From positions 1,642,609 through 1,706,608 of the forward strand of contig OZ241875.1 in assembly GCA_965203325.1 (NCBI GenBank): 64,000 nucleotides of DNA. Direction: 5' to 3'. Made by a program: the position numbers and the translations under genes. The stretch comes from a bacterium (GTDB lineage Bacteria; UBA8248). The notes under the pieces were generated by a model that searched no databases, was not told the origin of the DNA, and saw only the letters and a program-made list of their open reading frames with translations. Positions 1 to 64,000 of this stretch are shown in pieces. Within the stretch, counting starts at the first letter, position 1. Each line of letters starts with the position of its first letter.

Positions 1-2203
<2,203 letters not shown>

Positions 2204-2211
<8 letters not shown>

Positions 2212-3655
2212 GCCGACGGGATTTGTGGAATTCGGAAGGGAAGCGCCCAAGACGAGGCCCGTGGAAGAGCGCGTCCACGACTGGGACGTCGTCTATCTCC
2301 CCACGCCGCACGAGACGCTCAAGCAGCAAGGTGCGCGGTGTATGGACTGCGGCATTCCCTTCTGCCATGAGGGATGCCCGCTGGGCAATCTGATCCCCGA
2401 CTGGAACGATCTGGTCTACCGCGATTTGTGGAAAGACGCCATCGACCGGCTCCACGCGACGAACAATTTCCCCGAGTTCACGGGCTGGCTCTGTCCGGCG
2501 CCGTGCGAGGATTCCTGCGTTCTGACGATCAACGACTCCCCGGTGACCATTAAGGAGATCGAAAAATCCGTCATCGAGCACGCCTTCGAACAGGGCTGGG
2601 TGGAGGCGACACCGCCTGCGGTGCGCACCGGCAAGAAAGCCGCCGTCGTCGGTTCGGGACCGGCGGGGCTGGCCGCCGCCCAGCAACTCAACTGGGCGGG
2701 CCACCTGGTCACCGTGTTCGAGCGCGACGACAAGCTCGGCGGACTCATGCGCTACGGGATACCGGACTTCAAGATGGACAAGACGTATATCGACCGCCGC
2801 ACGCAGCAGATGGAAGAAGAGGGCGTGGCGTTCCGCGTGAACGCGAACGTGGGCGTCGACCCCAAGGTCTCAGAACTCCAGGAAGAATTCGACGCCATCG
2901 TGCTGGCCGCAGGCGCTCTCCAACACAGGGATCTGCAGATTCCGGGCCGCGAGATGGACGGCATCCACTTCGGCATGCGCTACCTCACCATGCAGAACCG
3001 GAGGCTCGCGGGCGAGGACATTCCGGATGAGGATTTCATCACCGCGAAGGACAAGCACGTGGTCGTCATCGGCGGCGGCGATACGGGTGCGGACTGCGTG
3101 GGCACCGCGCACAGGCAGGGGGCGAAAACCGTCCGGCAGTTCCAGTACCACCCGCGCCCGCCGGACAAGCGGGACCCGCTGAACGACCCCTGGCCGAACT
3201 ACGCGAACATCTTCCGCACCGCGCCCATGTACGAAGAGGGCGGAGAGCGCATCTTCCAGATCCAGACCCGCCAGTTCCTGGGCGAAAACGGCCAAGTCAA
3301 GAAAATCGACACCGTAAAGGTGAACGAATCCCACGACGAGGACGGAAGAATCGTCTTCACCGAGATTCCGGGCACGGAAGAGGAAATCGACGCGGACCTC
3401 GTTCTCCTGGCGATCGGCTTCCAGGGTCCCGACTGCCACCCGCTTCTCGATGAACTGGCGCTTGAGCGCACCGGGCGCGGCGCGGTGAGCCGCGATGAAA
3501 AGTGGATGACGAGCGCGCCCGGCGTCTTCGTGGCGGGCGACATGATGCGCGGCGCATCCCTCGTGGTATGGGCGATTGCCGATGGCCGCTCCTGCGCCCG
3601 CGCCGTGGACGAATACCTGATGGGAGAATCCCAACTCCCCGCCCCGCTGGAATAG
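2204..3655 (+). CDS. gltD: Glutamate synthase small subunit
   Basis: MGKPTGF start, [38 protein letters not shown]; overlaps the gltB stop. Confidence 0.97.
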
Positions 3656-3745
3656 CAAACACGGACGCTACCACTCCACCAAGCCTCTTCTCGCAACCCC
3701 ATCACCAAGGCGAGCAAAAAGTTTTTGAACGTACAGACAAAAGAG

Positions 3746-3774
3746 TTGACACGCCTAGTATTTCAGTTTATTGT
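3746..3774 (+). promoter_or_regulatory. Sigma70-type promoter TTGACA-N17-TATTGT for the repeat-protein gene
   Basis: Perfect -35 at 3746-3751, 17-bp spacer, -10 TATTGT at 3769-3774; ATG at 3823. Confidence 0.65.
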
Positions 3775-3822
3775 TGTTGCTATGCGAATGTAATGCGAAC
3801 GTTACGCGAACGGAGTGTAACC

Positions 3823-4374
3823 ATGACTCAAGAAATCCTCACCGCCATCGCTAGGCTGGACAAGAAAACGACTGCCGCAATCACGAAACTCGATGAAAAA
3901 ACAGCCGCCGCCATCGCCAAGCTGGACGAAAAAACGATTGCCGCCATTACGAAACTTGACGAAAAAACGACCACCGCTATCGCCAATCTGGACAAGAAAA
4001 CGACAGCTGCCATCTCGAAACTCGACGAAAAGACAACTACCGCTATCGCCAACCTGGACAAGAAAACGACAGCTGCCATCTCGAAACTCGACGAAAAGAC
4101 AACCGCCGCCATCGCCAAGCTGGACGAAAAAACGATTGCCGCCATCTCGAAACTTGACGAAAAGACAACTACCGCTATCGCCAACCTGGATGAGAAAACA
4201 ACCAAAGCCCTTACGGAAGTCAGGAGCGAAATCACCACTTTCAGAAAAGAAGTAGACCAAAGGTTCGATACACTCGAATCAGAGATGGGTGAGGGATTCG
4301 AACTTCTCGACGGCCGCATGGTGAGTCTGGAGGCGAAAGTAGAGGCTTTGAGAGAAAACAAGGAGTGGGAGTAA
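3823..4374 (+). CDS. Hypothetical coiled-coil protein with about eleven 11-aa repeats (TAAIxKLDEKT)
   Basis: GGAG upstream of ATG 3823; tandem 33-bp repeats; amphipathic C-terminal helix. Confidence 0.75.
   Translation: MTQEILTAIARLDKKTTAAITKLDEKTAAAIAKLDEKTIAAITKLDEKTTTAIANLDKKTTAAISKLDEKTTTAIANLDKKTTAAISKLDEKTTAAIAKLDEKTIAAISKLDEKTTTAIANLDEKTTKALTEVRSEITTFRKEVDQRFDTLESEMGEGFELLDGRMVSLEAKVEALRENKEWE
3841..4203 (+). repeat. 33-bp tandem coding repeat, about 11 copies, with a higher-order 66-bp duplication
   Basis: Recurrent ...aa(g/a)ct(g/c/t)gacgaaaa(a/g)ac...; TTAIANLDKKTTAAISKLDEKT occurs twice in tandem. Confidence 0.9.
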
Positions 4375-4488
4375 GCAGCATATAAGCAAATCTTCTTCAG
4401 CAAACAGCTTTCTCTCGAGAAGCTCTAAACCCATGACTTCCCGATCGATGCCAAATGCTTTATCCATTCAAGTCCGGGTTGCGTGACA

Positions 4489-4516
4489 GGGGAGGCAAAA
4501 ACCTCCCCGTCCTTTT
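4489..4516 (+). terminator. Probable intrinsic terminator between convergent genes
   Basis: ggggagg-caaaaa-cctcccc hairpin followed by gtcctttt. Confidence 0.5.
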
Positions 4517-4570
4517 AGATCGCTACCAATGATAAAGAGCGTACCCTAATCTCAGAAAAACCGAACAGTT

Positions 4571-5575
4571 TTATTTCGCCAGCACCTTGTTCTTGATGGG
4601 CCGTATGTCGAAAACCTCAGGCTTGTTCGTGTCCACCTTCACCTTGACGGCGTGCATGTGCTTTGCGCCGAAGACCTGGAGGGCGACGACGTTCGGCGCC
4701 TTTTTCGGGAACGGACGCGTGATCCGGTATTTGTGGCTGTCGCCATAGATCAGCAGGACCGGCTTTTTGAACGCGGCGGCCTTTTCGAGCAGCGCATCGC
4801 CGAACCGCTTGAAGCCCGATGCGCCCGAGAACGCCTCTTTTTTCGCTCTGAAGAATCCCGGCTTGAACATGTCGGCGTGGATCGCGAGCACGAGCGCCTT
4901 TGCCTTCATGGCGATGGCCCCCTCGAAGCCCGCTTTCAGCCAGGCGACGTTCGCCTTATCGCGGGCGAAGAACTCCTGGACGGCGCGCCTGTCCCGCACC
5001 TCGAAATTGTTGTTCGAACCCACGACGTGCGCCGCCACGAAATGAACGCCCTCTTTCACGAAGCGCGCATTTTCGGGATAGCCGGCGAATTCCTTCATGG
5101 CGTCGGATTGGCGTTCGAGCTTCATGGGAGCCTTGCCGAGTGATTGCGGGCCGCGTGAGAAGTAGTGCTTCCGCAAGAAGGCGAGCCTCTCGATAGGATC
5201 GAAACGGCCGGCCTTCTTGCGGTGGCAATCCGTCCATTCGTTGTCGCCGGGCGTGTAGACGAGCGGGGCGTCGAAAGAGTTCATGAAACCGAGCTGGTCG
5301 AGCAACATCTTGTCCGAACAGGGCGTGGAGCCCGACTTGGTGTCCCCGATGTGAATGGTGAAGGCGGGTTTCAGCGCGTTCACTTGGCCGATCAGCGTCT
5401 TGAACGGTGCGTAGACCTTCGCGGGCTTCCCGTATGGCATGTCGCCCAGGGCCACGAAGGTGAAGGGCTGATCGGCCGAGGCTGCGCCCGCCGTCAGCAC
5501 GCATAGTGTCAACGCGCCGAGCAGCGCGCCCAAACATTTGCGCAAGAATGAAGCGGAATTTTTCATCGGACCCAT
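4571..5575 (-). CDS. Secreted calcineurin-like metallophosphoesterase
   Basis: Signal peptide (AASA-D), GDMPY, HIGDTK, PGDNEWTDC, GDSH motifs; exact start uncertain. Confidence 0.8.
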   Translation of the reverse strand: MGPMKNSASFLRKCLGALLGALTLCVLTAGAASADQPFTFVALGDMPYGKPAKVYAPFKTLIGQVNALKPAFTIHIGDTKSGSTPCSDKMLLDQLGFMNSFDAPLVYTPGDNEWTDCHRKKAGRFDPIERLAFLRKHYFSRGPQSLGKAPMKLERQSDAMKEFAGYPENARFVKEGVHFVAAHVVGSNNNFEVRDRRAVQEFFARDKANVAWLKAGFEGAIAMKAKALVLAIHADMFKPGFFRAKKEAFSGASGFKRFGDALLEKAAAFKKPVLLIYGDSHKYRITRPFPKKAPNVVALQVFGAKHMHAVKVKVDTNKPEVFDIRPIKNKVLAK

Positions 5576-5801
5576 CCCATCCACCTCCTATGGATTGCAA
5601 GAAAGATTGGCATCTCCCGATACGAAAGGAGACGCCTGCCAACAACTGGAAAAACAGCCATGCCGAAGTCCGGGTTTTCGCTCGTAGCTCCCTACGGGAT
5701 GGAATATAGAGAAGATTTCCAGGAGAGGTGTTACAAACAGGTGGCGGTTCCATGATTTTTCGCTAAAACAGGGGCGGATGAACCGCGCGCCGCTCAAAAA
5801 C

Positions 5802-6692
5802 CTACCTGCGCCAGCCCAGCCTGTCCGCGATGCGCAGGATGATGTCCGATCGGTTGAGGGCGTAGACGTGAAAATGGTTGACGCCCAGTTCCATCAACTC
5901 CCAAATCTGGAACGCCGCCAGATCGGCCGAGCTTTCCTGAAAGGCCTCGGGGTCATCCTCGTAGGGCGCCAACGCATCGACGACGCTTTTGGGCACGCTC
6001 GCCCCGCATTTTTCCGCGAAACGCTGGACCTGGCCGAGGTCGCGCACGGGCAGGATGCCCGGCGACACGGGAACCGGGACGCCCCGAATCGCCGTCTGCT
6101 CCCGGAACCGCTCCCAGACGCTCGCCTCGAAGAAGAACTGCGAAATCGCGTAGCTGGCCCCTTCGTCGACCTTGCGGATGAAGTGATCCATATCCGCGTT
6201 CTTGTCGGGCGTTTCGGGGTGGCCCTCGGGGTAGCAGGCCACGCCGATGGAGTGGAGCCAGTCGAAGTTACAGAGCCACCGCACGAGGTCGGCGGCGTAG
6301 CGGAACCCGCCGGCCACGGCCTCATCGTGCGTCATGCCTTCCGGGATGTCGCCGCGAAGCGCCAGGATGTCGTACACCCGGTTATCCCCATAAACGTCCA
6401 ACAGGCGTGAGAGTTCCGCTTCATTCGCGCCCACGCAGGTGAGGTGCGCCACGACGCGGCGCGGATAGCGCCTCGCCAGCTCCAGCACCAACTCGAGCGT
6501 GCCCTCCTGCGTGGAGCCGCCCGCTCCGTAGGTCACCGAGGTGAAGGCGACGTCCATCGCGTCGTGAATCGCCTCCACCTCGCGCAGGGTGCGCTCCACC
6601 GCCTTGCGCCCCTTGGGCGGGTAGAGCTCGATGGAGACGCTCACTCCATCGGAGACGATGCCATCGATGACGGCGGACAACCCGTTCACCAC
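5802..6692 (-). CDS. metF: 5,10-methylenetetrahydrofolate reductase
   Basis: SIELYPPK, SVTYGAGGST, AHLTCVG, LALRGD, ACYPEGHPE, ISQFFF, HVYALNR. Confidence 0.95.
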   Translation of the reverse strand: MVNGLSAVIDGIVSDGVSVSIELYPPKGRKAVERTLREVEAIHDAMDVAFTSVTYGAGGSTQEGTLELVLELARRYPRRVVAHLTCVGANEAELSRLLDVYGDNRVYDILALRGDIPEGMTHDEAVAGGFRYAADLVRWLCNFDWLHSIGVACYPEGHPETPDKNADMDHFIRKVDEGASYAISQFFFEASVWERFREQTAIRGVPVPVSPGILPVRDLGQVQRFAEKCGASVPKSVVDALAPYEDDPEAFQESSADLAAFQIWELMELGVNHFHVYALNRSDIILRIADRLGWRR

Positions 6693-6734
6693 TTCCCTCC
6701 TCCCTCAGACGGACGCCGGAAGAATGAGAAACGC

Positions 6735-6770
6735 AAAAAAACGGGCGCGGGGCATGTTCACCCCGCGCCC
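6735..6770 (-). terminator. Intrinsic terminator after the sod-peroxiredoxin operon
   Basis: Minus strand gggcgcgggg-tgaacatg-ccccgcgccc followed by g and T7. Confidence 0.8.
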
Positions 6771-6795
6771 AGGAACATCAGGTGCAAAGACCGGC

Positions 6796-7260
6796 CTAGC
6801 CCAGACCCTCGATTGCCGCGAAGAGCTTATCGTCGTCGGGCTTCTCAGGCGGAGCGGACGTCACCTCCATGTAGGCGACGTTCCCGTCCTTGTTGACGAG
6901 AATCACCGCGCGGTTGCTGAAGCCCTTGTCGTTCAAGAGCCCATAGGCCGCGCACGTTCCCTTGCCGAAGAAATCGCTCAGCAGCGGGAATTCGATGCCG
7001 TATTTCTCGGCCCAGGCGGCGTGCGCGAACGGGCTGTCCACGCTGATGCCGATGACCTCGCAGTCGGCATTGTCGAACTTCGCCTTCTCCGCCTGATAGG
7101 CGGGCAGCTGCTCGCTGCACACGGAGGAGAAATCGAACGGGTAGAAGCAAAGCAGCACGTTCTTCTTGCCCCGGTAATCGCTCAGCTTGATCGTGTCGCC
7201 CTCGGCGAGGGTTCTCGGCAGCTCGAAATCGGGAGCCGCATCACCTACGCTCAGTGCCAT
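6796..7260 (-). CDS. Peroxiredoxin (AhpE/BCP-like, AhpC/TSA family)
   Basis: [20 protein letters not shown] peroxidatic motif, GISVDS, FPLLSDF. Confidence 0.9.
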
Positions 7261-7272
7261 GAGACAACCCTC

Positions 7273-7860
<588 letters not shown>

Positions 7861-8106
7861 TTCGTTTTCTCCTTGATGGGAATGGAATGTTCCGATTCAG
7901 GTGGTAAATATCAAACCCCGAGGCCACGGCCCCGAAAAATTATCCAAAACCGCCGGATCGCGTGAACGGCGATAAGAGACGATGCGGATGGGTTTTCCGT
8001 GTTGAGTAAAATCGTATCTCTGCCCTGATTCACAAGCGCGCGTATTCTACTTTCAGGGATCGTCCGCGTCAAACCGCATCCTGAGCGGGAACGGCCCGTC
8101 TTTCGC

Positions 8107-9006
8107 CTATTCCGGCGCGTCCATCTTCTGGATTTCGTCGAAATCGCGGTAGAGAAGCGTCAGGTCCTCCTCGATCATCCCCCGCTCGACAGCCTTCCTC
8201 AAGAACGAGAGCGTACCCTCGGCGAGCTGGATGTCAGCACCTCTCTTTCGCCCGATGCCGACGGCGAGGCCGACGTCTTTTTGCAGGTTGTAGATGCGGG
8301 CCTGCCCGTTCCAGGTGCCCGAGAGGATGTTGTTCGGAAAACGGTGGCGGCTCGCGTAGCTGTAGGCCGTCGACGCGTTGAAGATGTCAATCATGTCCTC
8401 GACCCGCATCCCGAGCCGCTCGACGAGGCGCGCGCCCTCGCAGGTCGCCAGGAACATGGTGTGGAGCACCATGTTGTGGATGAGCTTCATGGTGTGGCCC
8501 GAACCCAGCGCGCCCAGATGGAAGACGTGGTCGACGAAGGGTTTCAGGTATCGCCTCGTGCGCTTCAAGAGTTTCTCGTCCCCTCCGATCATCAAGGTCA
8601 GCCTGCCCTCCAGAATGTTGCCGGGCCCGCCGCTCATGCCGGCGTCGAGATAGCCCAGCCCCGCGCGCTCGGCGCGCTTCGCGAGACGCTTCGTCTTCGC
8701 CGGGTCGGACGTCGTGAGGTCGTAGACGACGAGGCCTTTTTTCGGGTTTTTGAGCAGGCCGTCCTTTCCCCGAAAACACGCGGCTATCTCACTTGAGGAA
8801 GGCACGACGAAGAAGACGACCGCGCAGGATTCCCCTATCTCGCGCGGCGTGGCGATGACGACGCCCTCGGTTTCCTCGAAGAGCCTCCGCCTATCTTCTG
8901 CGACATCCCAGACCATCAGGGGCATCTTCGCTTGTAAGAACCTTTGCGCCACGGGATTCCCCATGCGGCCCAGGCCGATGACGCCCACGCCCTTTCGTTT
9001 CGCCAT
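8107..9006 (-). CDS. 3-hydroxyisobutyrate/beta-hydroxyacid dehydrogenase family oxidoreductase
   Basis: GVIGLGRMG, DAGMSGG, LTLMIGG, GSGHTMKLIHN, KDVGLA. Confidence 0.85.
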   Translation of the reverse strand: MAKRKGVGVIGLGRMGNPVAQRFLQAKMPLMVWDVAEDRRRLFEETEGVVIATPREIGESCAVVFFVVPSSSEIAACFRGKDGLLKNPKKGLVVYDLTTSDPAKTKRLAKRAERAGLGYLDAGMSGGPGNILEGRLTLMIGGDEKLLKRTRRYLKPFVDHVFHLGALGSGHTMKLIHNMVLHTMFLATCEGARLVERLGMRVEDMIDIFNASTAYSYASRHRFPNNILSGTWNGQARIYNLQKDVGLAVGIGRKRGADIQLAEGTLSFLRKAVERGMIEEDLTLLYRDFDEIQKMDAPE

Positions 9007-9044
9007 GCAACACCTCGGATGGATGAACCGGAAATGAATTCTGC

Positions 9045-9121
9045 TGGAGCCGACGACCGGACTTGAACCGGTGACCTGCTGATTACGAATCAGCTGCTCT
9101 ACCTGTCTGAGCTACGTCGGC
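9045..9121 (-). tRNA. tRNA-Thr(CGT)
   Basis: Reverse complement gccgacgtagctcag...ctgattCGTaatcag...ggttcaagtcc...gtcggctCCA forms a cloverleaf. Confidence 0.95.
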
Positions 9122-9304
9122 AAGAAGGAGTATGCAACCCTGGTGAGGCTCGCGTTCCCCATGAGGGAGGTATTGAACACACCGCCCCCGCCTTCGTCAA
9201 GCCGAAAGAGGTCCGGGCCACCCGAAACGCAAGATTCGTAGCCGCCCGCGTTTGACTCCACGGCTTGACTTACAGGCCCGTGCGTCGTAAATCTCTTTTC
9301 TCTT

Positions 9305-9377
<73 letters not shown>

Positions 9378-9535
9378 CTACAAACCACCCCGAATCCGTT
9401 CGGGTTTCATACTATTTCTCACAGGAACGCCCGGACTACGTCTCGTGCGGGAATGCGGCCCGCCCCCGGAGGGGGCCGGTTCGCGCGCCGGGTCACCCAC
9501 GGCCCGCTCCCGGATCACCAATATGGAGACCGAAG

Positions 9536-9925
9536 ATGGACGACGCCGAGAAAAAGGCCCTGATCGAGAAGACCGTCGCCGACCGCGGCTGGGTGCTGCC
9601 CGAGCAGGAGTTCTACATCAACAAAGACCCCGAATACCACGTGCGCCAAAGCGCGCTCTATAACCACGTCATCAAGCGCGAGGGGGCGCTCTCTGAAAAG
9701 ATGCGCGAGCTCATCATTATCACCGCCCTTTGCGTGCGCCTCCCCGGCACGGAGGTGGAAACCTACGTCAAAAACCACATCCGCCGCGCGCTGGACCTGG
9801 GCGCCACTGAGGATGAGATATTCGAGGCCGTGCAATGCCTGATCTTCCCGGCAGGCGGCCCCTCGCTGATGATGGGCATCAAGTGCCTGCGCGCCGTCCT
9901 GGAAGAGCGCGGACTTTTAGATTGA
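9536..9925 (+). CDS. Carboxymuconolactone decarboxylase (CMD/AhpD-fold) protein without CxxC
   Basis: LSEKMRELIII...HIRRALDLGATEDEIFEA...AGGP pattern. Confidence 0.8.
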   Translation: MDDAEKKALIEKTVADRGWVLPEQEFYINKDPEYHVRQSALYNHVIKREGALSEKMRELIIITALCVRLPGTEVETYVKNHIRRALDLGATEDEIFEAVQCLIFPAGGPSLMMGIKCLRAVLEERGLLD

Positions 9926-9954
9926 TTTTTCGAGATAGTCATAGGGGACACCGC

Positions 9955-10692
9955 ATGGACAGAAGCATCTGGGCGACCTGGTACGATCTGCCGAAAGAAG
10001 ACGAGGCCGAATACAACGACTGGCTCCACCACACCCACATCAAGGACGCGCTCAAGCGTCCCGGCTACATGTGGGCGGCCCACTATGAACTCGTGGACAG
10101 GGAATCGCCCAAATCGAAGAAAAAGGACCATTTGGCCTACACGGACGACCCCTCGATCCCGGGCGGCACGGAGTTTCTGCTGCTCTTCGGGGGCACGAGT
10201 GCTGAGGTGTTCCTGAGCCCCAACCCGGCGCAGCTTGCGGAGACCTATTCCGATGAGACGAAGGCGATGATCGGTAAGCGAATCGGCGAGCGCACGGGCA
10301 TCTTCACCGAGGTGGACCGGGTGAACGGCCCCGCCGCCGCTACCCGCGCTCTCGGAGGCGTGCCCGCGCCAATCGTCCAGATGGGAACCTTCAACTGCTT
10401 CACGCCCGAGGATGATTTCGACTTGAGTTCGTGGTACGCGCAGGACCGCCTGCCCGCAATGAAGTACATGCGCGGCTGCGTGGGCACGCGCAAGCTCGTC
10501 TCGGTGGCGGGATGGGCGAAACACTCCATCTTCTATGAGTTCTCCTCGCTGGAGATGGTCCTCGAGCACTTCCCGCGCGCGGACAAGCTCTTCCCCGGCG
10601 AGAACGACTGGTCGTACCACGTATGCCAGCGCCTGCTCCACGCACCTGGCTCGCCCACGCGCGGCAAGCGCATCTGGCCGCCCGTGGAATAA
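9955..10692 (+). CDS. Hypothetical protein, duplicated EthD/dimeric alpha-beta barrel-like domains
   Basis: Two similar halves: EYNDWLHHTHI...PGY and LSSWYAQDRLP...RGC. Confidence 0.6.
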   Translation: MDRSIWATWYDLPKEDEAEYNDWLHHTHIKDALKRPGYMWAAHYELVDRESPKSKKKDHLAYTDDPSIPGGTEFLLLFGGTSAEVFLSPNPAQLAETYSDETKAMIGKRIGERTGIFTEVDRVNGPAAATRALGGVPAPIVQMGTFNCFTPEDDFDLSSWYAQDRLPAMKYMRGCVGTRKLVSVAGWAKHSIFYEFSSLEMVLEHFPRADKLFPGENDWSYHVCQRLLHAPGSPTRGKRIWPPVE

Positions 10693-10708
10693 AGCGGAGG
10701 ACGCGCGC

Positions 10709-11398
10709 ATGAACTACATGAAGCCGATACCGGTCGAGGAGGCCGAAGGCGAAGCCGCGAAACTCTTCCAAGGCGTGACGAAAATGCTCGGGCGCGTGGC
10801 GAATTCCTTCGCCGTCATGGCCTATCAGCCCCACGTCGCCAAGGTCATCCTGCCGCTCACCGTCACCCTCATGCGCGAGGGGCTGGGCACGGTGCTGCCC
10901 ACCAAGATCAAGGAAATCGCCGTCATCAAGACGAGCCACCTGAACGGGTGCGACTACTGACTCGGACACAACACGGCGCTCGGTCGAGACGCCGGGGTGA
11001 CGGAAGCGCAGGTGCAGGAAATCTGCTCGGACGCCTATATGGATTCAAAGACGATGAGCGCGCGGGAGAAGGCCGCCGTCCTGTGGGCGGAGCACGTAAC
11101 GCTGAACACCGCCAAGACGCGCGACGACGTGTTCGAGGAGGTGCGGCGTCACTACGACGACCGCGAATTCGTCGAACTCACGATGGTCATCACCTACTTC
11201 AACATGAGAAACCGCTTCCAGGACGCCCTGCGCATCCCGCTCGATGAGCCGAAAACGATATCGGGCATCACCATCGGGCGCAGGCAGGACCCCGAGAACC
11301 TGAAAGCCTATCTCGCGGACGTGGTGGAGGGGTGGCCCGAGAGCTTTCCGGGGCCAGTGTCTGAGGATGGAGGTGTTGAGAAACCTTCGATTTCGTGA
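10709..11398 (+). CDS. AhpD/CMD-family selenoprotein; in-frame UGA at 10958-10960 read as Sec (codon 84, NGCDY-U-LGH)
   Basis: The two ORFs share a frame and are separated only by TGA; TGA occupies the second Cys position of the AhpD CxxCxxH motif; downstream HNTALGRDAGVTEAQV...REKAAVLWAEHVT...ELTMVI continues the fold; SECIS present. Confidence 0.88.
10974..10994 (+). promoter_or_regulatory. Bacterial SECIS-like hairpin
   Basis: CGGCG-CUC-[GGUC]-GAG-a-CGCCG; 21 nt separate the UGA from the apical loop; the loop matches the GGUC of the E. coli fdhF SECIS. Confidence 0.75.
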
Positions 11399-11447
11399 TT
11401 CGGCGTATGTAGCAGACCGGGGAAGGAGGAAACTTCACTCTCCTCTT

Positions 11448-11753
11448 GGGGTTGTTGGAAAAGGCCACATTTCAGGGGTAGAAGAGAAGTCCCTCTCGAA
11501 TGGAAAAGCAACCCCCCCTACCCCCCCTTGTCAGGGGGGTATAAAAAAACGATGCGCCCCTGCCGGGCTGAGGGGGCTTTGTTATTTCTTGCCCCTGGCG
11601 AGGGGGGTATGAAAAGGCGACGCCCGCCGCCGGTAGAGAGGGGTTTGCTTTTTCTTGTCCCCCTGACAAGGGGGGGTAGGGGGGGGTTGCCTTATGGGGT
11701 TTCCCTTTCAAGGGGGTTGCCATTACCCTCTCATGGGCTTTTTCAACAGCCCC
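11448..11753. mobile_element. Miniature inverted-repeat element with IS-like ends and a nested palindrome
   Basis: Left GGGGTTGTTGGAAAAGGCC, right GGGCTTTTTCAACAGCCCC; internal IR ccccctacccccccttgtcagggg / cccctgacaaggggggtaggggg. Confidence 0.65.
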
Positions 11754-11784
11754 GGAATAAAGAGAATTCAGGAGGCCGTCAGCC

Positions 11785-12228
11785 ATGAGCGAAAAGCCCG
11801 ATTTCGTCTGGGAGAACCTGGAAGTCGGCATGACGATCGGCGAGCGCAGCCTCAAGGTGACGCAAGCGATGGTGGATGCGCACTGCGACGCCGTGGGCGC
11901 GCGGCGGGAGTGGTATACGGGCGAATCTCCCTTTGGCTGCGCCATCGCGCCGCCCATGATCTTCATCAACGACCTGCTCGCCATCTACGATGCGAACTAC
12001 AAGCGCTTCGGCACCATCCACGCCAAGCTCGGCTACCGCTTCCACAAGCCCGTGCGCGTCGGCGAAACGGTGCGCCAGAAAGTCACGGTGAAGGATTTGT
12101 ACGTGAAGCGCGAGAAGGGCTGGATCGTGAGCGAGCTCGCCGTAACGAACGAGGCGGGGGAGTTGCTGCTCACCTCCTCGCACACTTCCGTCCTGAGCCT
12201 CACGAGAAGGCACGAAAAAGATGACTGA
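11785..12228 (+). CDS. MaoC/hot-dog dehydratase subunit
   Basis: SPFGCAIAPP, TIHAK...FHKPVRVGE hot-dog pattern. Confidence 0.8.
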   Translation: MSEKPDFVWENLEVGMTIGERSLKVTQAMVDAHCDAVGARREWYTGESPFGCAIAPPMIFINDLLAIYDANYKRFGTIHAKLGYRFHKPVRVGETVRQKVTVKDLYVKREKGWIVSELAVTNEAGELLLTSSHTSVLSLTRRHEKDD

Positions 12229-12652
12229 TACGCTGCCCGAAAACCTGGAACCAGGAGACGCCCTCCCCGAGCGGACGCACGAGGTGGACTGGGAGGACAT
12301 CCTCAAATTCAACCGCTACGTCACAGGCGGCGTGGATACCAGGAACATCCACACGGACGATGAGGTGGCCAGAAAGGCGGGCCTTCCCCGGGCGGTGGCG
12401 ACGGGCCGCCACCCGGTGTCGTTCATCACCGAGCTCATGGTCGATCACTTAGGCTTCGGCTTCATCACGGGCGGTGAGATCGATGTATCCTTCGTCAAGC
12501 CCATATTCCCGGGGGACGTTCTGACGCTTCAGGCCGTGCTCAAGGAGAAAACGCTCGACCAAGGCGCCACACGTTATCTCTTCGACGTATCGCTCACGAA
12601 CCAGGGCGGCGCAGCCGTAACGGTCGGCACTGCCGGCGCCCGACTCGCCTAA
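12221..12652 (+). CDS. MaoC family (R)-hydratase, catalytic-type subunit
   Basis: NIHTDDEVARKAGLPRAVATG, FVKPIFPGD. Confidence 0.85.
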   Translation: MTDTLPENLEPGDALPERTHEVDWEDILKFNRYVTGGVDTRNIHTDDEVARKAGLPRAVATGRHPVSFITELMVDHLGFGFITGGEIDVSFVKPIFPGDVLTLQAVLKEKTLDQGATRYLFDVSLTNQGGAAVTVGTAGARLA

Positions 12653-12661
12653 GACCCACGC

Positions 12662-14773
12662 ATGAGCGCGCACGAATCCCTGACGAGCCTGTTTCACCCG
12701 AAATCCTTCGCGGTGGTGGGCGCGGCTTCCGACTTGAACCGCCTGGGCGGCATCCCGCTCAGGCTCACGATGCGCTACGGCTTTCCCGGCCCCATCTACC
12801 CGATCAACCCGAGGCGCGAGGAGATAGCGGGCTTGAAATGCTACCCCGACGTGGCCTCCCTGCCCGAAGCGCCCGAGTTCGCGCTCATCTGCACCCCGAG
12901 AGAGGACGTTCTCCCCGCCCTCGCCCAGTGCGCGGAGCGCGGCGTCAAGGCCGCCGCCGTCATCACTTCGGGCTTTGCGGAAACGGGTGCGGAAGGCGTG
13001 GCGCTACAGGAGAAAATCCTGGAGTTGCGCGATAGGTCCGGCATGCGCGTGCTCGGCCCCAACTGCATGGGCGTCGTGCACGTGCGCTCGAAGCTCATGG
13101 CGACGTTCACGATATCCATCCGCGACGACGACCCGCTCATCCCGGGCGCGGTGGCCCTCGTCACCCAGAGCGGGGCGATGGGGGCGTGCATGCTCACGGG
13201 CTTTCAGGAGAGCGGCTCCGGCATCAGCAGCCTCGTGAGCCTCGGCAACGAGGTGGACGTTGATTTCGCGGAATGCGTCGAATACTTCATCGACGACCCG
13301 CACACGCGCGTCATCTGCGGGTATCTCGAATCGGTGCGCGACGGGGAACGCCTGAAACAAGCCGCCCTGCGCGCGCTGGGGCGGGGCAAACCCATCGTCC
13401 TCTTAAAGGGCGGCAAGACAGAAGAAGGCGCGCGCGCCGCGCGCAGCCACACTGCCGCCATCACGACTTCAAGCGACGTTTTCGACGCCTTCGCCGCGCA
13501 ATACGGGATTCAGGTGCTGGGTTCCATGGATGCGTTCATCGAGATAGCGGATTTCCTCGCGCGCAGCAAACCGATTCAGGGAAACGGGGTGGGCATTCTA
13601 AGCTTCTCGGGCGGTCTGGGCTCACTCGCGGCGGACTTAAGCACCGAGGCGGGCCTCACGCTCCCCATCCTCGCGGGGGAAACACAGGAAAAACTCGCGG
13701 GCGTCCTGCCCGACTACGCGCCCAAGGACAATCCCGTCGACTTGGTATCCCTCATGGTCAGCAAGCCCGAGAGCGAGCCGCTCAAAACGGCGGGGGAAGC
13801 GGTGGCGGGGGATGAGAACGTGGACGCCCTGCTCTTCATGATGGGCGTCTACCACCACGTGGGCGAGCAGATAGCGGCGGAGGTGAAGGCGCTCTTCGAA
13901 GCCTCATCGGTGCCCGTCGCCTTCGCCTGGCTCACCGGACCTCGCGAGCAGATAGACGCGCTCAGGAAAGCCTCCGTGCCCGTATTCGGCGATTACGCAA
14001 GGGCGATTCGCGGCCTGGAATCCCTCCTGTCGCTCAAAAACGCGCGCGAGGCGGCCGCCTCCAGACCCCGCTCGCTCGACCCTGCGCGGGCGGAGAAGGC
14101 GAAACGAATCATACGAGAGAGTATTCCCTCTTCCGACGGCTTTCTTCCGTCCGAGACCTGCGCGGAAATTCTCGATCTCTACGGCGTCCCGAGACCGAAG
14201 GAGACCCTGGTTGAAACGTCCGAAGAAGCGCTCAAAACGTGGGAAAAGTATAAAGCGCCCATCGCCCTCAAGGTCGTATCGGACAACCTTTCGCACAAGA
14301 CGGAAGCGGGCGGCGTCATTTTAGGTCTTAACACGCCTGATGAGGTTCTGTGCGCAGCTCAAAAACTGCTAGCCCTCAGCTATGATGCGCGTCTTCTGGT
14401 GCAGGAGATGATCGAGGGCGGCCTGGAGCTTCTCGTCGGCGTATCGAACGACCCGACGTTCGGCCCGTGCGTCACGGCGGGACTGGGCGGGGTGTACGTG
14501 GAAGCCCTCTCGGACGTGGCACGCCTGCTTCCGCCTTTCGATGCCGGGGAGGCCGAAGGCGCGCTGTCAAGACTTCGCTCGCGCGTCATCTTCGACGGCT
14601 TCCGGGGCGGGCCAACCGTTCAAATTCCGCACATATCCGATATAATGGTCAAAATCTCCGAACTGGCGACGGAATTAGAAGATACAGTCGCCGAGATGGA
14701 CTTGAACCCGCTCATCGCGGCGGCGGAGGGCTGCATCGCCGTGGACGTTCGGATAAAGACGAAATCCCAGTGA
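12662..14773 (+). CDS. Acyl-CoA synthetase (NDP-forming), fused CoA-binding and ATP-grasp domains
   Basis: PKSFAVVGA, GPNCMG, QSGAMG, SLGNE, AARSHT phospho-His, NPVDL, HKTEAGGV, EMDLNPL. Confidence 0.9.
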   Translation: MSAHESLTSLFHPKSFAVVGAASDLNRLGGIPLRLTMRYGFPGPIYPINPRREEIAGLKCYPDVASLPEAPEFALICTPREDVLPALAQCAERGVKAAAVITSGFAETGAEGVALQEKILELRDRSGMRVLGPNCMGVVHVRSKLMATFTISIRDDDPLIPGAVALVTQSGAMGACMLTGFQESGSGISSLVSLGNEVDVDFAECVEYFIDDPHTRVICGYLESVRDGERLKQAALRALGRGKPIVLLKGGKTEEGARAARSHTAAITTSSDVFDAFAAQYGIQVLGSMDAFIEIADFLARSKPIQGNGVGILSFSGGLGSLAADLSTEAGLTLPILAGETQEKLAGVLPDYAPKDNPVDLVSLMVSKPESEPLKTAGEAVAGDENVDALLFMMGVYHHVGEQIAAEVKALFEASSVPVAFAWLTGPREQIDALRKASVPVFGDYARAIRGLESLLSLKNAREAAASRPRSLDPARAEKAKRIIRESIPSSDGFLPSETCAEILDLYGVPRPKETLVETSEEALKTWEKYKAPIALKVVSDNLSHKTEAGGVILGLNTPDEVLCAAQKLLALSYDARLLVQEMIEGGLELLVGVSNDPTFGPCVTAGLGGVYVEALSDVARLLPPFDAGEAEGALSRLRSRVIFDGFRGGPTVQIPHISDIMVKISELATELEDTVAEMDLNPLIAAAEGCIAVDVRIKTKSQ

Positions 14774-14783
14774 GAGGACACGC

Positions 14784-15218
14784 ATGAGCACGAGAATCAC
14801 GCCCGAAATACGCGCCCTGGTGGGGCGAAAGCACGGCCCCTACCGCGTGAGGGTCGAGCAGGGGGCGATAGAGAAATTCGCGGACGCGGTCGGCGACGAT
14901 AACCCCGCCTACCGGGGGCCGGACGCGGTCGCACCGCCGACGTTTCCCACCACCTTCCGGCCAAAGGACGCCTACCCCGATCTCCCGCCCGGTTTCGGCG
15001 ACGTGGGCCTTCACGCCTCACAGGTCTATGAGGTCGAGCGGCCCATCCGCGCGGGCGATGAACTGGACATTTCCTTCACCATCGTGGACATCACCGAAAA
15101 GTCGGGCCGCACGGGCGACCTCGTCTTCGTCGAGCGAGAATACGAGTTCACCGACGCGCGCGACGGCGCCCGCGTGGGCGGCGGCAAGTGGGTGTCGCTC
15201 AGGCGATTCAGGAACTGA
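14784..15218 (+). CDS. MaoC N-terminal-like (HadA-type) hot-dog protein
   Basis: IEKFADAVGDDNPAY, APPTF, LHASQ, RPIRAGD, KSGRTG. Confidence 0.85.
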   Translation: MSTRITPEIRALVGRKHGPYRVRVEQGAIEKFADAVGDDNPAYRGPDAVAPPTFPTTFRPKDAYPDLPPGFGDVGLHASQVYEVERPIRAGDELDISFTIVDITEKSGRTGDLVFVEREYEFTDARDGARVGGGKWVSLRRFRN

Positions 15219-15228
15219 AGGAGAGACG

Positions 15229-15630
15229 ATGCGCTACCAGAAGGGAGATACCCTCCCTGAACTCGTGAAGGACCCCGTCTCGCGGACGCAGCTCGTGAAA
15301 TACGCCGGCGCGAGCGGGGATTACAACTCGATCCACTATGACGACGAGGCGGCGCGCGCGGGCGGACTGGAGGGCGTCATCGCCCACGGGATGCTCTCGA
15401 TGGGCTTTCTGGGGCAATTCGTCGAAACCGCCTTCGGCGCGGGAAGCTACAAGCGGCTCGAAGTCCGCTTTCAGGGCATGGTGAAGCTCGGCGAGGTCAT
15501 CACCTGCCGGGGCGTCGTGACCGATTTAGCAGAAGAGAATGGCCGGGAATACGCCGCCTGCGAGATCGAGGCGGTAGACTTAAGTGGCCGCGTCGTCACC
15601 AAAGGCTGCGCACAGGCCTGGCTGGACTGA
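15229..15630 (+). CDS. MaoC dehydratase (HadB-type)
   Basis: YAGASGDYNSIHYD...IAHGMLSMG hydratase-2 motif; SD aaggag. Confidence 0.9.
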   Translation: MRYQKGDTLPELVKDPVSRTQLVKYAGASGDYNSIHYDDEAARAGGLEGVIAHGMLSMGFLGQFVETAFGAGSYKRLEVRFQGMVKLGEVITCRGVVTDLAEENGREYAACEIEAVDLSGRVVTKGCAQAWLD

Positions 15631-15659
15631 AATCCATAGAACGGAAAGAGAGGAATTCC

Positions 15660-16403
15660 ATGAGACTGAAAGACAAGAACGCCCTCGTGACGGGCGCGGC
15701 CCAGGGCATCGGACGCTCTGTCTGCCAACGCTTCGCCGAGGAGGGCGCCAAGGTGCTCGTCGTCGACATGAACGAGGAAGGCGGCGAGGAGACGGCGCGC
15801 CTGATAAGGGAAGCCGGGGGCGAGGCGCTCTTCCACAAGGCCGACGTGAGCAGCCTCGCGGAAGTCGAGGGCGCGCTCGACGCGTCCGAGGCCGCGCACG
15901 GGCCCATCCACGTGATGGTGAACAACGCCGGCATCGTGCGCGCGGCCATGCTCCACAAGATGAGCGAAGAACAGTGGGACTCCGTGATCGCCGTGCATCT
16001 CAAGGGCACCTGGACGGGCATCCACGCGGCGGCCAAGCGCATGATCCCCCGGAAAGAGGGCCGCATCATCAACGTCACCTCGGGTGCGGGGCTTCGCGGC
16101 ACCATCGGGCAGATCAATTATTCTTCGGCCAAGATGGGCATCGTCGGCGCGACGCAGAGCGCGGCCCGCGAACTGGGACGCTACAACATCACCGTGAACT
16201 GCGTCTCGCCCGCGGCCATCACCCCGATGACGGAGACGATTCGCACCGATGAGCGATTCGAGTCGAAGTATCTCGAGCGCATCTGCCTCGGCCGGTGGGG
16301 CGAGCCCGAGGAGATGGCGGCGGGGTTCGTCTTCCTGGCGTCGGACGAGGCGAGCTACGTGACGGGCATCGTGCTCCGAATCGACGGGGGATTGGGGATG
16401 TAG
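15660..16403 (+). CDS. Short-chain dehydrogenase/reductase (FabG-like)
   Basis: TGAAQGIG, NNAGI, YSSAK. Confidence 0.92.
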   Translation: MRLKDKNALVTGAAQGIGRSVCQRFAEEGAKVLVVDMNEEGGEETARLIREAGGEALFHKADVSSLAEVEGALDASEAAHGPIHVMVNNAGIVRAAMLHKMSEEQWDSVIAVHLKGTWTGIHAAAKRMIPRKEGRIINVTSGAGLRGTIGQINYSSAKMGIVGATQSAARELGRYNITVNCVSPAAITPMTETIRTDERFESKYLERICLGRWGEPEEMAAGFVFLASDEASYVTGIVLRIDGGLGM

Positions 16404-16418
16404 GGGAATTATGGAATT

Positions 16419-16492
16419 GTAGGGACAACCCCCTGTGGTTGTCCCTCTTCGGAATGGATACGACCGGGACAGGCACGGGGGCCTGTCCCTAC
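16419..16492. repeat. GTAG-type REP doublet (REPIN) upstream of RAYT1
   Basis: GTAGGGACAACCCCCTGTGGTTGTCCCT ... GGGACAGGCACGGGGGCCTGTCCCTAC. Confidence 0.85.
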
Positions 16493-16555
16493 AAAAGGCC
16501 TTTTGTTTGACCTCGTCTCGGTTGTAATGAGTGGGTGTGGTCGAGAAATTTGCGT

Positions 16556-17137
16556 ATGAAAGACAGAAAAGCGAACATATTGAAGGGTTACGATTATTCG
16601 CAAGGTGGATGTTATTGCGTCACGGTTTGTGTGCAGGACAGAGAGGAATTGTTCGGTGAAATCATCGACGGTGAAATGGTTTCAAATGCCGCAGGTAAAA
16701 TGGTGAAAACAACATGGAACGAATTGCCGGAATTCTATAGCGGTGTTGAAACGGATCAATTCCAGATCATGCCGAATCACGTCCACGGCATCATCGTCAT
16801 TACGGGAAACGAATTCCCCCACGGAACTGTAGGGACAGGCCCCCGTGCCTGTCCTGAATATGCCCATCCTGACATGGGACAACCACGGGGGGTTGTCCCT
16901 ACGATGTCATTATCGGATATCGTGCATCGGTTCAAATCTATGACGACCCATAGATACATTGCGAACGTCAATGATGGTGAATGGAGACCCTTTGATAGGA
17001 AACTCTGGCAACGATCATTCCACGATCACGTCATCCGCGACTAGGAAGACCTCAACCGCGTCCGGGAATACATCCAGAACAATCCGTTGAAATGGGCGCT
17101 GGATGAGGAAAACCCAGCCAATCATGCGGGGCCGTAG
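16556..17137 (+). pseudogene. REP-associated tyrosine transposase (RAYT, IS200/Y1 family) with premature TAG at 17042-17044
   Basis: GYDYSQGG, MPNHVHGI (HUH), WQRSFHDHVIRD-*-EDLNRVREYIQNNPLKW; the catalytic Tyr lies after the stop. Confidence 0.85.
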
Positions 17138-17280
17138 GGGCGATTCCCTTTCCGGGACCGCCCCACTATTCGCGAACGGCTCTATTATCTTAATAGCCCC
17201 CCATCTGGCATCCCCGTCATGGGCCTGCTAGAATCGCCGCAGGTTTTGCCCCTTGATAACAAAAAGCGGAGGAACCGCCC

Positions 17281-18309
17281 ATGAAGGCCATGATCCTTAA
17301 AGAGTTCGGCAAGCCCCTCGTCTATGAGGAAGCGCCCGAGCCCAAGATCGGCCCCCGCCAGGTGCTCGTCGAATCGAAGGCGAACGGCCTTTGCGCGACC
17401 GACCTGAAGATAGTGGACGGCAGCGTGAAGTCGGCCCCCACGCCCCTGATGCTCGGCCACGAGAACTCGGGCGTCGTGCTCGAAGTGGGCTCAGAAGTCG
17501 ATTCCGTCACTCCGGGCGACCGCGTGGTCGTCGTGAGCAAGCAGACCTGCGGGCGCTGCCGCATGTGCCGCGCGGGCCATGAGGAGATGTGCCTGAACTC
17601 GCCGGGACGCCTGGGGATAGAGATCGACGGCGGTTTCGGCCAACTCGTCGCGGTCTCGGAACGGAACCTCGTCAAAGTCGGGGAAAACGTCTCGCTGGCG
17701 GCGGCCTCCCTCATCGGCGGGACGCTCGGCTCCCCGCTCCACGCCATCCGCATGGCGCGGCCCGAACTCGGCGAGTGCGCCGTCATCTTCGGGGTCGGGG
17801 GACTGGGGCTGCACGCCCTGCAGATCCTCCGCCACCTGGGCGTGAACGTCATCGCCGTGGACGTGAAGGAAGAAAAGCTCGCCAAGGCGCGCGAACTCGG
17901 CGCGTTTGAGACCGTGAACGCGATGGAGGCCGACCCGGTCAAGGCCGTGATGGACATGACGAACGGCTTCGGCGCGGACATCGCGCTCGAGATCGTCGGC
18001 GGAGCCGCCGTGCCGCCCGTGCTCCAGCAGTGCATCGATCTCTTAAGGCCCGGCGGACGCCTCGTCATCCTCGGCTACTCCTTCGGCCAGAAAGTGGAAA
18101 TCGACCCCGCGCAACTCGTCTACAAGTGGATCCAGATCGTCGCGTCGCACAACCACACGGTGCGCGACGTGGCCGACGCCGCGAGCCTGGTGAACGACGG
18201 CCGGGTGCGCGCCGTCATCACCGAAGAAGCCCCGATGCCGGACGCCAACGACGCGCTGGCCGCCCTTCGCGCGGGCGACCCGGTGGGCCGCATCGTCCTC
18301 ACGTGGTGA
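17281..18309 (+). CDS. Zinc-dependent alcohol dehydrogenase family protein
   Basis: GLCATD, GHE, CGRCRMC...C, GVGGLG. Confidence 0.9.
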
Positions 18310-18373
18310 GGCGACCGGCCTGATGAGATCATACGACCTATATCAACCAACCAACGCATCCGCAGGAGGCAGC

Positions 18374-19765
18374 ATGTCGCATCGAATCGAAACCGACAGC
18401 ATGGGCGAGATCGAGGTGCCCGGGGACAAATACTACGGCGCGCAGACGGCGCGCTCGCTCGTTCATTTCAAGATAGGCGGCGACCGCTTCCCGCGCGAGG
18501 TCATCCGCGCGCTGGGGATTCTGAAGAAAGCCGCCGCGGTGACGAACGAGGAGTTGGGGATTCTCGATTCGGATAAGGCCGCGCTCATCACACAGGCGGC
18601 GGATGAGGTGATCGCGGGCGACCTGGACGCGCATTTCCCCCTCGTTGTCTGGCAGACCGGCAGCGGCACGCAGACGAACATGAACGCGAACGAGGTCATC
18701 GCCAACCGCGCCATCGAACTCGCGGGCGGCGTGATGGGCTCCAAGGACCCGATACACCCCAATGACGACGTGAACAAGGCGCAGTCCTCGAACGACACCT
18801 TCCCGACGGCGATGCACGTCGCGGCGGGCGAGCAGATGACGAAGAAGCTCATCCCCGCCGTGGGGACGCTTGGGGCTACGCTCGCGCAGAAGGCCGAGGC
18901 ATTCGATTCGATCATCAAGATCGGCCGCACGCATCTCATGGACGCCGTTCCCTTGACGCTCGGCCAAGAATTCTCGGGCTACGCCCAGCAGCTCGAAAAC
19001 GGCTTGGCGCGCGTCAGGATGTCGCTGGACGGCATCTACGAGCTGGCCTTGGGCGGCACGGCGGTGGGCACGGGCCTCAACACCCATCCCGACTTCGCGG
19101 ACAAGGCCGCCGCCCGGATCGCCGATATGACGGGGCTTCCCTTCAGAAGCGCGCCCAACAAGTTCGAGGCGCTCGCCGCGCACGATGCGGTCGTCTTCGC
19201 GAGCGGGGCGGTGAAGACGCTGGCGGCATCCCTGATGAAAATCGCGAACGACATCCGGATGCTGGCGTCCGGCCCCCGGTGCGGCGTGGGCGAGTTGCTC
19301 ATTCCCGAGAACGAGCCTGGAAGCTCCATCATGCCCGGCAAGGTGAATCCCACCCAGAGCGAGGCGATGACGATGGTGTGCGCCCAGGTGATGGGCAACG
19401 ACGTGGCGGTGAACGTGGGAGGTGCTACGGGACATTTCGAGCTCAACGTCTTCAAGCCCGTGATGATCTTCAACCTGCTGAATTCCGTGCGCCTGCTGGC
19501 CGATGCGTGCGTTTCGTTCAACGAACACTGCGCGGTGGGAATCGAGCCCAACCGCCCGGCGATAGACGCCTATCTCCAGAACTCGCTCATGCTCGTGACG
19601 GCGCTGAACCCCGTCATCGGGTACGACAACGCGGCCAGGGTGGCGAAAAAGGCGTTTGCCGAGGGTGGCACCCTGCGCGACGCGGCGGTCGCCCTCGACC
19701 TCTTGACGGGCGAGGAGTTCGACGCCGCCGTCAAGCCCGAAAACATGATCGGGCCGAGGGGGTAG
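18374..19765 (+). CDS. fumC: Class II fumarate hydratase
   Basis: [39 protein letters not shown]. Confidence 0.97.
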
Positions 19766-19793
19766 CCATCAGGACAGGCACGGGGACCTGTTT

Positions 19794-20303
19794 CTACGAC
19801 CCAACCTGATTTGTTGGGTTGTATTCGTCAAGCGACCATTTCAGAGGATTGTTCTGAATGTATTCACGTATGCGGTTGAGGTCGTCATCGTCGCGGATAA
19901 CGTGATCGTAGAATGATCGTTGCCAATTGAAACAAGCGAGACCATGTTCGCGTATACGTTTCGATGACGTGGTCTTGAACGCGCCGACCAATTCCGACAA
20001 TGATTTGATTTTCAACGCATCTGTAGGGACAGGTCGCGACCTGTCCCAATGGGGTTGGATTATCAAAATGCCGTGGAAATGATTCGGCATCACGACGTAT
20101 TCATCCGATTCGACATAATCATATCGCTCGGACAACCATCGCCATCGCGTATCAACAATCTCTCCTGTCTGGTTCAAAACCATCTCGCCGTCGACAATTT
20201 CGCCGAGCAATTCCTCTCTGCTTCGCACACAAACCGTCACGAAATAACATCCCGCTTTTGAATAATCGTAACCTTCCAACCTGTTCAACTTTCTGTCTTT
20301 CAT
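19794..20303 (-). CDS. REP-associated tyrosine transposase (RAYT), intact
   Basis: GYDYSKAG, MPNHFHGI, FKTTSSK, WQRSFYDHVIR, YIQNNP; REPs on both sides and inside. Confidence 0.9.
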   Translation of the reverse strand: MKDRKLNRLEGYDYSKAGCYFVTVCVRSREELLGEIVDGEMVLNQTGEIVDTRWRWLSERYDYVESDEYVVMPNHFHGILIIQPHWDRSRPVPTDALKIKSLSELVGAFKTTSSKRIREHGLACFNWQRSFYDHVIRDDDDLNRIREYIQNNPLKWSLDEYNPTNQVGS

Positions 20304-20383
20304 TCTTGAATTTCCAAATTTCTCGACCGCAACCATTCCTTACAGCCGAGTCGCCGATAAATAAAAAGGGTGGGTTTTCTCCT

Positions 20384-20478
20384 TAGGGACAGGTCGCGAC
20401 CTGTCCCTACAGTTACGTCCTGCCGATGTGGGAATATGATCCCGTCGCGTGGCGGACAGGCACGGGGCCTATCCCTAT
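20384..20478. repeat. GTAG-type REP palindromes upstream of RAYT2
   Basis: TAGGGACAGGTCGCGACCTGTCCCTAC at 20384-20410 and a degenerate copy near 20454. Confidence 0.8.
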
Positions 20479-20493
20479 TAAAGGCATCACCCC

Positions 20494-21537
20494 CTACCTC
20501 TCCGCGAACCCCTCAAACGCCACCGGGATCGTCTGGATATCCTGGATCAGGTCGGTCGGGAGGTCGCGGTCCGCCGTGGGGAGCATGCCCGCGTAGAGGG
20601 TGTCGACGCCGTTGCCGAAGCGCGCCTTTATCGCCTGCTTTATTTCATCGTGCGTGCCTACCGCAGCGAAAAGGCGCACCAGGTCGTCCGGAATCTCGCC
20701 CGCCAGTTCGCCCCACTTGCCCTCGCGCGTCATCTGCCTGAGCTTTCTGCCCAGATCGCCGTAGCCGTGCATCTCGAGCACCGGCCAGTAATCGGGCGTG
20801 GAGCCGTAAAAGCCGAGACGCACCTTGACCTCATCCATCCCGCGGCGCAGGGCCTCCTCATCGCGCCCCGTGACGACGTAGCCGCCGCCCGTGACCTCGA
20901 ATTGCTCGCGCGTGATCCCGTTCTCCCCGAATCCCTCCGTGAGCCTCGGCAGGCAGAACTCCTCGAAATACCTGCTGGTGCAGAAAGGATGCAGCCGCAC
21001 GCCGTCGCACCGGCTCCCTGCGACTTTCAGCATCCCCGGCCCCACCGCCGCGATGGTGACGGGCGCCATGGGCTGGCCCCCGGAGGGCGGCGTGAAGGCG
21101 GGCGTCATGAGGGAGAACTGGTAGTGTTCGCCCTTGTAATCGAGCTTTTCCCCGCTTTGCCAGGCGCGCCATATCGCGCGCAGCGATTCCACGTATTCGC
21201 GCATCCTCGCTGCGGGCGCGCTCCAGGGCACGCTGAAGCGCCGCACGTTGTGCGCGCGAATCTGGGGGCCGAGCCCCAGGACGAACCTTCCCTCCGAGGC
21301 GACTTGTAAGTCCCAAGCCGCGTTCGCGCACACCATGGGACTCCTCGGAAAGGCGATGACCACGGCGGTCAGAAGCTCCACGCGCTCGGTCTCCACAGCC
21401 GCCACCGCCAGGGGCAGGAACGGGTGGTGCGCGTTTTCCATGGTCATGGCGCCGTCATAGCCGGCCGCCTCAATCTCTCGCGCGGCGGGACCCGCTTTTT
21501 TCAAGTCATCCATCGGCAGGGTGGTCATGATACGCAT
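20494..21537 (-). CDS. Luciferase-like (LLM) oxidoreductase, probably F420-dependent (MSMEG_2256-like)
   Basis: AFPRSPM, AWDLQ, GRFVLGLGPQIRAH, RMREY, AAVGP, FYGSTP; SD caggag before ATG 21537. Confidence 0.8.
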   Translation of the reverse strand: MRIMTTLPMDDLKKAGPAAREIEAAGYDGAMTMENAHHPFLPLAVAAVETERVELLTAVVIAFPRSPMVCANAAWDLQVASEGRFVLGLGPQIRAHNVRRFSVPWSAPAARMREYVESLRAIWRAWQSGEKLDYKGEHYQFSLMTPAFTPPSGGQPMAPVTIAAVGPGMLKVAGSRCDGVRLHPFCTSRYFEEFCLPRLTEGFGENGITREQFEVTGGGYVVTGRDEEALRRGMDEVKVRLGFYGSTPDYWPVLEMHGYGDLGRKLRQMTREGKWGELAGEIPDDLVRLFAAVGTHDEIKQAIKARFGNGVDTLYAGMLPTADRDLPTDLIQDIQTIPVAFEGFAER

Positions 21538-21676
21538 CTCGGAACTCCTGTCTTGATAAAAGAAAACGCCGCCGGGCGGCGGGGCGGCGCCATGATACAC
21601 GATCCATCCCGCGCACACATCGTGATATGATGGGGTATCGAACAACGCCAAGCGCGCATCGAATGGAGAAGACTCC

Positions 21677-22426
21677 ATGAGCCAGCCGTGCCGTCTCGAA
21701 TACCGCGGCTTTCACCAGCTCGAACTCGTGCGCCACGGGGGCGAGGAGATACGCATCGGCGGGCAGCCCCGCGTTCTGCAGGAACCTCCGCCCAACGTGG
21801 CCTCGCGGCCTCCCGTCGATACGGTGCAGTACGTCTACGCGACGTGGGATGAAAAACGCGAGCGCGTGAAGCTGATCGCCTCGACCACTGGACATGAAAC
21901 GCTGGACGGCGAGGAGGTGATGCGCGGCGAGCCGGCGGCGCTCCTCGTCGGCATGGGAAGGCCCTACGAGAACAGGCCCAGGCACTACCACTGGGCGGAC
22001 AGGCCCGAGCACAGGACGCTCATCCTGAGCCGGCACAACCGAAAGCGGATCGAATGGCGGCAGAGGCTGCACGCGGATGCGATGGTCGCACCGGGCGGAT
22101 GGCGCGAAATATCGCAAGACCTCTCCGTCTCTTTTCTCGTATGGGGAGAGGAGGAGGCGGGTCTGGAAATCGAGGGCCGCGTGCGGAGCGAGGTGGCCGC
22201 CTCGCCGCTGCTCCTGGGCGTGGGGCTTGACGGCGCGCCGCCCGAATCGGCTGATGTGGAGATCGCACCCGGCTCAAGGCCGGCTCAGGCCTTCAACCTC
22301 AAATACGAGAGAAGATTCTCCCGCGATGAGGAGGGTTTTCATACGCTTTTTCTTCACGGAAAAACCGAAGACGCCTCCTGGACTGCTCTTCAAGGCGCGA
22401 CGCTGCGCTATTCCACTCTTGGCTAA
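21677..22426 (+). CDS. Hypothetical protein
   Basis: Long ORF with GGAG SD and host-like codon use; its stop overlaps the SD of the next gene. Confidence 0.7.
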   Translation: MSQPCRLEYRGFHQLELVRHGGEEIRIGGQPRVLQEPPPNVASRPPVDTVQYVYATWDEKRERVKLIASTTGHETLDGEEVMRGEPAALLVGMGRPYENRPRHYHWADRPEHRTLILSRHNRKRIEWRQRLHADAMVAPGGWREISQDLSVSFLVWGEEEAGLEIEGRVRSEVAASPLLLGVGLDGAPPESADVEIAPGSRPAQAFNLKYERRFSRDEEGFHTLFLHGKTEDASWTALQGATLRYSTLG

Positions 22427-22437
22427 GGAGCAAGACG

Positions 22438-23574
22438 ATTAACGAATCCCATCAAGACCCCGAATTCCTGAACGACCTCGGAATCCGCCGCGTCATCAGC
22501 GCGCGCACCCGCCAGACCGTCTTCGGCGGCTCGAAAATGAGGCCGGAAGTCTGGACCGCCATGCAGGAGGCGAACGCCGCCCAGGTGGACATGAACGAGT
22601 TGCACGCCAAGGCGGGCACGCGCATCGCCGGGATGACGCAGAACGAGGCGGCCTACGTCACGAGCGGCTCCGCCGCGGGCCTCGTGCTGTGCGCGGCCGC
22701 GTGCGTCACGGGCGGGAACCCGGCCCTCATGGACAGGCTCCCCTTCACCGACGGTCTCAAGAACGAAATCGTGATCCACCGCTTCCAGCGAAACCACTAC
22801 GACATCAACATCCGCCAGGCGGGGGCGCGGCTCGTGGAGATCGGCTCGCACCGCCAGACCCACCCCTGGGAGTTAGAGGAGGCCATCGGCGAGAAGACGG
22901 CGGGCGTCTTCTATTTCCCGGGCCGCTACGCGGGCGGAAACATCCTGAAGCTCAAGACCATCATCGAGATCGCGCACGGCAAGAACGTCCCTGTAATCGT
23001 GGACGCCGCGTCGCAGCTTCCGCCGTCCGCCAATCTCTGGCGCTACACCAAGGAGATGGGGGCCGACGCCGCCATCTTCAGCGGGGGAAAGAGCATCGGC
23101 GGGTCGCAGAACACGGGAATCATCCTGGGCAAAAAGGAGCTCATCGAGGCCTGCGCCATGATGGGAAGCCCCAGGTATTCGGTCGGCCGGCCCATGAAGG
23201 CGGGGCGCGACGACATCGTGGGCCTGGTCTGCGCACTCGAACATTACCTGGACGAGGGCGAGGCCGAACAGTACGCCCACAACGAGCGGTGGTGCGAGTT
23301 CTTCATGGAGCGCACAGCCGGGATGAAGGGACTCTCGCCCCGCGTGAGGCGCCCCAATTCCCTGGGACAGGATTTGCCCGAAGTCGTGATCGAAATTGAT
23401 GAGGATGCGCTCGGGAAATCGCGAGATGAGGTCGCCGATGCGCTATGGGAGTGCGAAGTAAGAGTGCAGGTCGGCATATCGGGCGAGTCGGGAATCTTCA
23501 TCTCCCCCGACCCGCTGACGGATGAAGACGCGGAATACCTGTGGGCGAGGTTTCAGGAGGTTGTGTCATCGTAG
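22438..23574 (+). CDS. SelA-like PLP-dependent enzyme (DgaE/D-glucosaminate ammonia-lyase family); probable ATT start
   Basis: LGIRRVISA..T.FGGS N-terminus lies upstream of the first ATG; VTSGSAAGL, VIVDAA, FSGGK (PLP Lys), GRPMK. Confidence 0.8.
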   Translation: MNESHQDPEFLNDLGIRRVISARTRQTVFGGSKMRPEVWTAMQEANAAQVDMNELHAKAGTRIAGMTQNEAAYVTSGSAAGLVLCAAACVTGGNPALMDRLPFTDGLKNEIVIHRFQRNHYDINIRQAGARLVEIGSHRQTHPWELEEAIGEKTAGVFYFPGRYAGGNILKLKTIIEIAHGKNVPVIVDAASQLPPSANLWRYTKEMGADAAIFSGGKSIGGSQNTGIILGKKELIEACAMMGSPRYSVGRPMKAGRDDIVGLVCALEHYLDEGEAEQYAHNERWCEFFMERTAGMKGLSPRVRRPNSLGQDLPEVVIEIDEDALGKSRDEVADALWECEVRVQVGISGESGIFISPDPLTDEDAEYLWARFQEVVSS

Positions 23575-24093
23575 GGACAACCCCCCGTGGTTGTCCTTCG
23601 CCAGGACAGGCACAGGGGCCTGTCCCTACAAAACTATTACATCGTCATTCCGGCGAATGCCGGAACGACGGAAAAAGACAAAGAACATTCCTCTCATTCG
23701 GGGGCTGTTGAAAAAGCCATTCCACAAATAGGAAATAAATTTCTCATTCAACATAGGCCTATGAAATCAACTCCCCCCTTGAGGGTCTGGCTTCCCGAGG
23801 GGAAAGCCAGACGATGAAGCCGAGCGATTTGTGCGAAGGCTGAATCGGTGGGGGGATATGCTACAGAAAAAAACTCCCCCCACCGGTTCGGTTTCGGGCA
23901 AAAACCCCCTCACCTCACCGACTCCCCCTCAAGGGGGGAGTTGATTTGAAACTCTCTTTGATGGAAAGAGCGCCGTAGTTGAAGTACGCCGGGTTTTTCG
24001 ACAACACCTTGAGGGGGAAGTGTTCTTATCACATCCGTAGGGACAACCCCCCGTGGTTGTCCTTCGCCAGGACAGGTCGCGACCTGTCCCTAC
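23571..24093. repeat. Intergenic repeat cluster: REPINs (23571-23629, 24037-24093), dRS3-like palindrome (23644-23669), IS-end-like shell (23701-24008)
   Basis: GTAGGGACAACC...; GTCATTCCGGCGAATGCCGGAA; GGGGCTGTTGAAAAAGCC ... GGGTTTTTCGACAACACC with nested aaatcaactcccccttgagg IR. Confidence 0.8.
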
Positions 24094-24116
24094 GAGACCA
24101 TCAAAGCCCCCCGTCC

Positions 24117-26825
<2,709 letters not shown>

Positions 26826-27061
26826 CTTTCACCTCTCTCGGACGGGAAATCCGCCTCCCGCAACATCCACCGGGAAAACGGCCCCCATCCCGTCAAGCGC
26901 TCCTTGCGTCCGAAACCGGCCAAAGAGGCGACTTCAGATAAAAAGCTATAACCGATTGAATCATATTGTGTTAAAGAAATACCGACTTTCAACTAAAGAG
27001 ATAATACCACAGATGGGCGCAAAGAACGAGGGTGAGCCAAAACCCGCGCCCGGAAGCGTTC

Positions 27062-27487
27062 TCAGGCTTCTTTGACGACCATGTAGGTGGCCGAAGCGAA
27101 GCAGACGAGCTTTTCGGCATCGTCGAGAAGACGGATCTCCCAAACGGAAGTCTTGTGCCCCAGATGCAGGGCCTTCGCCTCGCCGATGAGGGTTCCTTCC
27201 TTCACGGGACGGACGAAATTCACCTTCATCTCCACCGTCACCACCTCGGTCCCGACCGGGTAGCTCACGTAGCTGCCCACGCCGCCGACGGTGTCGGCGA
27301 GTGAGGCCAGCGCGCCGCCGTGGACGATCCCGAAAGGCTGATACAGCTTCGGCGCCACGGGCATCGCCACGCGGGCGAAACCCTCTTCGGCTTCCAGGAC
27401 TTCAAAACCCAGAAGGTCGTTGAAGTTCCCCTGCCAGCGGGCCTGGAACACCCGCTCGACTTCTTCCCTCGTCCATGAGCGGCTCAT
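27062..27487 (-). CDS. PaaI family thioesterase
   Basis: QPFGIVHGGALASLADT, VEMKVNFVRP. Confidence 0.88.
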   Translation of the reverse strand: MSRSWTREEVERVFQARWQGNFNDLLGFEVLEAEEGFARVAMPVAPKLYQPFGIVHGGALASLADTVGGVGSYVSYPVGTEVVTVEMKVNFVRPVKEGTLIGEAKALHLGHKTSVWEIRLLDDAEKLVCFASATYMVVKEA

Positions 27488-27554
27488 TTTCATCCTTTCG
27501 AACGCACATCCCCGCGTGAAAGTCATGCGCGTGAGAGGCGGTGCGGTTTTGTTC

Positions 27555-27681
27555 GTCATTCCGGCGCATGCCGGAATCCAGGGAATTTGTCTTTCTGCCT
27601 TTCGCCTTCATTCACGCTCAAACCAAGACCGGGATATATCCACACCAATCGGCTCTGGATTCCGGCATGCGCCGGAATGAC
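27555..27681. repeat. Inverted doublet of the 26-bp dRS3-like palindrome
   Basis: GTCATTCCGGCGCATGCCGGAATCCA ... TGGATTCCGGCATGCGCCGGAATGAC. Confidence 0.85.
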
Positions 27682-27800
27682 GGCAGTGGTAAATTCCGAG
27701 CGAGGAGGAATTATTCAACAACCCCTTCGGCTCGATCCCCAACGTCATATATTTGGGCCATACCCATGAAAACAGACGAAACGATGCTCCCGAAGGCCGA

Positions 27801-28115
27801 CTAGCCGAAGATCTGCGTCGGGACGCGGCCCCACTCGGCGGGGTCGGTGAGGATGTCGTCGCCCTCGCCCTCGTAGGAGAAGAACAGGAGTTCGGTCTCG
27901 GTCTTCCTGCCCTTCTTTTCCAGGCGGCGCACCGTGATTGTCGGCACGTGGACGCCGAGTTCGAAGTTTTTCGCGTGGCTCACCGAGACGCTCGCCCCGA
28001 ACTTGGCGGCGCAGCCTTCGAGTTGTTCCCGCGTCGTCTTCACCCGTCCGTCCGCGAGGATTTCCCCGCCGAAATTCTCCGTGAGGTCGACCACAAAAAT
28101 TTCTGGCTCCAGCAT
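27801..28115 (-). CDS. Hypothetical protein
   Basis: 104-aa ORF with SD aagggag and host-like codon use. Confidence 0.65.
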   Translation of the reverse strand: MLEPEIFVVDLTENFGGEILADGRVKTTREQLEGCAAKFGASVSVSHAKNFELGVHVPTITVRRLEKKGRKTETELLFFSYEGEGDDILTDPAEWGRVPTQIFG

Positions 28116-28353
28116 GATGGCGCATTCTCCCTTGAAACGTGATGAAAGGAATCCCCTGTCAGGGGCCTGCGAAAGCGCGGAGTCTAGCAGAAAGGGGACG
28201 GGGTGAGAAAGGGGGCGGGGGTTCGCCCGATGAAAAAATCCGTTATATCGCTATCCGGGAATGAAACGTTCGGGTCGTTTCACCCGCAACCGCTTGGTTT
28301 CTCCGCATCCGCAAGGACAGGTCGCGACCTGTCCCTACCAAAAGCTCAGATTC

Positions 28354-28575
28354 TCACTCGCCGCCTGTCCTCGAACCTTTGGGAACCGCCTTGCCGGCGT
28401 AGATGAGCCGCCTCCCGTCCGCAATAGGCCGGTACTCGGCCATCGCGCCCTCATAGTAGAGCGCGTAGATTCCCGCTCCCTGGACTCCCGCGAGACCGTC
28501 TAATGGTATTCGCTCTTGTGTTTCAAAGTGCGCGACGGTACCTGCCATGAGATTGTCGTAGGTAAGCGGGTCGCA
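28354..28575 (-). pseudogene. Fragment of an Eco29kI-family (GIY-YIG) restriction endonuclease
   Basis: DPLTYDNL...GAGIYALYY...IYAGKAVPKG matches the Eco29kI N-terminal motifs; the frame stops just before a REP at 28315-28338. Confidence 0.7.
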
Positions 28576-28585
28576 TCTAACCCCC

Positions 28586-29356
28586 CTACCAGTCCCAGAA
28601 CAGCGTATACGCCCTGCCGGTGACGGGCCCGGTTTCGCGCCATTCCAGGCGGGTCTGGCCGGTTTCGTTCAAGAGGCGGGGATAGACGCGGCGCTTGTTG
28701 AAGCTGTTCGACGCCCCCTGGGACTCCTCGCGCCGCGCGCCCACCAGCTTGCGGCCGGGGGGGATGAGCACCTCCAGGTGAAATTCATCGGTGGGGTATT
28801 CCACCACGAGAGTGACCCACTCGTTTCGCGTCGTGAACGAATCGTGCAGAACGATCTCGTGGCGAAGCTCGAAGCGCGCGCCCGCGCGAATCGGCTCGGG
28901 CAGGGGCAAATGCGCGGAATAATCCGCACCCGCGCCCTTTTCTATCCGGTATTCCAGGGGCGTCCAGGGGACTTCGGCGGCGCCATTTCCGGCAAGACGG
29001 TAGGAATAGGCCACCTCCCTGTCGCCGCTGCCGGTGTGATAGCGCGTCCTCACCCGGGGCAACTCCCGCCGGGCCACGCAGCGCCGCACGCTCTCCATGC
29101 GCGCGGTGCGGCCTTCGACGTCTCCTATCGTATACAAGCGGGAGTGGAGGAGGACATGGTAGTCGTACTCGTCCTCCTCGCCGCTACCCGCCGCGGAAGC
29201 GGATTCTGCGGAGCGGATTCGTTCTTCCAGACGCCGGACGCGCGCTTCGAGCGCATCCAGTTTATCCGAGAGTTCTTCCTGGCTCTTGAGAATCGAAGAG
29301 ATGCCGCTGGAGAGCTCTTTGAGGAGGTCTGCCGTTTCCGGACTTTCATCCGCCAT
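28586..29356 (-). CDS. Hypothetical protein: N-terminal coiled coil plus beta-rich C-terminal domain
   Basis: LSDKLDALEARVRRLEERI heptads; ends P..GRAYTLFWDW; start uncertain. Confidence 0.65.
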   Translation of the reverse strand: MADESPETADLLKELSSGISSILKSQEELSDKLDALEARVRRLEERIRSAESASAAGSGEEDEYDYHVLLHSRLYTIGDVEGRTARMESVRRCVARRELPRVRTRYHTGSGDREVAYSYRLAGNGAAEVPWTPLEYRIEKGAGADYSAHLPLPEPIRAGARFELRHEIVLHDSFTTRNEWVTLVVEYPTDEFHLEVLIPPGRKLVGARREESQGASNSFNKRRVYPRLLNETGQTRLEWRETGPVTGRAYTLFWDW

Positions 29357-29571
29357 ATCGGTGCATCCATCGTGCTGCATTGTGTCGCGCATTAACCCGC
29401 ATTTGCCGTGTATGTGTCTCCCTAGGGGAGAGGTATACCAACATACCGGGCGCACGGGCAAGGGGCGCTTCCCGCACCTCGTTCTCCCGAAAAACAATTC
29501 TGAAAAATAAGATAAATACCGGCAAATTCAGGAGGTTTTCCGATAAATTCCTGAAAGCTCAAGCCATTGTT

Positions 29572-30726
29572 TTATATGGAGTTGAATTGTTTCAAGGCGC
29601 TTTGGCCAGACAAGCGGCGCGCGTCGGCCAACTGTCCGCACGCCGCGAGAATGTCGCTCCCCTTGGCCGTGCGCGTGGTGGCCACCACGCCCGCCGCCAG
29701 GAGGATGCGGCGGAATTCATCGACGCGCCCCTCATCGGGCCGCTCGAAGGGAGTTCCCGGGAACGGATTCCAGGGGATGAGATTCACCTTGCATTTCAGC
29801 CCCTCCAGGAGTTTTGAGAGCTTCTTCGCGTCCTGCCCAGAGTCATTCACCTCCCGGAGCATGACGTATTCAAAGGTGATGCGGCGGCGCTCGCCCATCG
29901 GCAACTCCCGGCATTCATCGAGCAGCGCCCCCAGATTCCACTTGCGGTTCACCGGCACGAGTTTCGCTCTGGTTTCATCGTCCGCCGCATGCAGCGATAC
30001 GGCCAGACCCACGCCCGGAACGGCGGAGACGAAACGTTTCAGCTTCGAGACGACCCCCACCGTCGATACGGTAAGCCTCCTGGGGCTGACGCCGTTCGCC
30101 TGCGGGTGCGTGAGAATCTTCACGGCCTTTACGGTGGCGTCGAAATTATCGAGCGGCTCCCCCATTCCCATGAACACGACGTTGTGCAAACGCTCCCCCG
30201 GGGCGAGGAGGCTTCGCGCGGCGAGGAACTGACCGACGATCTCACCGGCCGTCAACTGCCTGACGAAACCCATCTTCGCCGTCAGACAAAATGCGCACCC
30301 CATCGCGCATCCGACCTGCGTGGAGACGCAAAGAGACCACCGCATGACGCCGTTTACGTTTCGCATGGGTATCCGGACGCTCTCGACCCGCGCGCCGTCA
30401 CGAAGCCGCCACAAGTATTTTTCCGTGCCGTCCGCGCTTTTGCTCTCCCGGTCGAGTTCGAGAGTCTCCAGGCGAGCCGCTTCCGCAAGCTTCGCCCGAA
30501 AACCCTTGGGGATGTTCGTCATCTGGGAAAATTCGCTCACCCCGTGAGCATACAGCCATGAGAATATCTGCCGGCCCCTGTAGGGGGGTTCCCCCATCTC
30601 CCCGCAAAAAGAAACGAGCTCCTCCTCATCCATGCCGAGGAGCCCGACAGGCCGAGAGGACAGCGACCGCTCCAGCCGGCCGGTTGCGATTTTTGATTTC
30701 ACGTCCTGTTCCATAGATGGACTCAT
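29572..30726 (-). CDS. rlmN: 23S rRNA m2A2503 / tRNA radical SAM methyltransferase
   Basis: CVSTQVGCAMGCAFC, MGMGEPL, SLHA, FEYVM, NLIPWN, AACGQL. Confidence 0.95.
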   Translation of the reverse strand: MSPSMEQDVKSKIATGRLERSLSSRPVGLLGMDEEELVSFCGEMGEPPYRGRQIFSWLYAHGVSEFSQMTNIPKGFRAKLAEAARLETLELDRESKSADGTEKYLWRLRDGARVESVRIPMRNVNGVMRWSLCVSTQVGCAMGCAFCLTAKMGFVRQLTAGEIVGQFLAARSLLAPGERLHNVVFMGMGEPLDNFDATVKAVKILTHPQANGVSPRRLTVSTVGVVSKLKRFVSAVPGVGLAVSLHAADDETRAKLVPVNRKWNLGALLDECRELPMGERRRITFEYVMLREVNDSGQDAKKLSKLLEGLKCKVNLIPWNPFPGTPFERPDEGRVDEFRRILLAAGVVATTRTAKGSDILAACGQLADARRLSGQSALKQFNSI

Positions 30727-30802
30727 GGTGTTATCGTTTGCCGATTTCGTTTCCGGCTTGAATCATAACATGGTTGTCCATAACCGGATGGAAAGCACTC
30801 AT

Positions 30803-31438
30803 ATGAGCATACGCGCGCTTCTTTTAGACCACGACGGCACGCTTGTCGACAGCTACGACGGCATCGCCAAGTGCATGCGCCTCATGTGCCGTGATCTGGG
30901 CGTGCCCGAAATGAGCGATGCGGAAATTCTCGCATCCATCGGCCCTACACTCGAGGATAGATTCACCCAACTATGGGGCGAAGACATGGCTGAAGAAGCG
31001 GTGCGCATCTACCGCTCCCATTACAAGCTCCATAATGCCGCAGGCACCCATATCATTCCCGGCGTGAAAAAAACACTCGAAACCCTCTCCCGACGAGGTA
31101 TTCAGATGGCCTGCGTTTCGAACAAGGCCTGGTTCTTCTGCAAGGAGCAATTGGCACACGTCGGGCTCTTGCCCTACATGCACGCGGTATTCGGTCACCG
31201 TCAGGGATATGCGCCGAAACCGGCCCCGGAAATGCTGTTCGCCGCCATCGAATCGCTTAACGCGAAACCGGAAGAAGTCGTCATGGTCGGGGATACGACG
31301 ACGGACTTGCAAGCCGCCAGAAACGCATCGATCCCTGCATGGATCATCAAGGGGAAATACTCCCGGCATGATGAGATACTAAAATTAAACCCGGATAAGT
31401 ATCTGGAAAAACTGGAGGACATTCTCGACTTGATATAA
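30803..31438 (+). CDS. HAD family hydrolase (phosphoglycolate phosphatase-like)
   Basis: DHDGTLVDS, SNK, KPAP, MVGDTTTD. Confidence 0.88.
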   Translation: MSIRALLLDHDGTLVDSYDGIAKCMRLMCRDLGVPEMSDAEILASIGPTLEDRFTQLWGEDMAEEAVRIYRSHYKLHNAAGTHIIPGVKKTLETLSRRGIQMACVSNKAWFFCKEQLAHVGLLPYMHAVFGHRQGYAPKPAPEMLFAAIESLNAKPEEVVMVGDTTTDLQAARNASIPAWIIKGKYSRHDEILKLNPDKYLEKLEDILDLI

Positions 31439-31639
31439 TTCACCAATTGCCGCTTGCGCACTCGGTGATGGTTTTCTATCTTTTGTTCAGGGGATAGCGG
31501 CGTACGATGGCGCAACCCAAGTCCGCCCAACTATCGCGATTTCACGCAAGAGTCTGTTCTTGCTCTCTCATCTCGCGGTTTTGTTTGAGTTTGAATGGAA
31601 AGACGCTCCGCCCGAGCCAGTTCCAATACTTTCCCCGGA

Positions 31640-32416
31640 ATGAATCTCATGAACCTCATCATCAGCGTCCTGATCGCCATTTACATTTTATTCCTGATAC
31701 TCGAACTCAAAGATTTGCGCCTCGGGCAAAGTAAATACATGTGGGCGCTTTCGAGACTCCCGCTGGCCGGAATCGCTCTTGCCGCCGTATGGATGCTCCA
31801 TGCGCAGCCGCTTCCCTCCATAACGAAATTGATGCAGTTAAAGAAAATTTCATTCCTCACCCCAAAAATTCATCCCGATGAACAAATGAAGGCGACGAGG
31901 AGTGGAAATTTCACGACAGGAAAACCCGGGATTTTTTGGCACATTCATCATTACGCCAGACTCTATGAGGTCGACCCCCTGTTGGTGCGAGCCGTCATCG
32001 AAGTGGAAAGCAACTTCGATCCAAAGGCCGTTTCTCGAGACGGGGCCAAAGGGCTGATGCAAATCAACCCGATTACCGCCAAACATTTGGGCCTCGACGA
32101 TGTTTTCGACATCGGGGAAAACATCGAGGGCGGCGTGCGTTATCTGCGATATTTACTTGAGCTATACGGCTGGAATTTACATATGACGCTGGCCTCATAC
32201 AATGCGGGGCCCGCCAACATCAAGCGCTATAACGGGATTCCTCCCTTCCGAGAGACGCGCCGGTATATCTCAAGGGTCATCAAAGTATATGAGCGCCTCA
32301 AAAGAACGGATGAAGTCTTCAACGACTCCTCCCGGCTTTCGGCTTTGCTCCGTCCCTCGCCCGACACCGGGGCAAAAACGGATAGGGAGATTCAGCGGCA
32401 AATCACGCAACAGTGA
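31640..32416 (+). CDS. Membrane-anchored lytic transglycosylase (SLT domain)
   Basis: N-terminal hydrophobic segments; VESNF, GAKGLMQI, ASYNAG, ETRRYI. Confidence 0.88.
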   Translation: MNLMNLIISVLIAIYILFLILELKDLRLGQSKYMWALSRLPLAGIALAAVWMLHAQPLPSITKLMQLKKISFLTPKIHPDEQMKATRSGNFTTGKPGIFWHIHHYARLYEVDPLLVRAVIEVESNFDPKAVSRDGAKGLMQINPITAKHLGLDDVFDIGENIEGGVRYLRYLLELYGWNLHMTLASYNAGPANIKRYNGIPPFRETRRYISRVIKVYERLKRTDEVFNDSSRLSALLRPSPDTGAKTDREIQRQITQQ

Positions 32417-32592
32417 GCTTGAACACGAAAGGATTTGCTTCCATTCAGGAAAGTGCAGGGTTTTCTCATCTTATGGCAATGATGCGTCATTCTGGAATCA
32501 CATTGCCAAACCATACGCGGGTTCTATATTTTACAATTCAAAGAAGCCACCCGGCCCCGATATATCAATAGCGCATCGCACCAGGACATAGA

Positions 32593-33333
32593 ATGCCGAC
32601 CAGAGTCGCCTCATCAACCACCCGAAAACGAAAAATCCTGAAACTCACGGATAGGCTATTGTCGCGCTTCGGGAAGCCAAAGCGCACAAAGCGAAGCAAC
32701 CTCCTGGATTCCCTGGTCGAAACCCTGCTCTCACAAAGCACGACCGATCATAACCGCGACATGGCGTTTGATTCCTTGAAAAAAACCTTTGCCAGTTGGG
32801 ATGAAATCGCCGACGCCCCTCAAGAATCTCTCGCCCAGGCAATCCGTTCGGCCGGTCTGGGCAATCAAAAAGCGGGGAGAATACGGGATTTTCTGAGATG
32901 GCTTCGTGAGGACCGAGAGCAACTCTGCCTGGAATTCCTACACCATGAACCGGATGATTTCGCCGTGCGGTATCTTACGCAACACAAAGGCATCGGCGTC
33001 AAAACCGCTTATGTCACCCTGATGCTGGCTTCAAACCGGGATTTGTTCCCCATCGACGTTCACATTCACCGGATCATGATCCGCCTGGGCATCATCTCCG
33101 AGAAAACCACGCCTGAAAAATCTCACGCGGTCCTGGCGCCACTCATTCCAACAGGCCGCGCTCATGAATTGCACATGAACATGCTGCGTTTTGGCCGCAC
33201 CATCTGCACCGCCCGCAATCCCAAGTGCACCGACTGCGACATGAGACGAATGTGCCCCTACTATAAAGACAAGATTCCGGGAAAATCCAAAGGCGGAGAT
33301 GTTCATCTTTCGCAAAAGCAAATCAGCCCATGA
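32593..33333 (+). CDS. nth: Endonuclease III family DNA glycosylase
   Basis: LSQSTTD, HhH GIGVKTA, IDVHIHR, CTARNPKCTDC...C 4Fe-4S motif. Confidence 0.85.
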   Translation: MPTRVASSTTRKRKILKLTDRLLSRFGKPKRTKRSNLLDSLVETLLSQSTTDHNRDMAFDSLKKTFASWDEIADAPQESLAQAIRSAGLGNQKAGRIRDFLRWLREDREQLCLEFLHHEPDDFAVRYLTQHKGIGVKTAYVTLMLASNRDLFPIDVHIHRIMIRLGIISEKTTPEKSHAVLAPLIPTGRAHELHMNMLRFGRTICTARNPKCTDCDMRRMCPYYKDKIPGKSKGGDVHLSQKQISP

Positions 33334-34226
33334 GTTGGATCCACCGGATCGGCCCGGGCGAAATGCTGGCCATCGCTTCTTCCATCACATTCTCGGTAGC
33401 GCAGACTTTTCTCAGACAGGGAATGAGGAGCGTATCTCCCCTTGCCGCCGCCTTGATAGTGAATGGAATCGTAAGCCTGGGCGGCTTCGTCATGTCTCTC
33501 TTGAACGGCACGCTTTTTACTTCGAAGGCAGAAGCCATCTTCTGGTACGCCGCCGTGGGCGCCGCGGGTCCCACCATAGGCAGATATTGCTACCTGGTGG
33601 GCGTCTCCCGTATCGGGCTCAGCCGCTCTGTGCCCATATCCTCGGCGGCCCCGATCTGGGGAACTTTTTTCGCGATCCTGATTTTGGGAGAAACGCCGAC
33701 AACCATGGTCGTACTCGGCACCCTGGGCATCGTCATCGGGGTATCCATTCTCGGGATACAAGACGACAAATCCCAATCTTTCAAAAGCTGGTTCCGGGGA
33801 GCGCTGATATTTCCGCTCGTTGCATCACTGGCCTATGCGATAGCGCCCATCTTCGCCAAACTCGCATATACGCATCAGATGACACCCAGCGTCGGCATGG
33901 CCGTCTCCTTCGCCACAGCCAACTGTTTACTTCTGCTCACGAAACCAATCCTGCCCGGCCAAAATGAGATTCGAGGCAAAAGAAGAGGCCTCCTGTGGGT
34001 GGGAGGCGCAGGCGCCATCGGTATTTGCAGCTCGTTTATGCTTTGGACAGCCTTTACGATGGCGAGCGTTTCCACTGCGCTGCCCCTGAGCCGGATCGCA
34101 CCGATTTGGGTACTGGTTCTGAGCTATTTTTTCCTGGGCAAGCTCGAAACAATCAACCGCAAGACTGTTCTGGCCACGATTTGCGTCGTCACAGGCGGAG
34201 TCCTGATCACCGCTTTCAGGAACTAA
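33330..34226 (+). CDS. DMT/EamA family transporter
   Basis: About 10 hydrophobic helices in two repeats with ILGE / FLGKLE motifs. Confidence 0.85.
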   Translation: MSWIHRIGPGEMLAIASSITFSVAQTFLRQGMRSVSPLAAALIVNGIVSLGGFVMSLLNGTLFTSKAEAIFWYAAVGAAGPTIGRYCYLVGVSRIGLSRSVPISSAAPIWGTFFAILILGETPTTMVVLGTLGIVIGVSILGIQDDKSQSFKSWFRGALIFPLVASLAYAIAPIFAKLAYTHQMTPSVGMAVSFATANCLLLLTKPILPGQNEIRGKRRGLLWVGGAGAIGICSSFMLWTAFTMASVSTALPLSRIAPIWVLVLSYFFLGKLETINRKTVLATICVVTGGVLITAFRN

Positions 34227-34294
34227 CTCTATGGAGAAGAGCAACCCTCCATGCTCACCTCCAATCTTGAATCTCCAGCGTCCAGCGAAAAACC

Positions 34295-35542
34295 CTACCT
34301 GCCCGCCGCCGCCTCGGCGACCCGAGGGGAATAAATAATATCATCGACTTGCGGCGGATCTTCGAGAAAGCCTGCCGCCTTCAGCGTCAACACGTCGTTC
34401 GTGCCGTCTGAATGCAGGAAGCTCAAGGCATCGCGCATGAGCTTTTCGATGGGGTTTTTCCGCATATACCCCGCCGCCCCCCAAAGCTCCATCGCCTCCT
34501 GGCAGACCTGTACGGCGGACTCGGATGCGAATACCTTGCTCAGCATCGCATTTTTCCGGTCCATCTCCTCAAGCTGGGTGGACCACGCGGTACGCCACAG
34601 ATAAGAACGTGACGCTTCTATCTTCATCGCCATACGCGCAAGTCTGATTTGCTGGAGTTGATGGTCGAGCAAGGGCACGCTTCCCTGGATTCGGGCATGG
34701 GCATACTGCAAAGAGAGATCATACGCACGTTGCGCGACCCCCAATACGGTGGCGCCCGCCTGGATGTTGCTCCCGTGCCTGATGAACAGATTGGCCAGCG
34801 CCGGCAGAGCCTCGCCCACTTCCCCGATTTGGTCTTCCGCCGGGACTTCCACATCGTGAAACTCCAGTGTGCCGTTCTGGACACACCTTTGGCCAAGCTT
34901 ATCCCACACCTCCGTGACTTCAAAACCCTTCGCATCAGAGGACACCAAAAAGGCCGTGAGACTGTTCATCATGGGATTGTCTTTATCCGTGCGGGCGGCT
35001 ATCTGATAAACTTTGGCGAGACCCCCATTGGAGATGTAACGCTTGGAGCCGTTCAACACCCAGCGGTCTCCTTTTTTTTCCGCATACGTCTGAATTCCCG
35101 CCCCGGGATTCTGGTTGGGCCATACATTGTCACTACCCGCCATAGGCTCCGTCCAGGCGGTCGCCAGAATACACTCGTCATCATCCATGATTTTAGGGAG
35201 CCAGCGTTTTTGCTGTTCTTCATCCGCCATGTTGGCAATTGACGTCATGATCTTCCACGTCTGATCAAAGGCGACAGCCAGTCCCAAATCTCCATAGGCC
35301 AGCGTCTCGCCCACGATGGCGCAGGAAAGCACGTCGGCGCCTTCACCTCCAAACTCTTTGGGGACGGTGAGTGTTCTGAGGCCTCGTTTGGAACCTTCTC
35401 TGATGACTTCCCAGTTAAAGGATGCTTCGGGATCCTCGATGCGGTCCGCAACCTCCGCTGCGGGGATCATGACTTCGGTGGCGAATCTTTTCGCAGTATC
35501 CCTGAGTTCCATTTGCCGCGGGGTGAGCTGGAAATCGACCAT
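34295..35542 (-). CDS. Acyl-CoA dehydrogenase
   Basis: TEPMAGSD, LNGSKRYISNG, KLGQR, ELWGAAGY, EKLMRDA, DGTNDV. Confidence 0.92.
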   Translation of the reverse strand: MVDFQLTPRQMELRDTAKRFATEVMIPAAEVADRIEDPEASFNWEVIREGSKRGLRTLTVPKEFGGEGADVLSCAIVGETLAYGDLGLAVAFDQTWKIMTSIANMADEEQQKRWLPKIMDDDECILATAWTEPMAGSDNVWPNQNPGAGIQTYAEKKGDRWVLNGSKRYISNGGLAKVYQIAARTDKDNPMMNSLTAFLVSSDAKGFEVTEVWDKLGQRCVQNGTLEFHDVEVPAEDQIGEVGEALPALANLFIRHGSNIQAGATVLGVAQRAYDLSLQYAHARIQGSVPLLDHQLQQIRLARMAMKIEASRSYLWRTAWSTQLEEMDRKNAMLSKVFASESAVQVCQEAMELWGAAGYMRKNPIEKLMRDALSFLHSDGTNDVLTLKAAGFLEDPPQVDDIIYSPRVAEAAAGR

Positions 35543-35668
35543 CGGTTTTATCCTCCAAGGGTAATTGTCCTGGCGATTCAGTCGCGATGAAACAATCGCG
35601 AATCATTATGTCAAGAAAGCCCGCTGTTGCGCCTCCGCTTATTCCGGTTCTCAGGATGCGAGCGTATA

Positions 35669-36067
35669 TTAAAGAGCCGCCGGGTTCTCGCACAACTCGA
35701 TGCGGATATTCCCGGGCCCTCGGACATAGGCGATCATCCGCCCGCCAACCCCGCGGCGCACGGGCTCCATCATAATCTCGGCCCCTTTGCCCCTCAGCCA
35801 CTCGACGGCGGCTTCCACATCCGGAACGCCGAACCCGAAATGATCCAGTCCCTGAACCAGTTCCGGCCCGACTGAATCCGGCGTCTCCTCAGGTCTGACA
35901 CCGCGAGCGAATATCACCAGGCGGCCGATTTGGATCGCCGCGTTGGGCGAGCCCTTGAAGTCCTCATCGTAGCGAATGATTTCCGCGTCGAACACGTTTT
36001 TGAAATACTCGGCAAACGCCTTCACGTCTGCGCAAACGTAGTGAATATGATCAAAACCGAATTCCAT
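35669..36067 (-). CDS. VOC/glyoxalase family protein
   Basis: FDHIH, GLDHFGFGV, GPGNIRIEL. Confidence 0.85.
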   Translation of the reverse strand: MEFGFDHIHYVCADVKAFAEYFKNVFDAEIIRYDEDFKGSPNAAIQIGRLVIFARGVRPEETPDSVGPELVQGLDHFGFGVPDVEAAVEWLRGKGAEIMMEPVRRGVGGRMIAYVRGPGNIRIELCENPAAL

Positions 36068-36087
36068 CGAATTCTCCAATTATGAGG

Positions 36088-37797
36088 TTACGGCGTGATG
36101 ATGATCGGTGAATCCTCAGAATCGGTATCTTCCGAAACACCGCCATCCCCGACATTCTCCTCTTGCATTTCCCCTTCCACACCCTGAGATTCGCGGACCT
36201 GGCGGATAATCCGTTCGAGCATCACGTTGATGGAATACCGAACCATTTCGAGGAACAGCGGCGTGGGTTCATCCGCAGCCGTCCGCACTTCATCGGCCAG
36301 CGTCACACACTCGCGCGCCATCGCTTCATCGCCCGCCAGATGGAAAACGTATCCATTGTCTTCCAGTTGGCCCGATATGCGCTCCCGCAACGCCGCATCC
36401 TGAAAAATTTCTTTTGCGCCGTTTTCCACTATCTGCTCAAGACGCTCTTTTTTCTGTCTTTCGTCCAACGCCACCTGACTTTCCATCGACTCCAAGAATT
36501 CCTGGAAATACGGCCCCACACGCTCTTCATCCATCGCCCAACTCCAAAAAGGCCGATGGGCGAACATCGTGCGCACCTCCATCCTGTCCTCGCCTTCTGC
36601 AAGAGATTTCACCACAGCGCGGACAGGATGCGGCCCCTCCAGGGGAAACGCGTCGGTCTCCGCCAGGGGATCGAGCATGAGTTTCGCATGCGTAAACCCC
36701 CGGGGCAGCGGTACTTCTCCCGCTTCGTTTTCGCGCTGGCCGCGCTCCAGAAGCCAGATCGCATATCCGGCAGGCACTTCCTGTGACGCCAGGGCGGGCA
36801 TTTCTGAAATTCGGCGGAAAACATCGCGCAACTCTTTCCCGCTCATTTCCGCATCCGTGAACTCGACAATGCCTCGCCCCCGGTGCAAACGCGCCTGCAC
36901 GAGATACCTCCCGCGCGGAACCCTCGAACGCGCAAGCCACAATAGCATCTGCCCACGCCCGTCTACGGCGCTGACAACGGCATGAACATAATCGGGATAC
37001 GTGGACCGTTGGGCGGTTCGACTGCCCGCATCCGGCGATTTTTCAACTTCCACGCCTTTATTCTTCAACCGGAATATCGCTTTGCGGATTCGTGACAACG
37101 TATCCTTGTCCTTGCTGGATTCCGAGAGCTTTTGAAGCGCATTCGCGGCCTCCTGCGTAGCCGTATCCGCCAGAATTTGAATGAAGTATGGGGGCGGTAA
37201 TGTTCCTTCACCGCCCATCGCTTCCGCCAGCATGAGCAGGCGATTCTCTGAAACGCCCGGCTTGTTCTCGAGGCCGTCACGCAACACGACTTCCTGCAAA
37301 AAAGGAGGCAGGTCATTCAACGACGATACAAGGGACGTTGCGGAATCGACCGTGAGGGACTCATTCCGGCTGAAACGCTCAGAAACCTCCTGAGCGCGGC
37401 TTAAATTTTCCGGATCGAAACCATCCGGCAATTCTGCTCGCGCATCCAACGCCCGGAGAGTCTCCAACAGCGCCGCGAGTCCCGGTATCGACCACCGCAT
37501 CGTCCGAATAAGCGAAACAAGCTTTTGAGCGACGGATACATCCCCAAGCTCGCGCAGAGCGAGAAGCGTGGGAATACGGCCCTCCCGAGTCGTAGAGGAC
37601 AGGTGGTTGAATACGCCGGCGAGCCCGACATCTCCCATTTCTCTGATTTCGTCCAATAAAGGCGCAGGCGCCATGGCGCCCGGTGGAGGAGGAACCGTGA
37701 ACGATGCTTCGAGACCGGCCGCTATGGCGGCGGCCCTGTCCAAATCTTCCTTGGAAAAAGATTTTTTCGAGGCCTTTAACCTCGATTTCTTTGCCAA
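36088..37797 (-). CDS. Conserved hypothetical helical protein (about 570 aa)
   Basis: Long ORF, SD aggag 8 nt before TTG 37797, acidic tail ending IIITP. Confidence 0.7.
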   Translation of the reverse strand: MAKKSRLKASKKSFSKEDLDRAAAIAAGLEASFTVPPPPGAMAPAPLLDEIREMGDVGLAGVFNHLSSTTREGRIPTLLALRELGDVSVAQKLVSLIRTMRWSIPGLAALLETLRALDARAELPDGFDPENLSRAQEVSERFSRNESLTVDSATSLVSSLNDLPPFLQEVVLRDGLENKPGVSENRLLMLAEAMGGEGTLPPPYFIQILADTATQEAANALQKLSESSKDKDTLSRIRKAIFRLKNKGVEVEKSPDAGSRTAQRSTYPDYVHAVVSAVDGRGQMLLWLARSRVPRGRYLVQARLHRGRGIVEFTDAEMSGKELRDVFRRISEMPALASQEVPAGYAIWLLERGQRENEAGEVPLPRGFTHAKLMLDPLAETDAFPLEGPHPVRAVVKSLAEGEDRMEVRTMFAHRPFWSWAMDEERVGPYFQEFLESMESQVALDERQKKERLEQIVENGAKEIFQDAALRERISGQLEDNGYVFHLAGDEAMARECVTLADEVRTAADEPTPLFLEMVRYSINVMLERIIRQVRESQGVEGEMQEENVGDGGVSEDTDSEDSPIIITP

Positions 37798-37959
37798 AAC
37801 CACTTCTCCTATTGTATATGTCTCAAAGCACACATCATCGGCGGGGGTAACACATACTGTCAAGACGAAGTCGAAACACGAATTTCTCACATTTTCAGAT
37901 TTTGCCGACTACAACATACACATGACAGAATCATCGTTGTATTGGTCCCTGGAGCCAGC

Positions 37960-38949
37960 GTGAACTTTCGATTTGCCCATTGCGGCGATTTCCATCTCGG
38001 CTATGACTTCGGCTATCTCCCGCCCCGGAAAGCAGCGGCGCGCCAGGCCGATCTTCGGGTGGCGTTTTTCCGCACCGTTCGCGAAACCCTCAAATGGGGC
38101 GCACAGGTATTCCTTGTATCGGGCGATCTGTTCGACACACCGCACCCAGGTGATCGCGACGTAGAAATCGTCTCGAAGAATCTCGCGCACTTATCGAAAA
38201 AAGGGGTGCGCTGCTTCGCCATACCCGGCAACCACGACCCGAGACACCCGAAATCCGTGTGGAATCGACCCGAAATGGCAAGCTATATCCACCTTTTCCA
38301 CGGTGACGCCGCTGCCGGGTTGGCGCAGGAAAATATCGGCGAACTCAACCTGACGATTGCCGGAATCCCCTGGGATACCGAAGACGCCTTCAAACCGCCT
38401 TTGCAGGAAATCCTCGCGCGGAAACCGGATGTAAGCGACAGGTCCATCCTGCTTCTGCACGGTTCGGAAGCCGCTCTCGCCTCAGAGCACCCCGCGTTCA
38501 AGGAACACCCATTCGAAGCCGATGATTTGAAGCGTTTGCCCTTCGGTTACGTGGCCATCGGCCACTACCACAAACCCATGGACGTCGCCAGGTGGAGCGG
38601 CGGCGCCGCATGCTACAGCGGCTCGCCCGAGGGTTTGCGGTTCAGCGATCACAATCTGGGGGAACGCTCCATCGTTTTGGGAGAAATGGACGAGGGGGGC
38701 TCTCTGGTTCGACTCGAACGAAAAATCATCAATGCGCGCACGATGAAAACGCTTTCCTATTCCGCCGGGGACGGGACGACCACGGACGACTGGTTCCGGA
38801 CTATCGATGACATGAGAGACCCCGATACCCTTTTGAGAGTGCGCGTCCCGAAACAAGAAGGCGGTGAACAAAGGCGGGCCGAAGTCCTGTTATCCTCGCT
38901 GTGCAGTGACTATTTCTATCTGGACATTATCTGGGAATCACCCTCGTGA
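37960..38949 (+). CDS. SbcD/Mre11-like DNA repair exonuclease
   Basis: DFHLG, SGDLFD, PGNHD, LHG, GHYH, YSGSPE. Confidence 0.85.
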   Translation: MNFRFAHCGDFHLGYDFGYLPPRKAAARQADLRVAFFRTVRETLKWGAQVFLVSGDLFDTPHPGDRDVEIVSKNLAHLSKKGVRCFAIPGNHDPRHPKSVWNRPEMASYIHLFHGDAAAGLAQENIGELNLTIAGIPWDTEDAFKPPLQEILARKPDVSDRSILLLHGSEAALASEHPAFKEHPFEADDLKRLPFGYVAIGHYHKPMDVARWSGGAACYSGSPEGLRFSDHNLGERSIVLGEMDEGGSLVRLERKIINARTMKTLSYSAGDGTTTDDWFRTIDDMRDPDTLLRVRVPKQEGGEQRRAEVLLSSLCSDYFYLDIIWESPS

Positions 38950-39734
38950 GCGAAAGCATCTGGTGTGACGTCTCCTTTTCCCACCCGGAAATCCCCACGA
39001 GACTCAAAGATGCGCATCGGGCGCACGCCGATAATGCACAACACGTTGTGTGCGTCGTAATCGATATACTGAGAGCCACGACGAACATCGCCGTCATCCT
39101 GGAGAACGGATGTTCCGCGATATATCCATGCGCGTCTCCTGAGATGGCGCATGAACTGGCCCGGAAGCTGAGACACGTGCATGGCGCCGAACAAATCATT
39201 CTGGGCGGAGAGCAGGACGGCAAGCCGATTGAAGGATTCGACGGGGGAAACTCTCCGCTCGAATACACGCGCCGGAGAATCAACGGCAAGACCTTGATAC
39301 TCTCAACGAGCAACGGCACCAAAACACTCTCAGCCGTAAAGAATTGCGGAGAAATTTTCACCGCCGCTTTTGTGAACATCACCGCTGCGGCCGAACGCAT
39401 CGGGTCTATTCTTCTTGCCAACCCGAATCAATCCCTCCTGATCGCCTGCTCGGGCCGCGAAGGCGCTTATTGTGAAGAAGACGCCGTAGGGGCGGGAATG
39501 CTCCTGCAAATCTTGTCCAGACATCTGGAAAGGCTGGAATTCTCCGACACCGCCCGGGCAGCCCTGCATGTTGCAAACGGGGCTGAAAAAAACCTGGAAA
39601 AGATGCTTTTTCAGAGTTGGTGGGGCAGACACTTATCATCCCTGGGGCTTGACGAGGACATATCCTTCTGCGCGCAGAAGGACATCACGAGGGTCGTTCC
39701 CAAGCTGGATGCCGGGATAATAAAGATATCTTAA
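38946..39734 (+). CDS. comB: 2-phosphosulfolactate phosphatase family protein
   Basis: VIDILRATT, GGE, GNSPLE, STSNGT, EDAVGAG. Confidence 0.88.
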   Translation: MSESIWCDVSFSHPEIPTRLKDAHRAHADNAQHVVCVVIDILRATTNIAVILENGCSAIYPCASPEMAHELARKLRHVHGAEQIILGGEQDGKPIEGFDGGNSPLEYTRRRINGKTLILSTSNGTKTLSAVKNCGEIFTAAFVNITAAAERIGSILLANPNQSLLIACSGREGAYCEEDAVGAGMLLQILSRHLERLEFSDTARAALHVANGAEKNLEKMLFQSWWGRHLSSLGLDEDISFCAQKDITRVVPKLDAGIIKIS

Positions 39735-40543
39735 GTTTCGAGGTCCTTCGCCAGGACGTTCTCAACCATATCGTGCGGCTCCGGAGAATTCGCTCCGGGC
39801 TTCAGGTGCATAAAGAATTCCCGGTTTCCCTTCGCGCCCGCAATCGCGCTCGATGCGATGTCCCGGGGGGTCAATCCCGCCCGAAGCGCTTCATCCCAGA
39901 CGCGGAGGAGCACTTCACGGTGAAGCGCGGGGTCGCGAACGATTCCGCCCTTGCCGACACGTCCCCTCCCCACTTCGAACTGTGGTTTGACGAGAACGAG
40001 CATCTCTCCATCTTCGTCGAGCAACTCATGAACCGGTTCGAGCACCTTCATGACGGAGATGAACGAAACGTCCACGGCGCATAAACCCGGACGTTCTTCG
40101 CCCGCCAGCGATTGAAAAATTTCCGGCGTCAGATGCCTGGCGTTCACACCTTCCAGAAGAGTGACCCTGGGGTCATTCCGCAACTTCCAGTCAATCAAAC
40201 CCTTGCCCACGTCCACCGCCGCAACGCGACGGGCGCCACGGGTGAGCAGCACATCGGTGAATCCGCCCGTCGACGCGCCGACATCCATGCAGTATTTATC
40301 CAGCGGATCAACCCCGAAAAAATCCAGCGCACCTGCGAGCTTCAGGCCGCCCCGGCTGACATAGGGACAAGGGTTTTCCTTGAGGGTGATGGATGCGTCT
40401 TCCGGAAACGAAGAACCCGCCTTGGTGGCGGGTTCGCCGTCGACACTCACAAGACCTGCCAGAATCAGGCTGCGCGCGCGCTCCCGGCTCGGGGCCAGCG
40501 CACGTTCGACGAGTAACTTATCAAGCCTCTGTTTCTTTGCCAT
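39731..40543 (-). CDS. tlyA: TlyA family rRNA 2'-O-methyltransferase
   Basis: S4 domain, YVSRGGLKL, DVGASTGGFTD, DVSFIS, KPQFE, GNREF. Confidence 0.95.
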   Translation of the reverse strand: MAKKQRLDKLLVERALAPSRERARSLILAGLVSVDGEPATKAGSSFPEDASITLKENPCPYVSRGGLKLAGALDFFGVDPLDKYCMDVGASTGGFTDVLLTRGARRVAAVDVGKGLIDWKLRNDPRVTLLEGVNARHLTPEIFQSLAGEERPGLCAVDVSFISVMKVLEPVHELLDEDGEMLVLVKPQFEVGRGRVGKGGIVRDPALHREVLLRVWDEALRAGLTPRDIASSAIAGAKGNREFFMHLKPGANSPEPHDMVENVLAKDLET

Positions 40544-42455
40544 GCGCCGCCAGATCGGCAGAATCAGCCTTGCCTTCCATCAGATCGCGAGCCGCCTGGG
40601 TGATATCGCCTGGCGTGAGTCCACAGTCGTCGCGCTGGAGTTGAGGCGCTCCGTGCTCGATAAACCGGTCGGGAATACCCAAAACCGTGGTGGAAACGTC
40701 CCGGATGCCATGCGCCGCCAAAAGCTCCAGAACGCCGGCGCCCATTCCACCGATGCGCGTTCCCTCCTCGATCGTGACGATGCGTTTGCAGCGCCTCGCG
40801 AGTTCCAAGACTTTCTCCTCATCCATCGGCTTCACAAAGCGGAGATTCAAGACCGATGCCTCAATCCCGAGTTCCGCCAATTGCCCGGCAGATTCCATGG
40901 AAAGGCCCACCATGGGACCCAGGGCGATGAGAGCGATGTCATCGCCGTCGCGAAGCGATTCCGCCTCTCCGATGGGAATCGTCTCGATATCCTCATCCAT
41001 CGGCACCCCTTCGCCGGAGCCGCGCGCGAAGCGAACTGCCGCCGGACCGGGATGTTCAATCGCGGTCAAGACCATTTTCTGAAGTTCATTTTCGTCTTTG
41101 GGCGACATGATGGCCATGTTCGGCAGACACCGGAGATAGGCCAGGTCATAGGCTCCCTGGTGGGTGGGCCCGTCATCGCCCACGAGACCGGCCCGGTCCA
41201 GCGCAAAGGTAACGGGCACGTTCGTGAGGCAGACGTCGTGGATGATTTGATCATAAGCCCGCTGCAAAAACGTGCTGTAAATCGCGGCGACCGGCTTCAT
41301 TCCCTCGAGCGCCAGACCCGCGGCGAAAGTCACCGCATGCTGTTCGCACATCCCTACGTCGAAGCAGCGCTCCGGCAACACTTTTTGATAGTTCACGAGC
41401 GCCGTACCCTCAAGCATGGCCGCCGAGATGGCCACTATCTTTTCATCCTTTTGACTGAGTTTCACCATGGTATCGGTAAAAACTTTGGAGTAGCCGGGAG
41501 GGCCGGGCGCTTTCTTGTGGAATTCACCGGATTCGGGATCGAATTTCGTCACGCCGTGATAGGTGATGGGTTCCGCCTCGCTATAGGGATACCCGTAACC
41601 TTTTCGGGTTACGACGTGCACCAGGTTGGGGCCATCCAGGTTTTTCACGTTTCTGAGAGTGGGAATCAGCAAATCGAGCCGGTGTCCGTCCACCGGGCCG
41701 ATGTACCGGAAACCCAACTCCTCGAACAAAATTCCCGGCACGATGATATTTTTCAGAGACTCCTCCACCCTGTCCATCAGCGTGACGGCATGACTCCCCA
41801 CCACGGGAAGGTGGCTGATTATTTTCTGGACTTCCGCACGCACCTTGCGGGCCCGGTTCGACCATTCACCCGTCATGATTCGCGCCAGATAGGAGCACAT
41901 GGCGCCTACGTTATGCGAAATTCCCATTTTATTGTCATTGAGAATAACGGTGAGGTTCCGCTTCGAATCGCCGGCGTTGTTGAGTCCTTCCATCGCCATG
42001 CCGGCGGTCAGGCTGCCGTCTCCGATGATGGCGACGACCTGAAAATCCTCGCCCGAGAGGTCTCGCGCCGTGGCCATGCCCAGGGCAGCGGAAATGGACG
42101 TGCCGCCATGCGCCACGTTCAGATGGTCGTATTCACTCTCACGCCTGTCCGGGAAGCCGGCAACCCCCTCCCACTGCCTCAGCGTATGGAACTGGTCCCG
42201 GCGTCCCGTGAGGATCTTGTGCGTGTAAGCCTGATGGCCGACATCCCAAATCAACTTGTCCTTCGGCGTATCATAGAGATAGTGAAGCGCCACGATGAGC
42301 TCAGCGGCACCCAAAGATGCGCCGAGATGCCCGCCCGTATTGGAGGTCACCTGAATGACCATGTCGCGGAGTTCATCCACGACTTGAGGTAACTCCTCCT
42401 CCGTCAGTTGTCTCAAATCCGCCGGGCTATCAATACGTTCAAGCAATTCGCCCAT
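40521..42455 (-). CDS. dxs: 1-deoxy-D-xylulose-5-phosphate synthase
   Basis: GGHLGASLG, WDVGHQAY, GDGSLTAG, GPVDGH, YSTFLQRAYDQ, DGPTHQG. Confidence 0.97.
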   Translation of the reverse strand: MGELLERIDSPADLRQLTEEELPQVVDELRDMVIQVTSNTGGHLGASLGAAELIVALHYLYDTPKDKLIWDVGHQAYTHKILTGRRDQFHTLRQWEGVAGFPDRRESEYDHLNVAHGGTSISAALGMATARDLSGEDFQVVAIIGDGSLTAGMAMEGLNNAGDSKRNLTVILNDNKMGISHNVGAMCSYLARIMTGEWSNRARKVRAEVQKIISHLPVVGSHAVTLMDRVEESLKNIIVPGILFEELGFRYIGPVDGHRLDLLIPTLRNVKNLDGPNLVHVVTRKGYGYPYSEAEPITYHGVTKFDPESGEFHKKAPGPPGYSKVFTDTMVKLSQKDEKIVAISAAMLEGTALVNYQKVLPERCFDVGMCEQHAVTFAAGLALEGMKPVAAIYSTFLQRAYDQIIHDVCLTNVPVTFALDRAGLVGDDGPTHQGAYDLAYLRCLPNMAIMSPKDENELQKMVLTAIEHPGPAAVRFARGSGEGVPMDEDIETIPIGEAESLRDGDDIALIALGPMVGLSMESAGQLAELGIEASVLNLRFVKPMDEEKVLELARRCKRIVTIEEGTRIGGMGAGVLELLAAHGIRDVSTTVLGIPDRFIEHGAPQLQRDDCGLTPGDITQAARDLMEGKADSADLAAHGKETEA

Positions 42456-42570
42456 ATCATCTCCCCCACGGGAATTCATCGCAAATCGAATCTGATTTCA
42501 TCAAGGGGATGTCTCGGAAACCGACATTCCACCCTTACCCAAAGATTAACTGCAAAATGATAATCAATCG

Positions 42571-43485
42571 TCAAAACCGACGCAAGATAATAAAATGCGC
42601 CAAAGATTCTAATTCAGGCGCTTTATTCGGGAAAATTTCGAGCGCTCCCAAGGCCTCCTCGCAAGTGGAGCGCGCGAGCCCTTTCGATTTTTCCATGCCA
42701 TACAAGGCGGGATAGGTGGCCTTGTTCAATCCCTCATCCGAGCCTATGGGTTTTCCCATGAGGGCCTCATCGCCTTCCACGTCCAGAATGTCGTCCACGA
42801 TTTGAAACGCCAGCCCGATCTTCTCGCCATAAACACGCAGCGCTGCCAATTGCGCTTCATCACCGCCACCGAGGAGGCCCCCCAGGCAAACGGAAACTCT
42901 CAAAAGCGCGCCCGTCTTTCTTCTGTGGATTTCCTCCAAATGCGCCATATCGCTCACCCGGCCATTGGCCCGGATGTCCAAAAGCTGACCCCCCACCATA
43001 CCCGTCGCGCCCGCCGCATCGGCGACCATGCGAATCGCTTTCACATGACGCTCCGGCGAAACTTTCGCGCCCATCTGTTGATTCGCCATCAACTCGAAGG
43101 CCAGGGCCTGCAACCCGTCACCCGCGAGAATCGCCGCCGCCTCCCCATACACCTTGTGGCTCGTCGGCATCCCGCGTCTCAAGTCGTCATCGTCCATGGC
43201 GGGCAGATCGTCATGGATCAGGGAATAGGAATGAATACACTCGAGGGCGCACGCGGCAGGCAGGATAAATTCGGGATTGCCGCCTACGGCTTCACATCCG
43301 GCCACACAAAGCACGGGGCGCAGGCGCTTTCCACCCGCGAAAAGGCTGTAGCGCATGATCTCGAAGATTTCGGGCGGTTCCGAGGATTCCGGCACGAGGC
43401 GATCGAGTTCTTCTTCCACGCGTTTCGCCCAGCCGCTCAGGTAAGCTGCTGCGTCGATGACGGCGGGGAGTTCGCCTTCATTCAT
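42571..43485 (-). CDS. ispA: Farnesyl/geranylgeranyl diphosphate synthase
   Basis: GGKRLRP, HDDLPAMDDDDLRRG, KTGAL, FQIVDDILD. Confidence 0.95.
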   Translation of the reverse strand: MNEGELPAVIDAAAYLSGWAKRVEEELDRLVPESSEPPEIFEIMRYSLFAGGKRLRPVLCVAGCEAVGGNPEFILPAACALECIHSYSLIHDDLPAMDDDDLRRGMPTSHKVYGEAAAILAGDGLQALAFELMANQQMGAKVSPERHVKAIRMVADAAGATGMVGGQLLDIRANGRVSDMAHLEEIHRRKTGALLRVSVCLGGLLGGGDEAQLAALRVYGEKIGLAFQIVDDILDVEGDEALMGKPIGSDEGLNKATYPALYGMEKSKGLARSTCEEALGALEIFPNKAPELESLAHFIILRRF

Positions 43486-43747
43486 CGTCATCACCATCTT
43501 CGAACGGCTGCAACGATAGTGTTTCCTCCGATTCCCCGGCGAGTTCTTCCACCTTTTTTTGCGCCGCGCTCAACTGCTCCCGGCTGTAGCGGAAGAGCTT
43601 CACACCCTCCTCATACAGCAAAACCGCCTTTTCCAGGGAAGGCTCACCCTCTTCGAGTTCTTCCACGATGGCCTCCAAACGCTCCAGCGCAGCCTCGAAA
43701 CTTTTCGGTTCCGCATCGGGATTCGCGGATTCATCCACCGTATTCAT
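43478..43747 (-). CDS. xseB: Exodeoxyribonuclease VII small subunit
   Basis: SFEAALERLEAIVEELE...LYEEGVKL; lies between xseA and ispA. Confidence 0.92.
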   Translation of the reverse strand: MNTVDESANPDAEPKSFEAALERLEAIVEELEEGEPSLEKAVLLYEEGVKLFRYSREQLSAAQKKVEELAGESEETLSLQPFEDGDDDE

Positions 43748-45144
43748 GGGCCCTCTCCCTCGGGAAAGACTTCTTCTACCCGGCACGTCAAGCCGCCTTG
43801 CGATAAACGAAGCCGCACGGATTCACCTGCCCTCACATCTTCGGCCTTTTTCACCAATGCGCCGGCGGGCTCCCTGTAGGCCAGGCTATACCCCCGCGCC
43901 AAAACAGCCAGCGGCGATACCAACTCAAGGCGCCCGGCGGCGTTCTCGAGCGCGTCCGCCCTGTTCTGCAGAAACAATCCATTCGCCATACGCAAGCGCT
44001 TCAGATTATCGTCAAGTTTCGATACGGATACAAGAATTTTTTCTTTGGGCGAGAGGGCGCGCAGCCTCGGGACTACTCCGGCCAAATGCGTCCATTTCAT
44101 CTGCTGCTGGTGTCCGGCTTCTCTGCTCATGCGTTCATAGAGCGCATCCATACGCTGCGCCAACGATTCGAGCGGAGCCTCGGGCCTTCTGAATACAGGT
44201 TCCCTGAGAAAACGAGACAACTTGTCATCCAGAGAGGCCAGGATAGTCTCGGCTGCCCGTCGCGCGTCATGGATCAAGCCGGTAATGTCCCGGGCGACAT
44301 CCAGCCAGCCTCTGGCCACACGCTCCGCCGCCGCCGTGGGCGTAAGCGCCGATTCATCGGCGGCCAGATCACTCAGCGAGGTATCGACCTCATGTCCCAC
44401 TGCGGATATGAGGGGCGTCGCGCATCCGGCGATTGCCCGAACCACCTCTTCTTCGTTGAACGCCCACAAATCCTCCCGGCTCCCTCCGCCGCGGCCCGTG
44501 ATGATGAGGTCCACGGGGCGCTCAATTTTAGCGAGGTTCTCGTCCGCCCTTCGAATCGCCGCAGCGATGGATGATGCGGCACCCTCGCCCTGCACCCGGG
44601 TGTGGAGGACCACGAGTTCGACAATCGGGGCGCGCTCCTTGAAAACCCGCAGCATATCCCGGAGGGCGGCGCCTTCCCGGCTCGTCACCAACCCCACGCG
44701 GCGGGGGCGGTCGGGAATCTCCTTTTTCCGCGAAGGATCGAACAAACCTTCTTTTTCCAGCCGCTCGTGCAACTGGCGAAAAGCGACTTCGAGCGCGCCT
44801 TCGCCCAGGGGCTCCATGGAAAGCGCCGACACCTGGAAGCGTCCGTCTTTTTCATAAAGCGTCACCCGGCACCGGAGCATCACGCGCATGCCCGCTTCGG
44901 GTTCAAAGCGCAGAAAACGCCTGCGGCCCGAGAACATCACGGCGCTCACCCTGGACGTAGCGTCTTTCAGGTCAAAATAGGAATGCCCGGATGGATAGGT
45001 GCTCCAGGAGGAAATTTCCCCCTCGACCAAAACCTCGCCGAATTCATCTTCCAGCAATTCTCTCGCGCGCGCATTGAGCTGTGAGACGGTGAGCACCGCC
45101 GGGGCTGCGCGAGGCGTATTGTCACCCAGAAGGTCTACGCTCAT
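43744..45144 (-). CDS. xseA: Exodeoxyribonuclease VII large subunit
   Basis: VEGEIS, SGHSYFDLKD, RGGGSREDL, SAVGHEVD, TPTAAAE. Confidence 0.95.
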   Translation of the reverse strand: MSVDLLGDNTPRAAPAVLTVSQLNARARELLEDEFGEVLVEGEISSWSTYPSGHSYFDLKDATSRVSAVMFSGRRRFLRFEPEAGMRVMLRCRVTLYEKDGRFQVSALSMEPLGEGALEVAFRQLHERLEKEGLFDPSRKKEIPDRPRRVGLVTSREGAALRDMLRVFKERAPIVELVVLHTRVQGEGAASSIAAAIRRADENLAKIERPVDLIITGRGGGSREDLWAFNEEEVVRAIAGCATPLISAVGHEVDTSLSDLAADESALTPTAAAERVARGWLDVARDITGLIHDARRAAETILASLDDKLSRFLREPVFRRPEAPLESLAQRMDALYERMSREAGHQQQMKWTHLAGVVPRLRALSPKEKILVSVSKLDDNLKRLRMANGLFLQNRADALENAAGRLELVSPLAVLARGYSLAYREPAGALVKKAEDVRAGESVRLRLSQGGLTCRVEEVFPEGEGP

Positions 45145-45157
45145 CCAAAATCCCTTA

Positions 45158-46036
45158 TCAGTTCGATGCCCTCGCTTCTTGCGATTTGAGAGAATACGCT
45201 TGCGTCGTGTTCATCATCAGCATGGCGACCGTCATGGGTCCCACCCCGCCCGGCACCGGCGTGATGGCGGAAACCTTTTCGAGCAGAGGTTCGAAATCAC
45301 AATCGCCGACCAGTTCCCCATCCACCCGGTTGATGCCGACGTCGACCACCACCGCTCCCTCGCGAACCATATCCGCGGTCAGGAATTTCGGCCGCCCCAT
45401 GGCGGCCACGACGATGTCGGCTTCTCTCGTAATGGCGGGGATATCTCGCGTCCGGGAGTGGCACACCGTTATCGTTGCGTTTTCATGCATCATCAGAATG
45501 GCCAGGGGAAGCCCCACGATCTTGCTGCGCCCGATGATGGCGGTTTTCTTCCCCTCCAGGCCGATATCGTAGAACTTCAGAATCTCGAGGACGCCGGCGG
45601 GCGTGCAGGGCTTGAGCGCACCCTGCTTGAGCGCCAGTTTCCCGAAATTTTCCGGGTGAAACACGTCGGCGTCTTTTTGGGGGGATACCCTGCGCAACAC
45701 TTCTTCTTCGTTCAAACCTTCGGGAAGCGGCAACTGCACCAGCATCCCGTCCACCTCGTCGTCCTGGTTCAACGCTTCGATGAGCGAGACGATATCATCC
45801 TGGCCCGTGTCCTCGGGCAAATGGTGATCGAAAGTCCGGATGCCGAGTCTCTTGGCGGAACGCCCCTTGATGCGGACATACACCTGAGAGGCCGGGTCCT
45901 CACCCACGAGAACGACGGCGAGCCCCGGAGGCCTGCCCATCCGGGGCAGGAGGGCATCGATGGAGGCTTTCAACTCCTCCATCACCTTTTCCGCCACAGG
46001 TTTGCCTTCAAGGAGCAGGGCTTTTGCCATCTTCAT
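45158..46036 (-). CDS. folD: Methylene-THF dehydrogenase/cyclohydrolase
   Basis: LVQLPLP, PCTPAG, GRSKIVG, DVGIN, TPVPGGVGPMT. Confidence 0.96.
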   Translation of the reverse strand: MKMAKALLLEGKPVAEKVMEELKASIDALLPRMGRPPGLAVVLVGEDPASQVYVRIKGRSAKRLGIRTFDHHLPEDTGQDDIVSLIEALNQDDEVDGMLVQLPLPEGLNEEEVLRRVSPQKDADVFHPENFGKLALKQGALKPCTPAGVLEILKFYDIGLEGKKTAIIGRSKIVGLPLAILMMHENATITVCHSRTRDIPAITREADIVVAAMGRPKFLTADMVREGAVVVDVGINRVDGELVGDCDFEPLLEKVSAITPVPGGVGPMTVAMLMMNTTQAYSLKSQEARASN

Positions 46037-46083
46037 CCTTCATCATCGGGCGAGCCGGCGGCGGACTTTATTATATTTGGCGA

Positions 46084-47055
46084 CTATACCAGAATCTTTC
46101 CGTCCTGGATGATCATCTGCTCATCCGCCCATACGGTGGGGTTGTCGAAGATCATGTCGATGTGGAGCGGGGCTTCGATCACGCCCCCGATGCTGCCGCT
46201 GTCGCCCACCGCCATGTGGCACGTGCCCCACGTCTTTTTCGCCTCCCGCATCGTCTCCCGGGGGCGGCATGCCGGATTCGTGCCGATGGCGAATTCCGCC
46301 ACGTTCTTCGCCAGGTCCCCGTTCTCATCCAGCAGTTTCCAGAACCTGTCCGCGGCGGCGCTTCCCGTGATGGACGCCACCTTGCCGTCCTTGATCTCGA
46401 GACGTATGGGCTCGGTGACGAAGCCCAGATCCTTCCGCTCGATGGAGAAGGGATTCACCATCACGCCGTTCGACGTGCCCTCAAGAGGGCTCATGGCCGC
46501 TTCGCCGTCGGGACACGCCGCGAATTCGCCGGATTTTCTCGCCACGCCGATGAGCGGGAAGCAGGTCCTGCCTTCCAGCGAGAATTCCATGTCGCACCCA
46601 TCGGGCGTCGTGAACCGGCCCGTCTTGGCCTCGGTGTAGATGTCGGAAATCGTCCGGGTGACCCGGGCGAGTTCGTCGTAGTCGGCCAGGGCGCCGCCCG
46701 CGACCATCATGTCCTCGCGCCATCCCCACATGTCCAGAACGCGCGCGCCCTCCCTGAGCGCGTTCCTCGCCGTCTCGGTATGGATGGTGGCGAAGCTGGT
46801 CTGGAGTATCACCACGTCCGATGCCGCCATCGCCGCCCCCACATGCGGCAGCGGGTCGATTCCCCCGTTCATGTGAGGGGGCATGTGCATGACGGAGAGT
46901 CTGGCGCCTGCGCCGCTCAAGGCATGGGCCAGCGCCTCGGTGACCGAAGCGGGGCGATCCGAATCCGTCACGAGAAGCACCAGCTCGCCCTCTTTCACGT
47001 CAAGAACCTGCTCTACGATTCGTCTGGCGGTAGGCGCCATATTGAACTTTACCAT
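46084..47055 (-). CDS. Aminopeptidase M29-like / NicX-like metalloprotein
   Basis: [26 protein letters not shown] motifs. Confidence 0.7.
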
Positions 47056-47246
47056 TTCATCACCCCTGCATTATGGAAACTGAAATTGACGATGCCTCGA
47101 TTCGAAATGAACCGGTTACCGGCGGAACTTTCTTTTGGACGGATTGCATTATATGGGCCGATGAAACGTACTCGCAAGGGCGCGGCTTGATATGCGAAAA
47201 TCAGCCGTATCTCACAGATTCCGGTTCTCTCAAATGTGAGTCACAA

Positions 47247-47663
47247 ATGGAAACGCCCAGAAATCCTTATCTTACAGTGGACGTCATCATCGAAATCGAG
47301 GATGAGAAGGGCGAGCAAGGGGTCGTGATGATTGAGCGCAAAAATCCTCCCTATGGATGGGCTTTGCCGGGTGGATTCGTCGACTACGGGGAAACGCTCG
47401 AAAGCGCTGCAATACGAGAAGCCAAAGAGGAAACCTCGCTCGATGTGGAACTGATTCGCCAGTTTCATGCCTACAGCGACCCCGGGCGCGACGAGAGGCA
47501 GCACAACGTGACCGTCGTGTTCATCGCAAGGGTTCTTGGCGGAGTCTTAAAAGCGCGGGACGACGCCAGGCGCGCAGGCGTTTTCGCCGAAAACTCCCTG
47601 CCCGCTGAAATCGCATTTGATCACGCGGACATTCTAAACGATTATTTTTCAAGGAAGTACTAG
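47247..47663 (+). CDS. NUDIX hydrolase
   Basis: [26 protein letters not shown] Nudix box, RDER, AFDH. Confidence 0.92.
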
Positions 47664-47776
47664 CGTGACCCGCCTGGGCGAAAGGCGTATCGAAACACAG
47701 TGTGCTATGATGGATAGGTAACGTGGGGGAGCACGCCTGTTTCCCCGATTTTTCTTTGACTTAGGGTTTACGAGAC

Positions 47777-48484
47777 ATGGGTGGACTCCTCGGAAGTTTC
47801 GGGCGCGGATTCGAGTCGATGCGAAAGGACATCGCCGCCGTCATGGAGCGCGACCCCGCCTGCAGGTCGAAACTGGAGGTGATTCTCTGCTATCCGGGAT
47901 TTCACGCCGTCTGCCTGCACCGGATGGCCCACTACTTCTGGAAGCGGGGCTTTCTGCTCCTGGCGCGCTGGCTGAGCCACTGGAACCGGTTCATCACGGG
48001 CATCGAAATTCATCCGGGCGCGCGGATCGGCGAAGGGCTATTCATCGACCACGGCATGGGCGTCGTCATCGGTGAAACGACGCATATCGGGAAAAACTGC
48101 ACCATCTACCAGGGGGTGACGCTCGGCGGCGTGAGCCTCAAGAAAGAAAAAAGGCATCCCTCTCTGGAGGACAACGTCGTCGTCGGCGTCGGCGCCCGGG
48201 TGCTGGGTCCGCACGTCATCGGCGCAGGCAGCCGCATCGGCGCCAGTTCGGTCGTCATCTCGGACGTTCCGCCCGGCTGCACGGTCGTCGGCGTGCCCGC
48301 GCGCATCGTCTACCGGGAGGGGCAAGGCAAAACGGACGATCTGCTCCCCGTCTCTTTCGAGCACCACGAGTTGCCCGACCCGGTGGAGGCGGCCATTCAG
48401 GCCCTGAACCAGCGCATCGCGGCCCTCGAGAGAGAACTGGCCCAGGCGCGGGAACCGGCACAGGAAAAACAAGAGACCCCATGA
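47777..48484 (+). CDS. cysE: Serine O-acetyltransferase
   Basis: [34 protein letters not shown]. Confidence 0.95.
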
Positions 48485-49650
48485 ACACCATCTACATGGA
48501 CCACAACGCGACCACCCCGATGCGGCCCGAGGTTCTGGCCGCGATGCAGCCCTATCTCGGCGAGAAATTCGGGAACCCGAACAGCATCCACCGGTACGGC
48601 CGCGAAACCAGAATCGCGATTGAAGACGCCCGCGACCATGCGGCGGCCCTCATCGGCGCCGTTGACAGCGATGAAATCTTCTTCACCTCAGGCGGTACGG
48701 AGAGCGACAACTGGGCGCTCCGGGGCGTCGTCTCCGCTGCGGGGGGAAGGAGCCACATCGTCACCACGGCGATCGAGCACGAGGCCGTCCTCGCGACGTG
48801 CCAGACCCTGGAAGCGGAGGGGGCGGAAGTCACCTACGTGAAGCCGGACCGGAAGGGGCGCGTCATAGCCCAAGACGTGGCGGCGGCGATCCGGCCGGAT
48901 ACCAAAATCGTGTCCGTCATGTGGGGCAACAACGAGGTCGGCACGGTTCAGCCGATCCATGAGATCGGCGCACTTTGCCGGGAGCGCGGAATCCTGTTCC
49001 ACACCGACGCCGTGCAGGCGATGGGGAAGGAGGCCATCGACGTGGAGCGCGCCGGCGTGTCCCTGCTTTCCGCCACCGGACACAAATTCAATGCTTTGAA
49101 GGGCGCGGGCTTTTTATACGTCAAAAAAGGAACCGAGCTCGACCCCTTCATGACCGGCGGCGGGCAGGAGCAGAAACTCCGCTCGGGCACGGAGAACGTG
49201 GCCGGCATCGTGGCGTTGGGGGAAGCGTGCCGCATCGCGAAAGAAGAAGGCCCGCAATCCGCCAGGAACGTCGCCGCCATGAGAGACCGGCTCGAAAACG
49301 AAATCTGCGAGCACGTTCCCGACGTGCTGGTCAACGGCGATACGGCGCACAGGCTGCCCGGCACGTCGAACCTGGGCTTCATCGGCGCGGAAGGGGAAAC
49401 ACTCCTGATCCGCCTGGATCTCGAGGGCATCGCCGTAAGCACGGGGGCGGCCTGCAGCTCCGGCTCCCCCGAGCCCAGCCACGTTCTTCTGGCGATGGAT
49501 TTGCCCCAGGAAACCGTGCAGGGCTCGCTCAGGTTCAGCCTCGGCTACGGCAACTCGGATGCGGACATCGACAGGCTGCTCGAAGTGCTGCCCGAGGCCG
49601 TCAGCAAGGTGCGCGAGATGGCGCCGCGCCTCAAATCGACGAAAACGTGA
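48481..49650 (+). CDS. iscS: Cysteine desulfurase (IscS/NifS)
   Basis: [38 protein letters not shown]. Confidence 0.93.
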
Positions 49651-49659
49651 GAAAAATCC

Positions 49660-50052
49660 GTGGCTCCCAAAGACGATTACCACTATAACGAGACGGTCCT
49701 CCGCCACATCGCCGACCCGCGCAACATCGGCGTCATCGAAGACGCGGACGCCGAGGGGAGCGGCACGAACCCCGTCTGCGGGGATGAAGTGACGCTCTAC
49801 CTCAAATTCGAGGGCGTGGCGGTCACCGACGCCAGGATCAGGATTCTCGGCTGCGGGGCGATCACCGCCGCCATGAGTTCCCTGACGGATATGGTGCGCG
49901 GAAAAACCGCGGAGGAGCTTTTGGAAATCACCGCGGAGGAGATCGCGCAAAGCGTCGGCGGCCTCCCCACCCACAAACGCCACTGCGCCACCCTCGCCCG
50001 GCGGATACTCCAGAACGCCCTGAAATCGAGAAGCTTAAAGAACTCTCCATGA
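49660..50052 (+). CDS. iscU: Fe-S cluster scaffold (IscU/NifU N-terminal domain)
   Basis: NPVCGD, GCG, RHCA: three conserved Cys. Confidence 0.88.
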   Translation: MAPKDDYHYNETVLRHIADPRNIGVIEDADAEGSGTNPVCGDEVTLYLKFEGVAVTDARIRILGCGAITAAMSSLTDMVRGKTAEELLEITAEEIAQSVGGLPTHKRHCATLARRILQNALKSRSLKNSP

Positions 50053-50510
50053 GGCCATCTCTATCGGTCAAAGTCCTGGAACTGGACGGCTTGAAGCTCT
50101 GGGCGCTTCGCACGGACGCGCCTGCGACGCCTGAGACCATCGGCCTCACCCAGGCGCGCCTGCTCCGGATATGCGGGAACCTCCCCCGCATCGGCCCCGC
50201 TTGCGGATTCGACCATGGAGAGGGGGGATACGAAGCGTGCCGGCGAGCGCTTTCGGATCTGCCAAGACCTGAAGAACTCCATGAGACGAACTTTCCGGGC
50301 GGATGGCATGCGGTGGGTACGCACAGCGGGGGATACGAGGCGCTTTGCGTCACGTTGGGCGAGATGCTCGAACAATGGCTGCCGCACAGCGGTTTCAGGA
50401 GAAGAGAAGGCCCGCTGGTGTACCGTTACGTCACCGACCCCCGCGAAACGGCGGAAGCCGACATCCGAACCGAAATCTGCGTGCCCGTTCAGCCCGATCC
50501 GATTGAGTGA
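50049..50510 (+). CDS. GyrI-like small-molecule-binding domain protein
   Basis: PGGWHAV..HSGGYE, WLPHSG, YVTDP...TEICVP. Confidence 0.7.
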   Translation: MRPSLSVKVLELDGLKLWALRTDAPATPETIGLTQARLLRICGNLPRIGPACGFDHGEGGYEACRRALSDLPRPEELHETNFPGGWHAVGTHSGGYEALCVTLGEMLEQWLPHSGFRRREGPLVYRYVTDPRETAEADIRTEICVPVQPDPIE

Positions 50511-50518
50511 GGGGCATC

Positions 50519-50737
50519 GGACAGGTCGCGACCTGTCCCTACGAGAACCACATAAATCGAATCGAACCCGTAGGGGCGGCCCCCCGTGATTCGCCTTCGG
50601 TCGTCATTCCGGCGAAAGCCGGAATCCATTTGCGGGTGCGGGTGAATGAACTGCGGTGTATCCTTCCCCGCCGATGCGCGGGAACCATGACGAAAGGCAA
50701 AAGGCGTAAAATGGATTCCGGCTTTCGCCGGAATGAC
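50519..50737. repeat. REP palindromes plus dRS3-like inverted doublet
   Basis: GGACAGGTCGCGACCTGTCCCTAC 50519-50542; GTCATTCCGGCGAAAGCCGGAATCCA 50603-50628 and its inverse 50712-50737. Confidence 0.85.
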
Positions 50738-50795
50738 GGTGGGTTATCTCGGTCGACGGGGAAAGGAACAAGGACAAATCACGGTCTCAGACAAA

Positions 50796-53747
50796 TCACG
50801 CCCGGGAGATCCGGCACAGCAAACTCTTGAGGTTCGTCTGGTCCGAGCACGGGTCGCGCTGCGTGATGTCCGTCAGGAAATTCACCGACCGCCAGGGGTG
50901 GTAGGGCTGGCGCTCCCCCCAGCCGATGGGAACGTATACCGCGTCCTCCCGGATGCCCGCATTCACCCAGGCCATCGCCTCGATGGCGCCGTGCGCCGTC
51001 TCCACCCGGACTTTCTCGCCGTCTTCGATTCCCAGTTCTCGCGCTTTCAGAGGATGAATCTGGCAATAGAGGTCCGGCCACATCTCCTGCGCCTGCCAGA
51101 AATAATGCGTCCAGCTATGAAAATGCGGCGCGGGCGGGCGGCCCGTTATGAGCGTCGTCTCGAAGCCTTGCCGGCGTAGCACATCGCCCGGGTTCTTCCC
51201 GTCGGGCTGAATGATTCTGGCGGCGCGGGAACCCGTGGGCGCCTTGGAGAACGGGGAGATGATCGCCAGATCGTCATCTTCGTGTTCATATTCGAGATAC
51301 GGCAACCCCAGGAGATTCTCTTTCTCGCTGTAGAACTCAGGCAGCGCTGAGAGTCCGACTTGAGAGAATTTTTCCTCCAACGCCTCCGTCCAGAACTCCA
51401 GCCTTCCGCTCGGCGTCGGGAAGCGCTTGCCCTCCGGCTGCCCGGTGGCGGTCGTTCCTTCGAGATAAAGCGTCTCCTGCTCCGGGGCGTCCTCGCTCGC
51501 GACGGGGAAACGCACCCACCGGTAGGGAACCGAGTGGAGGCGTTTCTGCGTCACGCCCCGGAGGAAATCGTTGTCGATGCACATCTCGTCCCAGAACCTG
51601 CCCGGGTCCTTGTATTCCTCTTTCATCACGTCGCCGAACCCGAGGCGCCTGCCGAGTTCCGTCCATATCCACCCGTCGGGCTTCGCCTCTCCCGGCGGGT
51701 CGATCATCTTGTCGATCCAGACGATTCTCCTGTCGTCGTTCGTGCGGCCCAGCTCGCCTTTCTCGATCCCCCCCGCCGCGGGCAGCACGTAATCCGCATA
51801 GGCTGAGGTCTCGTTCACGAACAACTCGATGTGGACGATGAGGTCGAGCGCTTTGAATGCCGCACGCGCCTCATCCTGACCCGGCCATTGCGCGAGCGGG
51901 TTGTTGCACGTGATGAGGCCCTTGATGGGATACGGCTCCCCCTTCCGCATGGCGCTCAGCCAGCCGGCCGGGCTCCTGCGCACCATCGGCTTCCCGATTT
52001 CCGCCCGTCTGTGCTCGGGCGCGTTGGCGGCGATGGGCGGCCCCGCCGTCATGTTCACATAGGCGCCGCCCTTTCGGCCCCAGTTCCCCGTTATCGCGGC
52101 GACGAACATGAACGCCCGGTTGGTCTGCACCGAGTTGGTGTGCTGGTTGAGTCCCCGGCTCCCGAAGATGACGCAGCCGTCCGCCCCCGCCACGTCCCCG
52201 GCGAGCGCGCGAATCTCATCCGCGGGTATGCCCGTCACGCCCTCCGCCCAATCGGGGGAATAGCCCTTGGCGATAATGAAATCGCGCCAGCGCTCCCAGC
52301 CGAGCACCCATTCATCGCAAAAAGGCTGATCGTGCAAATTTTCAGAGAGAATATGGTGGACCATGGCTAGGCCGAGCGCCATGTCGGTGCCGGGGCGGAT
52401 GGCGAGCCATTTGTCCGCCTTGCTCGCCGTCGCGGTATACCTCGGGTCGACGACCACCATCTTCGTCTTGTTCCTGATGCGCCAGTCGTTCACCTTGCCG
52501 AAGTAGACCGGGCGCGTCTCCGCCTGGTTGTCCCCGACGTAGAGATACATCCCCGCGCTGCCGATATCCTCCGGCGTATAGCTGTTCCCGTTGCCGTTGA
52601 TCCCGTGCGTCACCTCGTAGGCGACCACCTTGCCCGCCGCGCAGAACGGGTCCGTCCCCTGGAGATTCGGCGTGCCCCACATCTGGCTGAACAGCCGCGC
52701 ATAGCCTTTCTGCGTAATCAACCCCGTGCGGGTCCCTACGAACATCGCCAGCGCCTCCGTGCCCCACTTTTCCTTCAGGACTTCGAGTTTCGCGGCGATC
52801 TCATCGAGCGCCTGCTCCCAGGTGATGCGCTCGAACGCATTTTCGCCCCGGCGGCCGACGCGCTTCAAGGGATATTTCAGGCGGTGTTCGTTGTGGTGGA
52901 GCTGCAGCGTGAACTGCGCCTTGGGGCAGATTTTTCCGTCCAGGACGGGGTCTTCATCGTTCCCCGTCACGTTGATGAGCTTATCGCCCTGGAAATGAAA
53001 CTTGGCGGTGCAGCAGTTGAAGCAGAAATTACACCCCCCCGGCTCGACGCGGTCCGCCTGGAGCGCGTTTTTGTCGTGCAGGTAGGGAAAGGCGGGGCCT
53101 TTCTCCTCGAAAACGCCGTTCGCTTCGGGTGAATCCACGAACCGGGGCCGGCTCGGTTTTTCACCCGAACCCAAGCCGTCCTTTCCGTTCACGCGACTGT
53201 TTTCCCTCGCGATTTTCTCCAGATATATCGTCTGCGGCTTCAGGAGAAAATGATCGTGATCCCGAAGATGACGACCCTCTCCCTCCGCTTGTTCGAGAAG
53301 CGTGTCCCTTTCGCCGAAAGAAATCGCGTAGCCCGGACAGATCTCGGCGCAGGCGGGCTCCAGATTCTTCTCCCGTCTGTCGGGGCAGAGGTCGCATTTC
53401 ACCGAGTGATGCCCCTGCGCGTCATAGCCCATCGCGCTGTAGGGACACGCCATGACGCATTCCCCGCAGCCCGTGCAGAGGGCTTCATGCACTTCCACCA
53501 CGCCGGTATCGGGGTCTTTGGTTATCGCCTTGGGATGAACGGGGCAGGCCCTGAGACAGGCAGGGCGCTCGCAATGCTGGCAGGTCAGCGTGAGGAAATC
53601 GGGCGCGCCCGTGGAGGCGTCCCCCAGCCAGACCACCTTGTTCCGGTATTGGCCGGGCCCCAGCCTGTGCTCCTGCTTGCACGCCGCCTCACAGCTCTTG
53701 CAGCCGAAGCACCGCTCCAGATCGATCATCAAGGCCAGCTTGCTCAA
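50796..53747 (-). CDS. Mo/W-bisPGD oxidoreductase (DMSO reductase superfamily) with N-terminally fused 4x[4Fe-4S] domain
   Basis: CFGCKSC, CQHC..PAC, CTGCGEC, CDLC; then CNFCFNCC...CPK, RLKYPLKR, VVVDPRYT, RPGTD, ADYVLP; TTG start with aaggag. Confidence 0.9.
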   Translation of the reverse strand: MSKLALMIDLERCFGCKSCEAACKQEHRLGPGQYRNKVVWLGDASTGAPDFLTLTCQHCERPACLRACPVHPKAITKDPDTGVVEVHEALCTGCGECVMACPYSAMGYDAQGHHSVKCDLCPDRREKNLEPACAEICPGYAISFGERDTLLEQAEGEGRHLRDHDHFLLKPQTIYLEKIARENSRVNGKDGLGSGEKPSRPRFVDSPEANGVFEEKGPAFPYLHDKNALQADRVEPGGCNFCFNCCTAKFHFQGDKLINVTGNDEDPVLDGKICPKAQFTLQLHHNEHRLKYPLKRVGRRGENAFERITWEQALDEIAAKLEVLKEKWGTEALAMFVGTRTGLITQKGYARLFSQMWGTPNLQGTDPFCAAGKVVAYEVTHGINGNGNSYTPEDIGSAGMYLYVGDNQAETRPVYFGKVNDWRIRNKTKMVVVDPRYTATASKADKWLAIRPGTDMALGLAMVHHILSENLHDQPFCDEWVLGWERWRDFIIAKGYSPDWAEGVTGIPADEIRALAGDVAGADGCVIFGSRGLNQHTNSVQTNRAFMFVAAITGNWGRKGGAYVNMTAGPPIAANAPEHRRAEIGKPMVRRSPAGWLSAMRKGEPYPIKGLITCNNPLAQWPGQDEARAAFKALDLIVHIELFVNETSAYADYVLPAAGGIEKGELGRTNDDRRIVWIDKMIDPPGEAKPDGWIWTELGRRLGFGDVMKEEYKDPGRFWDEMCIDNDFLRGVTQKRLHSVPYRWVRFPVASEDAPEQETLYLEGTTATGQPEGKRFPTPSGRLEFWTEALEEKFSQVGLSALPEFYSEKENLLGLPYLEYEHEDDDLAIISPFSKAPTGSRAARIIQPDGKNPGDVLRRQGFETTLITGRPPAPHFHSWTHYFWQAQEMWPDLYCQIHPLKARELGIEDGEKVRVETAHGAIEAMAWVNAGIREDAVYVPIGWGERQPYHPWRSVNFLTDITQRDPCSDQTNLKSLLCRISRA

Positions 53748-53820
53748 GAGTCACTCCTTAAGGGAGGGGTGTCGAAAAGGTCCCACAGAGGGAGCGCGTT
53801 GAATTTCACTCGCCCCTTGA

Positions 53821-54132
53821 GGGGGCTGCTGAAAAACCCCTGCAATGACGAGATTGCCGTCATTCCGGCGAAAGCCGGAATCCATTTTCAGGCAGAATGA
53901 TAATACTGCGGCTTTTCATCTCCTCGTCATTGGCGCGAATCGATCAGAAAACCAAGAACAAAGGCAAAACAAATGGATTCCGGCTTTCGCCGGAATGACG
54001 AACAAAACCGCACCATCTCGTAGGGACAGGCCTCCGTGCCTGTCCTAACGGCAACCATCCCGCAAAGGACAACCACAGAGGGTTGTCCCTACAACCACCA
54101 TTCCTCCTTTATCAAACTTTTTCAACAACCCC
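53821..54132. mobile_element. IS-end-like miniature element containing a dRS3-like doublet (53859-53999) and a REPIN (54020-54092)
   Basis: GGGGCTGCTGAAAAACC ... CTTTTTCAACAACCCC. Confidence 0.65.
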
Positions 54133-54180
54133 GTATGCACCCCTCCGCAGGCAGATTTCCCAACACCCCGACCACGCGGG

Positions 54181-54954
54181 CTACCACTTCGTCAGGTGCC
54201 ACCAGTATATCTCGCCACCGCCCGAGACATAACCGGCGAAAAACGTGACGGTGACCACGTGCCCCAGAATACCGAGAACGAAGGCAAACGCCAAAACGAT
54301 GTGGACCACCCGCCAGTACGCCTGCGCGGCAGATACGCCTGCGCGGGTGCCCAGCAACCTGTTCTCCCGGCCGATCAACCGGGCGTAGGCGAACGTGAGC
54401 GCGGGCCTTGAGAACCAATGCTTGAGTCTGGGGGAAAAGGCGCCCTCGTCCGCTCCCGGATCGAGCCTCGACAATAAAGACTCTTTCTCTTCGATGAGGC
54501 GGGCCAGCCGCTCCCGGTCTTCGGAACCGGGCGGGGAGAAGGATTGCTCCTTCGAGGCGAAGGTGGCCGACATCTGCCTGGATAAGCGGACGCGCGCCCA
54601 CACGCCCAGGATCACCAGAAGCAACAAGGCGACGAGTAAAAGAGCGGGCGCATAGCGAAGAAATCCGCCTGAATGGATCGTCACCAGCACGCCGCCCAGG
54701 GTGGCCGTCACGACATGGGCGGAAAACCAGCCGAGAGGAGAGCCGCCGACGCCCGTCCGCTTCGTGATCACGAAGACCAGGGACACGCACAGGAGGAGCG
54801 TCCCCGCGACGCCGAACAGATACAGCGTCGGGGAACCCGGCAGATGCCATTCGCGCGATAATTCGTGCTGGAACGCGAAGAAGGTGACCAGAACGACCGC
54901 CGCCGCGAAGACGAGATACGCAAGCAGCCTGTCGCCGATATCGAGTCGTCTCAT
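54181..54954 (-). CDS. Membrane protein with four intramembrane His (putative di-heme cytochrome b)
   Basis: Hydrophobic helices with WFSAH, TIH, WRVVH, LGH; upstream of the Mo enzyme. Confidence 0.6.
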   Translation of the reverse strand: MRRLDIGDRLLAYLVFAAAVVLVTFFAFQHELSREWHLPGSPTLYLFGVAGTLLLCVSLVFVITKRTGVGGSPLGWFSAHVVTATLGGVLVTIHSGGFLRYAPALLLVALLLLVILGVWARVRLSRQMSATFASKEQSFSPPGSEDRERLARLIEEKESLLSRLDPGADEGAFSPRLKHWFSRPALTFAYARLIGRENRLLGTRAGVSAAQAYWRVVHIVLAFAFVLGILGHVVTVTFFAGYVSGGGEIYWWHLTKW

Positions 54955-54959
54955 GAAAA

Positions 54960-55439
54960 TCAGGGAAATTCGATTTTTTCGACGTCCACGATCTCGAAAT
55001 TTCTCACGCCGCCGGGCAACTGAACCGCCACCTCATCGCCCGGTTCTTTCTGCATGAGCCCGCGCGAGAGCGGCGCGCCGAAGGAAATGACTCCATTGGG
55101 GAGGTCGCTTTCCTCCTCACCCAGTATCTCGTAGGTAAGCTCTTCGTTCTTGTCCAGGTCGAAGAGCGTGACTTTTGTGCCAATGGTGACCTTATCACCC
55201 GAGATGGGGAGTTCCTCGATGACGCTCGCCTCGCGGATCTTGTCCATGATCCGGCTCACCTCGTTCTTGAGGTTGCCCTGCAGCTCGATGGCCGCCTCCC
55301 ACTCGGCGTTCTCGCTCAGATCGCCCAGGCTCGCCGCCCTGCCGATCTCTTTCGACACCTCATGCTTCAGACGATGCTGAATCTCTTCGACCTTTTGCCT
55401 CAGCCCCTCGAGGCTCGCTTTGGTGATGTAATACGGCAT
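54960..55439 (-). CDS. greA: Transcription elongation factor GreA
   Basis: GDLSENAE, VTIGTKV, ISFGAPL, PGG. Confidence 0.92.
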   Translation of the reverse strand: MPYYITKASLEGLRQKVEEIQHRLKHEVSKEIGRAASLGDLSENAEWEAAIELQGNLKNEVSRIMDKIREASVIEELPISGDKVTIGTKVTLFDLDKNEELTYEILGEEESDLPNGVISFGAPLSRGLMQKEPGDEVAVQLPGGVRNFEIVDVEKIEFP

Positions 55440-55479
55440 TTCTTCCTCTTCCGGCGTTGAAATAATCGAAAACCGCGCC

Positions 55480-56397
55480 TCAGGCGCCTTCCGTCATCTT
55501 TTCCTTCACCTGCTCGCGAAAGTCGTACCCCGTATCCTCCACGAACGCCTCGATCAGGCGCTTCGTGACCGGCCCCGGAACCGGCGCGCTCGGCTGGAAA
55601 CTGTCGATCTCGCGCACGGGCATGGCGCATATCGCGCTCGAGGTGATGAAATACTCCTCCGCCTGCGCGAGGTCGTAGGTCGTCATGTCCCTTTCCTCGA
55701 CGGCGATCCCCAGGCGCGCGGCCAGTTCGAACACCGCGATGCGGGTCACCCCCTGCAGGATGTTCCTCTCATGCGGCGTCCAGAGCGCGCCGTCTTTCAC
55801 CATGAAGAAATTGGCGACCGAGTTCTCCGCCACGTTCCCGCGAATGTCCAGCATCAGGGACAGGGAACCCGATGCGGCGGCGTCCAGTTCCGCCAGGATC
55901 TGGTTCATCTTGCTCGTCACCTTGGCTCTCGTCTCGATGCACTCGGGCGGATTGCGCCTCGTGGGCGTTATCGCGAGGCGCACGCCGTTCAGATACCGCT
56001 CCGCGAAAGACGCGACGTTCACGGGCCGCCAGAATATGAACACCGAAGCCGGCCCCGCCGCGCCCGCCGCCATCGAGGGGTCGTCATATCCGCGCGTCAC
56101 CCAGTGGCCGACGCGGTACATGGCGCCCGCCTCCAGGCGGCACAGATTCGACTCCAAGGTGGCCAGCGTCGCCTGCTTCATATCCGCCTGACTTAATCCT
56201 AAATCGATGCGGACATACTTGAGCGAGCGGTAGAGGCGGTCGATATGGTCATCGAGCCGGTAGAGCTTTCCATCGAAACAGGGCGTGACCTCGTACACCC
56301 CGTCGCCCCAGAGAAAGCCGCGATCGAAGGGCGATATCCTGGCGCTTTTCTCTTCCATGATCTCACCGTTGAGATAGACGAATCGCTCACCGGGCAT
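55480..56397 (-). CDS. Class IV aminotransferase (IlvE/Dat/PabC family)
   Basis: DRGFLWGDGVYE, HIDRL, AENSVANFF, LQGVTR, EEYFITSS. Confidence 0.9.
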   Translation of the reverse strand: MPGERFVYLNGEIMEEKSARISPFDRGFLWGDGVYEVTPCFDGKLYRLDDHIDRLYRSLKYVRIDLGLSQADMKQATLATLESNLCRLEAGAMYRVGHWVTRGYDDPSMAAGAAGPASVFIFWRPVNVASFAERYLNGVRLAITPTRRNPPECIETRAKVTSKMNQILAELDAAASGSLSLMLDIRGNVAENSVANFFMVKDGALWTPHERNILQGVTRIAVFELAARLGIAVEERDMTTYDLAQAEEYFITSSAICAMPVREIDSFQPSAPVPGPVTKRLIEAFVEDTGYDFREQVKEKMTEGA

Positions 56398-56589
56398 CGG
56401 ACGCTCCTCCCATGCGCATCAACAAAGAAAGGCCGGCCCGGAAACAGGGCACAGCCGCATAGTGAATGAAACATCATCTTTCTCAGACGCATCTTATAAA
56501 AGAAAAGCCCAAAGGGCAAAATCGTTCCGGGAAATTCTGCGGCCCGTCTTGAAAGGCAACCCCCCTCTCGCATCGGGCGCTGTCGACCC

Positions 56590-56842
56590 GTAGGGACAGG
56601 CCCCCGTGCCTGTCCATCGTGATGATGTCCGCCTCGACACGGGCGACCACGGGGGGTCGCCCCTACGAAACCCCAAACCCTGCCCCCACCATTCCGACAT
56701 ACGCCAGAATGACGAACGATGGCCACGCACGTCCGTAGGGACAGGTCGCGACCTGTCCCTACAAAGTCGATGCGAAAAACAAGAAGCACTCCCCACATGA
56801 GTGTAGGTCGGACATATATGTCCGCCACCCCTGTGGTCGCCC
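56590..56842. repeat. REP cluster including a perfect 28-bp palindrome
   Basis: REPIN 56590-56666; GTAGGGACAGGTCGCGACCTGTCCCTAC 56735-56762; GTAGGTCGGACATATATGTCCG near 56803. Confidence 0.85.
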
Positions 56843-56849
56843 ATAAAAT

Positions 56850-57167
56850 CTAACGAACCGCACGGACTTCGAGCCTGAGCCCCTCGCTTTCCTGGAGCCG
56901 GGCGATGACGTCAAAGAGGTTGCGGGCCTGGGGATTGCCATCGGGCCCGAACATGCGCATGAGGCTCTTGGGTGATTTCCCTGTGAGTGCGCCCAGGGTC
57001 TCGAAGCCGACCGTCGCGTTGATGAAATCGCGCAGGGCCGCCTTGCCGACCTCCACCTCGCCCGAGAGGAGGCATTCGACGCCTTCTTTCAATAAATCCT
57101 CCCGGAAGGCCGGATCGCGCTGAACCCTTGCCTGAATCGTTTCCCTGAAATCCCGCGTGAGTGGCAT
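56850..57167 (-). CDS. Addiction-module antitoxin (HTH transcriptional regulator)
   Basis: MPLTRDFRET...DPAFR...KSLMRMFGPDGNP; directly downstream of the toxin. Confidence 0.85.
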   Translation of the reverse strand: MPLTRDFRETIQARVQRDPAFREDLLKEGVECLLSGEVEVGKAALRDFINATVGFETLGALTGKSPKSLMRMFGPDGNPQARNLFDVIARLQESEGLRLEVRAVR

Positions 57168-57169
57168 GG

Positions 57170-57499
57170 TTAGTTCTCCTCGTGTATGCGGTATCTGTAT
57201 TCCCGCCAAAGACTGCGGGCCAATTCGATGTCGACTTGCTGGCGGCTTTTGGTTCCTCCTCCCAGGAGAATGATGAGGGTATCCCCATCTTTTCCGAAAT
57301 AGATCCGGTAGCCGGGGCCGAAGTTGATTCTGTATTCGAACACGCCGCCGCCTACGCCCTTGGTGTTCGAGAGATTTCCCTGCGCCATCCGAACAGTCGC
57401 CATTGCGACCTTGGCTGCAGCCTGGGCATTCAGCCGATTGAACCATCTCGCGTATGGGCTGCGGCCAACGGTGTCGATGTACTCTCTTACCTCGATCAT
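57170..57499 (-). CDS. RelE/ParE-superfamily addiction-module toxin
   Basis: GNLSNTKGVGGGVFEYRINFGPGYRIYF...LLGGGTKSRQ..DI. Confidence 0.9.
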   Translation of the reverse strand: MIEVREYIDTVGRSPYARWFNRLNAQAAAKVAMATVRMAQGNLSNTKGVGGGVFEYRINFGPGYRIYFGKDGDTLIILLGGGTKSRQQVDIELARSLWREYRYRIHEEN

Positions 57500-57505
57500 T
57501 CAATA

Positions 57506-57534
57506 AAGGTAACTTAAATGTTACTATTTGTCAA
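57506..57534 (-). promoter_or_regulatory. TA promoter TTGACA-N17-TACCTT with overlapping operator GTAAC-N6-GTTAC
   Basis: -35 at 57534-57529, -10 at 57511-57506, palindrome 57509-57524. Confidence 0.65.
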
Positions 57535-57793
57535 CTCATCTTATCGAGATGACCCACTGTCGTCATGCCGGCGGGGTACCACCTGAATTGTAGAGGACGG
57601 TTCCGTGTTTTGCCGATAAAAGGCAGGGCCGCATATATGCGGCCCCTACAATCAATTCCACCCGGTGAGGGAGGGACGGAGCCTTCCCCAACACCCCCTT
57701 GTCACGCGTCCTGTTCTCGGATTAAATACGGTGGCGACTGCAATCGACGAAAAGACTCACAAAAAAACCCTTTTGAAGCGGAAGGAGGCGGCG

Positions 57794-58672
57794 ATGCGAT
57801 TCGGGCGCGGGGTATGCCCCAAGGCGGTGAAGCTGGCCGTTTTGTTTATCGGGATTGGATTTGTTTTTGCTTCGAATTCCTTTGGAACTGTGGAGCTGAT
57901 TAAATGTAGTAGCAGCTACACGTTGGATAAATATAAACAGACAAAGAAAAAAATAAACGAAAAACTTTTTTATGTATACAACTTAGGCATTATTTCCTTA
58001 TGTCTTGGAAAAGAAGCGGAAGGCATGGCTCATCTCCAAAGAGCCTCTGATTCAGGTCATATTGCCGCCACGCATCTGTTGGGTCTTTATTTCATGGCGA
58101 ACCGGTCTTTTAACAGGGCGGAAAGAGGTCGCATTGGTAATCCGGAAGACTATAATTCGGCTGTTCACTATTATGAAAAAGCGGCGCGGATGATAGAGGA
58201 AACGGTTAACTACCCTGTAGGTGATCCAACGGGTATGGAGGAACTTGAGTATAATGTTTATACTAGCTATTACGTGTTCGCCACCATTCCCGAGCTTTAT
58301 TTCAATGGATATAACAAGGCTTTAGAGGATATCGTGAACAGCCGGGAGAGGCTGTCCTATGTCGATACGCTCGACGTTTTGGGGAAAATGCGGCGTTCCG
58401 CCGAACGCTGTGTGCAAAGACCCTCTCTTGCCGGTTGGTATGACAAAAAAGAGACGCTTTACCAGGTTCAGCAGGTGCGGTGCCGGGCCTATCTGGATTA
58501 CGCCCGCTCGGTCTCGCCTTTGGAGGAGCGAAGAATCAAGGCGACTCAAAGTTGTACAGGACCTCTAAGCGGGTGTTCGAGCCATCGGGAAATTTTGAAT
58601 CAGATCAATCGAATCAAATCCATGATGGATGGAGCGATACACTCGATTCCTGCGAAGTACCTGGAAAGATAG
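57794..58672 (+). CDS. Secreted Sel1-like-repeat, Cys-containing protein (AT-rich gene)
   Basis: SD aaggagg; signal peptide; YNLG...LQRASDSGHIAATHLLG...AVHYYEKAA. Confidence 0.7.
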   Translation: MRFGRGVCPKAVKLAVLFIGIGFVFASNSFGTVELIKCSSSYTLDKYKQTKKKINEKLFYVYNLGIISLCLGKEAEGMAHLQRASDSGHIAATHLLGLYFMANRSFNRAERGRIGNPEDYNSAVHYYEKAARMIEETVNYPVGDPTGMEELEYNVYTSYYVFATIPELYFNGYNKALEDIVNSRERLSYVDTLDVLGKMRRSAERCVQRPSLAGWYDKKETLYQVQQVRCRAYLDYARSVSPLEERRIKATQSCTGPLSGCSSHREILNQINRIKSMMDGAIHSIPAKYLER

Positions 58673-58747
58673 AATGTTTTCGGCGATTACCGGATAAGCC
58701 GGGAACGCCGGAAAAGAACCCCTGCCTGAAAGACGGGCGGACACGCC

Positions 58748-59221
58748 GTCAGACATATATGTCTGACCCCTACGATCCGAAAACCGCAAACCCTGCCCCC
58801 GTCATTCCGGCCTTGAGCCGGAATCCATTTTATGATTTTTGCTTTCGTTTTCGCATTTGATTCCGACTCGCGGGAGGAAGCGGCGCGCCCGAATCAGGGA
58901 CGGATGAGGTGGATATATATGGCGGCGTCCGCTTCTTCCCGGCCGGGAGAGAGGACGTCCGGGCGAAAGGCCAAAGGCAAAGGCGAAAATGGATTCCGGC
59001 TTTCGCCGGAATGACGAACGAAACCCCACCGCCTCACCCTGAGTAGCGGCGAAGCCGCGTATCGAAGGGCCTGCATGATACGCCCTTTTTGACCTTCCCA
59101 TCCTTCGATACGGCGCTGACGCGCCTACTCAGGATGAGGGGTGTTGGGGAACTTCACCGCTACACAGGACGAGGGAGATAAAACAAAGCCCCCTGACGAG
59201 GGAGACTTTTCCAACAACCCC
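58748..59221. repeat. Composite repeat cluster: REP variant, dRS3-like doublet (58801-59015), CCTCAYCCTGAG-type doublet (59032-59139), IS-end-like shell (59138-59221)
   Basis: Inverted repeats read directly, e.g. CCTCACCCTGAGTAG...GTATCGAAGG / CCTTCGATAC...CTACTCAGGATGAGG. Confidence 0.8.
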
Positions 59222-59238
59222 GAACAGGCTGAACCCGC

Positions 59239-60831
59239 TCAATCCTTCTTGCCCCAGCCGCCGCCGCCGGGCGTTTCCAGGCGTATCCTGTCCCCGCGCT
59301 TCGCCGAGAGACGCGCCTTGCCGGGAAATTCCCGTGTTTCATCCGCCTTGATGAGCGAATTCCTGCCCTTCATGCCGGGTTCGCCGCCATTGAGCGGCCA
59401 GGGAGGCTTCTGGCGCCGCTCCGTCATGAACGAGACGGTGGCGTCGCCCAGGAGTTCGATCTCCCGGATGATGCCGTCACCGCCGCGATGCTTCCCCCCG
59501 CCGCCGCTGCCCCGGCGGACGGTGTAGCGGCTCACGCGGAACGGATAGGCGTGCTCCAAAGCTTCTATCGGGGTGTTCAGGGTGTTGGTGAGGTGGGTGT
59601 GGATGGCGTCTTCCCCGTCGCCCCAGGGGCCGCCGCCCATGCCGCCGCCCGTGGTCTCATAGTAGGCGTAGGGGCGGCCCTGCCTGGGGCCTGCGCGGTG
59701 GTCCAGCCCCCCCACCGTCAAGTTGTTCATCGTGCCGCACGAGGCGGCGGGTATCTTGCCGGGACAGGCCTTGGCGAGGGCGCCGAGTATCACGTCCACC
59801 ATTCTCTGGCTCGTCTCCACGTTCCCGCCCGCGACGGCGGCAGGGAACTCGGCATTCACCACGGTTCCAGGGGGCGCCACCACCTCGATGGGGTCCATGC
59901 AGCCCGAGTTGTTCGGTATGTCGTAGGGCACCAGACAGCGCAGGGCGTAATAGGCCGCCGTGCGCGCGATGGACTCCACCGCGTTCACGCTGCCCTGCGT
60001 CTGCGGAGCGGAGCCGGTGTAATCGACGCGCATCTTCGAGCCGCGCACCGTGATCTCCACCCGTATCGGAACAGGGCCGCTGCCGAAGCCGTCGTCGTCC
60101 ATATAATCCTCGAAGCGGTAGCGCCCGTCGGGAATGTCGCGTATCACGGCCTTGGTCAGCCGCTCGGAGTATCTCTGCAGCTCGGCCGTGTAGCGCAGCG
60201 TCTCAGCGAGGCCGTGACGCTCGATGATCTCCAATATCCGCCGCTCCCCCACGCGGTTCGCCGCGATCTGCGCCGCGATGTCTCCCCTGCGCTCCTCGGC
60301 CGTACGCACGTTCGCGAGGATGAGCGCGAACACGTCTTCCTGCATCTCTCCTTCGCGCACGAGCTTCACCGGCGGAATCACCACGCCGTCCTGGAATATC
60401 TCCGTCGTGATGCTCATCGAGCCGGGCGCGATGCCGCCCACGTCCGCATGATGCGCCCGGTTGGCGACGTAGTAGATGAGTTTTTCCCGCCCCCGTTCCG
60501 TGCCGTATACGGGCGAGATCATCGTGATGTCGGGCAGGTGGTTCCCCCCGTGGAAGGGGTCGTTCAGCACGACCACGTCGCCCGGCTCCAGCGTCATGCG
60601 CTCGATGACGTACTCCACCGACATCGGCATGGAGCCTAGGTGGGCGGGCAGATGCGCCGCCTGCGCCGCCATCCGGCCCGCCGCGTCGAAGACGGCGCAC
60701 GAATAATCCTTGCGCTCCTTGATGTTCGGGGAGAACGAGGAGCGGCAAAGCGCCACGCCCATCTCTTCCGAGGCCGCGAACAACAGGTTGCGGAAAACCT
60801 CCAGGAGTATCGGATCGTACCTGTTCGCCAT
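59239..60831 (-). CDS. Hydantoinase B / 5-oxoprolinase family subunit
   Basis: SPNIKERKDYSC, HLGSM, NDPFHGGNHLPD, HHADVGG, ETPGGGGWG. Confidence 0.92.
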   Translation of the reverse strand: MANRYDPILLEVFRNLLFAASEEMGVALCRSSFSPNIKERKDYSCAVFDAAGRMAAQAAHLPAHLGSMPMSVEYVIERMTLEPGDVVVLNDPFHGGNHLPDITMISPVYGTERGREKLIYYVANRAHHADVGGIAPGSMSITTEIFQDGVVIPPVKLVREGEMQEDVFALILANVRTAEERRGDIAAQIAANRVGERRILEIIERHGLAETLRYTAELQRYSERLTKAVIRDIPDGRYRFEDYMDDDGFGSGPVPIRVEITVRGSKMRVDYTGSAPQTQGSVNAVESIARTAAYYALRCLVPYDIPNNSGCMDPIEVVAPPGTVVNAEFPAAVAGGNVETSQRMVDVILGALAKACPGKIPAASCGTMNNLTVGGLDHRAGPRQGRPYAYYETTGGGMGGGPWGDGEDAIHTHLTNTLNTPIEALEHAYPFRVSRYTVRRGSGGGGKHRGGDGIIREIELLGDATVSFMTERRQKPPWPLNGGEPGMKGRNSLIKADETREFPGKARLSAKRGDRIRLETPGGGGWGKKD

Positions 60832-60840
60832 CGCGTCCTC

Positions 60841-62856
60841 TCAGCCCGAGTTTTTCAAGACGAGATTGCCCCACTCGTCCACCCGGCATTCCCAGCCCGG
60901 GGGGACGACCGTCGTGGCGCTGAACTCGCACACCAGCGCCGGGCCTTTGAAGCGGTTCCCGCGAGAAAACTTGTCCCGCGCATAGGCGGAACCCTCGACT
61001 TGTTTTCCTTCGAACACCATTTTCCGACTCCCCATGAGCGCACCGGAAACATCCTTGCGAGATTTCGGAAGCCGCCTCGCGGGCGGACGCTCCACTTCGC
61101 CTGTGCCCCGGACCCTCAGCGTCACGACCTCGATGGCACTCTCGGGGCTTGCGGTGCCGAAGCGCTCATCGTGCAACGCATCGAACGCGGCCCGGAGGCT
61201 CTTGCGGAGGTCCACGCCCGTCTCGGGCCGGTAGGGAAGCGTCAATTCATACGACTGCCCGAGATAGCGCATGTCGATGAAAAGCGAAAAGGCAGGCTTC
61301 GCGAATCCCTCGAACTTGAGATCCTCGCGCCCTTTTTGCAGCAGAGGCGAAAAATGACTGGCGAGCGTTTTCTTGTTCAAGCCCTGGAGCGGCAGCAATA
61401 CCGTCCGGGCGTAGTCCTTCACCACGTCGGCCGTCAGCATGCCGCGTGCGGAGAGAATTCCCGGGTCATTCGGGACGACGACGCCCGGAATCCCCAGAAT
61501 CTCCGCCAGGGAGCAGGCGTGCATCGCACCCGCGCCGCCGAAGGAGATGAGGGCGAATTTGCGCGGGTCGTGGCCCCGCTCCACGCTGATCAGGCGGATC
61601 GCGCGCGCCATGTGCTGGTTGGCGACGCGGACCACGCCCTCGGCCGCCTGCCGGTCGTCGAGCCCCAGGGACTTCGCCAGACGCGCGACCCCGGCTTTCA
61701 CCGGCGCCATGTCGAGCGCCATCCGGCCGCCCAGGAATTGTTCGGGATCGAGGCGGCCCAGGAACAGGTTCGCGTCCGTGACGGTGACCTGATCCCCCTT
61801 GCCGTAGCATATCGGCCCCGGATCGGCGCCCGCGCTCTGCGGGCCGACGGCCAGTGCGCCCCCCGGATCCACCCGTGCGATGGAGCCGCCGCCCGCGCCC
61901 ACCGTATGGATGTCGATGAGGGGAACCCGGATCGGGCAGCCGGCCACCTCGGTCTCCGCCGTGAAGCCGACCCCGCCGTGCAGCAGGGAGACGTCCGTAC
62001 TCGTGCCGCCCATGTCGAACGCGATCGCGTTATCGAACCCCGCCCGTTTCGCCACCTCATAGGCGCCCACGACGCCGCCGGCGGGGCCGGAAAGAATCGT
62101 CCGGATGGCCTCCTCGCCCGCCATGGAGCTTGAGATGACGCCGCCGTTGCTCTGCATGACCCGCAAGCGGCCCGAATCGAGCCGCGATTCCAAATCCTTC
62201 AAGTACCGATTCATCATGGGCGATACATAGGCGTTCACGCACGTGGTGCTCATCCGCTCGTACTCCCGGAACTCGGGCAGCACCTGGCTGGACATCGACA
62301 CGTGAATGCCGCTCCGCCGGACCGCGTCCGCCACCTTCTGCTCATGAGCGGGGTTCGCGTAAGCGTGCAGCAGGCAGATGGCGACGGACTCGACGCCCGC
62401 TTCTTTAAGTTTTCCTCTCAGCGCTCTCAAGTCCGATGCCTTCAGGCGCAGGAGTTCGCCGCCTTTTTCATCGAGGCGCTCCGCCACGCCCAATCTCAAG
62501 TCTCTCGGCACGAGCGCCGGCGGCTTGCGGTACGCGAGGTTGTAGAGTTCTTTGCGGTTCTGGCGGCCGATCTCGATCAGGTCCTCGAAACCGGCCGTCG
62601 TGACGAGGGCGGTCCTGGCGCCCCGGCGGGTGAGGAGGGCGTTCGTCGCCACGGTGGAGCCGTGGGTGATGTCCAGGGCGAGGCCGCGGCCATCCAGTAT
62701 CTCATCCAGCCCCTGCAGGATGGCGCGCTCGGGCGCATCGGGCGTGGAGGGCACCTTGTGGACGCGCACGCGGGCGCCGTCGAACGAGATGAAATCCGTA
62801 AAGGTTCCGCCCGTGTCGACGCCGATCCGGAGCGTCTTTCTCGCGCGCCCCGGCAT
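60841..62856 (-). CDS. Hydantoinase A / 5-oxoprolinase family ATP-binding subunit
   Basis: DTGGTFTD, HGSTVATN, SGPAGG, DMGGTSTD, GAGGGS, FGGAG. Confidence 0.93.
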   Translation of the reverse strand: MPGRARKTLRIGVDTGGTFTDFISFDGARVRVHKVPSTPDAPERAILQGLDEILDGRGLALDITHGSTVATNALLTRRGARTALVTTAGFEDLIEIGRQNRKELYNLAYRKPPALVPRDLRLGVAERLDEKGGELLRLKASDLRALRGKLKEAGVESVAICLLHAYANPAHEQKVADAVRRSGIHVSMSSQVLPEFREYERMSTTCVNAYVSPMMNRYLKDLESRLDSGRLRVMQSNGGVISSSMAGEEAIRTILSGPAGGVVGAYEVAKRAGFDNAIAFDMGGTSTDVSLLHGGVGFTAETEVAGCPIRVPLIDIHTVGAGGGSIARVDPGGALAVGPQSAGADPGPICYGKGDQVTVTDANLFLGRLDPEQFLGGRMALDMAPVKAGVARLAKSLGLDDRQAAEGVVRVANQHMARAIRLISVERGHDPRKFALISFGGAGAMHACSLAEILGIPGVVVPNDPGILSARGMLTADVVKDYARTVLLPLQGLNKKTLASHFSPLLQKGREDLKFEGFAKPAFSLFIDMRYLGQSYELTLPYRPETGVDLRKSLRAAFDALHDERFGTASPESAIEVVTLRVRGTGEVERPPARRLPKSRKDVSGALMGSRKMVFEGKQVEGSAYARDKFSRGNRFKGPALVCEFSATTVVPPGWECRVDEWGNLVLKNSG

Positions 62857-63860
62857 CACCGCCTCCTGTTCGGCCAGGCTTCTGGGTTCAGCAGATCGGG
62901 GGGACGCCCCCCGCGCAGGTAGGCCTTCACGTTTCTCTCCACACGCTCCGAGACCGCGTCCCGGCCCAGATCAGTATTCGTCCCCAGGTGCGGCATCATG
63001 ACGACGTTCTTCATCCTGAGAAGCCCCGGGTGCGGCCTGGGTTCATCCTCGAACACGTCCAGCCCAGCACCGCCTAAGCGGCCCGAGCGGAGCGCGGCGA
63101 CAAGGGCCTTCTCGTCCAGAATGGGGCCGCGGGCGGTGTTGATGACCACGGCCCCCTCTTTCATCCGGGCGAACTCCTCAGCACCCAGAAGATGGCGGGT
63201 CTCATCGTTCAGGGCCAGGTGCACGCTCAGGAAATCGGATTCGCGCAAAAGCCCCCCGAAAGCGCGGTAGGAGACGCCCGTCTCCTGCTCCATTTCGCGG
63301 CTTTTCCTGTTCCGGCTCCAGTAGCGGACCTTCATGCCGAACGCGTTCGCCATGCGCGCCACGGCGCAGCCGATGCGCCCGAGACCCACGATACCGAGCA
63401 CCCGGCCGTTCAGGCCCCGGCCCTCGAGCAGTGTGGGCGTCCAGCCCTTCCACCGCCCGGTTCTGATATACGAATCCGCCTCCGCCACGCGCCTGCTCAC
63501 CGCGAGCAGGAGCGCCATGGCGCATTCCGCCGTGGGTTCCGTGACGACGCCGGGCGTGTTCGTGGCCAGGATTCCCCGCCTGGTGATCTCCCCCAAATCG
63601 AGATTGTTGAAGCCGACCCCGCAGTTGGCGATTAGCTTGAGGCGGGGCGCGGCATCCAGGAACCCGGCGTCTATCTCGTCTCCCACCATCGAGATGAGGA
63701 CGTCCGCACCGCGCACGGCGCGTCTGTAGCCGGCGGGAGACGGCTTCACGTCTCTCCCGTGCATGATGAATTCGGTGGAGCGTTTCAGGTCCTCGAAATG
63801 ATGCGGCGGGAATCTTCGGGAGAGGAATACGCGCGGGAGCGCCTTGCCGTTCATCTTCAC
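62856..63860 (-). CDS. D-2-hydroxyacid dehydrogenase (glyoxylate/hydroxypyruvate reductase-like)
   Basis: GVGFNN, TNTPGV, GLGRIG, NTARG, LDVFEDEP, PHLG. Confidence 0.92.
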   Translation of the reverse strand: MKMNGKALPRVFLSRRFPPHHFEDLKRSTEFIMHGRDVKPSPAGYRRAVRGADVLISMVGDEIDAGFLDAAPRLKLIANCGVGFNNLDLGEITRRGILATNTPGVVTEPTAECAMALLLAVSRRVAEADSYIRTGRWKGWTPTLLEGRGLNGRVLGIVGLGRIGCAVARMANAFGMKVRYWSRNRKSREMEQETGVSYRAFGGLLRESDFLSVHLALNDETRHLLGAEEFARMKEGAVVINTARGPILDEKALVAALRSGRLGGAGLDVFEDEPRPHPGLLRMKNVVMMPHLGTNTDLGRDAVSERVERNVKAYLRGGRPPDLLNPEAWPNRRR

Positions 63861-64000
63861 AACCGCTTCACGGCGTCCGCGATGCGGTCCACGGCCCGCT
63901 CCAGATTCTCCACGCTGTTGGCGAAGCACATCCTGAGGTGATTATCCGCATGGACGCCGAACGCGGAGCCTGGCAGCGTCGCCACGCCGACCTCGTCGAG
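63857..64000 (-). CDS. C-terminus of a class I/II PLP aminotransferase (gene continues past the window)
   Basis: Manual translation: LDEVGVATLPGSAFGVHADNHLRMCFANSVENLERAVDRIADAVKRL*. Confidence 0.8.
   Translation of the reverse strand, partial: LDEVGVATLPGSAFGVHADNHLRMCFANSVENLERAVDRIADAVKRL

Follow-up and report, generated by a model that had tools for sequence, protein, structure and literature searches.

Does the forward-strand frame at 10709-11398, which is interrupted by an in-frame TGA, encode a single selenoprotein, or does the TGA end one protein ahead of another? The locus lies in a 64,000-nucleotide stretch of DNA (C1:1642609-1706608; hereafter the window) from a genome assembled as a single contig of 4,392,711 bases. 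From the ATG at 10709 to the final TGA stop at 11396-11398, the frame runs unbroken for 229 codons plus the stop except at the TGA of codon 84 (10958-10960), its only internal stop. A Shine-Dalgarno-like sequence, GGAGGA (10696-10701, + strand), sits 7 nt ahead of the ATG. Around the TGA the translation reads SHLNGCDY-U-LGHNTALGRDAGVTEAQ, which gives the motif C81-D-Y-U84-L-G-H87 followed by N-T-A-L-G-R-D-A-G. An open reading frame (ORF) list made with translation table 11 cuts this frame in two, at 10535-10960 and 10997-11398. The first-pass annotation had described just such a frame, with 229 codons, a UGA directly after SHLNGCDY and a split imposed by the ORF listing, and this description proved correct.

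The conserved domain spans the interruption. The Pfam CMD family (PF02627) matches residues 60-128 with 43 bits (gathering score 23), crossing the TGA. Of the NCBIfam models tried, only the general TIGR00778 (ahpD_dom) was passed, at 32.1 versus 27.8. The cut-off of TIGR01926, peroxidase-related enzyme, was missed (61.8 versus 81.8 bits, model positions 3-174 of 178), as were those of NF053654, GroundWater_YciW (seleno)protein (75.5 versus 310), and NF041238, AhpD_rel_CFYUT (29.4 versus 175). By the NCBIfam cut-offs, the predicted protein falls outside every curated (seleno)protein family tried.

An AF2 model of the read-through protein, with Cys replacing selenocysteine (Sec), has a pLDDT of 92 and a pTM of 0.88. 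Foldseek matches it to 6k40, 2prr, 3c1l and 2pfx (TM 0.76-0.83 on target, E 3e-7 to 4e-6), the best PDB fold match being the AhpD of D. radiodurans (6k40, TM 0.83 on target). Two of the modeled helices, H65-79 and H82-94, form the conserved pair, with C81-x-x-U84 predicted to open the second of them. The predicted protein has the AhpD/CMD fold, and U84 aligns where the catalytic CxxC has its second Cys. The first residue of this motif, Cys81 (TGC, 10949-10951, + strand), aligns with Cys48 of PA0269, and His87 (CAC, 10967-10969, + strand) is nearly invariant in the family. The earlier statement that AhpD uses CxxCxxH holds in part: the spacing is that of this subfamily (CxxUxxH), but canonical AhpD and PA0269 have CxxCxxxH.

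Both sides of the TGA carry the mark of selection on protein sequence. In comparison with 16 orthologues, codons 2-83 give a dN/dS of 0.02-0.20 and codons 85-215 one of 0.09-0.33, values that, like the synonymous counts below, omit L049 (truncated by a second TGA), L051 (broken frame), L056 (differing N-terminus) and every locus of less than ~70% identity. These ratios indicate that both halves flanking the TGA are under purifying selection. The frame, the Pfam match, dN/dS and the modeled fold all point to a predicted coding sequence at 10709-11398 (+ strand) for an AhpD-like selenoprotein of 229 aa with Sec at residue 84. In a crude scan of the window for frames split by TGA, 122 TGAs had open flanks, and the one at 10958, the one also compared with Pfam, was alone in showing a clean CxxU within a known redox domain; the window may hold further selenoprotein genes.

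Decoding of UGA as Sec would require dedicated machinery, which the first-pass annotation had expected elsewhere in the genome. All of its components are there, each above a curated cut-off: tRNA-Sec (75.9 bits, above the Rfam cut-off; called SeC by ARAGORN, anticodon UCA), selB (392.8 bits, model positions 1-580 of 581), selA (571.4 bits) and selD (333.2 bits), the last with its own Sec in VKAGG-U-GSKLG. ARAGORN lists 55 tRNA genes, among which tRNA-Trp has the anticodon CCA and tRNA-Sec the sole UCA. TGA terminates 1924 of the 3802 open frames of at least 300 codons and is the commonest stop. Together, the CCA anticodon of tRNA-Trp, the restriction of UCA to tRNA-Sec and the use of TGA as the main stop exclude a reassigned genetic code.

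The in-frame UGA at 10958-10960 (+ strand), predicted as U84, is retained in relatives. A search with the read-through protein found matches in 47 of 61 genomes of relatives, including 36 of 36 from the same family, and the TGA is in frame in all but three of the matches listed. At the CxxU column, 37 of 39 aligned loci carry TGA; of the other two, paralogue L033 has Cys (C-H-F-C) and L051 a broken frame at the site. A pattern scan of 185,579 species genomes yielded 80 loci, with TGA at the column in 79 and a broken frame in L077, which is the same locus as L051 (L051/L077); the sets of 39 and 80 overlap and the genomes are akin, so the counts overstate independence. The loci include some in metagenome-assembled genomes (MAGs) labelled Nitrospinota/Nitrospinaceae and, at ~50% identity, some in MAGs labelled Acidimicrobiales, Verrucomicrobiales, Chthoniobacterales, Burkholderiales and Rhodospirillales.

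Where the column does not hold TGA, Cys is the most frequent residue. In 22 full-length database homologues it is Cys in 11, Ser in six, Trp in four (P0015, P0016, P0018 and P0020) and Leu in one. The Trp entries were probably created by a source pipeline that translated TGA as Trp. Cys also stands at this column in paralogue L033, PA0269 and Bmp8, and the homologues with Cys at this position that had been called for therefore exist.

Independent assemblies and contigs likewise keep TGA, and not TGC or TGT, at the site. The stretch is partly present in 23 of 24 listed sequencing runs, mostly at shares of 0.21-0.31 or lower, which are too small to carry weight as habitat evidence, and uncovered parts are uninformative. 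Contigs aligned to the stretch come from X2, X3, X20 and X22 only. The X22 contig covers just 10485-10641, short of the TGA, and the other three span it. One comes from a second sample of the study that best covers the stretch and matches 10561-11043 without a difference; a sponge-metagenome run supplies a DNA contig over 10660-11404 with 43 differences; and a 957-nt contig from a sponge-metagenome RNA library, which may contain DNA, covers 10426-11315 with 67 differences. Positions 10958-10960 are unaffected among the 40 differences listed of 123.

Downstream of the UGA lies a bacterial SECIS-type hairpin (10974-10994, + strand), with the position, sequence, GGUC loop and 21-nt spacing that had been noted for it. 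It reads CGGCGCUC-GGUC-GAGaCGCCG and consists of 5 bp, a bulged A10989 and 3 bp closed by the GGUC loop at 10982-10985 (8 bp in all with one bulge, -11.5 kcal/mol), with 21 nt between the UGA and the loop. The bSECIS consensus, as given in an excerpt of PMC13188914, calls for a loop of 3-9 nt with G in the first two loop positions, an upper stem of 4-16 bp, a distance of 16-37 nt from the UGA and an MFE of -7.5 kcal/mol or lower, and the hairpin at 10974-10994 agrees with these published values. Such a hairpin is not rare by itself. The 71-nt fold has z = -0.52 relative to shuffles, a stability no better than chance, and 132 of the 1893 TGA triplets in the window (7.0%; 60% G+C) precede a hairpin fitting the bSECIS constraints, 50 of them (2.6%) one at least as long and stable. 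Taken without comparative data, the hairpin is weak evidence; it is raised above chance by its conservation across loci. An Rfam search with E up to 10 over 10700-11800 gave no match at the hairpin, and the 10 matches listed were far under their gathering scores.

Conservation was assessed on 32 distinct 48-nt stretches, each beginning at the TGA (alignment A1). Across these sequences 85.9% of cells are paired, a share that falls to 23-48% if the 3' partners are displaced by 1-3 columns. Both sides of a pair have changed in 27 cells, and the observed covariation score was reached by none of 500 shuffles. At the closing pair, 10981-10986, 19 sequences have C-G, 12 have U-A and one is unpaired. 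This pair couples the synonymous third base of Leu91 with the second base of codon 93 (Arg/Gln), and covariation of a synonymous site with codon 93 argues for coupling at the RNA level rather than the protein level. The loop GG is invariant and the next U nearly so. Synonymous change is depleted in the codons that form the hairpin: the count is 12 of 128 there and 515 of 2780 in the remainder of the gene, with a Fisher p of 0.007 that is overstated by kinship. The hairpins of paralogues adopt slightly different registers, with the bulge absent or elsewhere. A register with the bulge one column further 3' was also tried and rejected, as it pairs 81.6% of cells, below the 85.9% of the window's own register. 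By sequence comparison, then, the predicted hairpin at 10974-10994 is a conserved base-paired RNA element.

These lines of evidence make it very probable that 10709-11398 encodes one AhpD-like thiol/selenol oxidoreductase in which UGA 84 is decoded as Sec via the hairpin. Were this TGA a true stop, the locus would yield an 83-residue peptide and a separate protein of 133 residues initiated at GTG 10997, or else be a gene inactivated by nonsense mutation. The table-11 ORF calls give exactly such pieces, the C-terminal piece of relatives stands alone in databases at 126-133 aa, and TGA is the stop that this genome uses most. Yet the CMD domain (60-128) and the modeled catalytic helix pair both cross the TGA, which is kept in 79 of 80 loci with a dN/dS of 0.33 or less in both flanks; moreover, a nonsense pseudogene would not persist across phyla, and Cys takes the place of the TGA in a paralogue and many homologues. 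A true stop is accordingly very hard to credit. Equally improbable is that the UGA is recoded as a residue other than Sec, whether by a table 4/25 code (Trp or Gly) or by near-cognate read-through. Four database homologues do have W at the position, but the only tRNA here that reads UGA is tRNA-Sec, that for Trp having CCA, and 1924 of 3802 long open frames stop at TGA, as does this gene. Such recoding is also opposed by the complete set of Sec genes, the SECIS-type hairpin and the catalytic Cys aligned in homologues without TGA.

If the selenoprotein is made as proposed, the hairpin at 10974-10994 would recruit SelB carrying Sec-tRNA(Sec), and Sec would be inserted at the UGA, as in the bacterial Sec pathway. 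By analogy with the AhpD family, the U84 selenolate may then attack a peroxide, an oxidized partner protein or a small molecule; Cys81 would resolve the adduct as a selenenylsulfide, which a cellular reductant would recycle. The machinery, a conserved UGA, its pairing with Cys in homologues, the hairpin and the fold together support the proposal that the gene encodes a CxxU redox enzyme, whose biochemical function is assigned by analogy. Because His55 of PA0269 is aligned with Asn88 and none of 13 neighbors is an AhpC or peroxiredoxin, the classical AhpC-AhpD mechanism is not established for this protein.

The genes around the locus encode a 3-hydroxyisobutyrate-dehydrogenase-type protein, a small CMD protein, a 245-aa protein, two hotdog/MaoC dehydratases, an ADP-forming acyl-CoA synthetase and dehydrogenases. 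The small CMD-family protein (9536-9925, + strand; 129 aa; PF02627, 41 bits) lacks CxxC or Sec and is found upstream in orthologous loci. Gene order is kept in 17 orthologous loci (L063-L078 and L084), with the small CMD gene absent in L073 and L076-L078. No match to the AhpC/Prx family was found among the 13 ORFs scanned at the locus (4956-18309). Directly upstream, at 9955-10692 (+ strand), lies the gene for the 245-aa protein, which belongs to no curated family and is a possible partner, as it is a recurrent upstream neighbor of AhpD-like Sec genes: it adjoins them in three of its five copies in the genome and at 31 of the 80 loci. The protein has at least 318 relatives in databases, a single invariant cysteine, Cys175, and a weak likeness to DUF4286, EthD and NIPSNAP; its AF2 model, built from an 11-row alignment, has a pLDDT of 54.4 and is too poor for a fold search. 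The selenoprotein and the 245-aa protein may be functionally linked. The genome as a whole carries 10-11 Sec-bearing AhpD-like paralogues, and many such paralogues are held by the Nitrospinota-labelled lineage.

A selenoprotein whose job is something other than peroxide detoxification through AhpC, for example reductive dehalogenation of the Bmp8 type or reduction of the 245-aa neighbor, is unlikely, though it has points in its favor. Bmp8 is among both the sequence and the fold matches and shares the C-x-Y-C-x-x-H motif that PA0269 lacks; no peroxiredoxin gene occurs among the 13 ORFs, the 245-aa gene recurs as described, and close relatives lie on contigs from runs labelled sponge metagenome. 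Halogenated sponge metabolites form the background to the dehalogenation reading. Against this, identity to Bmp8 reaches only 18-19%, the protein is matched best by peroxidase-related proteins and AhpDs, and no halogenase or bmp-type genes were found among the neighbors scanned. The Bmp8 gene belongs to the bmp gene cluster. A more specific and slightly more doubtful proposal is that the selenoprotein and the 245-aa protein form an undescribed two-component selenol/thiol redox system, its two genes copied together within this lineage and present in Rhodospirillales-labelled MAGs as well, with a substrate other than AhpC. Given a CxYCxxH motif like that of Bmp8 and relatives in sponge metagenomes, the job of such a system could be a deiodinase-like reductive dehalogenation or the detoxification of host-derived compounds.

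The value of the AhpD-like selenoprotein assignment lies mainly in annotation, because standard gene callers divide or cut short this gene, its Sec-bearing paralogues and its relatives. The listed relatives of at least 84% identity are fragments of 126-141 aa; P0004, P0005 and P0010 begin just after the TGA, and P0010 is sourced from NCBI among others. The warning that standard annotation would miss the gene is thus borne out for its relatives, whose public entries are split or partial. Automated pipelines built on NCBIfam (seleno)protein models, none of which attains its cut-off on this protein, will probably continue to overlook the subfamily. The biology is not new: catalogues have included AhpD-like selenoproteins with CxxU since 2005. 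Modest interest attaches to the roughly 11-fold Sec-bearing paralogy and to the recurrent 245-aa neighbor as a possible partner, which offers a testable handle on the role of the abundant AhpD-like selenoproteins.

Among proteins of known structure, the closest by sequence (E 8e-17) is PA0269 of P. aeruginosa (2o4d, 2ijc and 7xw1), a weak peroxidase. Its Glu36, Cys48, Tyr50 and Cys51 correspond to E69, C81, Y83 and U84 here, with residue roles and numbering taken from an excerpt of PMC3141380. The relay residue His55 of PA0269 aligns with Asn88, whereas the nearly invariant His87 of the present protein stands one residue earlier. PA0269 also differs in having Cys instead of Sec and in its length of 145 aa, compared with 229 aa here, where extra N- and C-terminal segments are present. 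AhpD of M. tuberculosis (the 1knc/1gu9 class), the reductant of AhpC, belongs to the same superfamily and likewise has its redox dyad at a helix start, according to the excerpted PMC3141380. As a fold match it is distant (TM 0.52 on target, E 0.2-0.5), and it differs in its CSHC...H motif, in the lack of Sec and in having ahpC adjacent, whereas no peroxiredoxin gene lies among the 13 ORFs scanned here.

Bmp8, the tetrabromopyrrole debrominase (6ohi and 6ohj), shares the CMD fold over ~190 residues, covering residues 15-177 (TM 0.75-0.78 on target). The C-x-Y-C-x-x-H spacing is common to Bmp8 (C-M-Y-C-K-S-H) and this protein, whereas PA0269 has C-A-Y-C-V-N-M-H. Bmp8 is a Cys enzyme, however, with 18-19% identity and a sequence-match E of 5e-7. 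The best-scoring NCBIfam models, NF053654 and NF041238, describe AhpD/YciW-type families with Sec forms, yet the present protein is not a member of either.

The nearest likeness is to the AhpD-like selenoproteins of marine metagenomes, which the first-pass annotation had mentioned and which the literature does report. Excerpts of the respective papers give 27 Sargasso Sea sequences of AhpD-like CxxU selenoproteins under COG2128 in 2005 (PMC1088965) and, for the GOS data in 2008, 299 selenoproteins and 902 Cys homologues of AhpD-like 1 together with 70 sequences of AhpD-like 2, PF02627 (PMC2398784). A 2026 review, likewise consulted as an excerpt, has an entry for an AhpD-like protein with TIGR01926 and CxxU (PMC13188914). 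Like these proteins, the present one has a CMD/AhpD domain, a single Sec in CxxU and a SECIS element 3' of the UGA with a loop G, and the resemblance extends to widespread Cys homologues and to an occurrence in marine or host-associated bacteria. It differs from the family as listed in missing the TIGR01926 cut-off, the likeness being one to published descriptions, and this copy belongs to a Nitrospinota-labelled genome rich in Sec-bearing paralogues. A full-text search for Nitrospinota with selenocysteine, its scope lying outside supplements and BSepDB entries, returned one paper, and no discussion of the subfamily's expansion was found. The lineage itself is already on record: the MAG that carries L081, an orthologue 67% identical and with the TGA, is among the ten bacteria richest in selenoprotein genes in BSepDB (2026). 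Judged by its sequence, the predicted protein is a genuine but typical representative of the AhpD-like CxxU selenoproteins, and its lineage had been listed as rich in Sec before.

Selenocysteine in AhpD-like proteins is not confined to the window gene. The source genome, a single contig (C1), encodes 11 CMD/AhpD-like paralogues (Pfam PF02627) with a TGA at the column of the CxxU selenocysteine, with the TGAs at C1:280817, 370674, 1432343, 1653566, 1754654, 2009590, 2407585, 3106910, 3729226, 3808942 and 4369310; the one at 1653566 belongs to the gene in the window. The GGUC-loop hairpin, the bacterial SECIS element, lies at an equal distance from the TGA in nine of these 11. Among the other paralogues in this genome, one carries Cys instead and two lack the Cys-x-x-Sec/Cys dyad. 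Genomes of the same family each yielded between 4 and 22 matches when searched with the read-through protein.

The selD gene of this genome (C1:1726679-1727641, minus strand) encodes a selenoprotein too, with selenocysteine in-frame in the context ...VKAGG-U-GSKLG.... Within the window, a weak match to the SelA family (43.1 bits, model positions 183-340) was found at ~22810-23265 on the plus strand (C1:1665418-1665873), in an open frame of 414 residues. The true selA is separate from this match, at C1:1932543, and the SelA-like gene is probably a related PLP enzyme.

The gene at window 9955-10692 (plus strand) encodes a 245-residue protein that belongs to no curated family; it resembles DUF4286, but at an E-value of only 0.007. 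Its neighbours in the Atlas are clusters labeled 'hypothetical', NIPSNAP and EthD-like, and its relatives fall into at least 318 database clusters, every named one of which is labeled hypothetical. Cys 175 is the sole invariant cysteine. Four further copies are present in the genome (C1:2008569-2009303, 2406432-2407142, 2849126-2849845 and 186950-187657), and in three of the five copies the gene is directly adjoined by an AhpD-like selenoprotein gene. Across the homologous selenoprotein loci from public genomes, a homologue of the 245-residue protein is found within 3 kb of the selenoprotein gene in 31 of 80, including two MAGs with Rhodospirillales titles.

On the 3' side of the selenoprotein gene, the spacer (window 11399-11784) is a dispersed repeat with 263 blastn matches across the genome, which cover its middle up to ~140-fold. 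At this site the aligned gene ends are just 3-12 nt apart in five orthologous loci (L066-L070), and ~1.9 kb is present in four others (L065, L073, L077 and L084). The repeat looks like a REP/MITE-type insertion.

Two sequencing runs (X3 and X20), one of DNA and one of an RNA library, contain contigs 92-94% alike to the gene, as compared over window 10400-11500. Both are labeled sponge metagenome, and sponge-associated communities are therefore home to relatives of this organism.

Four database homologues of 362-365 residues (P0002, P0003, P0008 and P0009) begin with the post-selenocysteine portion of one AhpD-like domain, followed by a second, full AhpD-like domain in which Ala-x-Tyr-Ser replaces Cys-x-Tyr-Sec. 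Apparently each is a two-domain protein in which the gene caller truncated the first domain at that domain's own TGA.
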